Below, piece after piece: positions 1 through 64,000 of a stretch of 64,000 nt of DNA. Origin of the DNA: Polymyxa betae A26-41 (taxonomy: Eukaryota; Protista; Endomyxa: Phytomyxea); contig RBZT01000680.1 of the NCBI GenBank assembly GCA_003693705.1, positions 17,481 through 81,480 on the forward strand, given 5' to 3'. The notes under the pieces were generated by a model. The model saw only the letters and a list, made by a program, of their open reading frames with translations, made no database searches and was not told the origin of the DNA. Every line of letters begins with the position of its first letter. The first letter of the stretch is position 1. The translations under genes and the position numbers were made by a program.

Positions 1-340
1 GCCTTTGTCCATCGAAGAGATGGCAGGCCATAAGACGGACGCTGCTATTCATCATGCGTTTTCTGATACTGATATGGTAGAGCTGTTTTCTGAAGTTGCT
101 GATCAAGAGTATGATGCAATCGTAGATGCCAGCCCGGAGCCAGATGTAGAAGAGGTTTCTCTTGAAGACAATATCAAAGCTCTGAAACTCACTCTTAACC
201 TTCTGGTTGATGAACCTATAGAAAATAAGGCTGCGATTCGCGAAGTCCGCAGAGTTTTACTCCGTCTCAGTAAGGAAAAAATGGAAAAAAAGCTTTGTAA
301 TCTCAAACAGAGCGATATTCGCTTTTTTATGACAAAATAA
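1..340 (+). pseudogene. C-terminal part of a pogo/Tigger (Tc5/CENP-B-like) transposase, cut by the window start
   Basis: Acidic C-terminal tail ending KQSDIRFFMTK (PIP-box-like end typical of pogo transposases), followed by a pogo-type terminal repeat. Confidence 0.65.
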
Positions 341-429
341 ACATGATTTGAATGTGAGAAACCTGAAAGTCCCTTGGTATTTTTATGCTTATAATTAATG
401 GTTCCTGAGGTTTTATCAATTATGAAGTA

Positions 430-536
430 TAAGAGAGTATTAATTATAAGCCATAGAACACATTCGGTGGACGCGCTCATGATCAAATATAAGCGAGTAT
501 TATTTATAAGAGAACCAATTATAAGCGAGTCTACGG
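430..536 (+). repeat. Right TIR and subterminal repeats of a pogo-like element
   Basis: Repeated TATAAG(C/A)GAGT motifs ending TTATAAGCGAGTCTACGG, then TA (537-538). The reverse complement starts CCGTAG, like the pogo TIR at 49500/49909. Confidence 0.7.
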
Positions 537-599
537 TATAATACCATCTACGGAGTCCGATCGGGGCTAATGTACTTGCTTTGTCGGATTGCAATCTTG

Positions 600-2330
600 A
601 AAAAATAATGAATGAGAGGCGAATTGACATTGCACACACATCCTCTCTCCTGAGGTTAGGGCACCTCACATTGTTTCCGAACACCATGACTGAGAAAATC
701 GGTATGTTTGCTTGAGTTCAGAGGAAAATATCATCGACCGATACTTTAATTAGGCAAGTCTGTTAATGAAGACCTTGTAAGGCTTCACAACCAGGGTCTT
801 GGGTCTTATTTCATTTTTTCAAATAATACCGTACAAAATACTCCAGGAAGCGATCATGGTCCTTTAACGAATTGGCAAGGAAGTTGCTCAGCATGGCTTC
901 GAATTCTGCTGTGATGCGACATCTTCTGAGAACCGAGAGCACTTGATGCACACTTATCTTCTCTTCGTTACCCAATAACAAATTTCTTCACCTGAAAAGT
1001 CTCGCTGTCTGTATTCTGTAGCCAAATTTAGAGCAGATGGCACCTGCTGTTGCCAGTAGGAAATGGCCTTGCAAACATGGGAAAACGCTTTTGGCAACCG
1101 ACCACGAAACACAGTCGTCATCCGCAGAAAAGCAAGAGGTTCCAGCAGCGGGGATTTCTCCAAAACAGTTGAGGCAAAGTCAATTTAATGCATTATCAAA
1201 ATGGTCAGCCATACCTTCATCTTACTAAAAATTATGTGCATGTAATTGCTGGATTCACCACTTGCAATTGTGAACAAGAGTGACAGGCCCCTTATTCTCC
1301 TTGGTTCCAAAACTGGTCGTGTTATGGGTGGCATCGATCGAAATCACTCTTTTGAAGTACAAATTCAAGCTTTCCCACATGGTTTGGGTCGGAATGATCA
1401 AAACAAACTCACCAATGGTGAAGCGTGATCAGATGAATCAGGAATATGGCACACTATTAGAACAATCAGTGATATCATCATTGGTTTGGGCTTCATCTGA
1501 CCTTTGTAGAACAGAACGGGGATCCAGTTCTCTGCTGAAAACTTTTCAACTATTTGGTGGACAGCCAAAGCGTCATTCGATGGAACTCCGTTTCTGCGTT
1601 CCAGGCGAGCCTTGCAATTCAGTATGTCCTGGCGTGTTACCAGACGACAACTGGTGCTCTAATTAACGATGTGAACATTGTTTGTAAGCTGCCAATTCAC
1701 AGTTATTTGCCTGCAATTCGCTTTCGCGAGTGCTACGATTGTTGAATTGGGCCATCATGTTTCGCAGGAGTCGCTCCACGGTTAAGCCCTGCTCAGTTCT
1801 CCATTCGATATCGTACTTCATAGCTGCTCTCAATCAATTGTTGGTGGATGTCCGGCCGTCGGCTTGGCTACGTGTGTGAAAATCCAGAAACTCGACATTA
1901 ACAGAACCGTTGGAGGAAATTTGAGCAGTAATCAATGCTAAACAGTTGAAGTCCAACTTTGTCGATTTCGATTGCCGAACCGGGCGCTCCTTTCTCTCCC
2001 AAAGCTTAGTCCTGGCAGATTCTTTCGAGCGGGAGCAAACGATATATAAAACAGTATCTGAATTAGCTGTTTTAACAGCACCTTTCCTATTGACAATTTA
2101 CAATCATCCAGCGAATCTACGAATTGTTCGAAATCGGTTCTGGAAAAAAAAATAAAATAATCTTTCTGAACATTTTTTTCGTGTTCGACATTAAGATGAA
2201 TGACCATTTCTCTTCGTTTAGACAATGCGTGAGTGCCCATATATCATAGAAAATCGCGGTTATTGCCAGAGGCAGAAACAGTTAAATGTTCAGCTTTATG
2301 TGTTTTGAAACCTGGCGACGAAGGCTATCC
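600..2330 (-). pseudogene. Degraded MULE (Mutator-like) transposase
   Basis: Minus-strand fragments: C2H2-like REMVIHLNVEH..F.SRTDFEQF, NGSVNVEFLDFH, catalytic ISIDATHNTT (~1340), FSADDD..VAKSVFP, FLEYFVRYY. Many stops and frameshifts. Confidence 0.7.
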
Positions 2331-2349
2331 GAATGTGAATACGTAAAAA

Positions 2350-2900
2350 TCCAACGGAATCCGATTTTGAAAGGAGCCTTAAGGAAAATGACAGCCGTGA
2401 ATATCCAGGAATGTTCGGCTCCCAGGATTGTGCCCATTTAATCCAGGACAAATTCCCGGTATTTTTGCATGGTTAAAATCATGATAGAGATGGAAACAAA
2501 TCTATCGTTATGAGGACTGTTTCAGGTCATGATCTATGGATCTGTCCTGGTTCCAACAATGAGAGCAATATTGTTATCCGCTATCCTTTGATGGCAAAGT
2601 TTCTCAGAGGCGCACGTTCAGTACAAGGAGAATCGGAATAAATAATCCATTTCATAATTATTGATCGATGGGATTTACCCGAATTGTCCGACCTTTGTAG
2701 TTACCACTTCGCAGCCACAGGGTCTCAAAAGGAGATAATATGGTCAGCAGCAAGAATCCGATCGAAATGTGGAGCTTGCCTTTGCAGTCTTGCAGGCAAG
2801 GTCCGCCATTTTAAAGAACCCGTGTCGGCAGTGGGATCGGTTTAAAATGGTTTCTTTCCGGATTGCTTGTCTGATCCTCCACAGTAAATTCTCTGAAATA
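2350..2900 (+). pseudogene. PIF/Harbinger transposase fragment (plant transposon protein type)
   Basis: YPGMFGSQDCAH, DLWI..PGSNNESN, LIDGIYP, QESDRNVELAFAVLQAR, ACLILH. Confidence 0.75.
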
Positions 2901-3479
2901 TGAAAGTCATCACAATCTGGAAAATCTAGTCGACAAAAAATCTTTAGACCTGATATGAACGACGTCGGAACGTTTTCATTTTCAAACGCTTGGTGGAATC
3001 AACAACCTTGGCTACCAACAATGCCGAAGACATCCCCTTTTAAACGATGAAATTGAGGAATTGAGGGGTCGAAAATACGACCACTAGATAATTTTCATTG
3101 GGTGATAAACAATCGTTGACGACTATTGTGCATCCTGTGGTGAATGGGTCAGGATTTTGTGCATAGTTTGCAGTACAGCAGCCCGAGTTTCGCTTCTGCG
3201 TCCATTTCATTGATGTTTGCGGAAAACACACAAAACCATTCTTGCTTGCAAAAACATCTCCTGAACTTTGATATCAACCTAGGGCGTCAGCTGTTACGTA
3301 GCCGACCATGTCTCTAATCAAACAATATCCCAATTTATTTACCGTGCATTTATCTATGTTGCAACAATATATTGCTTACATCCAACTGGGCTTCTGCTTA
3401 GCTGGATCAACACAGGTTTTGATCTATTGAGCTGTCTCTTTTGTAGTGTTCTGGAGAATCATAAAAGTTTGATACAACT

Positions 3480-4264
3480 GGGCAGTAGACGAAAACTTCA
3501 GAAAAATGGCACGTTGACAGTCAAGAGTGCGATCTCAGAATTCATCGCTTGAATCCATCTAAACACGACTGGGCGTTTACCGGCATTTGATTGCGTGGAA
3601 GCAGCTCATTAAAGTGAGCATAGTGTTGAAAAAGTACGCACCGACAGAAATTGCTCCGGATGTTGACTCTCTTTCCGGGTACTTTCCGTGTCCTGTATCC
3701 GGCCCCGTTTTGCCACTTTGTTGATAAAATACAAATATATATTCACGTATTGTCAATCTTTCAACGACTGATAATTCTACTGCAACGCCTAACATAATTG
3801 CGACATCAAGCAATGATCATGAATCTGATCCACAAAACGACAGTTCTGATTTCGAGTATATAGACTGTTGGCAAATCCTGCGCGAATGCCCAAATTACGC
3901 TGCACTGGATGTTGCAACTGAATCAAGTAAAGAATCGACAGTAGATACTGCGATATTGTTAGCAGAAAATGGTCCAATTGGTGCAAAGCTTGCCAAGCGG
4001 CAAGGTCTCGAGGAAGCAGACAACGACATGAATACGTCAAATTTGCTTCAGGCGAACACTGAGCAGAACTACGCTCTACAGGAGCAGACGGCTGCGATGA
4101 AAGAGCAGGCAGCGGTCATGCGACGCCAGTCGGAAGCATTTGAAGAACAGAATGAGATCCGCCTCTTTTCGATGAAAAATGAAGACATTTCTCAATCTTC
4201 AATGGATTTCTTCTCTTTACTGAAAGCCACGAAGTTGGCCGATTTGCGATCCCTTGCTCAGTGA
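3480..4264 (+). pseudogene. Harbinger accessory ORF (Myb/NAM-associated C-terminal type)
   Basis: GPIGAKLAK (RPxGxKxAK-like) motif, coiled region and EQNEIRLFS..DFF tail. Convergent with the transposase at 4300-5594. Confidence 0.6.
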
Positions 4265-4299
4265 GATAATCAATAAATCTATTCATGATCTTCCGATTC

Positions 4300-5594
4300 T
4301 CCAAATCTTGATTAGAAATGCTCTCTTAATTCACTGGTCCGCCGACAGTGCTTGTCTCGATTCTGCATCGATCCCATCCATTGCCAAAAACAAAAACAAT
4401 CCATAGGCAGAAGTGCCAAATTTCGGCCTCGATCACTACTGCCATTAATGGTTGTTTGAGCACACGATTCAGAAACTGTCGATTTCACGGTCTTGATGTG
4501 ATCTTCTATGGTCATTTTTCTAAAAAAAATTATCTTATTGTGTAGGATGACACAAGCTTGTACAATATTTTACATCTTTAGAGTTGACCATGACCTATCT
4601 GGGATCGATAATATATGGAATCTCCGTTTGTGAATGCCAAAGACACGTTCTACCTCTTCCCGTTTTGCTTCCTGTTTCTTCGCGAACAGATTCTTCTTGG
4701 CAGAATCTGGTTGACTGCAGTTAAAGACACAGCAGCTCCAAGATGGGTATATACCGTCAGCTAGAAAATAGTACTCATCGCATTCTGTTTCGTTAATTTC
4801 ATTGGGATTACACTTTAGCCGGCCATCAAAGATGTCCTCGACTAACGGCGATCGCCCAAGAATGTTCAGGTGGTTCATGGAGCCAGGAAACCGAAACCTG
4901 GCGTACCAGATGCGCCAATCTGGGCCAAGGATTGCTTTTAAAACCATCGTGGGCAATCCCTTATCGTTGCCAACATATTGGCCCGCGTAGACTTTGGGGC
5001 AATTCTTCCGTTCGCAATGCATATAATCGATGCTCAAAGCCTGCCCAACCCAGACTTGGTCGGCGTTCTGCTTCAAAATTGCCTGGATATCGTGCTGTGG
5101 GGCACCGAAGATATTCATCACCAGGCACGAACAAATCCATGGCGAACTCCTCTAGACATTTTGTCGCAACGAATTTTGATATGAGACAGTATTGGTCAAC
5201 GGCATCGGCAGATAATCCGTAGGCAATCGTCCGCAAGCTCGCCGTGATTTTTTGTAGTGGGCTGGGGCCGGGCTTGCCTAATGCATCAACCTGTTGCCGC
5301 ATGTATGGCGAGTGCAAAGACAGTTCGTCGAGGATCATTTTTGAATAAAGTGGATGGCATTCGGAATCGACGATCAAAGAGCTCTTCGCCATAAACAGGA
5401 TTCGGAACAAGATATTGTCCCCGCATCCGCTGATGACCTTCAAGTCCACGAGGGCGATTGGGTTCCTTGCCGGGTTTCGATCCACCATGGGTTTTTCGAG
5501 ATTTCGTTCGCGGTCCATGTAGATACTCGATCAGAAGATCAAATGTGTAAACATATGGAAGAGTGAATTTCCAACAGTTCATTGTTCGCATCAA
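4300..5594 (-). pseudogene. PIF/Harbinger transposase (plant transposon protein type)
   Basis: FDRRFRMP, SPLQKITASLRTIAYG, SIDYMHCERKNCP, FPGSMNHLNIL, YYFLADGIYP, QEAKREEVERVFG. Frameshifted. Confidence 0.85.
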
Positions 5595-5711
5595 ACAGCA
5601 CTTGAAAAAGTATAGGTTTGGGTCAGTTGGCGGTGAAGAGGGTCAGTTTAAACCCTTTTTCTTTACAGACAATCACTGAGTGGCAGCAAATAGCAAAGGT
5701 TTAGGTTTGGG

Positions 5712-5732
5712 TCTTTTGCGGTGGAGATGCTC
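5712..5732 (+). repeat. Harbinger/Tourist-type right TIR
   Basis: ...GCGGTGGAGATGCTC (reverse complement GAGCATCTCCA) followed by TAA, the typical PIF/Harbinger 3-bp target. Confidence 0.6.
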
Positions 5733-5779
5733 TAAACCTGCTCCTTGCTCAGCATGTTCGAAGGAAAAAATGTCGGGAT

Positions 5780-7400
5780 CCGCAATACCGAAACACGCTC
5801 ATCAGAGCAATCGACTGATTGGAGATCTCGAACACAGTGATTTATGCGGTCTTATGTCAACGCGCTCTTTAAAGGGGAACCGATAACGATGCCAGTAACT
5901 ATGTCCCTTGATTCTGGATTAGTCCAATCAAATCGCTTTGATTGACCTGGCAGTTCTCCAACACGACGGAGCCATCAGTTGACTCTGGGGTATCTTCTTC
6001 CGGAAGTCGTTCAACAAACGCGAATCGCTTCAACGTACAGAGTAGTTCTTGTACTGTCGATTCTTGCTGCTGAGGTGTGATTTTTCGCCCTTGAAAGCAG
6101 GAAACGCACTCGCTGACCTGGTTAGATATATCTCTGACAACTAAAATTAGGCTCCACCAGATAGGAGTCGGAACCTCACGACTACGTTCAGATGCGGATG
6201 ATTCCTCCTTTTGTGCCACAAGCTCCGATCTGCTTTCAGTCAAAAATCGTGCGACCCGTGACATCGAAGCCTCGCGCGGTGTAGACAAATTGGGACAGAC
6301 TGCTCGCCTTTGATCAGTGAGAAGTTTATGACGACGCAGAAACGAAATTAAGGATGTGAGAGAGTGGTAAAATCCACAGCCAGCATTCTTGTAGACCTTC
6401 TGCATGACTATATCATTCTTGATGGAGCAAGCACCAAACCAACGTGATGGAGCAAGCACCAAACCCGAATTAAATTTTGGACGAACGGCTGCCTGTATGG
6501 GCGTCACGACACCTGATAAATGTCCGGTCATGTTGGCAGCACCATCTGTTGAACATCCAATGAGTTTGTCTCCCAGAGGAGACAAAGCGCATCAAACAAC
6601 TTTGTAAACACCTCGAGCATCGCAAGACCGTTGTGCCGGCCAGAAAACGATATTGTAATAAGATGTAGGTTTTCCAGGGACATCTTTTCGTATAATCGGA
6701 CTCGAACGTCGATCCAAGAGACCTGCTGGAAATCATTGGAAGCATCAAATGCAACAGAGAACCCCCATTAGCTCTTAAGGATCGAGGCAATGTGCTCCAG
6801 CGAAATCGCACATGATGATCGAGCTTATGATGCACCATATAATCGCTGTAAACACCAAGTTTTACAACGTTGCACACATCTTTCACATCCTGCATTTCGT
6901 CGGACGCCATCGCAAGCGATTGCCCACGTCCAACGAAACGAGTCGAATGAATAAACTGTTTAACCTGCTTGATCTCAATAACTTACCTGTCCGCATGGTT
7001 TTCGGTCCGTTTGAATGACCACATCGCAATGGCACGAGTTTGACCGCCAATTTCATCTTCCTGCCAAAGCATATCCCCAATGATAACATCAACAATCTGT
7101 TTCCCTGATGACAAACGTCATCGTAGAGGACGCTTGAATGACCAGGACGTGGATGATTTCTTTGTAGTTCCCTCGTGCGCAAAACGGACGCAAAAACGGC
7201 ACCGCACGGCAGCCACTCCAGAAACAACCTGGTCACGGCCAGCAATGGAAAGGCACACTGGTAAAGGTATTTCTGCTGGAATGGTGTCATACTGGCAACG
7301 GTTTTGCACTGGCGTTGGGAAGCGGCCTCAGATGTGCTGATGAAAGCGAGAGTTCGATTCGGCCAGAGATGCGTTGAAGTGATTTGCTCACATGATGGAT
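5780..7400 (-). pseudogene. Divergent hAT-like transposase remnant
   Basis: N-terminal RCRFC zinc motif, IVDVIIGD, LIGCSTDGAANMTGHLSGVVT catalytic-like motif, CPNLST, PIWW. Frameshifted. Confidence 0.65.
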
Positions 7401-8079
7401 ATAAGATGTGCTGAGATTCTCTCAGGCTCTTTAAACTGCCTGATTGCGCGGCCCTGATCAAAATTACAGTGCAGCTAAAATTGCGCCCCGGAGTTCTTTC
7501 CAATAATCTCTGTTCAGGTATATGAGTGTTCTTCATACCATTAAAACATGGCTAAATATTTTATCGATGTTTAACAGAAGTCCGTGTAGTGTACACTAGA
7601 GATTCTGGTACCTTAGCCCTTCTTCGTTCACCTGACAGCACTAAATTGTCGGCAATTAAACCGAAACCAGTTCAACCCCAACAGGATGAAGGATGCAAGG
7701 TGCTGGATTGTAGTTTCCAAGGTTACGTAAGCTTTTGCGACGGAGACCGAATGATGGAGATTTTGGCAAAAATATGTTCGCTTTCAAAAAATATGAGAAA
7801 TAAAACAAAATAAGAAATACGGAATTTCTTCTGAGTGAAATAAACGGAACATACGGAGTCTATTAATAGATTTAGTATTAAAAAAGGAGTTCTGCTGAGA
7901 TGAGGACCTGTCCGATAATTAGAGATCGTCTTTCCCTGATAGCACATCGGTGCGAACCATTACGCATGCAAAACGCGACTATATTAAACAGTATCTATTT
8001 ATAGCTAACATGAGGACAAAGATGTATTTATTTTTTTAATGTATTTGAGATATCTCTCGTAGCGTAGACAACATCGCTG

Positions 8080-8960
8080 TTAACACAGATGTCTGCACGC
8101 TCTGAGCCTGATCCATTCGGTCCAGTATTTCCGAGAGTGTGCTAAGGCGGTATTGTTTACGCTGTTTTTCTCCGCAACGTCAACAGCCGATTTTGCCATC
8201 TCAGAAATAAAGGCTGCAAAGACCTCTATCCCAATCTCGTGATGCTCCTCCAGCGTCTTCGTCTTCGATGACGCTGGCATCTTCACTTTCGACGGCTACA
8301 CCATTTTGAAAACGCCGGAGTTTTCTGCGCCGACTGTTTGAGGTTTTGTGTTGGCGTTTTACAACTGCCGACATGACCTTCTGGTGAAAACTGGGCCAAA
8401 AGTTCTGTCCCGTCTTCATGGTTTTCCTTCTCTTGTTCTTCCTCCAGTTCACGAGATACGGCCTCAACGTCGTAAGTCATCGTCGTCTAGCGCTGAAGAG
8501 GTTGGCTCAGCAATCGGGTCGCTCTTCATTCCGTCATTCGACTGATAATCAAATAATATTTTCAAGGCTTCTGAGAGCAAAAACAATACCTGAAAGTGTT
8601 CAGTCAGAACTTCGAAATAGGAGGGCTTTTCGGTAATTTTACATTTTCCTTTAGCCGTCGTGCAGGAACAGATTTTGCTCGGTCTTGAGTGAAATTAAAA
8701 GTTCGTACGAACGCACCAGTAAGCCATTTCCACCAGTTCGATGTTGCTTGGTTGCTGCGAATGTTTGCCTTTTTAGTCTCAGCCATATGGCTATATCGCA
8801 GCTCGATCAAACTCTCAGCTAACTCCTTAGTCCATGTTGCTCGATCCTTTTTCGCAAACGACAGGTTATCCTGTTGATAGAGATTTTTTAGAGGGAGTCC
8901 CCCTTGGCACGTTGGCAATGTTTGCCATTACTGGGTTGCTGGTATCGACGTTATTGGTGA
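8080..8960 (-). pseudogene. Myb/SANT-like protein remnant (Harbinger ORF1-like)
   Basis: ATWTKELAESLIELR...WWKWLTGAF trihelix-like pattern followed by an acidic tail. No partner transposase found. Confidence 0.5.
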
Positions 8961-9940
8961 GATAAATTCCAACGATGTTAGAAAACCAAGGTGAAAAATT
9001 GCCTGGATGCATCACAGATTCTGGGCCAGGAGGATAATAACCTGGTATGTTGGGATTATCTGAATCATTCCGGATCGAAATGGGACATTTCCAGGTACAG
9101 TACATTTTGACGACGCTTTTAGCGTTTTCGGACGCTTCATAACAGCTATTAACGATCAAATAATCAATTGATGCTCCAATCAGAACGAATGGGAATCATA
9201 GATATTAAATTTGCTTAAGTGCAGTTTTAACAGATTTGACTGTACGACAGAAATTCAATAAAGATACCACTTGAACCAGCTTTCAGAGTTTTCGCGCCCT
9301 ACCTATACTCAGACGGAAAGGTATTAGAATCACCCTCTCAGGAACGAACTAGGTTATTGGATACATCCATCTGTTCAGTCTGCCGCACCAGCAAGGCTCC
9401 GATGCTGTCCTCGGATCTTCGTCTTTGATGCCACCAAAGTTGAGACAAGCATTTGGCCCACGACCAGCAAGCCCTCTTTAAACTCCGTCCCGATCAAGAC
9501 GTCACGTTTGCTCACGCTACGATTGGATCTCCAAGGAATGACCTTTGTTTTTACAGATGGCGCCTTCTAGGCAGTGCCAGCGACATTCATGGGCTCTCTG
9601 TGATCAATCGCGATAATTCCCTTCAACTGGCACTGATAGCATTTTTATCCGCCGGTGGATAGATGGGCTGCGCATCCGCGAGCTTGTTTTCGGATGGTCG
9701 TAAGGCGTCATCGCTACTGATCATAAGAAGGTCGGAACAATGCCAGTTTCATGCCCTCACCAAAACTTTCTATGCAAATCAATATAGATACTAAAGAAAT
9801 CCGTAAATGTCAACCTCTGTTTCACAGTGAGTTTTCTGCGAATGTTGGTTCACCCGCAGTTTTCAAGAGTATCCGCAATCTAGCCCGATTTCCTGAAAAC
9901 TCGCCGTCCGTTTTGGGAGGGTGACTTCGCGTGATCTTCG

Positions 9941-11176
9941 ATGGACGGTTTGGATGGTTTAGCGTCTTCTGACAGCTCTGATGGGGATGATAGTCTGGAC
10001 CCCGAGATCTCTGACGCCACATCAGTTTCGGCTTGGTCCATCAGTGACTCTCTATCTGATTCTTGCAGCGATGAGGAGCTCTTTGATGATGAAGACGAAC
10101 AAGTTATCGCCATTATTGCGGCCGCTATCGTTGCTGCTCAGTCATTTCGAGTCTTCACTGCAAATGAGTTGGCTAACGATTTCCAGCAGTCGGTAAAAAA
10201 ACATTGCAGTTCGCGACGTTTTAGCAACCATGAAAACAACGCCGTCGTTGTTTAGAATTTTGACGAATTTTACCGTCGAGGAATTCGAGCTCCTATGCCA
10301 ACGTGTTTATTGCTACCCATGCTCGGTCGACTGGGAATCTCCGAATCCACTGGGGTCCCTCGAAGCTTTCTCCTCATCAGAGTCTACGTTCCTTCATTCT
10401 TCACCTCAAGCATGACAGCACTGCAATGCTGGAAGCTTTTACATGGAACTGGGCGAAAAGCAGTGTTTCTGATGACGCTTCTTTTCATAGCGAGCTGTAT
10501 AAATTTTGCCTGTGAAGACGAAATTCGTTGGCCAGATCCTGCAGAACGCGACCGTTTAGGAGCAGAAATCCCAGAGTTTCAAGGCTGCATCGGTTTTATC
10601 GATGGGACGCTGTGCAAAATTCGAAGACCTCATAACGACGACATGGCAACAGTATGGTTTAACGGCCGTAAGAAAATATACGCCGTCAACAACACTGTTA
10701 TAATCGATCACAACGCTCTGTTCATATAAATCGATTGTGGTTGTCCTGGATCATTTCGCGACATCAATACTTGGAGACAGTCGGAACTTCATCGCAATTG
10801 GCGTGCTTACTTCCGGCATGATGACGAAGCAAAAGACTACGTACTTGGTGATCCCGGTTATATGGGTGAAGAAATGTACATTTTGCGACGAATTGGAAAC
10901 AGTGAAATTCCAGATGACAGGAACATGAAGCCAATTGACGCCTACAGCAAGATGCATGCAGGATACCGCATTAAAGTCGAATGTGGCATCGGCGGTCTTA
11001 AACGAAAGTGAAAACGCATCTTGAAAACGTTTGACTGTACCAAACAGAAGTTTCCACATTTGTTTAAGCCTCCGCGGTGCTAACTAACTTTCTGCGCCGG
11101 GGCAAATGAATATGGAAGCAGATCTGGCGAAATGTATGACGACGAGAGCGACATCGGTTGGTTTGAAGACGATTGA
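9941..11176 (+). pseudogene. HARBI1-like (DDE_Tnp_4) transposase
   Basis: CIGFIDGT, FNGRKKIYAVN, CPGSFRD, LGDPGY, HAGYRIKVECGIGGLK. In-frame stops and frameshifts. Confidence 0.85.
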
Positions 11177-11199
11177 AGATCGACGGTATAAAGAGAATT

Positions 11200-12002
11200 G
11201 ATTTAATCCACATTCAATAGTTTGCGGGCCTCAGCCTCAAAATGTTCCTGACTAATGAGAACAAGGCTCTTAGCTTCTGTTAGGTTAGAAAGACGAGCCC
11301 GTTTTGCTTTGCGATCGAGCATTTCGGATTTTCGCTTCAGGTAAAGCTATCGCGCATTGGAAGATTTCTCAAAATTACAGCTCAAAGCGGAGATCGACTA
11401 AGCCTGCATCTCTAACGCCTGTGCTTTACCAGGGCGTTGTATTTCCACATCTGTGGAAGGTTCATCTTGTCGTTTCGAACGAGGCGTCGAAGAGGCTGAG
11501 GATTCAGCTGGCGACACAATCGCCTGGCTCTGAGCCAAGATGTTTCTTTTTGCATGACCATCCGTTAACTTTAGCTGCTGCAAAAACAGCCTCTTGCTGC
11601 AAACACGCCTTTTTCCTCCCTTTTTCATTAGAAGTTCCGGTGTTGAGCTCTTTTAAAGTTTTCCTAACGGCATCTATAAGGCTTGTTTTATTTAAAGGCA
11701 CAGTCTGGATAAAATTGTTTGTAATCGCCATGCATCTACAGTATAACAGTTTATCGATAAATTTAATAAACATGGAACAACTAATGGACTTCTCTCCAAA
11801 CAGTGCTGGGAACCAGCTATGTCGTCTTCGAATGAGACTCCGAATATTTCGCGAAGTGGTAATGATATGAAGACACCAGAGCGCTGATGCAAACATCATC
11901 AATCACAGGGCGGACAATGTTGGGTTTCGCGTTCGCAACTGGTACGGGATCCGGGTCGGAGCTGCTCTCCAGGTGCAAGAAGTGCGAATCCAACTCTGCC
12001 AT
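11200..12002 (-). pseudogene. Convergent accessory ORF of the Harbinger-like element
   Basis: Frameshifted ORF ending tail-to-tail with the HARBI1-like gene, matching the two-gene Harbinger layout. Confidence 0.45.
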
Positions 12003-13319
12003 TTTGCTTGAATTGGAACTAGAAAACAGTAGAAGAGCAGTACGAGATGGATCGAGGCGAGGGTTGACGCAGTCCGTGGCGAAGCTACCTGTGGAATTTA
12101 GCCATCTGCAGATTCGACGGTTTTTTGAGTTTCGCCGGCAGTTTTATTGGTATGGAGGCCCTTCCGCAATTTTCGCGCAGCCCACCATCAGGTTTGGCGA
12201 AACTCTCGGTGACTACCGGCAGTTTGATCCAATTTACGGATATCTTTTCTGTACGACTGTGATTCATTTTAACCAAGGTGTTTCCAGTAAAATAGTGAGA
12301 TAAAATTATGGAGATCCCAAGAATAAAATTGCGAGTTGCTCGATAATTATCTCTATAAAGTTTATTGTCCGTCCGTCGGTTTAAAGTTTAATTATATCAC
12401 TATAAGATGGATCACCAACTGGCTGACTGCTCTTATCGCATCGACATCGGCGGCCGTCCGAAGTTCTCTAGAAGCCATCGTCTGCTCTGCTCTTTCAGTA
12501 ACATATAGCATGCAGATAGGTCCTTTCTCAAGCCCTCATCAAAGCGATTCACAATTAGGCGTAGTCAATTCGCTGGGGCGAATCTCGACGAATCCTGTCA
12601 TAAGGGATGGTTTCTGACTGCTTGAAATGCTTCAAACGAAAGCAGGTCGTCATCGCTCGTGGTACATGTTGGATTTCTCGCTCCGGGAAGCGGCTACGAT
12701 TCAGAACGATGTGAGCTAAACACAATCAATAGCAGAAATGAATTGTATTATGGCCCGGAGGCATTATATATCACAGTATAGAATTAGGGCATTACCATAT
12801 AAACCAAAACTCCGCCACGGACTTCTCCGTCTTCAACTGTTGGCACCGTTGTCATCAGAGGGTTGCACCCTCCCTTCCTCGAGATGTCCAGTGGAGACGG
12901 CGCAGCCAGTCGCGGGAGTATGACGTGCGCCACCAGAATTGGACTCTGTCTCAACACTTGTACACAGGAGATTGGATCGCTTACTAACAGTACATTGTGC
13001 TATGCCATCAATATCACTATATTGTCTCTCTTCTCAATATGTAGGACACGAGGAGTTCTTATCAGCAGCCATCGGAGTGGATACAAAAGTCCCCATAGAA
13101 GCAAACAAACACTGTTAGCCTAATACAGGATGGATGGAGTTTTTATTATATGATATCACAAATCATCATGTCTGTAAAGAGCTGTTGATACTTTTGATCA
13201 ATTTTGGCCAGTAAGTTTGTTGGAATTCGATGTCACCATTTCTGCGCGGGTCTGGGCTGTTTCCCTGACGCGCGTGTCTGGCGCAGCCTCTAAACGCTCG
13301 CGTCTAGAAGAATTTCCCG

Positions 13320-13690
13320 ATGTCTACCGCACGAAAATGACTTATGGAAAACGATCCAAAGACATTTCCTTCAATCTTCACTTTTCAATTGGATGTTTGG
13401 ATATGGGGCCTACATGCTCGATATTCAGTATCAATATCAGCACCTTCAGAAATTGGGACACGAAGAAGCAATACTACTGAAAATGGTATCACTTTGTGGA
13501 CACGTTCACTGTATTAGATATTTTACTCCCAACCCTGTCTTCGTTCCGTGAGAAGTATGATTCTATTTATCCATTAAGCTCAATCATGAATGATCCGAAA
13601 TATCAAGTCAGCCGTTCCGGAAAGAAATACGTTTCGTCTTTCTCGTTAGGAAATCGCCAACAGGCAAGAAATATGTGCAAGAAGGATACC
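13320..13690 (+). repeat. Diverged partial copy of the 5' part of the pogo-like transposase at 19800-20150
   Basis: Colinear shared blocks, e.g. AAAACGATCCAAAG, TTGGATGTTTGGATAT, GAAGCAATACTAC, ATGATCCGAAATATCAAGTCAGCCGTTCCGGAAAGAAATACGTTTCGTCT. Confidence 0.85.
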
Positions 13691-13865
13691 TTATAAGCAC
13701 CGTCGACAGATTTTGTTATAACTTATATGACTTTACAGCTTATGGGATTCAAGTAAAGAGAAAAGCATAACTCCTTATTACTTCTGCTCGCATTATGCGA
13801 AGTGCGAAGCCATCTCAAATTTCGCACCCTAATCGAGTATTGCCAATTTGCCTCTACCTTTAGTT

Positions 13866-14700
13866 ATGTCCCGTGTTCGTTTAACCAATGAGCAGAAGCA
13901 ACCTAACTTCCAGTACAAAGCCAAACACCGTTCCATGTCTCATATGAGTCATATCGGACTCCCCAAATGGACAAAAAACGATTTCAAGATGGGGAAAGAC
14001 CTTCCGCAAGCTCAATCTGCACGTATATAAAAAAGCTTCTCATGAGCAGATGTCTGAGCATGAGCTGCCAGCCAAACGCCCAAGTATTGCCAAGGGTTCC
14101 GCTTTGGAAGAGACGTTAATGACTTGGATTATACAATATCAATATCCTCCTGTAGCTTTGACCTCCGAGATTATCAAGGCTGAAGGAAGAGAGCTGACAG
14201 AAGGTCTTAACGTTGACGAGAGGCTTTTAAAAGAGTTCAAATTCATTGTTGGTTAAGTTTATGACACGTCACGGACTTTGCTCTTTAATGTTACATCTCT
14301 AAAGTAGCTCTGTGAACTCAGAGGAATTGAAGAGACATCTCCCTGAATTAAAAGAAAATATTGCCAAGTATACTCGAAAGGACGCTTACAACATGGACGA
14401 GACCGGAAATTCTTCGTTCGCTGAGTGTCGGAAATGTTCGACTACCATCAACCGGACAGTTTACGCTAAGCCTGCAGACCGTTCCACAGTTCGTTGATTC
14501 TACAACCGCACAAAAGCCAAGACCCGATTAACGTTGGCGCTCACCGCAAATGCCACTGGCAACCAAAAGTTGCTGCCATAGGTTAATGGACATGCTGCAA
14601 AGCAAAAGATTAATACAACGCTCAGTTAGGGTTTATTACCGGAACAACAAACACGCTTGGATGACTGGGGAGATTTTTCACCTAGTTTCTCATGATGTTC
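13866..14700 (+). pseudogene. Tigger/pogo (CENP-B HTH + DDE_1) transposase remnant
   Basis: MSRVRLTNEQK, LEETLMTWI..LTSEIIKAEG (Tc5 HTH), YNMDETG, KTRLTLALTANATG. Confidence 0.8.
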
Positions 14701-15519
14701 GATAATGACATGGTAAACAAACCAGCTTCGCTTCTGTAATTTGCTTGGAAGTCTACCAATAAACAGGAAAAATGTTGAAAGAGAAAAAACACAATCAAGA
14801 CCTTGAGCATCAACATCGCAAATAATGGACCCAAAGCACAGATCTAGCATCAACATCATGACAGCAATCATTTACAAATCATTAGCGACACAAATTCAAA
14901 TCTGAATGAAAGTCAACAATTCCTGTTTGACTTTCCCAGTTGGATAGTGAGTGTGTGTCATCGTCTTTGGTGGCTGGTTTACAATTGTGATAAGAATTCT
15001 GCTTTCCGGATCGTCCATGAGCTCGGTAACTGTCTTGATAATGTTGCTGAATTCGTGAAAGTATCCACAGGAATAACGATAAGATTTGAACGCCGGTTGT
15101 TACATTTTAGACTTTATCAAAAACGCCTGTCTCAAATGGGCGAGAAAGACCAGAGTCATTTCTATCTCATTGCCATCTGTATATTCTGTAGTCTGTTGGA
15201 GCACATAGTCCGAGCTATGATCCTCAAGACTAATAAGGCTTTCACTATCGTCAATTCTTCTGTTTCTTGCTTCCAAGAACAAAAGCCATGTCTGCATTCT
15301 CCTTTTCAGAGGATGTCGTAGACCCGGTCAGCAATCTGAATGCGTTTTCAGGAATTGGCTTTGAACAGAGGTAATATAAATACAAAGGGTAACCATCGTT
15401 CTATAAAAGGCATGAATGAGTTGACCATAATACGTTTCAGGAGCTTCGCTCGCTGTAAGCTTATTCGGCTCGATAAATGTATCAACAGAACATATCCCGG
15501 AATATCTCACAGAATTCTT

Positions 15520-16300
15520 TCACGCCGCTGCTGGTCAGCATACTCGAATATCATGCTCAGCCATGTACTTGTGAAGGGCTTCGGTATGCTGCGGTCGCCA
15601 GCCGTAGTTTCCCTCGACAAGGGTTGGAATCGTCCTGACCATGAAGTGAAAGGGATAGGACAATACTACCAATAGCTGTCTCGGCCATCTGTCTGACCCC
15701 AAATGTACAGCAGGCTTCTCCCCGTGGGCCATTGGGTAATGGTATACCCTTTCAGGCAACTTGCTTTTCATCGGCGACGCGCCGGATGCCTGTTCTCGGC
15801 GACAAGAGTGTGATACCTTATCGACCGTCAAGGCAAGATACGTATCGATGTACGGGGCCACGCGAGAACTTTTGTGGCTGCGCGAGCTCCTAAACGCGTT
15901 GGGCTCTCAGCAACGTGTGGCGTCATTTTTTCATGAAGTTGACAGCAGCACAGCCGCACTACCAAAAGATAGGTGTGGGCCGGCGTTTTTAAGCGCCTTG
16001 ATGTTCGTTTTTATGTTTCAGCATTTTTTGCCATCCGATAAGATGCTCGCTGATAATCCAACGAATGCTTTTTTCGCCACGTAATTCCTTTGTCTCCGCG
16101 AGACCATTGGCAAGATAGGGGTCCATGGTTGAGACGGGGTGTTGGCCTGAGGGAGCGCCCGAGGCCTCGAGCCTGTAGTTAATTGCAGCGTTAATAACAA
16201 AATTGCTATCTCCCAGAATTCGATATCAATCCTGCCAAGGTTCTTCTCTTGGTCGGAGTTTAATAGCGCCTTACTCGATATTGAAACCCCCCTTTCGATA
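15520..16300 (+). mobile_element. Copia RT/RNase H remnant with PPT and probable 3' LTR (from 16140)
   Basis: LSTVKARYVSM..ATRELLWLRELL, MLADNPT; purine tract GAGACGGGG immediately before TGTTGG. Confidence 0.65.
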
Positions 16301-16461
16301 GGCAACATATAGCGAAAACCTGAAGAACGATAGTCTGAAGAAAATTCTTGTCTGAGGGACAATGCCAGAGCAGCGATTTTGGCCTCACTTTTACGTCAAC
16401 GTCTTCGCCGACAGTCCTGGATTAAATAAGCGAGAGAGTCACGCGCGGGGTCTGCCCAGCG

Positions 16462-17460
16462 ATGAGCTCCGATTATATCATGGTGTTTATTGATGACAAG
16501 ATGTTGCCCGAGGGGGACATCACAGTGGCGAAGGCCATATATCGGAATCTAGCAGGCCCTGTTCTTGATATTCTCACGAAGCGGCCAGTACGTTCGACCG
16601 AAACGTGGAGCGACCCGGAAACTGATATCGGTTTCTGGTTGCGAGATCGAGAATGCATCTGGCTCACGGTTAACCATTGCCGTACCTCGAACTGTGCACT
16701 CGATGCTGGGTCGAGTTCCGGGCGCGGGGGAGCGTACGTTTTTCATCGGCAGCTCTGGCGGTCTGGCATACCACGAATGTTGAGCAACGTCAAGAACCTG
16801 TATGAATGGCTCCTATGAATTGATCTCCGGGACTATCAGTCACGGAGGTGTCCAACCTTCTCACTAATGAACTGATAAAAGGTTGGATCTCGTTCCTGTC
16901 GCGAAACCTCAAGGCGGGCTATCAGCTATGGGCCATGTTCCTGTTCCACATCGTGCTGATGCTGCGGTCGAAGGAAGGGCGCTTCGACGACTCCATCCCG
17001 TGTCTAGCGATGGTCAGCCAGACTACTGGAGATCGAATGACCGTCGGAGTGCTCTTCAAGGGCAAGACCGACGAGTCGCTTAAGTACCTGTTCATCCACC
17101 GGAATGATGAGATTCCGCAGCTGTGCATGATCCAGCATCTGCTGGGATGGATTCGCTTCTCCGGAAAGACCGAAGGATACTTATTCCCGGTCGCGAAGGG
17201 CATCCCTTGCCAGTGTGTGACTTGTAATTCCAAATAGTGGGGAATTCTTTGGAAAAAAACAGATTTTTATTAAAATCTAAAATGCGATTTAAGGAGCGGT
17301 CACCCGTCCTGGTGCTTTGGGGATGAACACCATGCGCAAGACGGGATACATTCTGGCGCTCTGGGTTGAGGGCGACATGTCCAGATTATGCTGTTGGCTC
17401 GCCATAAGAGCCTCAATTTTGCGAAGCGACATTGCTCGGAACGCTGACGATGATTGAGAT
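16462..17460 (+). pseudogene. Crypton-like tyrosine recombinase
   Basis: LMLRSKE (catalytic Arg), FKGKTD (Lys), YLFP, NTMRKTGY (HxxR equivalent), ARHK. Probable intron at about 17213-17292. Confidence 0.7.
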
Positions 17461-18299
17461 CGCCTAACGTTAGGAGTATGTTCACTCAGATTGTACATTT
17501 TCTTTCAACTTTTTTAGTGACGATTTGCTGCTGAGATCTAATTTAAGTTGCGCCAGATTTATATCCACAGCCCCAGTCCGGTCATGGCCGTCACGATCAA
17601 TGCGCAGGATCATGCAGGTTTTCTCTTGGTTTGCGACCAAATTCGTCTTAAATTGGGAGTTCAGCTTGGATTGTGATTGCACAATCCAAAGAACGGACCT
17701 AGGAAGAGTTGAATGTTGAGGTTGTTGACAAAGTAACAATCATTGTGTGTATTTTTTTCATCGGTTTTGAGGCGTATTGAAGATATTTCGGCTTTTCGTC
17801 TGGGACTGTATGCAGTCCCACAAAGCTTGATCAGGAATGACAAGGTCGCATTCTATTACGCCCCATCGAATTGACGTTCATGTATCGTTTTGTGCATGAT
17901 AACTGCAGTAAACAATAGATTTTTGGCGCAGTTGTAGGTTTGGTGGAAGTATCCTATAGCATTTTCTCTGTCGATAAATATTCCAGTACAATTTCGCAAG
18001 TTGTGAAAATTTCAAGTTGATATCTAATGTTACTGTGCTTTGTGCGATTTTCCGTTCAGTTGTTGTTGCTAATGGCGATGCATCCCTGGTTTTTTCAAAA
18101 TTTGGAGAGGTCCCTTGAGTGCAGAGCTGAATTCACCCAGAAAATTGCCTGAACCATTTTTCTTCCTTAATTAAAGCTGCACTGATATCGATGTACTCGA
18201 TTTTAGTGGGGAAAACGATGTAGACGGTTGTAGCTTCGATTTCCAGACACTAGAGCCGCCGGCCATTTGGTCGACCTTCGGGTATCAGGGTCTCCTTCC

Positions 18300-19250
18300 C
18301 AACCGGCTTCAGACAATTTTGCTTGGTATTTCCCGCTGTATACGACACCCCAGTTTTGCTTTCCAGAAAGATTACGAAGAGATCGTTTTGCCGCCCGCCA
18401 TTGCTGGGGCCGTTAGTGCTGAGTGTGAATAGGCGTTGTTAGGACGAGGGAAAGAAGTCCTGATACTAATGCGAATTAACTAAAGAAAACTGTGCTTTAT
18501 CAACTCAACAAACAATGGAACCGAAATAAGGAAGGTAAGGCGACGAGGCAGTGGTGATGTCCGGGCGAGTAATCGGGACGAGTATAGTTGACATCTTGCG
18601 GAGCGGGAGCAGAAGGGACGGAGACGTTGGGTCGGAAATAGGAGAAACGGGGACGCGGGACTGGGACCGGGGCGCTGGACTGGGGCCAGGTGATGGCATG
18701 AACGGGATGAGAGCCAGGAGGAGGTCCGGAGGACGGAGACGATTTCGAGGGGAAGAGGGAGACAGAGGAGGCAGGAGGTGAAGACGATGAGGAAGGCGTT
18801 GATCGTAATGCGAGGGGTGCGAGCGGGTCCGCAACTGTGTGGGCCCGAGGGGTTGGAGGCTCCGCCAGAGGCCGCGCCCGTTGGAAGATTCCAACGGCTT
18901 CGTGTCCATGCTCGTAGAGCATGACAGGCGTCCTATACTAGTGGAGATATCTCGTCGACAGTTGGTGGCAAGCCAGCTGACGCTGCCGACAAGCTCCGCA
19001 TTGGGAATTCTTCTCATTTCGTTTTCTTTTGATCGGTGTGTGTTTCCCCTTGTTGCGCTTTGAGGTCGTGACAGATAACCCAGAGCTGTTCTGTTTCGTC
19101 TATATTGCAGTGGAAGGCACTGACTCAAAAAATAAGGTGTCGACGTCCAATACCATTGCAAGAGTTTTCAGAAGCGACAATAAATTCTCCTTTGAAAAGA
19201 TATTTCTTCCTATGCTAGCCCCAGTATAATTGGCCTTGACTTTAGCTTAG
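18300..19250 (-). pseudogene. Copia reverse transcriptase remnant split by a solo LTR
   Basis: IPNAELVGSVSWLATNCRRDISTSIGR, then after the LTR WRAAKRSLRNLSGKQNWGVVYSG. Confidence 0.7.
18437..18926 (-). repeat. Solo LTR with 5-bp TSD GGCGT
   Basis: Minus strand TGTCATGC...CCTAACA; GGCGT at 18432-18436 and 18927-18931. Confidence 0.85.
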
Positions 19251-19503
19251 GAACAAATGTATTGTTCATATAGCATACCCGCTGTGACTGGGATTCTCCT
19301 AAAAAACCTGTATTCCAGACAAATTTAAGGATAGCATAGCAGTTACAGTGCCAGGTGGAGATGCTCGAACAAAAAATTCACCTGTTCTGGAGAATCGACC
19401 ACTTCCAAAGGTTATGGTGGATTTTTGATAACAAAAAAATCACCTTTTCATCCACGTTAAATATTAGAAAATTTACTGCGCAGACTGGGTTCACAAGCTT
19501 GTC

Positions 19504-21350
19504 ATGAAGAGATTTCTGCTCTCCAACCCTGCCAATCAACGATGGGTGGAAGCCCAGGAACGACCCAAACTAGGACGTACGAACTTCGATCACGTTGCCA
19601 GTTTCGTGCGTCACGAGATGTTTCCTGAGCTACATCTGCAGTCCTTGCAGCCGATTCTGCAGAGTACAATATCATCTAAGGGCAATGTTCCATATGAAAT
19701 CGTGATCGAGGCGCGCCAGCGGCAGTTACATCGGCAATTAATGAACGAGATCTTAAATTCGACGATGGTCCGTAAAACGTCGGCACGCAATCATCTGATG
19801 CCTACCGGACGATGACATGGGAAAAACGATCCAAAGCCGTTTTCTTTTATCTTCACGGTTCACTTGGATGTTTGGATATTGAGCTTACATGCTGGATATC
19901 CAGTATCAGCATAAGCACTTTCAGTAATTTGGTAAAGCAGAAGCAATACTACGAGAAATGGTATCACATTGTTTACTCGCTCTCTGTATCAGATATCTTA
20001 CTCACAATTCCGTCTTCGTTCCGTGGGAAAGTATGATTCTGTTGATCCATCAAGCTCAATCATGATCCGAAATATCAAGTCAGCCGTTCCGGAAAGAAAT
20101 ACGTTTCGTCTCTCTCGTCAGGAAATCGCCAACAAGCAAGATGTGCAATACGAATGACAATGAAATTTACATGCGCAAAGATACAAAAACATCTGGATCT
20201 GGAAGGAAGGTGAAATACGAAGAGCAAGAGTTTACAATGCAGCAAGTGATTGAACGTTGGGAAACGGGCAGTCCTCTGAGTAAATCTTTTGCAAATGATT
20301 TTCTGACAGTCAAATTCTGACACGAAAACGAAGCAGACCGGACAGAATGGGAAGCTGAAAATGGGCGTCCACATTGGAAGCATCACACCAGGCGTCTCAC
20401 AATGGTTCAGTAGAGTTATTTCAAGGCATCGTTTTCTATTCGCAAAGTTTCAATTTTTGTCAGTCAGTTCCCGTCAATTGGCTTCAGATTGGCGTAGAAG
20501 CTACATCCCTTACCCGGAAGCAAATGGCGTCTGTCGGAGTAAAGCGCTTGGCTAATGCTGACAAAATGTTTCTTAAATTCTATCCCAAGGATTCACATCT
20601 GATCGGCCCTACGAACGTCTATCGTGTTGGACTAAATCGAGGAGAGGATGATACGAAGGGCTGCACAGTAATGGTCTCTTGCGAAATGTTTGAGTCCCGC
20701 ATGATGGCGCCATACATTATCATAACCGTAGTTCGCAACGGTACACTCTCTCGTCGATTTGCCATTTGGGACGGATCCAGCAAGGTAACATTTCATCCAA
20801 AACACTGGACGGACAATGAAGGGTGCTGCCTTTATCTAGAATGACTACGTTGTTGTTATCATGACTAGAAGCTGGGGCTGATTTGGGATGTAGCCACCAG
20901 TCATTTCTCTGAGCAGGTTGTCAACAAAGCTGCTGCTTTGGGTATCACTTTGGGCCGATTTCCACCTGGCTGTACAAGTTTCATTCAAATTTGCGATTTG
21001 ATGTACAACCAGGCGGAAATCGGCCCAAAGTGATTCCCAAAGCAGCAGCTTTGTCCAGGGCTGCTTCTTCACATCTTCGTCTGCAGTTGTCTTGGGCACA
21101 TACGCTGTAGGCTTAAGTTGGATCAGAGCGTGCTCTGACCCTGGGCCTGGACAGAAGTGCAAGGTTGATCGCAAGAATATCATTCAATGACTTGAAGGAG
21201 CGATAGAAGAAGTGGACTGCAATCTTTCGCTTGTTTCCCGTATCTCTAAAGCTTTTTTGACGTACGGCCAGGATTACCGTTCCCAAGATCAAACCGCCTT
21301 CTTGGAGTTTCTTATTAAACACGAAGCGAATGGGGTTTATAATAAGTCAC
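19504..21350 (+). pseudogene. pogo-like DDE_1 transposase with long N-terminal extension
   Basis: SQWFSRVISRHRF, ANADKMF, GCTVMVS, HPKHWTD, LGLIWDVATSH. Multiple frameshifts. Confidence 0.75.
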
Positions 21351-21599
21351 CCTTAGAAAATCAGCAACGTATAAACTTTCAATGATCAAAATGTGCTATT
21401 GAAATCTAACAATCAGTCTTAACCCGTATTTTAATACAGTAGAAGCTTTTCTGTCAGTTTTGTGTTTTGAAAGTGCCCTAACAACTTAACAAAAAAATCA
21501 CTATTTCTTGGCAAATATGAACCACTTATAATATTAAGAGACTCACTTTGCGAAATCGGCCAAGGTGTATATATATTTGTTCAGTACGGTTGCGAGTAC

Positions 21600-22990
21600 A
21601 TACGCGACAAGGTGGAAGGTGCCTATTTAGTTGTCTGCTCAAATTCAAATTGTTTGGCTTTCTAGACGCCACCACGGAGAGGTTAGGCAAAAACGCACGG
21701 TGTTCGTCCTTCTCCAATCCAAGTACAGAGAAATCGGAGTCAGCCGATGAAGTGTTAGTATAAACGGTGATAGGGTCTCAGCAAAAACGCTCGAACGACA
21801 GGAAACCGTCCCTTTACAATGTCCCAGTGCTTCTCAAACAAAAACCATTGCTTTCATCATGCGTAGCATTCAATATAGTTCTGCGTGATAAGCTCCAAAC
21901 AGCTGTATCAGTTCCGAGATAATTTGAAGTCAAAGTTTTGGAGAGCGTTAATGGTATCGTACAAGCAAAGTCAGAAATCTCACTCACGAAGCTTACTTTG
22001 ATACGCAGGCAGCACCGATGACTGTGCAGGGAGCAGGATTACAAGGAACGGTTATTGCAGTTAGAGTCAGCAAAGCTGCAATTCAGCAATGCTGATGCGA
22101 CTAGAGCCGCAAAGACGACAATGGTAGCAGATCGGATGAAAGCTGGCATTCCTTGGGAAGACATCAAAAAATCAATCAACTTAGTATTTCAATAAACTAC
22201 CTACACAATACCCCCCAACTGTAGCATCTGCTTGTGGATCTTATCTCCAAACTGCCTCGGTTATTCCGATTTGATGCAACCTCGCAATCTCGGCGTCGTG
22301 TCGGTCAATCTCATGAGCTCGGCGTTCTTTGAATCTGGTGATTTTGTCGTCATCCAATCGCCGACTGTTAATCATGTTGTGAAGATCAAAGCTCGTCGTG
22401 ACCCAGATGTCTTCCTGCTTGTTGATGCAAACCTGCAGACCACGCATTGACTGCCAATGTCCTTTCAGTATCCCGCTACCATGTCCAGAAACGACCCGTG
22501 CTTGTGAAAGCATTTTTGAAGGCTTCATTCTTGGTCAAATATTAAAGCAACATTCATCGAATATTGGCATTTTCGACTCCAATAAACCTCTCCTAGGAGC
22601 GCTGGGCGTCGGAACAATACAACATGAGTGCGGTGGACGCAAAATGGAGACCCGAGATCGATGGCACACGATCCTTTATTGGTGATTGTAGAAAAGAAGT
22701 TGTCAGGAGTCGGTAGCAAGAAGACTGGTTTTGGTTGGGCGTGTGAGGCTTCACAAATTCGCAAGGCGTGTGCCTTGGACAGCACGACGAGGCCGCAACC
22801 ACCTGCTGGCACGAGTACTTACCGCGGACATTCGCGGTGGAGACTCGGCGATGATGGATTTTGGCTCCAAAATTATCGTGGCCACGACAATGAGTGCCGT
22901 CAGTTGATAGAATCCAACTCGAATCTCTGGTGGTCGAAATTGGCCTCTGCTGTCGCTCCCGTTCATCTGGCCAAAAAAATCCATTTCTAA
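21600..22990. mobile_element. Harbinger remnant: accessory ORF (+, ends ~22194) convergent with a HARBI1-like transposase (-, ~22230-22980)
   Basis: Minus strand: VHRTHVVLFRRP..GEVYWSRKCQYSMN, LSQARVVSGHGSGILKGHWQSMR. Plus strand: ...RMKAGIPWEDIKKSINL tail. Confidence 0.65.
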
Positions 22991-23199
22991 GCCTGCAAGT
23001 TCATTGCAGCGATAACGCGTTTCGTATACAACGCAACAGTCCCATATCCGACGCCATTTGCCCGAGCCACTTTTCCCAACGACGACCCATTGCCAGAGTG
23101 CCTCATTCGATCTGATGCGCACGACAACTGGACCCACACCTCCCTTTGTGGAATCGCAGAATTGTTGTGGAAAACAGGGCAATCTGAACCGCTAACAAA

Positions 23200-24700
23200 C
23201 GATTAGATTCGCAAGCAATTAAACGGTTACAGGAAGCCAATAATTACCCTGTATACAATTTTCAAATGAGAGCAAATGTCTCCAAGCAACATCGAAGTTC
23301 TTGCTTGAAATCTGTGACATCCAGGTAGGGGAGCAGTCGTAAGGCTCCCAGAACTTTGGGCAACTTGCAACGAGGAGCCACATAGCGAAGCAAAGCATGA
23401 TATCATTCACAACGTGACTTTACGAATTTGTCCGAAATTTGAATTACAGCAATAAATCGCAACAGTTTATTGACCGACTGCTGTATCCTAATGGGGTTGC
23501 GACAATACTTAGCCTGATAAAAAGCATGTTGCATCAAGAGCAGCTGGCCAACTGCAGGCATTGATCAGCGTTTGCAACAGACCACACGAATCGATTCTCG
23601 TGTCATAATAAAGAAAGATAGTCTGCTACTTGAAGTTGGAAAGCGCGCCATCTTTAATTCCTTCGCACTGAGATTCTGCTTTAATGGCGTGCTTTTTTGG
23701 CATTTAAAGCAGGCGTTTAAGGCGTCGGAATGCGCAGCTTTGATACCCCCTATTGATTCGATGTCCAAACTCCCACAGTGAAATTGTCCGGCAGTTGGAT
23801 AACTGGCTCTGGGCCCAGGGTGCCTTCTGCTTCTGTCATGTCATATTATTGAGAATATCGATGAGAAAAACATGGATCTCACTTTCCAGCTCCCTCGTTA
23901 ACAAACTACGATTCTAAAGCAGCGAGATAGGTGATGCGAACGAACAAGCCAAACACAGCAGCGGCAACTGGCCAATACCATTCTGCTGGCCTGACCTAAT
24001 GGTCACAACGAGTAGAAAAGAATGCATGCCGCTGTTGGAAACTGTGGAAGTGCCAGTGAGCCCAGTTTCCCGTGGCAAGCCAACGTGTGCTAAATTTTGG
24101 GGCATCGTTGTCCTTCCATCTTGTGAACCCGCAAGCTGAAACCACAAGTTAGTGGCAGCAATTTTTCCATCCGCCAGAGGCATGCTGGAATCACAAAGGG
24201 CAAACCACAATGAGTTAATGACCCATCATGAAGATTTTCCCCAATACAGCTAGGGATGGAACCATCCCACAGCCCCAAATCTATATCGAATTCGCGTTCT
24301 GATCATGAGCTCTCCCTATTAGAAGGCTACATCATAAAAACAGGGTTTACTGACATCCACTTTCCAATAATAAACGGAAGAACAATGACACCCACTTTGT
24401 GGTTCTGTGACTGAAACTAGACTTGAGAAGTGGGTGTATATTGTTTGAAATCTTTGGTCTTCCGCAGCAAGGCTTCAAATATCGCCTTTCGGCTAACATT
24501 GGATAAGTTGACTTTCTCAGACCCTCTTGTTTCCATCTCCAACCACGCAGGGCGATGATGCTGCAAATTTCGAACGTGGCGGGAGATTTCCCCGGGTTCA
24601 CCCCGGAACCTCAGTTTTGGAGGGTCATGGCGCAGCCTCTATTAACCCCCATCTAGAAATAAGGATACCTCCAGAAAGCTCGTCAGTAGAACGCGGTTTG
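23200..24700 (-). pseudogene. Highly degraded hAT-like transposase of the same type as 5780-7400
   Basis: RHVRNLQHHRPAW, CPKFSTRW, PAEWYWP, FDVAW fragments. Confidence 0.4.
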
Positions 24701-24784
24701 TTATTCCACGGGGTTTTGAAATTTTTCTCTTCTTAAGTTTTCAGAAGTGCGCAAATCGGACTATCATTTTTGAACTGAGGGAGT

Positions 24785-27135
24785 TAGGGGAGTCCAAAGT
24801 TCGGTTAACGGTTAACCGGTTCATCCGCATCGGCGATACCTCGGATCATCGGTTCGGTTAATTCACCGGTTTAACCTCGGTTTAACCGGTTAACCACTGA
24901 AATTTCAAAATCCAAATACACGAATCAAACTCATTAATAACCGGTTAAAATTAATAAAGTCCAAAATAAACAAATCAAACTCCGTTTTATTATTTACTTG
25001 AAATTTCCAAGCAGGCGGTTCCATGAGCGGACTTTCATCATGATTGATATATTTTCGTCTGAGAGTGAGCTACGGTCGGCACTGACGGAATCTCCACTGT
25101 CAGAGAAAGCAGATTCTGATGCGACCGATGATCCCGGCATCATTAGCACGTCCCGAGCTAAAAGACTCAGCTTGGGGAAACGTCCGGATTGCTGTTTCCA
25201 CCAAATTACGGAACATTTACAGGAGCGATCAGGCTTCAGCGTCATCATCGCGTAGTCCTCCACTTCGTCCGTAGAATTATCCTCAGGTCCGCTGGTAGCC
25301 GTAAACAAGTTAAACGATATGTCGGCTTTTTCATCGGAATAGATGACATAATCGTACTCGGCAACCATAATGTCTCGAATTTTTAGCTTAATTTCTACGG
25401 GGGCAACTTGACTGCTCTGCCGTGGATCTAAAAATAATGTAATAGAGGCGGTGTCATTATTCAGGTTCTGTTGATATTTCTCAAGCTTGGTCAACATTGA
25501 TGAAGCAGCTTGCTTGACTGTAGGAGTTGTAAATCCTGTTGATGTAGTTCCAGCAATGGTTTCCAGGCACAGTTTTTTAAGATGCTGATATATCAAAGGT
25601 TTCATAGCGAGAGTGACATAATTTTTCCCACTTGCTGCGTTTGTACATTGAAACGCTTATTCCAGGAAATCTTTTGATGACTTCAAAACACGCCAATTCA
25701 AATCACTCATTTTCATAGAATCAAGCCGTTCTTTAAACTCCGCTTGATTGCAAACCGCTTCAAGAATATCACGATTTTTTAAGCAATTATCAATCATCAA
25801 GAATGTTGAGTTCCAACGTGTTTCGACATCGATATTTGGCACATTTTGAATGAAGGGTCGTCCAAAGACAACGGTGAGATCAGCATACTTTTGACGCATA
25901 AGGCCAGCTCCTCTAATCATCTTGAGAAGGTCTTTTAGCATCGAAATTTCACGCTTGATCAGTTTTGTAGCATCAACAACAGCTCGATTGATTACGTGAC
26001 AAATACAGCGGATATGGGACTCATCTGATGAAGGGGCAGATTCAACTGTAACGTAGTATTCAAGTATGCGCGGACATTTTTCATTGCAGGAATCATTTCT
26101 CCCCCGCTGTCAGACGTGACAGCAACGACACGAGTGTGAAGCTTGAAATCTTCAAGAACGGAGATAATCAGCTCAGAAGTAGTATGCTGATTGTGAGGAG
26201 GAGGAAAATGTTTAAATTCTAAAACAGCATTTTTCAACACCAATCGGCGTCAATCCAATGAAGAGTAATCACAAAGTAGCCCCTCATGACCCTCGATGAC
26301 CATCCGTCAAGCGTCAGAGCTACGCGTCCTGGAATGTCGTTGATTCTCGAGGTAAACTTGAGTAACGATTCCTGATATTGTTCATGTAACGCGCGTCCAA
26401 GCGTGCTCCGACTGGGAAGCGAATAATGCCGATTTAAAGACTTGCAGAAAGCAACAAAAGCATTTGATTCGACCAACGAAAAAGGCTGCTTGTTATCGAC
26501 AATGAATCCGATAAGGTGTTTCAGAATTGAAGCTTTGGTGTTATCGTCAACTTCAAAGGGGTCGGCAACTTGACCTGAGGCGATCAAGATGCAGTGGTTT
26601 TCGTCGCCAGTTTTTCCGTCTTGCTCAATTTTGTGTGAAACGGCCAGATGACGCTTCAGTGTGCTAACACCGGTACTGGCTGCATATGATATATGATTTT
26701 TGGTACATTGAGTGCAGAAAACTCGTCCATCTCGTCTGTTGTAATAAGACCACACCCACGAAGAGTATGCGGAAATTTTACGTTTACGACCTGTTTTCGT
26801 GTAGCTGCTGTGTGTAGCCCTTCATTCGACCCAGATACCTGTGACGAAGCAACAATGCCGCGCTGTTGGACGGCCGATGCAGCGCGGTCCTGAGATTCAG
26901 GCTCCGATTCCGAGAGACTACTACTGGGAGAGAACCCACTGTAATCGGTCATTGAAGAACAGAGAAAGGAGATGAATGAGAAAGAAATCGATGAAATGCC
27001 GCATGCGCAGTTTATGAATTTTTTACCCGGCTAACCGATCGGTTAATCGGTTAGGAGAAAACCATGAACTGGTTAACCGGTTCGCGCGGTTAACCGGTTA
27101 ACCGATTCTTTTGAACCGAACTTTGGACAATCCTA
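24785..27135 (-). mobile_element. Full-length hAT DNA transposon
   Basis: 22-bp TIRs TAGGGGAGTCCAAAGTTCGGTT / TAGGATTGTCCAAAGTTCGGTT; 8-bp TSD GAGGGAGT (24777-24784) / GATGGAGT (27136-27143); subterminal GGTTAACC arrays. Confidence 0.92.
24994..26952 (-). pseudogene. hAT transposase (BED finger, catalytic core, hATC dimerisation domain), frameshifted
   Basis: WSYY..C..C..STLKRHL..H, LTLDGWSS, VTSDSG, DVETRWNST, WWK..RFPKLSLLARDVLMMPGSSVASESAFS. Confidence 0.92.
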
Positions 27136-27143
27136 GATGGAGT

Positions 27144-27600
27144 ATATCGTAAAATCAGGGGAATATTCGTCGAATATCCAGCGCCAGTCATTAAAACACG
27201 TCCAGAATCAGGCTTATATAATTCCATACACTACCTCCCCCAAGGCAAATTTATGCAGGAAGGTAGAAAATTTGTGAAATTGCATATGTAGAAACACCAG
27301 TAAAACCGCCCGCATCAAACCCTGTGGGATAAATATTGGTTTTGGAAAAAAGGTCTACTTACTAACAGGTCCACGCACTTTCATTAATGATGCGTCTATA
27401 ATGGGTAAAAATGGGTGATTTGGATAATACTTCACGAAGTTATGGATAGCACTTGGCGAAAGTTTTTGGATAATTTTTCCTGGGCACCAGGTATTTTCTA
27501 GATCGGAAGGTCCTCTCCATTGTACCTGGTATTCAACATCAGTACAAGTTGCATTTTGTCTAGCATCACGGATTTTCTCAACCTGTTGATTAGACATGTC
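27144..27600 (-). mobile_element. Chromovirus 3' end: chromodomain, PPT and start of 3' LTR
   Basis: VEKIRDAR..VEYQVQWRG..ENTWCP; PPT GGGGGAGGTAG (27241-27231) then TGTATGG at 27230. The LTR is interrupted by the hAT element. Confidence 0.75.
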
Positions 27601-27604
27601 ATAT

Positions 27605-30600
27605 CCCTAGGCCACCGATATTAGGAATGTATACATATTATCACTCAACCGGACTTTTCTATAATTTGCGTGAACTGGGCAATAAAAAGAATATATTCTT
27701 ATTAGCTTGTCACAGAATACTGAAACGGCAGCCGTCTGTTATGAGGCCCCAGCTGATTGTTTGTATTTTTGAAGATAACATATCTGTTTTAGGATCAAAA
27801 GGTACGCTCAGCAAGATCCATTGCCTCTCTTGACCTATTCTCTTTCCAACTGGATCCCTGCGATTCTACATTGCTAATATGGCTGGACCAGAGAGGACGT
27901 TCCTGAATGGGAGATTGTTGACGAAGACGAATTTCTTGATAGCGCTGGTGGCCCCCGTTATAAACAGTTCCTTCGAACCATTGTCGATCGAATTTCTAGA
28001 AACTATGCGAACCGTCGTGTGGGAGCGTCGCGCAGAGAAATGGTTTTGACCGTGATCGAGCCCGCTTTCCACAGACTAGTGTCATTCTTCAACTCCGCGA
28101 TGCCAGCGAGCATTCAGCACACAAAAGTCGCTGAATATTCGCTTTATTAGAACTGCTTTAGTGATGTCAGCTTTGAACTGTTCTTCCGACCAAAAGTTCG
28201 AGATCATGGAGGGTCTTAAACTACCAGTTTTGGATTACGGACGACTTAAATAACTGTTAGAAAGCACCCGAGCGTACTCAGCATTGGGGAGAACTGGGTC
28301 ATGGACACGTGGATGACGCTCAAGGCGACCATACACCAAAATTCATGGAGCTTGAATGGATTCGTTTGGAGGAGAGCCGACGCCGCATTCTGGACGCTGA
28401 CAACGCGTGGTTTGTTGTTGATGATGACTTGATCAGTTCAAGAGCACAAGATGTTCAAGTTAAGACTTTGAGTCAGAGGAAGGCTGGCAAGGATTGACAC
28501 ACAGCTTATGTCTTGGCTGATAAGCATTCTCGTATTGGAAAAGCAAGTAAGCTACGTGTGAGAGGTGCGAAACAAGAGGAATCTGTTGATTACCTGTTCA
28601 AGCTACTGACAAACCATCACGCTGGATCTCTTCGAAGCTGTGGTGACTCAAGATCGGGGATACGGGAACCCTGAAATTGAAATGAAAACGGTTCAGAGCG
28701 GAATGGGGTGCACCCTCATCATGCCGAATCACCTTATGAATCACCACCCCTATGCCTGATGCCTCAGAATCACAGCTTCAGGCATCGAAGCTGCTGCCAC
28801 TTTTTATAAGGCAAGGAACAACCAATCTACTTTCGAGATCGGCCAAAGTGATGATGATCCTGACGAAAATGATGAAGTTGATGATATTGACACTGACGGA
28901 ATGGCAATCGGTTTGCATGAAGTTGAATCGAAACGAAAACACGAGGTCATTCTGATAACAAATCTGGGTAATGCCAGAGCATCTTTGCTTGGGGCCGATG
29001 TTTGGGCGGCTTCGAAAAAGGTCAAAGTTGCTGGACAATCTAATGCTGTTTCAATGCAGGTATTCGCTATTGCCGTTCGCGAGCGTGACGATCAGAAAGC
29101 CTGTAAAAGATTGAGGTTGTGCATCGCGTGGCCCAGTATTCTTTAATTTTTTCACAAATGGATGACGGTTTATAATGATCTAAGCAAATGCAATGCCAAT
29201 AATACTTTGTTGTTTCCAGAAGATTCTGCTGTTACGAAGACCCGGTCACGTGTAATTATTGAAGAAGCAGTTGCGGGCCTATGCGCAGACTGGTTTCAGC
29301 TGCGAAGCTATCGTTGCACTGCCACTATGGCAGCATTTCTGATTCGTCTTGACACGTTCGCTCACAGGTTCATGTCGCGTTCTTGTTCAATTAATGTTAC
29401 TGACGCTCCAGATTCCGATGGCATTATTCAAATGTTTGTGAAATCGTGGTTTCATCGACACTCATCCACAGATATTATGCGAAGAGGAACGAAAATGAAG
29501 CTCGAATTGTTGAAGCCATTTCAGACCTGAGCATTGTCGACCACATCTGTGAGGTTGGCTTGATTCGACACAAGACCCTTCAATGGGCTGCAGCTTCCCC
29601 TGATGGTATAGCGATGATCTCGATTCCTACTGGGGTTTTCCCTTGTGTTGTCGAGATCAAGAGCGAGATCGTTGGCTCCAGCGTTGACGCAGCTGTTGCT
29701 GTTCGTAACAGATACGGCACGTTGATCTACTTGAAAGTTGAGGACGATGTTTGGTGGGAAGCAATTCCTAAAGAGCATCGGGCGCAGCTGCTGCATCAGG
29801 TATGGAGATGGGTGAGATTATCATTGACGTGATCCTGTAACAACATGATCTACAAGTTTGTGTCTCTGAATTCAACTACTTTATCTACTGCAAGGCTCGG
29901 GAAACATCTCCAATCTATTGTGCAGTTGGGTACGTCACGTTTACTCAAAAAGATGCCTTCATCGGCGCTTTCACCAACGTGGGAAATTCTCCGCTTGACT
30001 GGACGCACACGGACGTCAGGCCCCATGATGTTGTCCTGCCGGCATGGATCGAAAATCAGACTCGGATATTCTTCGTTCGCATTATCGCTTTTGGAGAATG
30101 ATTCAGGATACTGCTCAGTTGAAGGGACCATTGAAACCTGTCAAAGTCTCTAAGCACAGTGCGCAATCCCTTTATTCAAAGATGAAACGGGGAGTTGATG
30201 GTGCAGCTGACTATTTATCTCGAATATCATTCCCACTGGCAAACTTGCCTTCGAGGTTAAATTCGTGCTGAGGTCGGTAATTATGGTTGTCATCAACGCA
30301 TGCATCGCATACAGAATGCATAGATGACGAGATTTGGTTGATAGCGGTGATAAATTCCCAAACAGATTGCTGAATAATTGTTAACGATCTGTGGCGAGAG
30401 TCGAATATGTATCAGATTGTATATTCAAGGCCGGTAAGGAATTGCTAGTCTCTGCCCCAACTGTACCGCCTCCAAACGCTGATGTTTCGACAAGTGAATC
30501 TACATAGGCACGCGGCTCGTTGACAAAAAAACAGGTGGCGTTATTGCAAGCAAAGATTCCAATCAGGGAACCTTTGAAATTTTTCAACTCTCAGGACGGG

Positions 30601-31472
30601 CAACTCTTACGAGATTCACGAGGCAATCACGTTCCCATTATGAACGCAACCGACCCAAAGACAAATAAGCCGTATACTCGTGGCAGAAGATGCGTTTCGT
30701 GCGTTCGGGAGTTAAATCGTACTGTACCACCTGTCGCCAGTTTATGTGTGCATCCGTCCTAGGCACTCAAAGCACAGCCTGCGCCGTTACGCTCCACCGA
30801 CGAAAGAAGTTGGCCTCGACGAGAGATACAACTCGTCAAAAACGAAAGTATTCGATTTCGGATGAGCAACCATAAAATCGACTGCAACGTCGTCTGAAAT
30901 TGTCAGATTCGAATGCAGACCAGGAGGCAAATCTTGCAGATGATCGAGATCGAACAGTTGGCGATTCTAATGATCAACTGTCCGATTGTTATGCAGATAT
31001 TGTTGACGGGGAGCATGCCAACCACGTTTCTCACACTTTTGGAGTCGAGGCGAGTACACCCTCTTCACAATGGCCAGACGGGGCCAGAGAATCATGAATA
31101 TTTTTCTTAGACCGGTTCCTAGCACGGCATCCAGGGCATGAAATCGCCACTATGCATCGTACTCGACATTTAAGTGACGAGCCTAAGAAGATTCAACGGC
31201 ATTTTCTAACCTTAGATTTCAGAAAAAGGGCTTTTGAGATAATAAGAATATAGTCTTAATAAAGAAAATCTCCGATGTGAGCCCTATCAATATTCAAAAT
31301 CAATTTATGAAGCAACCGACAGGGCAACAGAGAATATGTTTTGGAACTGAGCTGGGGAGAGCATTGCAGCCATCACCCAAATAAAAACCGAGTTGATAAC
31401 GCTGTTTACTCGCTTGTACAGCATTCCAAATTGCTATTCGGAATATATTGTTAAGATCTCCGTGGCTTAGGG
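27605..31472 (+). mobile_element. piggyBac-like DNA transposon with ATAT TSD and an embedded YqaJ-like exonuclease domain
   Basis: TIRs CCCTAGGCCACCGA / CCCTAAGCCACGGA; ATAT at 27601-27604 and 31473-31476. Removing the element restores the gypsy integrase-chromodomain frame. Confidence 0.85.
27870..30875 (+). pseudogene. piggyBac-fold DDD transposase fused with a YqaJ/lambda-exonuclease-like domain and a C-terminal Cys-rich domain
   Basis: VVDDD (28420), QDRGY (28652), DWFQLR..RCTAT, RGTKNE, ASPDG (29596), VEIK (29653), QLLHQ, YSKMKRGVD (30197), VINACIAY, CxxC..CxxC..C..C..H tail. Confidence 0.8.
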
Positions 31473-31476
31473 ATAT

Positions 31477-32104
31477 TGAAGCTGCTTAATAATAACATCA
31501 GTTATATCAAGATGTTTATCACAATAAAACTGAATCCGATCACAATGTATTTGTTGTATCTCTCCAGTGAGCAAATTTTCAACTGTGAAAAAAGTCAGAT
31601 GCATGAAAATCGACAATTAGATGAGGTCCATGCCATACAAAATCGAGTATATTATCAGTTTTGTTTCTTGTAATGGAACAAGACATCGTCGCCAACATCA
31701 AAGTTAGGCAATTCCAATGTTTTGATTTACTATCTCGGTGAGATTGCCGCTCAGTCTCTGTAGCAGCTACAATTGCTTTATGCATATACCGGTACTGAAA
31801 ACTATTCTGCCAGTTTTCAATTGAATTTACAATTTGGTCTGCTTGAATATCATCAGAGCTAATAGCAAACGTTTTGTGCTATAAAAATTAATATCTAGAG
31901 GGTTGTCAGCTGGCCATCCGGTCATTACAGTGATCGGCCGGTGAAAAGCTAAACGACATGTGGACGATGGTTTATGACATACATGTTGCACCAGTTTTAC
32001 AAAACAAGGCCAATCAGCGTAATCAGAGCGAAATTCTGATATTATACAAGGTATTAAATTTACAACATTACGATTCACAATTTTAATCGTGCCATTTGAG
32101 TATG
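31477..32104 (-). pseudogene. Gypsy integrase C-terminal half (continues into the chromodomain at 27600)
   Basis: YSNGTIKIVNR, ISEFR..DWP, PITVMTG.PADNPLD, WHGPH, HCDRIQFYCD. Confidence 0.85.
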
Positions 32105-32156
32105 AGGCTGGTTCAAGTGTGAGAAAATGCGGGGAATAAATGCGCAATAAAGGAAA

Positions 32157-33021
32157 ATGCGGTTGAAAAGTGCAGCGGACGGAAAATGCGGCGGCGGATT
32201 TTTCAAAGGGCTGCGCCAGAATTGCGCCCACTGGGAGAATGGAGCTGCATTCTCTGCAATTATCCATTTCTGGGCGTCAGCCATGTCGACTGAATCGGCC
32301 CCGAACCTAGCTCCTTCCACTCCGTCTAGCCATGGGACGAGCAAGCGGGCAAGAGGTCGACCATCTAAGGATGAGAACCGTGAAAAACCAATAGCTTGGT
32401 CTAATGGTATGGTGGAGCAGTTGATGGAGCTGCGTTCTAAACAGTTTTATGATTTTTTCAAAGATAGTAAGCATTGTCACCGCATTTCAGATGGCTGGAA
32501 CAAAATAGGATACGAAATGACCAAAACAACTGGGCAAAACATCACCAAAGATAAGGCACGACAGAAATTCACACAATTAAACAAAAAATGGCGCCATCAC
32601 AAGCCCGATGGAAAAGAATCTACCAAAACCGACAATGAAGACCCTGGTGATAATAATAAAGACGAAGGTTTCGAATGACTGCTGCTCAGGTCAGAGAGTC
32701 AATCATTCAGCTAGGGGTCAACAATTGATCACTAATGTACAACCAACAAAAACTAACCTGATCGGCAATGGAATAGCATTGATGGGTCTGTCCTTGGAAG
32801 GCGGCCTTGCTGGACTTTCAGAAGGGCTCAATAATATTGCTTCCTCCTTATACTGCCAGGTGCCGGAAAAGACCAATGAAGAAATGCGGTCGCTCATGAA
32901 AGGAGTCAAGGAAGATCAAAACAAAACTCGAGAGGCTCTTGAGCGGGTAGCCACCATGCTAGAGCGGGGTGCAGCCGTCCAGGAAGCACTTCTCGAATTT
33001 CATCGCTCTAAGAAAGATTGA
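32157..33021 (+). pseudogene. Myb/SANT-like DNA-binding protein (Harbinger ORF1)
   Basis: WSNGMVEQLMELR...GWNKIG...ARQKFTQLNKKWR trihelix motif plus a coiled C-terminus. Confidence 0.8.
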
Positions 33022-33053
33022 GTGTAACTACAGCACATGCAGAATACTTTATA

Positions 33054-33779
33054 TCATTTTCGTTGCGCCCACAAATAAGCTCGAATTAGGTCACGACTTT
33101 TCTTAGCTGCCTCTCCAGCAACTGCCACAGCTCCGTTGCCTGCGAGATTATCATTGGAGTCAATTTCAATTATAGGTTGATGGGCGTCTCCCTCCACCTC
33201 TACGTACACATCGTGCAGGTCGATAAGGATATTACGCAGAATAAGGCAAGCTCGAACAATTCGTGCCATACGCTTAACACTCACCTTTTCGTATCGACAG
33301 TCAGCTCGGCCATTGCCTTCGTTGCCTTTCTGATTCAACGGTGCTTTGAAAATGCGGAAACGGTTCTTCAAAAGCCCAAGAGCTATTTCGATGTTGATCC
33401 GAGTAATTGAATGAAGGCTATTATAATGTTTCTCCTGGGAATCTCTGGTGTCATTGTCATACGGTGTCAATGCAATGTGTGAACAGCTGGTATCCTGTAT
33501 CAGCGACGATCCCCTTACAAGCAGGAATAATAGCTGCAATAGTCCGGCCAAATTTCGAGCGGTTATAAACACCTTTGTCGTTCTCGGATCCAGGGAGATT
33601 CTTTCGAGGAAATGATACGAAATTGTGCGTAAAAAGTATGATGAATTTACGGCCAACCCTATTGTATTGATAAAATAATAAATCACCAGGGTCCACTTCA
33701 GTCGGGCCGAGTACATCTCCGTTCCGATCGCCGATAGTCCGTGACCATAAACTTTTGCGTGGTCTGCTATCCAACACAT
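33054..33779 (-). pseudogene. HARBI1-like transposase, 5'-truncated
   Basis: PGSENDKGV, VADTGY, LTPY, YNSLHSITRINIEIALGLLKNRF, ACLILRN. Confidence 0.85.
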
Positions 33780-33789
33780 ACCGGTACTC

Positions 33790-34203
33790 TCATTGAATTG
33801 TCATTAGGTCACGTCATCCATGATCGCCAGCGAGTAGGCATCGTAGAAATCGTCCAGGCCGGCTACCTCTCTCGAGCCATCGTCCAGGAAGGCTACCTTT
33901 TCTCCGGAGCCAAGTAGCAAAAGACATAATTTCCATTCCAGGATCTTCAGTGTCTGTAGAGCGGATCTTCAACTGCAGTCGAGAGGAGATTGGGCTACGC
34001 CGGTTTTCTGTGAAGCCAGACACTACGCGCATTAATTTTCGGAAAATGTGCTTTGAAGGCTGGAAAAAATTCAACATCATTTTTTCCCTTTTTTTCAAAT
34101 TGTTTTGTTTCGGTACCGGTACTACCGGTATCGGACCCGGGTTTTCCGGTCGGTACCGGTAAAATGGCGATACCCGACCCGTGAATACCCGATCGGAGCC
34201 CTA
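33790..34203 (+). mobile_element. 3' end of a second hAT element (hATC domain and terminus)
   Basis: VAKDIISIPGSSVSVERIFN; TACCGG/ACCCG subterminal repeats; ends ...GGAGCCCTA (reverse complement TAGGGCT). Confidence 0.75.
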
Positions 34204-36558
34204 AATATTGCATCTACGGTCGTAATGGCCCATCACTTCAGAGATGAAGTACGACGCGATATCCGTGACCAAAATTTGCGGACTGCCAAACAGGACTCGC
34301 CATTCCATCAGCGCTTCCACTGTTATCATGGCGTTCGGGGTATGTGCTGGGGTGATTTTGATCATACCTGTCAGGTCTTCTCTCAAAATCGGATTCCATT
34401 GATAATCATGGGATCCGCTTTGGGGTTCTGGCATTACATATATCTAATCCATATGCAGCACTTTATTACGCTGCATCCCATGAACGGCTTCTCCGAGTGG
34501 CCTTGGAATTCTGACTCCACCTCTGGTTGGGAGGCAGTGTAAACAAAGTTTACACAATTTCCTCATATATTTTTCGCAACATTTCCACCGGCAGAATATT
34601 TTTTTGTCGCTGCTTTATATCCCAGGTGGCCACTGTTTCCCCCGCTATGCGCAATAACACATAACCGCGTCTTCAGATCTTCAATCTGATCAGGAATTAT
34701 AATCCTGCCATCCTTCACACTTCAATCCTTCTGTATTAACTTTAATAAAATCTTCTGTATTGAGCCACTTACTTTGTTCACTTCTGATTTCTTCTAAGTT
34801 TGGCCATTTAAAATCTCTTTGCAACGGCCTCACTCTCATCTCTCGTACGGTGAGCTTCTCTGCCGTATCATGAAATGGATCTGGCGCTCCCCATCTAGTC
34901 ATAAGGTCTGCCAAACATTTTGTTCACCACTGATATGTTCAATATCGTAATTAAAACGCTGGAATTCTAGCGCCCATCTCTGCAACTTTTGGGCAGTATG
35001 TTTTGATACTTCTTTTGGTGAAAAAATCTGGACAAGATTTTTGTGATCGACAAACAGTTTAAACGGTCTCTTCATTTGTAATAAATAGTCTAACTTCTGA
35101 ATTGTGTCCTTTATAGCAAATCCTTCTTTTTCTATTACGGACCATTTTAATTCGACTGCGTTAAACCTGTGCCCTACAAATACTAGGGGCTCATGTCTCT
35201 GCAGCTCGACTGGTTTCTCGGCGTCTTTTATCGGAATCTGCGTGACCATCCCCGATGCGTTATAATCATTGGCATCAGTGAACATGCACTGAATTCGGTC
35301 CTCTCGCGGAAACCCGAGCGTCCCACTCTGCGCAACGGCCATTTTTAACTTTTCAAATGCCAATGCGTGTTCAGGGCCCCATCCAAACTTCATAAATCAG
35401 ACTTGCCGTGCTGCACTTTTCTTCCTGCTCGGCATTTTCTTCATGCATTCCTCAAATATTTGCTGAAGTTTATATACTTTGGAGTTAAATTCTGGAATTG
35501 ATCGGCTCATCCACTGCACTGCCATTCAGAACTGTTGCAGATCCCTTACTGTCTTCGGTTGTGGAATATTGAGCAATGCTTCTATCCGTGCGGGATCATG
35601 CTCTACCCCTTCTGATGAGAACACTCTTCCACAGAATTTTACTTTATTAGCGAACAGGTCGCCTTTTGTAACATTAAACTTGATGTTGGACTTCTTTGCT
35701 ATTTTAAGGGTTTCTTCCAAACTGTTNNNNNNNNNNNNNNNGATAATCAACTTCTTATACATCATGTCTTTGAACACTTCTGACATTCTAGCCTGAAATT
35801 GTTTCGCTGAGTTCAGCGCTCCTTGGATGGATCTGAAAGGGTATACCGGTAGACTCCTCTATCTGTCATAAAGGAGAGCATCTCCCTACAGTCTTCTGAC
35901 AACTGCATCATCCAGAAACCTTTGAAAGCGTCCAGCTTGAACAATATCTTCGATCCAGCCAGGTGATTGACAATTGCTTCCATGAAAGGCATGGGTCAGA
36001 CCGTACTTTCGCATAGAGCATTAACTCCACTCAAGTCTACAGTCATTCTACGGCCTCCATCTGGTTTCTTCACTACCAATACAGGCGATGCCCATTTATT
36101 TCTTCTATTAGACCGTACTTCGATAGTTCATCAGTAAATCTCTTTCAGAAATTCACTATCTTCTGGGCTATACTTCCTAGCCTTGCACTTGTATGGTGCT
36201 ACATTTTGCTTCAGTTGGGTAACGAATGGAGTAACCTGCAGGACGGTCTGGACCAAGACTTTTCCACCAATCGGATTTATATTTCCGTATCAATNNCAGG
36301 CAGTCCATTGTCTGCAGCTTTTTTCCTCATTTCATTTAGGCTGCATTCAATCTCAAGCGGACATATTGCCCCAATGCCAACTTCCTCATCTGCTGGGCTT
36401 ATCCGCTGCGCAATTTCTTCATTGCGTTCTTCTAAATCTTCTGTATTGTCCAAAGACGTCACTTCATCTTCGTCTTCTATATTATCAATAGGCCTATTTT
36501 CGNNNNCTTCAATAAATCTCCTCCTAAGAAGATTTCGTCACTGGGTGCATCCCAGAGA
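34204..36558 (-). pseudogene. Gypsy-A pol (protease C-terminus, RT, RNase H, integrase N-terminus)
   Basis: EIFLGGDLL, WASPVLVVKK, LDAFKGFW, VKFCGR, FTDAND, IEKEGFAI, VDHKNL, KLQRWAL, HSGETVATW (HHCC region). Confidence 0.9.
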
Positions 36559-37563
36559 TTGCTGGGAATTTGGCCTTCGGATTGGCCTTCTCCGCGCACT
36601 TATTCTTTGGCCTTCTAATTGGCCTTCTCCGATGCAATTGGCCTCCTGGATGGCCTTCTGGATGGCCTTCTCCAATGTAATTGGCCTTTTGGTTGGCCTT
36701 TGCGCAATTTTGTTGGTTTCCTTACTATAAATCACAGTTTCCGGGTATTGATAACTCTCCTTCTTTTGCAATCTGTATAGTACGGAATCTTGATTTTAAT
36801 GATATAAAAGGTAAATGTAACATCGTAGATCGTAGCAATTGTAAAATTTTCATCTCTCACAAATCCATGGAAGATTCTTCGCTTGAAGTCGATACCATTC
36901 GGGAAGTTTCGTCGCTGGAAGTCGGTACCGCTGGCCTAAAACTAATCCAATTACGAAAATAGTGCACTGGCATCCAGCAATAAGAGTCCTTTTTGCAAAC
37001 TCACCGGGGAATAGACCGCTGAGATATTGTACGTTGTGCTTTGCGGGCAGAATTTGGTTGATTGGATATACGAGCAGTCTAGCACTGCGACCATTTTCTG
37101 GTCTAATTATTTGGTTGTTTCTCTCGCGCTATCAAAAATGAGCGAATTAAAATCTCACGGTTGATAACACAGTTGTACTCTGCGATCAGCTAAAAGGTCG
37201 TCGTTGACAAATTGGGCAATCATTGGATCTTGCCTCAGCATTTCTTGGTAATCTTCAATGGACCGACAAAAATGGTCTGAAGCCCGTCACCCTTCTCCAT
37301 TAATCTCCGACGGAATCAATGTAAAGGTAGAAATTCTTCTCATGCGAGGGCCGCTTTCATGATAGAGTTTAATCTGACAAACATTTCGAATTTTGATAAA
37401 TTACAGTGTTTACTTTTTTAGAGATCATACGGAGTTTTCTGGGGTGAGAACATCCCCGCTGCTCAAATTGAAGCATACATCGAAACCACGTTCTGCAATT
37501 TCATCAGTGCTATATACCTGGAAAGATTGGTTAACTCTCAAAACCCTAAAAACGCTAAACCCC

Positions 37564-37835
37564 CGCATAGTTTACTGCGTCCTACTGCTCGTAAAACTGC
37601 GTATCCCCTTCCTATCTTTTCTTAAATCTTTCTTTATTTTATTCTTCTGACGAATTCTATCGCGACCCCACAAATCATCGGTCTCCTTGATTCCACGGTG
37701 CCGCCACGGTCTTTACGCAATAATACATTAAATTTCCATTCTCTCTATATTTTCCTTCTCGTTTCTAACGTCGTCCGAACAGCCGCAGTCGGCGGTTCGT
37801 GTCGTCGTCCCGACGTCAACTGGAAAGTTGTCACA
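37564..37835 (+). repeat. 5' LTR of gypsy-B (first ~5 bp lost)
   Basis: Direct repeat of 42914-43186 with roughly 10 differences; ends GTTGTCACA. Confidence 0.92.
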
Positions 37836-40800
37836 TAGGCTGATTCGACGTTTCCTTCCAGAAGCGTTTTGGTGTTTGACAAAGACACATCGTTTTTCGT
37901 TTATTGTTTTCACTTTGGTTCCGTTATACCGCTACGTGTAACGTAAGTCTTCTATAATTCTGCAATACTGCGCCTCTTGCTTGGTCAGTGCTTTCATCAC
38001 GCATTTTTTGGTTCCGTTACTAGTACGTGTAACGTAATTCTGCTTCATTTCAGTCTTTTGAGTCTTTCCTATTTATCACTCAGCAGTGAATTTTGTTGTT
38101 TTCCTCAACATGAATCGTTTCCAATTTTCTCTCGTCACCACACCAAAGCCTTTTATTTATGATCGGCCGTCTATCATCTCGTTTCTTCAAGACTGGAGTC
38201 AGTACAAGTCCGACGTCGCTCGTCTTAATTCGTCTCTTTCCAATGAGACTTCTGTCCAATATTCGGCCGTCCCAATGCGCGATTGCATTGAACCATCGCT
38301 CCTATATACATTATGCGTTTATGAGATGGGACTTGCCGAAAAGAAGGTTTCAATAGTTCCTGATGATGAACTGCAAATTCATCTGAAGTCGCAAGTTGAT
38401 GAAGTTGTTGCTGTACCGGTTGATTCCAAACTGCTGTTCAAATCTCTTCGTTTTGTTCATTATGATGCTCCAATGCGTCCATGACATTTTCGGTCACTGT
38501 CACTCAATCATCGATTCCTATGGGTTGGCTTCTCTCTTCGAGGCGTACTCAGACCTTCGGACAAAACAGATCGACGCTATTATTTCTGCTGTGTATCCGG
38601 AAGCTTTGCGTAACTCTCTCCGCAACCGCCTAAATTTGGACAAGATCGATCACCGATCTGATTTATCAAAATTGTTCAAATTTATGGTTGAGACGCTAAG
38701 AAGCTTCCGTCTTTTTAATCCTGTCCCGACCTCTGAGTCACCTCCTGCGATTACACTCCCTGGAACGATTCGGCCGTCCACGTCGTCTGTTGTCCGGGAA
38801 CCGCGTCAGTTGCGCTGTTTCCACTGTAAAGAGTCTCATCACGTCAGGGATTGCCCGTCTTGTACCCCGGACGAGGCCGCGCGCCTTATGAGTGATTTCA
38901 CTGCGCGCATCCGCACTACAGTTTCTTCTCCGGGCTCGAGATCCGGACCTTCCGCAGGCCCCGCTCCGGTGACCCCATCTCGGGGCTCTGCTCAGCATCG
39001 GTCTTTTGCATCGCCTACGCTTGCCTCCATGGCCTCGGCGCGGCCTCCCTTACGGTCTCCGTCTGGGAACTCGTCCCATTCTGCCTCTGGTGCCGCTTTC
39101 TCTAGCGGGACCAGCACGACTGGTGCCCGCGTTAGTCGCGTCTCCGCCGATACGCATATTTCTTCATACTGGAATAAGCCTAAAGTTCCGGTTTCTCCAT
39201 GTATTGAAGTCATTTAGAGTACTCCGCTGAATTCTCCCTCTGATCCGCATACAGCTGACGTTCCCCGCGTTAATCAAGTTTCTCGGGATTGTATTATTCG
39301 AAATTGAGAAAATAACGTTGGTGCGCGTTTACACTCGGTTCAACTCGAGATCAATTCCCAGTTTTTCGAGTTTTCGGCCGCATTAGATGACGGCGCCGAC
39401 ATCACTCTAATGGGATCCAGCGTCTGGGATTCTATTGCAGACTCCGGCCTCATCACCGAGAATGTTCAAGTGCCCTTCAAGCTAGCTGACGGTTCTCCGG
39501 CCGTCGCGACACGCGTTGCTTCCGTCGATATGCATCTTCATACATTGGCTGGTCCCGTGATAGCTCGGGGTCAGCAAGTGTATATTGCTGACCTCACTTT
39601 ACCTGATATCCTACTTGGTCGGCCGTTACTTCTGTCACTGGGTATCGACGTCGAGCAGCAGCTGTGTGATCTTGCTGTGAGACCAGATGACGCTCCTGCT
39701 GCGCAATCATTCGATGACCGTGATAGTTTCGGATGCTTTGAATGAGGCTGTCGCTGCAGCCTCATTTCATGCTCCACCTTCTTTAATTCATGAACTTAAT
39801 GCTCTGCTTTTTGACTACATCGATGTTTTTCGCGTTAAGTTAGGGTAGAAATCACGAGTTTTCGTGTGAAGATGAGCCCAAAAGTCACGGTTAAGAGCCT
39901 TGCGGGGTAACCTGGCTCACTCTAGAGCTGCTGAGAATCGCTGCGCGGGGGAGGCAACGATCCTGACGGCGACAACTCGTTTCTACGTACGTGACTGCTG
40001 AGCAGCTGTAGCGTTCTTCAGTGGCAGTAGCTACGATCGCTGGAGACGGCGGAGCCCAATATTTCAGTTTGATTACGGATTATTAAATCCATCTTCTTCT
40101 TGGGCTTCTCCGGCATTTTGTGTGCCCAAACCTGGCTCTAATCGATCTTTGCGTTCCGTGTGCGACCTCCGTATACCGATCTCCATGATGAAACGCCTTT
40201 CGTACCCCCATGCCGCAATTGTTATCGTTAGGCAAATACCTGTCCGAATCGAGCTGTTTCTTCACTCTTGATGTTTTCAAAGGTTTTTGGCAGATTCCGA
40301 TTGCTGGAGACATCGAAAGCCAGTCAATGCTGACCCCAATCGGCATCTTCACGCCCAATCGTCTTCCTCAGGGAACGTTAATTCAGTTTTTATTTTTCAA
40401 CACGTTATGGACACAATTTTTCGGCCATCTTTGTCGTGCCGTGAATTGGTGATTTGGATCGATGATCTCTTCGGTCACGCTCCGGACCCGGCTTTTTTGC
40501 TTCACATTCTTCGAACAGTTTTGCAATTATGTCGCCAGTTTCGCCTGAAACTCAATGCTGCACGCTGTAAGTTTTTCCTTCGAGAGGCAAAGTGGTGCGG
40601 AAAGATACACTTCGAAGGCGGTTGGAATCATGACCCTGCTCGTACTGCGGCTCTTCAGTCAATGGATGAACCGCGAACTGCCGCTGATCTCATGCAGTTT
40701 CTCTGTGCATGTACATGGTTTAGCCCACATATTCCAGATTTCGCGCGCATTATCCAACCATTGCGTAACTTGCTGGAATCTCTACTTAAGCAAAGTAAAG

Positions 40801-42908
40801 ACCGATCCAAGAATTCAGCACGACGTGTTCTTATTTCGTCTGATCTCTGGGATGATTCGGTATCTTCTGCTTTTACTGATATGTTGACAGCTCTGAATCA
40901 TTCTGTGGCTTTGTCACATCCTACAGCTGGGATGGAACGTTGTGAGTTTCACGATGCTTCTGGGGACTTTTGTTCTATTATTATCACTCAGGTGTCACCG
41001 GAAGAGCTATCAAAGCCTGTCGCGGACCAGCGTCACGAGCCACTTGCTTTCTACAGCAAACCATTTTCCGGCCCCGCTGCTCGCTGGTCTGTGCCCGAAA
41101 AAGAAGCTTACGGTCTGATTGAAGCTGTTGACCGTTTTGATTACCTTCTTCTTTTTGATCAACCTTTCCGAATTTTACCGATCACCGGAATTTAACTTGT
41201 ATTTTTAATCCGCAATGCTCTTCTGTTCCTTCAAAGCGTCCTTCTATCTATAAGTTACATCGTTGGAGTTTACTTTTGAGCAGCCTGAACTATATTATTG
41301 AGCATATTCCCGGCCATCTCAATGTCTGGGCCGATATGTTGACTCAGTGGGCTGCGCCTCGCATAATTTCACCGGTCATCCGCCGCGCCATGAAGGTCCC
41401 GGTTGGGATCGTGCAGCCCCTCCAGTCTGCGGATTTTGTTTTCCCGCTTCTGAGCATATCATCGAAGCGCAGCAGGCCGCGTTCCCGGACCCCGCCGGCT
41501 TCCAAAGCGGCCCGCACTTCTTCTCTCTGAATTCTACTGGTGTTTTCATTTCGGGATCCGACATTGTCTGGATTCCTGATGATTCTTCTGAGCTTCAACT
41601 TCGTCTAATGATTGTCGCCCATTGCGGCAGCGCTGGCCACCGCGGCTCTGTGGCAACATATGACGCACTTTCTTCCCGATTTTATTGGACTACTATGCGA
41701 ATTGACCTTGACCTTTTTCTTCAACAGTGTTTACATTGCCTCTCGAATCGAAGCGGAGCTACGGTGCCAAGGCCGTTTGGTGCTAGTCTTGAACCGCAAT
41801 TTCGAAATGCAGTTATTGATTTTGACTATATCTGGGATCTTCTCGTGATGGATATGCACATCTCGTCGTCTGTGATCGACTATCGGGTTATTGCGATTTA
41901 TTCCCCACTCCGACACCCACTGCTCGTCGTACGGCAGAGTCACTTTTGGATTGGTTCTCCCGTTTTGGTATTGCTCCAATTTGGGTGAGCGATCGAGGCA
42001 CACATTTCCTGAACCAGACAGTTGATGAGCTTTCTTCTTTATTAGGTGCCCGTCATCATTTTCATTTGGCCCACTGTCCTTGGACCCATGGTGCTGTTGA
42101 GAATTTAAATCGACAAATTTTGTCAATTTTTCGATCATTATGTTCCGAGTTCCGTCTTGATTTAAAAGATTGGCCTTTTTGTATTTCTCTGGTTCGGTTT
42201 GCTCTTAATCATTCGGTTTCGCCGAACACCAAGCTGGCTCCCATTGAACTTATGACTGGCCTCCCGCCGAGCTCCCCTCTGGATACAATCTGGCATCCTT
42301 TAAGGTCTGAGTTCGTTACGGTCCCTTTGTCTAGAGATCATCTAGACAATCTTGTGTCTGATTTGCGAAATTCTTTATCGCAGATGCATCGCCATACCCT
42401 GGAGATCCGTAATCAGGCGCACTTTCGCGCCAATCGACGCCGTCGCGCACCTTTGGCGAACTTTGCCGTGGGCGATGTCGTGTTATATTCTTCCCACGGC
42501 CCTTCTTCTGAACTTTACCTTCAATGACGTGGTCCAGCACGCGTAGTTGAATGTCGTTCCGAACACATATATTGTATCGAAAACCTGATCACATTGGAGC
42601 GCTTTGAATGCCATGCTCAACGCTTACTGTTTTACTGTGACTCTTCTTTAAATGTTACACAGGACCTGAAGGATCAGATCGCGTTTGACGACAACGGCTA
42701 TGAAGTTGAATCTATTCTCGCTGCCAAACGTGACAAGCGTATTTGGAAAATCCTTGTTCGCTGGCGCGGCCTTTCTCCCGATTATGATTCCTAGGAGACT
42801 TTGTCATCCTTGAAACAAGATGTCCCGTCCATTTGAAAAACTTGCTGAAATCTTCCGGCCTTCCGGAGGCTGCGACTCTGCTGGAACTGCTTCCTCGGGA
42901 GAGGGAGA

Positions 42909-43186
42909 TGTGACGCATATTTTACTGCGTCCTACTGCTCGTAAAACTGCGTATCCCCTTCCTACCTTTTCTTAAATCTTTCTTTATTTTTTTCTTCTGA
43001 CGAATTCTATCACGACCCCACTAATCATCGGTCTCCTTGATTCCACGGTGCCGCCACGGTCTTTACGCAATAATATATTCAATTTCCATTCTTTCTATAT
43101 TTTCCTTCTCGTCTCTAAACGTCGTCCGAACAGCCGCAGTCGGCGGTTCGTGTCGTCGTCCCGACGTCAACTGGAAAGTTGTCACA
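42909..43186 (+). repeat. 3' LTR of gypsy-B
   Basis: TGTGAC...GTCACA termini, preceded by the PPT. Confidence 0.95.
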
Positions 43187-44249
43187 CCACATTACCTTGA
43201 CTATCAGCCAATAAATCATCGGCTCTCGCACAATGTCTTGTTGAATCAGCATCAACAATGTCAGTCCTGTACGAATTGTCCAGTTGATTGTTTGGAATTA
43301 CAGCAGCTACAACGGCAACAAATGATCAATCAGAAACGGATTCTTGAAAATTTCGAAATAGATTCAGATTTTAATATCACACGAATTAATCCATATTTTC
43401 TTCATATTCAGCTCCGAAACCAGTCAACGATTGTAAAAATCCTACCGTTGCTTGCATGATCATTTGTCTCCTGGCTGGCGACGTCAGGATATGGGTATTC
43501 CGGATACCGTCGAACAAGGTGCGCTATCTCCATTATTCGAAAAGATTTCCTATGCAGACGGAGCACATTTGAATGAAAACCCGATATAAATCACCAGAAA
43601 AAACCCAGCTTTGAAACTCCCATCCCCAAACCAATGTATTGCAGAGCTCGATAGTTTGAACAAATTTCGCCTCGATTTGTCGTTTGTACTCTAGAACCAG
43701 TTCTAAAGGTCCCAACAATGCTGTTACTTAAGAAACGGAAGATATATCTCGTTGAATTCGAGCTATGTTCAGCATATCTGCATGTTTTAAGCACAGAACT
43801 AGAGGGTTTTCGCGAGACAAATGAATTCCTATAACGTCAACATCATCGAAGCCGTTATTGGAAGAGCCAGCTCTAGTTACATGTCAGAAAAGCAATCCAT
43901 TCTGTTTGGAAACGAATAATACCGTTGTGATTGGCATTGTCAGGCTGCAAGGTTAGATCAGGTACCTGGTCTCCTGCTGTGTTGGTTTGAATTGCTGTCG
44001 ATAACTGTCCTGCCATTTCTAAAGCTTCCAACATATCTACACCCATGACTTAGATATCGATGAGAGCAGAGAGCAAATGATCCACGAATTTAAACCAGAA
44101 ATATTATCTCAGTTAATCTCTGATCAGTGATCACTCCCTACCTGGAACTCAAATGAGATATGAAAATTTGTCAAAAAATGCAAACTATAATTTAAAACAA
44201 GCGATGTGTTAGTCAATTACCGAATTCAGAATCACTGCCTTCATTGATG

Positions 44250-45830
44250 CCTATGACTGAATTTGTTGGTTCGGTTTGATAATCATCCTCACGATCATTT
44301 TATCCGCTACGTACATTCGCTAATACCAGGTTCCTGGATTGAAAAACATCGTCCTGAGTGCCCGAGGATTCCGTGCCTGAGAAAATTTTTATCAGCCACA
44401 ACTAAATGTTGGTAGGAATCTCCAAAAATCACAAACATAACGTTACCAGCTTCATCATTTGCTGCTTCTTCAACCGATTCTGAACCATCATGTGTTTCAA
44501 ACGCGTTCCTGAAAACAAAACTGTGTAATCGTTTGGAATTAATCCAATGTCAAACGTTGTCATTTCGGAATGTCTAGGCGCACGAGATGGCCCTCCCTGA
44601 CAAGATTGATAGTCTTGAAATTTCCGCTCGGCATGTTTTCGTAGTTTGAAAACGAAATCTTTCAGATTAGGATGATCGCGCCCGATCGCTTCTTTAAATT
44701 CGCGATTATACCTCTCCAGGGGATTGTTTGTCCGGTTGGCCAAACTGGTATTGCTCATCATAATCCGGTGAATGTTCCACTCATCCGGGGAGACTGCTTT
44801 CAGCCATTGCCGTTTAAAGTATTTCCAAAACTGCTGCATTTTAGATTGGTGTTCAAAATCGAGATCGAATTTGAATTCTATATACGCAAGTCCAACCGTT
44901 TTAATTTCTTCAGGAGGAATGATGGTTAATGTTTGTAGCATATCTGTTCGCATCAGTTGCCTTATTAGGCCTTCGTCGAATTTGTATTTGATTAACTTGG
45001 AACGAACAGCCTGTTTCCAGTGAAACAGACATCCAATTATCGAGGTGCTCTGACCAATTACGCCTAAGAAAAGTTTATAAACAGTCCCGACAACAAATAA
45101 TAGGGTTAGGGTTTTATTTACTCTTAATGGAGTTTATGAGTGCCCGCTCAAAATCGCAGTAAACTTGAGCCGGAACAATTTTTGTCCCGATGACAGTCTG
45201 GATTAGATTTAACATCCAGCAATATAAAAATGACGACTTCGCAGTCATTAACACGTAAAAAACAGGAATGTATAGATCTGTTGGACGATCACGGATCATA
45301 AGAATTACGATTTGAGAGTACGGCTGCGGTGTAGGTTTAAACGTTGCATCTATAAACAGATGAACGTTTTCGTTTTTCATCAAATTATAAAGGCCGGGAA
45401 CTCCCCAGCCTGTTAGCCTGTGCCGCTTTACCCCATCAAACACTGGAGTGCTGAATACCAGTAATGGTCCAGATCCGTCAGATAGTAGAGCCAGGTCGAG
45501 TTCCTCAACATCGCGCAGCCTATCTGCTCTTAAACCGCAACATTTGATATACCGGAACCGTTCCATAACTTCTTGTTTCTTCATCATCCGAATCGCCCTA
45601 CCAGAATATGTTTCAGCAATCATTGTTGATACTTGCTGCCAAGCATCAGTTGCAGTTCGGTGACGTTCTGTTGTTGCCATTCGATCCTCCATCAATTTCA
45701 TCTAAAGTTCAAATCAAATCCAAAGACAGTTATTCAAAAGAAATATATCTCATCTGTCACATCCAAAACGTCTGCGGTTTGACGAACACAGGTTTGATTC
45801 TCGGGCAAGCATCCCCTTAGAACCGTGCCA
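44250..45830 (-). pseudogene. MULE transposase with a 58-bp intron (45064-45121)
   Basis: LFIDATFK, YIPVFYVLM, CDFERALIN, GCLFHWKQA, FWKYFKRQW, NRTNNPLERYNR. Confidence 0.9.
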
Positions 45831-46330
45831 TCAGGATTTACAGTAATACTGCCTGGACATGTCGTTGAGCGTTCCAAAGTGGGACGTCGCTTACTGCAAC
45901 GAAAAAACTTGTGTCAAGTTGATCCTGTCTTATTATAAGAGTAAGTAAAGTTTCAGATTGGGATAGAAGGATTAGTAACATTTCGCATATTGGAACGTTA
46001 AAAGGCAACCGCGTTATACAGATTAGCTTTGAAAAACGATCGGACGGGGTACAGATGAGTCTTGGGATATTTATTTGATAATTATAAAAGATGTCAGAAA
46101 ATAGCTCAGGTATTGGAAACAGAATAACGAATATCATGAGTCTACGCACAAGATGAATCGTCACAAAGAAGGCCAATTCGAAGGCCATTAATTGCGAGAC
46201 TTCCATGGAAGGTCATTCCGAAGGCCATTGCCTCTGTCAGAAGGCCAATTAGAAGGCCATTGAAAAGGTGAGCACGGAAGGCCAATACGAAGGCGGAAGG
46301 CCATTCCGAAGGCCAATTTACTTTCTTCCT

Positions 46331-47877
46331 ATCCCAGAGAAGACATCGGTTTTTGCGAGCGATCAATTCGCCCGCTTTTGTCTTCAGTCTTATGTCCGCT
46401 GTAACAGCATCCGTGGACTCGATTTCGGTTTCGTTATCACCGAGTCTGAGCTTGACTGGTGGGTCCAACTTTTCTTTTAATTCGCCTTCTTCACTGCTTC
46501 TTGAGCGATCGTTCTGGGTATGAGGCAAACTTCTGTCGTTCCGCTATCAAGTACAGCTGGCACGTAACTTCCTTCACAAATCCTTGCCAAGACTCTACTA
46601 TTGGCTTCTTCATCACTTCTAGCCATTCTGCACACCAAACATAATCTCCCTTCTTCTGTGATTTATTCAAATTTTTCTTGCGCTCATCTAAGATTTGCGC
46701 TATCGGATCCTTTGACAGATTCTCCGGGCATGCGACTACGTGTGCCCGGGCTTCTTGCAGTGGTAGCATATCAGGTCCTTCCCCCGCTTCTTGTCGATCT
46801 TGGGCGAGCCGCCCCGGTGTTGCGCTCCTGCAGACTCCGTGGAACTACGATTCGACTGCCCTTTCTTTCTTCGGTCGTCCCGAGCTTTGTTTCGGCCGCT
46901 TCGCTGGTCGTACCACTTCGCGACCCTGGACTCCGTACGCATAATTTTTGCCGGCCTCTCATCGACGTCTTCCCATTCGACATGGCTGGTGACCTTGTCT
47001 TTTAGCATGTCCAGGAATTCTTCCGGGCTTTTCTGTAGCCGCTGCTCCTTCACATTGATTAGCTCCTGCAGCTTTTGCCGCAGTTTAAAAGGCCGAACTG
47101 CAGCGAGGAGGAACTTCACTTCCAGTTTTCTCCCTTCTCGCCCTTCACCAAGTCCATGACACGGCCGAATGGGGATCCTTCTGTGTGCATCTGTAGCTTG
47201 CGCATTTCCTTGACCATGTCGGGTCCATGTAACCGATCACGATCCATTAAACCCGTTAGGGCCCGGAACAACTCCGCAGCCGAAACTTCTTCTACGGGCT
47301 TCTTCAACTCGTACTTGCAGATAGCCGTTAATAGGCTAGGCTTCAACATTGTCTTCAAGGGGCGTGGCTCCATTCCATCGGCCCCAGCTTCTTCAAACAC
47401 GGCCAGGTAGTTCTTATAGTTGGCCATGAACTTGACCAGATCTTCTCGGTCGCACTTCTCCAGCTTCGGCGCCTTGTTGATTTCAAACGCCATTGTTGAT
47501 ATTTTGTTCTTTTGTGTTGGCTCTTCATGCTGTTCGGAACTGGAACTTGAGTCTTCGTCGTTGTTTTTTTCGGCTTCAACGATCGTGTCCTTGAGGTGAG
47601 AGATGTCTTCTCTATTCTCTGCCTTCTGTTCTTTGTTCTTTCGGAGAGTGCTTGAAGATGCTCGACTCGCCATAGTGCAGTTAAAGAATTCTTTATAGCA
47701 CTTCTACTAAAACAAGATAGTTGTTGGAGTTAGTGCGGTAAAATCGTAATGCTGTTTTAATAAACTGTAATTCCTCCAGGGTAGTTTCGCGGTCCGTGAC
47801 GCAATTCCGACGGAACGTGATTCAAGGCTTGGGCGCCTTCAGCTTCCGGCGGTCTTGACTTGAAACCCTTATGTTAC
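46331..47877 (-). pseudogene. Gypsy-A gag and protease N-terminal part
   Basis: gag from 47673 with CYHCKKPGH knuckle; VLDSGTT protease motif; joins in frame to 36548. Confidence 0.85.
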
Positions 47878-48272
47878 CNNGTATTTATTACTTCATTAGG
47901 AAAAAATATAAGTTGATACTACCGCTCGACAACAGAGTTTCGCTTCATATAGCTATTTTAAAGTATCAGTCTTATATCTACGATCCTAGCAAGTATAATA
48001 TAGTGTGAACGAATATTCAATTTATTCTTCGCTGGTTTTTCCCACTTATATTGTTCAAGAAGCTTTTTTTGCTCCATAGGAAGGGTCGCTGAGGACAGGC
48101 CTTCATATGATGGACAGATATATGGCACTTTAGAGCAAGTACAACGGTGTGTGCTAAATTCCGTGAGGTAGAGCCTCAATAACACACCAAATATCGTATG
48201 AAAAAGTGCGGGAGACTAGGAGCTCCCAGCGGTGCTTGCAGGTCCTTCAGTATGTTATACTCATTCTTCAAA

Positions 48273-49497
48273 ATGTCGGTTCCCCAGCAGCAGATGCTGG
48301 CGCTCTTTGCTCAGTATACAATGGGGTTGGCCCAGGAATGTGAGGCGGAGCTTCCCTCATGCTCATCCATCTCTGCGGACAGCGATGAAGACCTCTTCAT
48401 CGATATTCGACCTCGGAAAAAACGCATTCCGAATCGAAATAGGCAACGAGTTTTGTATTGGAAACTTTTACTTTAAGATTATTGGGGACCACAACCAATT
48501 TATTCAGAAGAGCAGTTCTGCACCCGTTTTCGGATGCCTCTGGAACTTTTCGATATAATAGAAAATGAATTAACGTTACGAAACAATTATTTTGTTCAGT
48601 AACGTGACAGCACTGGGCTTCTAGGATTTACACCCAAGCAAAAGATTGCTTGTAGTATCAGGACTTTAAACAAGTGGCGATTCGGCAGAAGAGATGGACG
48701 ACAAGTTCTGGATGGGCAAGTTTACGACCCTCTTAACTTTGAAATTGTTTTGTGAATCCATTAACGACATTTTTGCTAATTCGCTACGTCACCCAACTGT
48801 CGCCGATATTGACAGACTTCTGGATGAGAATAAGGCTCAGGGATGGCCTGGGTGTCTCGGTAGCATCGATTGCATGCATTGGCAATGGAAGAATTGCCCA
48901 AGCGCATGGTCGGGCCAATTTAAGGGGAAGGAGGGATCACCCACTATCGTTCTAGAGGCCATTGCTAACTCAAAACTGCCGATTTTGGCATTTCTTTTTC
49001 GGTGTTCCTGGTTCCTTGAACGACATCAACGTTCTTCAACGGTTATTCAATATTTTTGAGAAAGTTTCCCCTGAAATATCATTTTAGGACCGACCTGTTC
49101 CACCAAGCAATGAACAGAGAATCTCCTCAGGTCAAATTTTCCGTTAACGGTCATGAATACTCTCAAGGTGACTGGTTAGCCGATGGGATCTACCCTACCT
49201 ATCAATGCTTTGTGAAAAGCATCCGGGTGCTCAAAATATGAAAACAAAAGATTTTAACAATACCAGGAAAACATGAGGAAAGACATTGCACGGGCCTTTG
49301 GAATCCTTCAACGACGGTTCCATATTCTTACAAAACCGTGTGAATTACGGGACCGGGATGCCATGAAAATGGTCATAAAGTCCTGCGTCATATTTCACAA
49401 TATGATCAACGATTTTGAGATCCTATGCAGTTTCGTTTTTGATGTCTCGGATCCCAGCTCACACTTTTGTACACAGGAAAATGGAATCGATCCCAAT
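48273..49497 (+). pseudogene. PIF/Harbinger transposase (plant transposon protein type)
   Basis: FCTRFRMP, GWPGCLGSIDCMHWQWKNCP, PGSLNDINVL, WLADGIYP, RKDIARAFGILQ, CVIFHNMI. Confidence 0.9.
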
Positions 49498-49499
49498 TA

Positions 49500-49590
49500 C
49501 CGTAGATCCCGGGGAAATAGCCACCCCGACCAAATAGCCACTACCAATGCTGATGAAACGTGCGTAGTGTCGCGGAGATAGTGTAACATT
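49500..49590 (+). repeat. Extra copy of the pogo element left end
   Basis: TA + CCGTAGATCCCGGGGAAATAGCCAC...; about 85 bp near-identical to 49909-49995. Confidence 0.9.
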
Positions 49591-50040
49591 AATGGGCAGT
49601 TTTATGTCCATTAAGGAGTATCAACCGCCAACAGGAGGGACGTCCTCAACTCCAACAAAAAAAGGGCCTAAAACCAAAGCCCAAACTCTCAGTGAGCAGG
49701 CTGATTCTATATCCAAAATCAGCGAAAGAAAATTATGCTCAGTCCCGCCGAGCTCAAGAGAATTTAATTAAACACCAAACAGATCTGGTGCAACTGCAGA
49801 AATTGAAGCAGGCGTTGGAGCTTGGACTCCTCCAGCAGGAGGAGTTCAAAGCAAAGGCTGAGCCTTGCTGTTGTAATTAATAAATTTATTCCAGACTATC
49901 AACACTTACCGTAGATCCCCGGGAATTAACCACCCCGACCAAATAGCCACTACCAATGCTGATGAAACGTGCGTCGTATCGCGGAGATAGTGGAACATTA
50001 CATTTGTCTGTATTTGCCAATACAGAATACATCATCTGTG

Positions 50041-50467
50041 ATGATTGAGTTGTCTGCAAATGTTGAGATCGTTGGTCTCAGGAAAGGGACAAATGGACGT
50101 CAATGTGAGGTCCACCGTGAATGTTGTGGCGTCTGCGTTGTTACAGGGTCTCTGATCCGGTTCAAATTCACCGTTATAGAAAGTGGGTGTTCTAATATTT
50201 GAATTTCATTCCATTGAAAGCGTATCCAGCGGAAAGAGGTTTCGAAGAGGCTGTTTGTGCAGTCTTAATTGCTGACGGAATCGAGAAATGTCAAGACGAT
50301 TTCCTGCCGCGTAGCTGCTTCCCAATACGAAAACGCTTTGTTGATAAATTCGCACAAGTAATTGAGCTTTATGCCGAATCAGAAAACACCCACAAACGGC
50401 GAAAGACGCTCGGAACTGTGGCATGGATTCATGCGTTTTATTGGATTTTATTCCTATTTTTAAATGA
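50041..50467 (+). pseudogene. Accessory protein of the pogo element, HIRAN-like (tentative); intron 50183-50229
   Basis: Splicing GTGGGT...CCAG keeps the frame: VEIVGL..NGRQCEVH.ECCG..EEAVCAV..DG..C..FLPR. One frameshift near the C-terminus. Confidence 0.55.
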
Positions 50468-50470
50468 AGT

Positions 50471-51738
50471 TTATGTGCTTTTGATTCCGACATGACGCCA
50501 TGTGTTTATAATTGTTTCCGCTGTTATGCGGTTCCATGTGTCTAAAGCCCATTGGGCTACGATCTGGCGAGAAGGTTTTTCTCGAACTTCTCTCCGAGCG
50601 ATAACGAATTCCACCTGGGACTCTCTACAATACTGTTTGAATGGTTTGTTGATTCCTACGTCTAAGATTTGAAGTTGGGACGTGTACCCGTTAACGACAA
50701 ATTCCACCTAGTTCCGCCTAAGAGTGTGATTTTAAGCATTCAAGTTTTGTTCTCACAAACCTCAGTTCCTAGCTGCTCGAAAGAGCTAACAATTTCTTGG
50801 CTCATGTGAGCAGAAAATACGTCCATTATTAGATAGGAATATTGTGCAGATCGCTGCAGCAGCCATGGTCGCCAAACCCTAGAGATCCATTCTTTCATTA
50901 CTGCTATATCGCACCAGGCGTTCTCCTGAACAGTCATAACGACATTTGCAGGATAACCTCGAGCAGTACAGTTGCCGGTGACTTCCTTATACACGTGGGC
51001 CTTTGGTTTGCCCTTAAATATAAGAAACAAGGGCGGCTTTTCTCCTGACAACGAAACCCCTAAGATTGCGGTAGCCCTTCCAGAAGACCCAGTGGAAACA
51101 ACATCAATGGTACGACTTCCCCGTCGCTCTATTGTTGTTGTCATTGGGTTGTCAAATGGAACGTCAGTTTCGTCGATGTTGACAATCAGCTCAGGGGGAA
51201 GTTGCATCATGGCTATGTGCTCATTAAGGCATGCAACAAAATCAGCGATTGTGTCAGCACAATGTCGTGTATTTTGAGCCGTATGTGTGGCTCGGTGCTG
51301 TACTAGCTTTTCGCGATGCAAGAATCTATATATGCGCTTTCGTAGGGCCACAGGATTGCCGGCCAGAAAACCTGGGCGAAACCTACACCATTAATCCAAC
51401 CCCTAACCCTAGGTTCGCAAGAAACCCGCTTACCGTTGAGATTCGTGCAGCAATATCGACTCAGAAACTGGCACAGAACGTGCCCTCTCAACTTCAAAGT
51501 ACTGTAGAAGGTGGTCATAAACATCCTGGTCCTCGACATGAACAGAGCTACTAGGACGCTGCATTTTAGCACCCGATTTCCTAATTTCCACATCTAGAAG
51601 CTTCTTCCATCGTTTAATATTTCGGAGATCAACATGGTATTTCTTTGCTGTTGCATAGACCCGACCAGGCTCTTCATAAGCCTCTCGCGAGATGGCTTTC
51701 TTCTCCAGAAGAGTGTAGCGAGACATTCCACGACCCAT
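50471..51738 (-). pseudogene. pogo transposase (HTH + DDE_1); intron 50708-50760
   Basis: YTLLEK..NIKRWK, NIDETDVPFD, LIFKGK, QENAWCD, LIMDVFSAH, GYTSQLQILDVGINKPFK. Confidence 0.9.
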
Positions 51739-51999
51739 GCTAAACGGATATGTGAATACGCATGGGCAAGCCGCATACCGTTAGAATCTATTTTTAAAAA
51801 GCTATACAGTAGTGTAGTCAGTGAGAAAAAATACACCGAATCGATTCAAAACTCCCGGCGAAACAGCCACTACCCTATCAAATCAGTATCCATTTTATCA
51901 GATCCGTAGTGGCTATTTCCCCGGGATCTACGGTACATTGAACATCGCGATTATGAACCTGAGCTTGGCTTCATTGTCTGTCAAAGAGATCCTGATGAA

Positions 52000-52400
52000 C
52001 TTATGACTTACACTGATCGTCGTCAAATAATGAGGGAGCTTACGTCGTCCGGAGAACATGCTAAAAGTTTCGCTGCTGAAGGTAACCAAAGTGGTGGCTT
52101 GGCGAACTGAATATAGATTCTTTCCTAAGTCTGGGACCACAAGAACTTTGTGGAGAGAGAATGCTCATAACGATCCTAGTTGTGTCAAGGCGTTGTCGAC
52201 AGAATTCTCTCCAAAATGGGATTTACCTTTTTTTGGGTGAGCAATCGCTGTTACTAGGAATGAACATCCGACGCAGTGCATCATATGGCGACGTCTTTAC
52301 GATCAACACGGCTATATTGACGAGCTCCGAAGCACGGTCATCATGTTGAATTGCAAATTTGTTAACATTCCCCATCAGACCGGGGGCATCCGCAAGAAGA
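52000..52400. pseudogene. Short copia fragments
   Basis: Minus strand VPDLGKNLYSV; plus strand LGEQSLLLGMNIRR. Confidence 0.45.
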
Positions 52401-54598
52401 CATCAAGCTGTGCAAAGCATGGCTGCATGATTCTCAGGATTTTATTAACGGCTGCGATCAGAAAGCTGACACGTTTTGGAATTAGGTCGCTGAATGTTTT
52501 AATTCATGAATTCGAAAACTTTCGAGAATATCTTTAGGGTCCTTTGTTGCAATCGGGTTGGTCACCAATACGAGCAACGGTCTCGAAGTTTTGCTGTGTC
52601 TATCAATCAGTAGTTAACCTGTAGAAATCGGGCTGGTCGCCCGAAGACTTCCTTAAAGAGGCACTGCCCCAATACTGAGATCAATCACTTCGGAACCAGC
52701 CGTTCACGGCATTACCGTGCTGGGAGATTCTTCGCCGCGTTCCAAAATGGAGCTCGTACACGGACCTTCCTAGAAAGAAGGGGGATGAGAAACGCGCTGC
52801 GGATCAGGCTTCGGCAATAGATTCGCAGAACCAAGAGCCTATAGATTCATCGCATTATCAGAATGCGCACCAGCGCTTGCTGTTGGAACAAAAAAAGGGA
52901 AAAAAAATTCGCCCATCACCAAGTCTTTAGACAAAAAAAAACAAAAAACTAATAGATGCCGAGAAGGTAAAACAGGTAGCGGGAAAGATCCATTCTGCTC
53001 AGAGCATCCGCGTTTTGATTTGTGGTTCCCTTTTGTAGCGGATCTCGTAATCGAACGCCTCGATTGCTTCCCAGATCCGGCATTACTTCGCGTCGTCTGT
53101 CTTCTTCCGGAGGAATTCGAACGGCTTATGATCTGTCTCGATGACGAATTGCTGACCCTCGAGGAAGCATCTCCACTTCTTCAAAGCTTGCCGGATGGCC
53201 ACCGCTTCGCCGCGTCGGGGTGAGTACGATTGCTCTTTCCCTATGCATTTTCGGGACAGGCACGCCAATGGATAATCGTTGTCATCGTCGTCTCGTTGGC
53301 TCAGCACCGCTCCGATCGCTCGACTGGAGTAATCGGTCTCTACCACGAAAGGCCGCGGGAAGTGAGGGTGACAAAATACCGGGCGGTTAGTCGCAAGCAA
53401 CCTGATGCTTTCGAAGGCCTCCTGATGCTCCTCGTCCCAACGTCACTCCGCCGCTTTTGCTGTCAGATCGGTCAATACTGCAGGGATATTTGCGAATCTT
53501 TATATGAAGTGGGAATAGTATCCGGCTAGCCCAAGGAAGGTACGCAAAGTTGCTTTATCTTTGGGGGTCGGGTAGTCTCCGACCGTCGCCACTAGTCGTC
53601 GATCCGGACGCACGCCCCCGGCGCATATTTGATGGCCTAGAAATGTCACTTTTCTTTTGCAGCAGTGATGTTTTCCGCGGGTTTTTTGTCAAACCGTGGT
53701 CTTGGAATCGTTGGAATACCCGCTCTAACTTCTCCATGTGCCCGTCAAGGGTTTTAAAGAACGCCAAGACGTCATCCATGTACACCAAGCAATCCGTTTA
53801 TGAAAGACCGGCCAATACCTTCCCCATCAATGGGCAATGCGTGGCGGGGGCGGACTTCAGTCCGAAGGGTATGCGGTTCCATTAGAATAGGCCTTCGCGC
53901 GTCACGAAACCCGTTTTGGCTTTGTCTTCTTCGGCCATGAGATGCCAGGTTCGAAGACCGAAAAGAAGCCTGCACCCCTCATAACCGCCAACGCCTAGTC
54001 GATTCGTGGCATCGGATAAGCATCCGCCACAGTCATATCGTTCAGCTGTCTGTAATCGACGTTGAATCGGTAGGTTCCGTCATTCTTTCGGATCAACACG
54101 ATGCCTACTCCCCATGGACTGCGTGCAGGGCGGATGATGGCTGCGCTCAGAAGCTTTTCCACAGTCTCCGCGACGTGATGCTCAAGGGTCGGGAGGCGGC
54201 GTCGTGACCTCTTCAACACGGGCTAGGCTCCCGGCACCAATTCGATCTTGTGCACCTCCGTCGTGGTCTTCCCGATGGGGTGGTGCTCCGAAATAAAGTT
54301 TTCGGCCCCACCAATGATTCATTGGCGGACCAGTGTTGCAGTTACGTCATCAAGGGCGTCGCAGTAGACGTCGATGCTTCCGAGGACTTGTTGCTGCTGT
54401 GGAGTCAAGGAATCGTTTCTTGAGCCACCTCCTTCCCTCGCCGCCGGCGTCGTTGCGTTCCCCAAAAAGGCATTGGGCTCGACCGCGGTGTGGGAGGCCC
54501 CAACGTGGGTATTCTGTTCGTATGACGACAAACCGTTGCTCCAGGGCACGTGGCATTCCATTCGGGGAGGGGTAACCCCCTCCTCGACGACGACTGTT

Positions 54599-55030
54599 TG
54601 TCATGCCCATTGAGCATGACAGTACTCGCAGCCGCCCAGCCGACCACCAGTGGAAGAGCCCTAACTGTCACGGACTGCGCGGGTCCACTCGTCTCCCTAC
54701 TATGAATGGCGAGNNNNNNNNNNNNNNNNNNNNNNNNNNNNNNNNNNNNNNNNNNNNNNNNNNNNNNNNNNNNNNNNNNNNNNNNNNNNNGCTCCGCCTC
54801 CGTCTCACCCGCACCGCTCCGTACGTCCTTCCTACGCTCCACTACGATCCCCTCACCGCTCCACTCCGACCCTCTCTCCGCTCCACTCCGTGCCCCGCCG
54901 CTCCGCCTCCGAGGACTCCCTGACGTCGCTCCGTTGCAGGACACCGGTCCCCCGCGTCCTACCCTCTGCTCCCGAGTCATCGCACCGCTTATCTAACCAA
55001 TAAAAGGGGACTTTTTACTCGATCCTAACA
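54599..55030 (+). repeat. Solo LTR with 5-bp TSD CTGTT (contains an N gap)
   Basis: TGTCATGC...AATAAA...CCTAACA; CTGTT at 54594-54598 and 55031-55035. Confidence 0.85.
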
Positions 55031-56468
55031 CTGTTGCCTCCAGAGCGCGTAGTACATCCATGCCGAGGATGACACCGGCGGAAAGCTTCTCACTCACGAC
55101 GACCTACGCTGTCGTCGTTCTGCCACCAATCTCCAACACAATTTTCGTCTGCCCGCTCGGGCTGACCCTCTCTAGCAAAGCCGCACATCGTCACATTCGC
55201 CGGTCGAACTTCGCTTCCTAACGCGGTCGCAATCGCGCTCCGGATCAAGCTGATTTCGGCGCCCGTATCCACCAGAACTTGGTGTGGTCGGCCCCCTGCA
55301 CGCATTTCAATCATCGCGAGTTGCGCCGGGCGGCGGTCTGTCTGGACAGCAGGGATTAGCAGTCCACCTGGGTCCCAGGTGGTTAGGGCGGCTGCTGCCG
55401 CCCCGCCTCCTCTTTAAGATTCCGTCGTCGACGCCGCTGGCTCGGCGGGCGCCGGCGCCGGGGTCGCTGTCGTCGTGGCACCTGTCTGCTTCGGGCATTC
55501 GAATTGGAAGTGAGCCGCGTCGCACGCCTGGCAGTGTTCCCTCGAACTGGCCGTATCGCACGTCCTGAAGCTGTAAGCGTCGGTCTGGCGCGTCCGGCAT
55601 TTCCAGTTTTTCTTCGTTGTCGCATTCTGTTTGTTGTCCGCCGTTCCGACGCTGTTCACTTTCACGGTCTGTGCCGTCTGAGCTTCTCGTCGGCGTTCGC
55701 AATACAAGCACTGGCGGATGAAGTCGATCCTCTCGTCGTCGTCCATGTCCCGGATCCGATTCGAAAAGTTATGGCTTCGCTCCAGCATTTCCCGCGTTTT
55801 ATCGTTCAGAGTCGCACGGTATATGCTGTAGACCATCTCGGCCTCGCCCGCTGCATGTCGTTGGCCACGAACTCGTTCGATGCCACATCTAGTCGGTAGA
55901 GAAAATCCGGCAGATGCTCATCTTTGCCCTGGTGAAAGGCCATCGCCGCCTCCTTCCACCGGCGTTCTGATCCCGCCGCCGTATCACCGGAGATGCGCTC
56001 GCGGGCGTCAATCAGTACTTTCTCATACGGAGTGTCCGGTCGTTGGCGTGACGACGCCCCGATCACGGCCGGCAGACGCGGGTTCGCGTACCGAGTCTCC
56101 ATATAGGCCTGTATACGTCGTCGCGGGCTGCATCGCAACGTCGTACTGCCGCGATCGCCACCGCGAGCCAGATGACGACTGCTTGCGTTTTCTTCCAGGG
56201 GTCTTTATCGCAAGTTTGGAGCTTCGGTGCCACCAACGGACTCTCCGAAGAAGCCGTCATCCTTGGTGCTGGCTTCGGTATTCGCTGGGCATGTACTGGC
56301 TCCAGAGCTGCTTCTTCTTGCTCTTGACCGAAAGATGACTCGTTTTTGACCTTTGTATTTTCTGTGACGTATGCTGCCTGGGTCAGGTTGGCATTTTCCT
56401 TTTCCAGTTGCTCGATCCATTCCCTGGCCGGTTTCAGCTCGCTCAACGTGTCTTCCAGCTGCGTCAGA

Positions 56469-56746
56469 TGTCATGACTTCGTCACGACAATTAGAAGTTC
56501 TCGAACTTTTCAGTAACTCAAAAAATATCTCGTGTGACTGTGTTTTATTACATTACTACAAATTAAACTACTGCTTCTGATCGGGCTGAACCTTAGGCCT
56601 CAGCCCGATCAACGAACATTCCTACCAACATCACTTGCTTTGTCGCTCCCGCCTTCTTAGATATTCATCTCCTCTTCTCTTCTCTTCTTCCTCTTTTCTT
56701 CCTCTTTTCCCCATTTCTCGACTCCTGTAGAAGTTGGCTAATAACA
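56469..56746 (+). repeat. Solo LTR-like insert flanked by a 25-bp direct duplication
   Basis: TGTCATG...ATAACA; CAACGTGTCTTCCAGCTGCGTCAGA at 56444-56468 and 56747-56771. Confidence 0.8.
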
Positions 56747-56892
56747 CAACGTGTCTTCCAGCTGCGTCAGACGTTGTAGGACTTCTTCCATGGACTTTGC
56801 TAGGCCCTTATTATCGTTACCGGATGTAGACATGCTCCCCAATTAATAAAAGCTATTATGTGTAAGCGAGGGTTCGCCTGGGGTGAAAGTAT

Positions 56893-58751
56893 TTAGGAAA
56901 GCCCTGAAGAAATCGAGAAATGAATGCAAAAGCGGTTAGTTAGTAGGAAATTAAAATCGCTTCTATAATAAAGGTCTCCATTTCTTTTGCCGACAGCGAT
57001 AAGTTGTTTTGTTGGCATAGTGTACAGTCGAACCTCACTGTCGTCAAAGGCAGTTCCGTTATCAGCCGCTGCTGTAACTGAAAAATAGCTATTAGTTAGA
57101 GCGTGGATGTGATTTAGGTGATGTAGCGTTAAACGAATAGAGCTGGTGTCATCCGGCTGATATATGATGAGATTTACAGTGCCGGTACCTGCTACAGTGA
57201 CTACGGAGTTTGCCGCAGTCGCAACATGCTTACTGTCAGGAGGCAGTACCTGATAGTCAGTGAAAGCGCTGCGGTCTCCGAAGGCATGTGATGTACACCC
57301 GCTATCAACCATTAGTTGAATATCGCCCCCTGTATTTTGAGGGCTTACAATCCCTTGACTACTAATAGAGTCGTTTGGATAAGCGTTAAATTTTGGCTGT
57401 TTATTAAGCATATGTTCGATTAATGACCCAAATTGGTCATTTTTCTTATCCTTTTGCCTTTGTTTTGTGGATCTTTGGCTTTGGATTTCTGCTTGTCGGC
57501 CTTCTTGCGTAGATAGGCCTCAATGTTTTGCTTGCGGATCAGGCAGTCGGGCTCAGAATGACCCTTGTTGCTGCAGAATGTGCATGCGTCCTTGCTGTTG
57601 CCGGTCCGCTGGCGTTTAGCAGGGTGTGGTGCCGTGCTGGAAGGCGTCTGGCCTTTGCGTTGAGCAGCCATAGTCATCCGAAGGCGGATCTTGAGATCAC
57701 TCCATGTCAGGGAGCGATTCGTGATGTCGTTCAGAGCGTTCGGGTCGTTGAGTTCGTTCCCAATGATGACTGCGAGTCGCCGGTCCGTGATGTGAGTATC
57801 GCCGAGCTGGGCGATGTACGCGGCCATGGAGTCGACCCTATTGATGAACGTGTCCAGCTTGGAGAGTTCGGATGGGAAGGGAAGAGCCATGAGTTCGGAC
57901 TCAAGCTGCAGAGATCGCAGCTCCTTCTGTTCGGGCTTACCGGACCCGAATTCCGACTCGAGATGCCGGAGTAGTTGAGCGGGGGTCTGCACGTAATGCG
58001 CTCCGCGGAGGACTTCGTCGCTGAGCTGGTCCTTGATGAAGTCAAGGGCCGCTGAAGTCGTGACGTGGAAGAAGGACGTGGCCTTGTAACAGCTGCAGTA
58101 GCCGTGCTCGTTGCTGTAGGGACAAGTGTCATTGTCTATGATAAAACCATAGAGGTGGCACTGTCGCAGCTTGTTCTCGAGCCGATCGCGCCAGATGGTG
58201 TAGTTGTCGACACCTTTTAGCCGCTCTTGTGGAGGGAAGGGCTGCGGGAGGCGGATCTGGGAGAATGAGGCGCTGTCGTAGCCGAGGAGGATGTGGTGTG
58301 ATTCAGCGTTTTGTGGTAGCTGTGTCTGAGTGGACGAGCCCTGCTGGGCGCTGCCATGTTGAGGCGGCGGTGTGTTGCCGTCGTTGCTGGGCTGGGCGTC
58401 CGAAGAAGCGCCTAGCTGCGGGGAGTTGGCGGCGCCGTCGTTATCAGCATTGTCGTTGTCAATGATAGGGTCGACGACGTTTACAGAGCCGATGCTGGCG
58501 CCAGTATCGCCTGAGATCGCGTCGGTGTCGTGATGGTCCATAACCTATCGAACAAGATCGCTAGAAGAATTGATGTCACAATTACAAGAATGTAAGCGAA
58601 GTGATGTCTCAATTTATTCATACACGAAAGAGATGGCTAGAGCTGGTCTCGGCGTCATCGCGGAGTGGATGGCTTTGACAGCAATACCGGGAATAGCGAG
58701 GGCCTTGATAGATTCGGGAATATATGAATAAACATATAATTTTATCTAACA
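56893..58751 (-). mobile_element. 5' half of a copia element: LTR (58546-58751), PBS, gag (57420-58541), protease
   Basis: TGTTAG start; PBS GGTTATGGACC overlapping the gag ATG; LKGVDNYTIW; CTFCSNKGHSEPDC; MVDSGCTSH. Confidence 0.9.
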
Positions 58752-59119
58752 AATATTTACCCCAATTATTATTCTGTTTTCAATTCCGAGTGTCGGCGGA
58801 GTTTTATTTAGATTGTATTGTGAATTCCAAGAATTCTGTCCTTGCGCAATTCATAAAAGCCCTAGAATAAAAAACCCCGTGGCCGGTTTTATTGGTCTGA
58901 GCCCGGTTTTCCTGAATGAGGAATCTGTTTTAAATGAGTCATCTAAGACGTAGATTTGCTGTAAATCTGGGCATTAAGCCCCAGAATCGTTAAAGAAGGC
59001 TCGTATCATAAAACGTCCCATTTTGGCCCATTTGGAAGGGACAAATATCCGGTTTTTGGCACGAGACCCCTCGAATCCCGAGAATCAGACTCTAGCCTCG
59101 AATACAATCATTTTGATTC

Positions 59120-60134
59120 ATGTTTACCAAGGACCTGCGCTGGTGATGTCTAGTTTTGCATTACATTTATTCAACTTCGTTAGGAAACGTGGCCCTAATA
59201 ATGGGAGTCTCTCAGCGTTCCGTAAACAGGTGGATGTCGCTTTTCGAAAAATCTGGAGACGTAGTTCCCGACGTTCCCAGACAGAAATCAGCACGATGGC
59301 CCGAAGAAGTTTACGTCTTCGCAAAGCAATTCGTCGAAGGCAACCCGCTCTTTTATATTCAGGAATTGCAGGAGCAGCTGTGCGAAACCTTTCCAGACGT
59401 CGGAAACTTCTCTTCGCCCACGATTTGTAGAGCTCTCCGCCACGATCTTAAACTGTCTAGGATGGTTCTGGAGAAAAGAGCTCGGGAAAGTGTCCCAATT
59501 CATCTGAAAGAATATTTCTACGAACTCTCAGAACTGTATTCTTACCCGGGCAGCTCATGTTTATAGATGAAACCAGTAAGGACCGCAGAGATTCCCTGAG
59601 ACGTTACGGCTGGTCGAGAATCAATACGCCAGAGATTGTACACCAGCCTTTCTCTCGTGGAGGGAGAGTCTCTGTTCTAGCCTCTTTCGATACGTCCGGA
59701 TTTTGTGCTTGGGAGTGCACAAAAGGAACCTTCACTAGGCAGAGATTTCATACCGCTTTCGTGAAGACAATTGCACCCTTACTGCAGCCGTGGCCGCTCC
59801 CTCGAAGTATTGTTATTCTGGATAATGCTAGGATTCATATGTACAGGGAGCTGGAAAAGGTCGTTCATGCATGCAGCGCCAGGATAGTTTATCTTCCCCA
59901 TATTCGCCCCAGTTGAACCACATAGAAAAAGGGTTCGGCTTGCTGAAACTATGGCTGAAAAGGAACGCTGACCATTTCTTTCGAGAAAGCCCGGAGCTGG
60001 TTCTCGACGTGGCCATGAAAGAATGCATCAGTTTAAAGAATTCGGGACACGCCTTCTACGCTTCATGTGGTTATGGAGACAGTGCATTAATTCGGGAATT
60101 GTTTGGGTTATACAAAGTCTACAATTCGCTCTGA
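59120..60134 (+). pseudogene. IS630/Tc1-like DD34E transposase
   Basis: HTH GVSQRSVNRW, FIDET, ILDNARIH, PYSPQLNHIE. One stop and two frameshifts. Confidence 0.9.
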
Positions 60135-60140
60135 CGTAAA

Positions 60141-61207
60141 TTATTCGTCTTCCATGTGATCTACATCATCGATGTCATGTTCCACATTCAGTGGAACGTT
60201 TGGTTCCCTTTCGTGGAAAATCTCTCTATCGAATAAAGGATACATCGGTAATCCAAGGAGTCTTCGTAAGGTCGGCAAATGTACAGAAAGCGTCCCTGCA
60301 TCAGAATGTTGCCATCGGATTGGCAGCTGTCCCCATTCGGCTTCAGCAGGATCCTCTCCCTGCCGCTCTCTAAGGTTGTCGAGTCTCATGGCTTGCGAGA
60401 TAGCCATGTTCCCGTCCGAAACTTGCATAATTGGATCGGGATTGACTTGGCGTGCACGCTGCCTTGACCAGACGTTCAAAGCTATTGCTCCGACTCGGAC
60501 GTTGGTGTCCGGATCGATCGGATTCGTCTGTATATGCTCGAGTATCTCTTCCCGAGCTTCGGATATTCTCCCTGCTGTGGCCCTGCGACGCCCTGAACTC
60601 GTGTTAGTCGTATTCGAGCGAGACTGTTGACGTGATTCGGGAATAAATACGTGGATTGGAATCGTGACATCCTGCCGAGCTAGATGCTGCCGTCTGAGAG
60701 CATTGTTCCAAACTTCCGATATCGTCGTAACGAAATTTTCTTCATTGAGCGCGACGAATCGTGATTGGGAGCTCTCGAGCGTCGGCTTGATCTTGATCTT
60801 CAAATCGGCCAAATATTGCCAGCGAACGCAAGCGGCAGTCTGGATAGAAGGTGCTGCAAGATAATTGGATGAAGCACAGCAAATCCCTGACTGAAATTGA
60901 AAGGGATTGACGAGGATTCGGCAGCTGCAATTCTATTGCGTCGTTGTTTGCTGTCGTCTCCTCGCCAAACCGTCAATGTTGCGATCAGCTCCTCCCTAAC
61001 ATCGACTAGGGGCAACCTGGGGGGCCGCCGAGAAACTGCTGCCCGGCGACCATGCTGCGGCGAACCCACGACAATGGCAGCAAGCGGCTGGCTGTCTTCC
61101 GACATGACATTAATAAATAGATCGTTTGAGGTACAAATGGTCTTTATTTGAGGTAAATTACGACCTCGAACGTCAATACGAAACCGTTTGGCCCCTTCCA
61201 GAGGCAA
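60141..61207 (-). pseudogene. Unknown protein convergent with the IS630/Tc1-like transposase (one frameshift at ~60805)
   Basis: Two overlapping ORFs (135 + 223 aa); the stop lies 6 bp from the transposase stop. Confidence 0.6.
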
Positions 61208-61686
61208 AACTTGCTCAACCGCAGGATATAAGGGAACGCAGCCGGGATTTAGAAAAATGCGTGGCCGGATATAGATGCCACCTCCTTAGGACAGAAAATA
61301 TGAAAAGCACAGTATTTCCAGAAAAAGGTGGAGGCAAAATGAAAAAGGTGGAGGCACTACATTAAAACATCCACACACTTTTATATATTTTATTTTTAGA
61401 ATATTTAAAAATTATTAAAAAATATAGTGTTTTTAGTGTATTTTGTATGGAAATACAGTATACACATTTTAACCCATTTTTCATTGTAATCATTTAAAAT
61501 TAAAGGTTATAAAGGTGTGGAGGTTGTTGGATCTGAATCTTTATTATATCCATCTTCCCCTAATCCAGAAATGCTTCCAAGAATGCCGCCACGCTGCCGT
61601 GGTCAAACACATCAAGGAAATTCGGTCTGACCACCGATCATTCTACCGTCAGGAAATAAACACTCCGAAAATTCTCGTCCAATCTC

Positions 61687-63396
61687 TGATAAATGGTCTG
61701 ACCCGTTGTGGAACCGATTTCTTCCGCAGACATCTGGAGTGCTAGTATCTAAGCTAGAGTTCGCTTTGTTGTTATTGATAGTTTTCAGGAATGAGTTTAT
61801 TTCTGAATCATTACTGAATCCTAGATCTGATCCCAGTGAATTGGCGCTGAATCACAGCCATTGAATCAGAGTTCAGTGTCGGGACAGCGACTTGACTCAA
61901 CATTCCCATCCGCCGTTCCGGACTTACTGGGCAGAAGCAATTCTCGGAGTCTTTCGAAACGCGCAGCAGAATTTGACTTGGTCATCATGTCCGCCAACAT
62001 ATCTTCCGTCGGGCAGTACTCGATCTTGATAACTCCTTGATTGATTGCGTCTCGAACATAATGATATTTCACATCAATGTGCTTGGTTCTGCGGCTGTGT
62101 CGACCATTAGTTGCCAGCGAAATTGCACCTTGGTTGACTTCGTACAGGAGCGTGGCCTCTGGCAATGCACAGCCCAGCTCGCACAAAAGGTTCCGTAGCC
62201 ACACTATCTCTTTGGTCGTCTTCCCCAACGAGACGTATTCTGCCTCTGTGGTGGACAGGGCGACACCCGTCTGTCGCCGGCTCGCCCAGCCGATCGGACC
62301 GCCATTCAGCATCAGTGCGTAGCCCGTCGTCGACCGTCTGTCGTACAGATCGCCTGCATTGTCGGCGTCCGCGTACGCGCTGACTGCTGTCGCCTCCTTG
62401 GTACGTGATGCCGATATTCAGAGTCTTCTTCACATATCTCATGATTCTTTTCAGTGCTTGAACATGTTCCGGACCGGGATTACTTGCGAATCGCGAAACG
62501 ACTCCCACCGATTATGCGAGGTCTGGTCTCGTGCCCATCATCTGATACATTAGTGACCCAATCGCTTGTGTATAAGGAAATGTCGCCGGCAAACCGTCGT
62601 GTGGCATCGGTGCTGGTCCAGAAGCAGATGGAGTCCGGATCGGTTTGCAGTCGGACATTCCGAATCGCTCCAAGATGTTCCTTGCGTACATGCCTTGCGA
62701 CATGGTCAGCCGTCCAGCACGTCTGTCATAGTCCATTTTGATGCCCAAAACATGTGAAAGGTTTCCAGTTGTTTTCATCTCTTACTTGTCCCTCAGCGCC
62801 TTCACGATCATGTCCAGCCTCAGCGTTGATGTCGTTGCCACCACCAGGTCGTCCACGTAGATGGCCACAATCATCATCTTTCCGATAATACTGTCAGGGC
62901 AGACACTATCGGAGAGACAGAGGCAGGAGACGAAGCGAAGTCAATGATGCTGTTTATGAAAGGAGATTATCGGAATGAATGAATCTGGACATGGAGAGGT
63001 CCTTAAATGCTCGTTCGGAGCGTTCCAAGAGCGTTCCGGCTACCATCTCGACTGGGCTGAAAAGTGCGTGGAAAGTGCGTGGAGCTTCCACCGAGGACGA
63101 CAGCTTCTACTGGATGTACCATTAGACGTGGCGTGGCCTCCATTGGTTGCTGTCGGGGGCTGCGCCCCTGACACATAACCTGATAAATGGTCTGACCCGA
63201 TGTGGAGCCGATTTCTTCAGCAGACATCTGGAGTGCTAGTATCTAAGCTAGAGTTCGCTTTGTTGTTATTGATAGTTTTCAGGAATGAGTTTATTTCTGA
63301 ATCATTACTGAATCCTAGATCTGATCCCAGTGATTTGGCGCTGAATCACCGCCATTGAATCGGAGTTCAATGTCGGGACAGCGACTTGACTCAACA
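61687..63396 (-). mobile_element. Internally deleted copia element with both LTRs
   Basis: 216-bp LTRs 63181-63396 and 61687-61902 (about 7 differences); TSD ATCTC; PBS GGTTATG; YVDD, TRPDLA, LSTTEAEY, KHIDVKYH, MLADMMTK. Confidence 0.95.
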
Positions 63397-64000
63397 ATCT
63401 CTGTGTCTCCTCGTAGATCCACCACCGAACTACAGAGGTGTTGAGGCAGTGCAGGCAAAATTTCGGTGAAATACCTTTTCTCATTTTTTTGACAAAAAAA
63501 TTTCATGGATAATGAAAACTGAAATAACAAGCAAATTATCATCCATCTACTTCCACCTTCCACCGATTACTTATTATATTTTACTTGAAATCTTTTTATC
63601 ATGAACCTCCTTGATTAAATCATATACTAATTGTCGTATCATTATATTTTGTTTATGGACATTTTTCATATGTGTCCTTAATGACCTCTTATTCATTTCC
63701 CTATTACATAAGTTACAATTTACTCTGAATGAGGAAGTGGAAAATTAAGCTGGGTCTTCTATTCAGATTATTATAATATTTACTAACCCAGCGCAGATTA
63801 TTTTTATTATTATTTGTGTAGTGAGGCTGTCTCACATTGAAGACAACTAGAACAACTGAGTCAATCGATGCTAATGATTGATCAGTGATATTAATCCATC
63901 GGAAGGTATCCGTGGAGAACCCTAACCTGACAGGGGGAGACCCGAAAGGGCCGAATCGCCACTGGGGGCCCAGTGGCGGCGGAAACTGCGTGAGTCACCG

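What the first reader, a model, noticed from the sequence alone, without database searches (positions are those of the whole stretch)
27601..31476. piggyBac-like transposon whose transposase contains a YqaJ/lambda-exonuclease domain between its catalytic aspartates
Seen in sequence: one colinear, now frameshifted, reading on the + strand carries piggyBac-type motifs: D1 FVVDDD (28420), D2 QDRGY (28652), D3 LYSKMKRGVD (30197), VINACIAY and a C-terminal Cys-rich finger (30690-30800). Between D2 and D3 lies a full YqaJ-like motif set: DWFQLR..RCTAT, GTKNE, ASPDG, VEIK, QLLHQ. Established: piggyBac has an insertion domain between its 2nd and 3rd Asp; YqaJ/lambda exonucleases are 5'-3' resecting PD-(D/E)XK nucleases; in ISL2EU-type elements YqaJ is a separate ORF. 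Inference: a single cut-and-resect enzyme that may couple excision to end processing or homology-directed repair of the donor site. Divergent piggyBac lineages exist in TE databases, so novelty needs checking.
Basis: partly seen in the sequence, partly recalled or inferred. Interest (0 to 1): 0.88.

Follow-up and report, generated by a model that had tools for sequence, protein, structure and literature searches.

The report
piggyBac transposase with embedded exonuclease
This is a dead copy of a jumping gene from a widespread protist, algal and fungal lineage of piggyBac whose cutting enzyme carries a second, fully conserved DNA-chewing enzyme inside its own catalytic core, possibly to force the hole it leaves to be repaired by copying the element back.

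Summary
Confirmed. Window 27605-31472 is a decayed 3,868-bp transposon in what matches the Polymyxa betae draft genome. It has CCC...GGG terminal repeats and an ATAT target duplication, proven by an empty site elsewhere in the genome. About 30 long, uninterrupted relatives (plasmodiophorids, a diatom, a red alga, metagenomes; fragments in an oomycete and chytrids) share the order D1-D2-exonuclease-D3-Cys finger. Both active sites are invariant at 20-40% identity. An AlphaFold model matches piggyBac transposase (Z 26, residues 88-940) with lambda exonuclease nested inside (Z 15, residues 463-813). The nuclease is therefore no secondary insertion. The window's branch is the most divergent found: no SAP domain, ATAT target. 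Some relatives moved recently. The nuclease's job is untested. I favour resection of the donor break, steering repair to homologous recombination and restoring the element (about 45%). The main rival is trimming of the transposon's 4-nt overhang (about 25%). No paper searched describes the fusion, but Repbase was not checkable, and its piggyBacX group may be this lineage. This scan already reported the architecture on other DNA of this genome.

The parts
27601..27604 (.). Left target-site duplication ATAT
   Evidence: single ATAT in empty site L005
27605..27621 (+). Left terminal inverted repeat, begins CCCTAG
27682..27707 (.). Subterminal repeat, inverted partner of 31237-31257 and 31433-31452
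   Evidence: D1, I4, I9
27879..28407 (+). N-terminal and DNA-binding/dimerisation region of the transposase, broken by stops and frameshifts
28408..28756 (+). RNase H-like core, first part, with D1 (28420) and D2 (28652); one stop and one frameshift
   Evidence: P0169 47-73% identical; P0169 vs family profile prob 95%, E 2e-8
28760..29280 (+). Insertion domain, enlarged by an acidic loop (about 28840-28910)
   Evidence: piggyBac insertion domain per PMC7351741
29281..30150 (+). Lambda/YqaJ-type PD-(D/E)XK exonuclease domain, no SAP; frameshifts; short in-frame loss just before the WF motif
   Evidence: model of P0168 vs lambda exonuclease Z 15.0
29800..29855 (+). 56-nt intron, acceptor decayed to AA
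   Evidence: same position in L002 and L051; spliced reading in P0168
30151..30510 (+). Return to the RNase H core with D3 (30197) and second half of the DNA-binding domain
30685..30800 (+). C-terminal Cys-rich finger, split by a frameshift
   Evidence: E 0.0013; sister copy hits PF13842 E 1e-5
31456..31472 (-). Right terminal inverted repeat
   Evidence: same end plus ATAT in second copy L002
31473..31476 (.). Right target-site duplication ATAT
27144..31790 (.). Host repeat of about 770 bp (27144-27604 plus 31477-31790) that the element interrupts
   Evidence: more than ten uninterrupted copies at 64-85% identity

Best explanation
[quoted passage not shown] Follows from known piggyBac chemistry: the DDD core nicks the 3' ends, forms and opens hairpins, inserts with a 4-bp stagger, and leaves donor ends with complementary 5' four-base overhangs that normally religate seamlessly, so the element is lost from the donor site. 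Inferred: the tethered 5'-to-3' exonuclease attacks those 5'-phosphorylated donor ends as they are released beside the insertion domain, removes the cohesive ends and exposes 3' tails, so the break is repaired from the sister chromatid or homologue and the element is copied back. Cut-and-paste thus becomes duplicative.
For: Fold: piggyBac 6x67 Z 26.4 over model 88-940, lambda exonuclease Z 14.8 over 463-813; window's own branch Z 15.0. Among 35 long proteins (a few near-identical) D1 and D2 are 35/35, D3 31/32, and the nuclease E, S-x-D, E-x-K and Q are each 34/34, W 35/35, R 34/35; by my knowledge of lambda exonuclease these include the metal ligands and the 5'-phosphate pocket. Positions matching piggyBac hairpin contacts Y439/N440 and omega-loop R275/K290 are largely kept. 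CCC ends and 4-bp TSDs in all delimited families. The insertion domain lines the DNA channel in piggyBac (PMC7351741). Most branches add a SAP DNA-binding domain in the nuclease, which suits processive action. Other superfamilies have recruited the same nuclease or RecQ helicases (PMC9587614, PMC4122938).
Against: No activity was measured, and no excision or repair product was observed. Lambda exonuclease is processive as a ring trimer (own knowledge) whereas piggyBac is a dimer. The window's branch lacks SAP. Relaxed N-T-A-N targets with perfect non-palindromic TSDs in some relatives (TTAC in P. brassicae, CTAC in L091) fit overhang trimming at least as well. Copy numbers per family in this genome are low.
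Confidence: 0.45

Rival explanations
1. The nuclease trims the 4-nt 5' overhang carried on the transposon ends after hairpin opening. Host gap filling then gives a clean TSD at any accepted site, which frees the element from strict TTAA matching.
For: Recently mobile relatives show many flanks: ATAA, CTAA, TTAA, CTAT, TTAG for one identical 4,212-bp element; CTAC, GTAG, TTAT, CTAG for another. Perfect non-palindromic TSDs: TTAC in P. brassicae, CTAC in L091. Sister families use TTAA, TATA or ATAT. The idea came from earlier finding s1-673870.
Against: Two Fragilaria copies on long genome contigs have CTAA|TTAA and ATAA|TTAA flanks, and two metagenome contigs have CTAA|TTAA and TTAA|TTAG. That is what a retained TTAA overhang at a near-cognate site would leave, though later point mutation or chimeric assembly could also give it. 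All three reliable ends seen in the window's family, and the right end of L051, are ATAT. A large nuclease with a SAP domain seems excessive for four bases.
Confidence: 0.25
2. The nuclease cuts the non-transferred strand, as the PD-(D/E)XK protein TnsA does for Tn7, replacing the hairpin step.
For: TnsA precedent (own knowledge); nuclease tethered beside the active site.
Against: The closest folds are 5'-end exonucleases (lambda, LHK, R354), with the end-binding residues kept. Hairpin-contact positions are retained.
Confidence: 0.1
3. The nuclease has a role outside end processing, such as destroying excised or competing linear DNA, or serving mainly as a DNA-binding platform.
For: Viral relatives of this fold have varied roles (R354, herpes alkaline nucleases). 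A Dinochytrium protein keeps the architecture without catalytic residues.
Against: Catalytic residues are invariant in transposon-borne copies. Nesting inside the catalytic core points to a role at the transpososome.
Confidence: 0.15
4. The nuclease segment is a secondary insertion or a chance juxtaposition in a dead element.
For: The window copy alone is fragmented, and its Pfam scores are below cut-off.
Against: About 30 long single ORFs with the same order; P0168 runs from insertion domain through nuclease to D3 in one frame in this very branch; a 313-aa open frame crosses the left junction in the second copy; no internal termini.
Confidence: 0.01

Closest known systems
piggyBac (T. ni transposase, PDB 6x67; piggyBat 9c0f)
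   Same: Fold of core, DNA-binding domain and Cys finger; DDD triad; D1-D2 spacing about 83 aa in relatives versus 78; CCC...GGG ends; short TIRs with subterminal repeats; 4-bp AT-rich TSD.
   Different: D2-D3 is about 490-780 aa in intact relatives, not 101, because a whole nuclease (usually with SAP) is nested there; 14% identity; TSD is ATAT here, and TTAA, TATA or N-T-A-N in sister families.
KolobokE (PMC9587614)
   Same: [quoted passage not shown]
   Different: Kolobok-superfamily transposase (C/DxxH, ends 5'-RR..YY-3'); nuclease lies downstream of the transposase domain, not inside it.
ISL2EU (PMC4122938)
   Same: YqaJ exonuclease on a DDE transposon.
   Different: Separate ORF; PHIS-type transposase with THAP.
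Lambda exonuclease / YqaJ, LHK-Exo, mimivirus R354
   Same: Fold (Z 11-15) and catalytic motifs.
   Different: Stand-alone viral enzymes; here a domain inside a transposase, usually interrupted by SAP.
Repbase piggyBacX and piggyBacA (from memory, not checked)
   Same: Divergent piggyBac groups; I recall piggyBacX from red algae and oomycetes, which overlaps this host range, and ATAT TSDs for piggyBacA.
   Different: Unknown: no searchable paper mentions either name in this sense and Repbase/Dfam were not available.

Membership tests
piggyBac superfamily | DDD triad in RNase H-like core with piggyBac fold | tested here: met
   on intact relatives; window branch tied to them
piggyBac superfamily | Short TIRs starting C[CAT][CAT] | tested here: met
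   CCCTAG, 17 bp; criterion from PMC5381638
piggyBac superfamily | 4-bp target duplication | tested here: met
   empty site
piggyBac superfamily | TTAA target (canonical) | tested here: not met
   ATAT here; PMC5381638 lists ATAT as a rare piggyBac site; sister families C607 and L049 do have TTAA. Not a canonical piggyBac, but within the superfamily
piggyBac superfamily | C-terminal Cys-rich domain | tested here: met
piggyBac superfamily | Hairpin intermediate and seamless excision | not testable with these tools
   contact positions largely conserved; no biochemical or excision data
YqaJ / lambda exonuclease family | Fold and PD-(D/E)XK motifs with 5'-end pocket | tested here: met
   Pfam PF09588 below cut-off (15.9 of 22 bits)
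YqaJ / lambda exonuclease family | 5'-to-3' exonuclease activity, ring trimer | not testable with these tools
   needs protein work
KolobokE | Kolobok transposase, RR..YY ends, nuclease downstream of the DDE domain | tested here: not met
   ends CCC..GGG; nuclease inside the core
ISL2EU | YqaJ in a separate ORF beside a PHIS transposase | tested here: not met
   single ORF in intact relatives
Repbase piggyBacX / piggyBacA | Sequence similarity to the Repbase consensus sequences | not testable with these tools
   no Repbase or Dfam access; review not held

The most novel reading that the evidence does not exclude
An undescribed, ancient piggyBac lineage across several eukaryotic supergroups whose transposase resects its own donor break with an embedded exonuclease, turning the textbook seamless cut-and-paste element into a duplicative one; no curated database has recognised the nested nuclease.
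Probability: 0.27. Interest if true: 0.82.

Novelty: new variant of a known kind. Interest (0 to 1): 0.64.

Why it matters
Why several transposon superfamilies carry exonucleases or helicases is unexplained, and how seamlessly excising piggyBacs gain copies is a fair question. Here nuclease and transposase are one protein with separable active sites, and intact, recently mobile members exist, so single mutations can test the role directly. The lineage also offers natural piggyBac-fold enzymes with ATAT, TATA and relaxed N-T-A-N targets and shows that the insertion domain tolerates a 350-aa enzyme, which is useful for transposase engineering. The window copy itself is dead.

Tried and rejected
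Pfam scans of window pieces gave only sub-threshold YqaJ, and PF09588 found nothing in the genome: the lineage is too divergent for these models. Ten paper searches and targeted reading found no description of the fusion. The Repbase review and the paper on non-canonical piggyBac sites were not held. The tree is a quick unrooted one: the window branch is very long and its place is unsure; no claim on order of events. Atlas searches gave only leads. Rejected: secondary insertion; ATAT as part of the TIR (the empty site has one ATAT); Kolobok or ISL2EU membership.

Full report
Setting. The window's assembly has 1,001 contigs and 27,085,814 bases; the Polymyxa betae draft has 1,001 contigs and 27,085,946 bp (PMC6328671), so the host is almost certainly this plasmodiophorid. 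The neighbourhood is a transposon graveyard with hAT, Harbinger and Ty3/Gypsy remnants.

Observation. The element interrupts a repeat of about 770 bp; a copy of that repeat on contig C965 joins the two flanks over a single ATAT, which proves the boundaries and the 4-bp duplication. A second, 5'-truncated copy on C998 is 89% identical and ends in the same TIR plus ATAT. The window gene has many stops and frameshifts, and a 56-nt intron at 29800-29855 whose acceptor has decayed. The same intron position occurs in the second copy and in metagenome locus L051, and protein P0168 shows the spliced reading. I searched pieces and exons apart and left out any joined or repaired model.

One protein, not an accident. 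The second copy has a 313-aa open frame from just after D2 into the nuclease. Its closest database relatives are P0169 (D1, D2, insertion domain) and P0168 (insertion domain, whole nuclease, D3 in one frame), 61-63% identical. A more distant family on C988 led to relatives in Fragilaria crotonensis and Phytophthora capsici. A profile of these found 950 cluster representatives at E up to 0.001; only the best 150 were seen, and the rest may include ordinary piggyBacs. Nearly all proteins over 800 aa among them show D1-D2-nuclease, and those that reach that far continue to D3 and the Cys finger. Named hosts include Plasmodiophora brassicae, Fragilaria, Porphyridium aerugineum (transcriptome) and two chytrids. 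The family profile finds 48 matches on about 17 contigs of the own genome. The window's branch aligns to the family over the D1-D2 region (prob 95%, E 2e-8) and over nuclease plus D3 (prob 99.8%, E 2e-30). It is colinear but lacks the SAP domain that splits the nuclease in other branches and has a longer acidic insertion domain; it is the longest branch in a quick tree.

Identity of the two halves. The family profile hits T. ni piggyBac (E 7e-5, including the KGGVD region), mimivirus R354 (E 0.007) and LHK exonuclease (E 0.05) among solved structures. A model of intact P0021 (mean pLDDT 80.6) superimposes on piggyBac 6x67 at Z 26.4 (377 residues, rmsd 3.8, model 88-940) and on lambda exonuclease at Z 14.8 (202 residues, model 463-813), so one fold is nested in the other. 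A model of P0168 from the window's own branch matches lambda exonuclease best among 48,161 chains (Z 15.0, rmsd 3.2). The graft sits at the end of the insertion domain, which in piggyBac spans 372-433 and lines the DNA channel (PMC7351741). Among 35 long proteins the three aspartates and the nuclease residues W, R, E, S-x-D, E-x-K, Q are invariant or nearly so at 20-40% overall identity, so both active sites are maintained.

Mobility and targets. Delimited families all have C-rich ends: ATAT here, TTAA on C607 and in Fragilaria L049, TATA on C723 and C476, and TTAC on both sides of the intact P. brassicae copy. The P0021 element (4,212 bp, same protein and ends) has different flanks in different metagenomes, and so does the P0080 element: both moved recently and use N-T-A-N sites. 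Metagenome flank pairs may be chimeric. Two Fragilaria genome copies have CTAA|TTAA and ATAA|TTAA.

Mechanism. Shown: architecture, folds, conserved sites, 4-bp stagger. From established piggyBac chemistry: hairpin excision leaves complementary 5' overhangs on the donor, which religate seamlessly. Positions matching the hairpin contacts are largely kept, so the hairpin route probably persists. Inferred: the nuclease acts on a 5'-phosphorylated end made by the core. I favour the donor ends (45%): resection would block seamless closure and favour repair from the sister chromatid, restoring the element. Trimming the transposon's own overhang (25%) explains relaxed targets and perfect non-palindromic TSDs but sits poorly with the one-sided TTAA flanks. 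TnsA-like second-strand cutting (10%) and roles away from the ends (15%) are weaker. The flank data are few and do not decide.

Comparison and novelty. It works like piggyBac and meets the superfamily's testable criteria except the canonical TTAA. [quoted passage not shown] No searched paper describes this fusion. From memory, Repbase has divergent groups piggyBacX (red algae, oomycetes) and piggyBacA (ATAT); I could not check them, and I put the chance that this lineage is already catalogued there at about 40%. Verdict: real, a new variant of a known kind, interest 0.64.

Noticed in passing
P0162 (Dinochytrium kinnereticum KAJ3209788.1): Same transposase-plus-nuclease architecture with catalytic motifs of both domains degenerate; possibly a domesticated pseudo-enzyme.
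   Followed up: partly
L082:2736-6566 (P. brassicae CP145414.1): Intact-looking element with TIRs and a perfect TTAC duplication, next to housekeeping genes; annotated only as a SAP-domain protein.
   Followed up: partly
G000:C723:7753-10690 (upstream of the window, L055/L068): A second, SAP-type, TATA-flanked element of the same lineage on the same contig.
   Followed up: partly
L051:2262-2265: Left flank of the closest full-length relative reads CATC while the right flank reads ATAT; unexplained.
   Followed up: no
window 27144-27604 and 31477-31790: The interrupted host sequence is a non-coding repeat family of about 770 bp with more than ten copies at 64-85% identity; type not determined.
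   Followed up: partly
window 24994-26755 (minus), 32157-33779, 34200-35400: Decayed hAT transposase; Harbinger-type pair (Myb/SANT plus DDE_Tnp_4, convergent); Ty3/Gypsy RT-RNase H remnant.
   Followed up: partly
L002:1-870: The second copy is 5'-truncated and preceded by a Copia-type RT/RNase H remnant (read from translation).
   Followed up: no
window 27020-27110: Cluster of GGTTAACC palindromes, repeated on other contigs; probably the end of another element.
   Followed up: no
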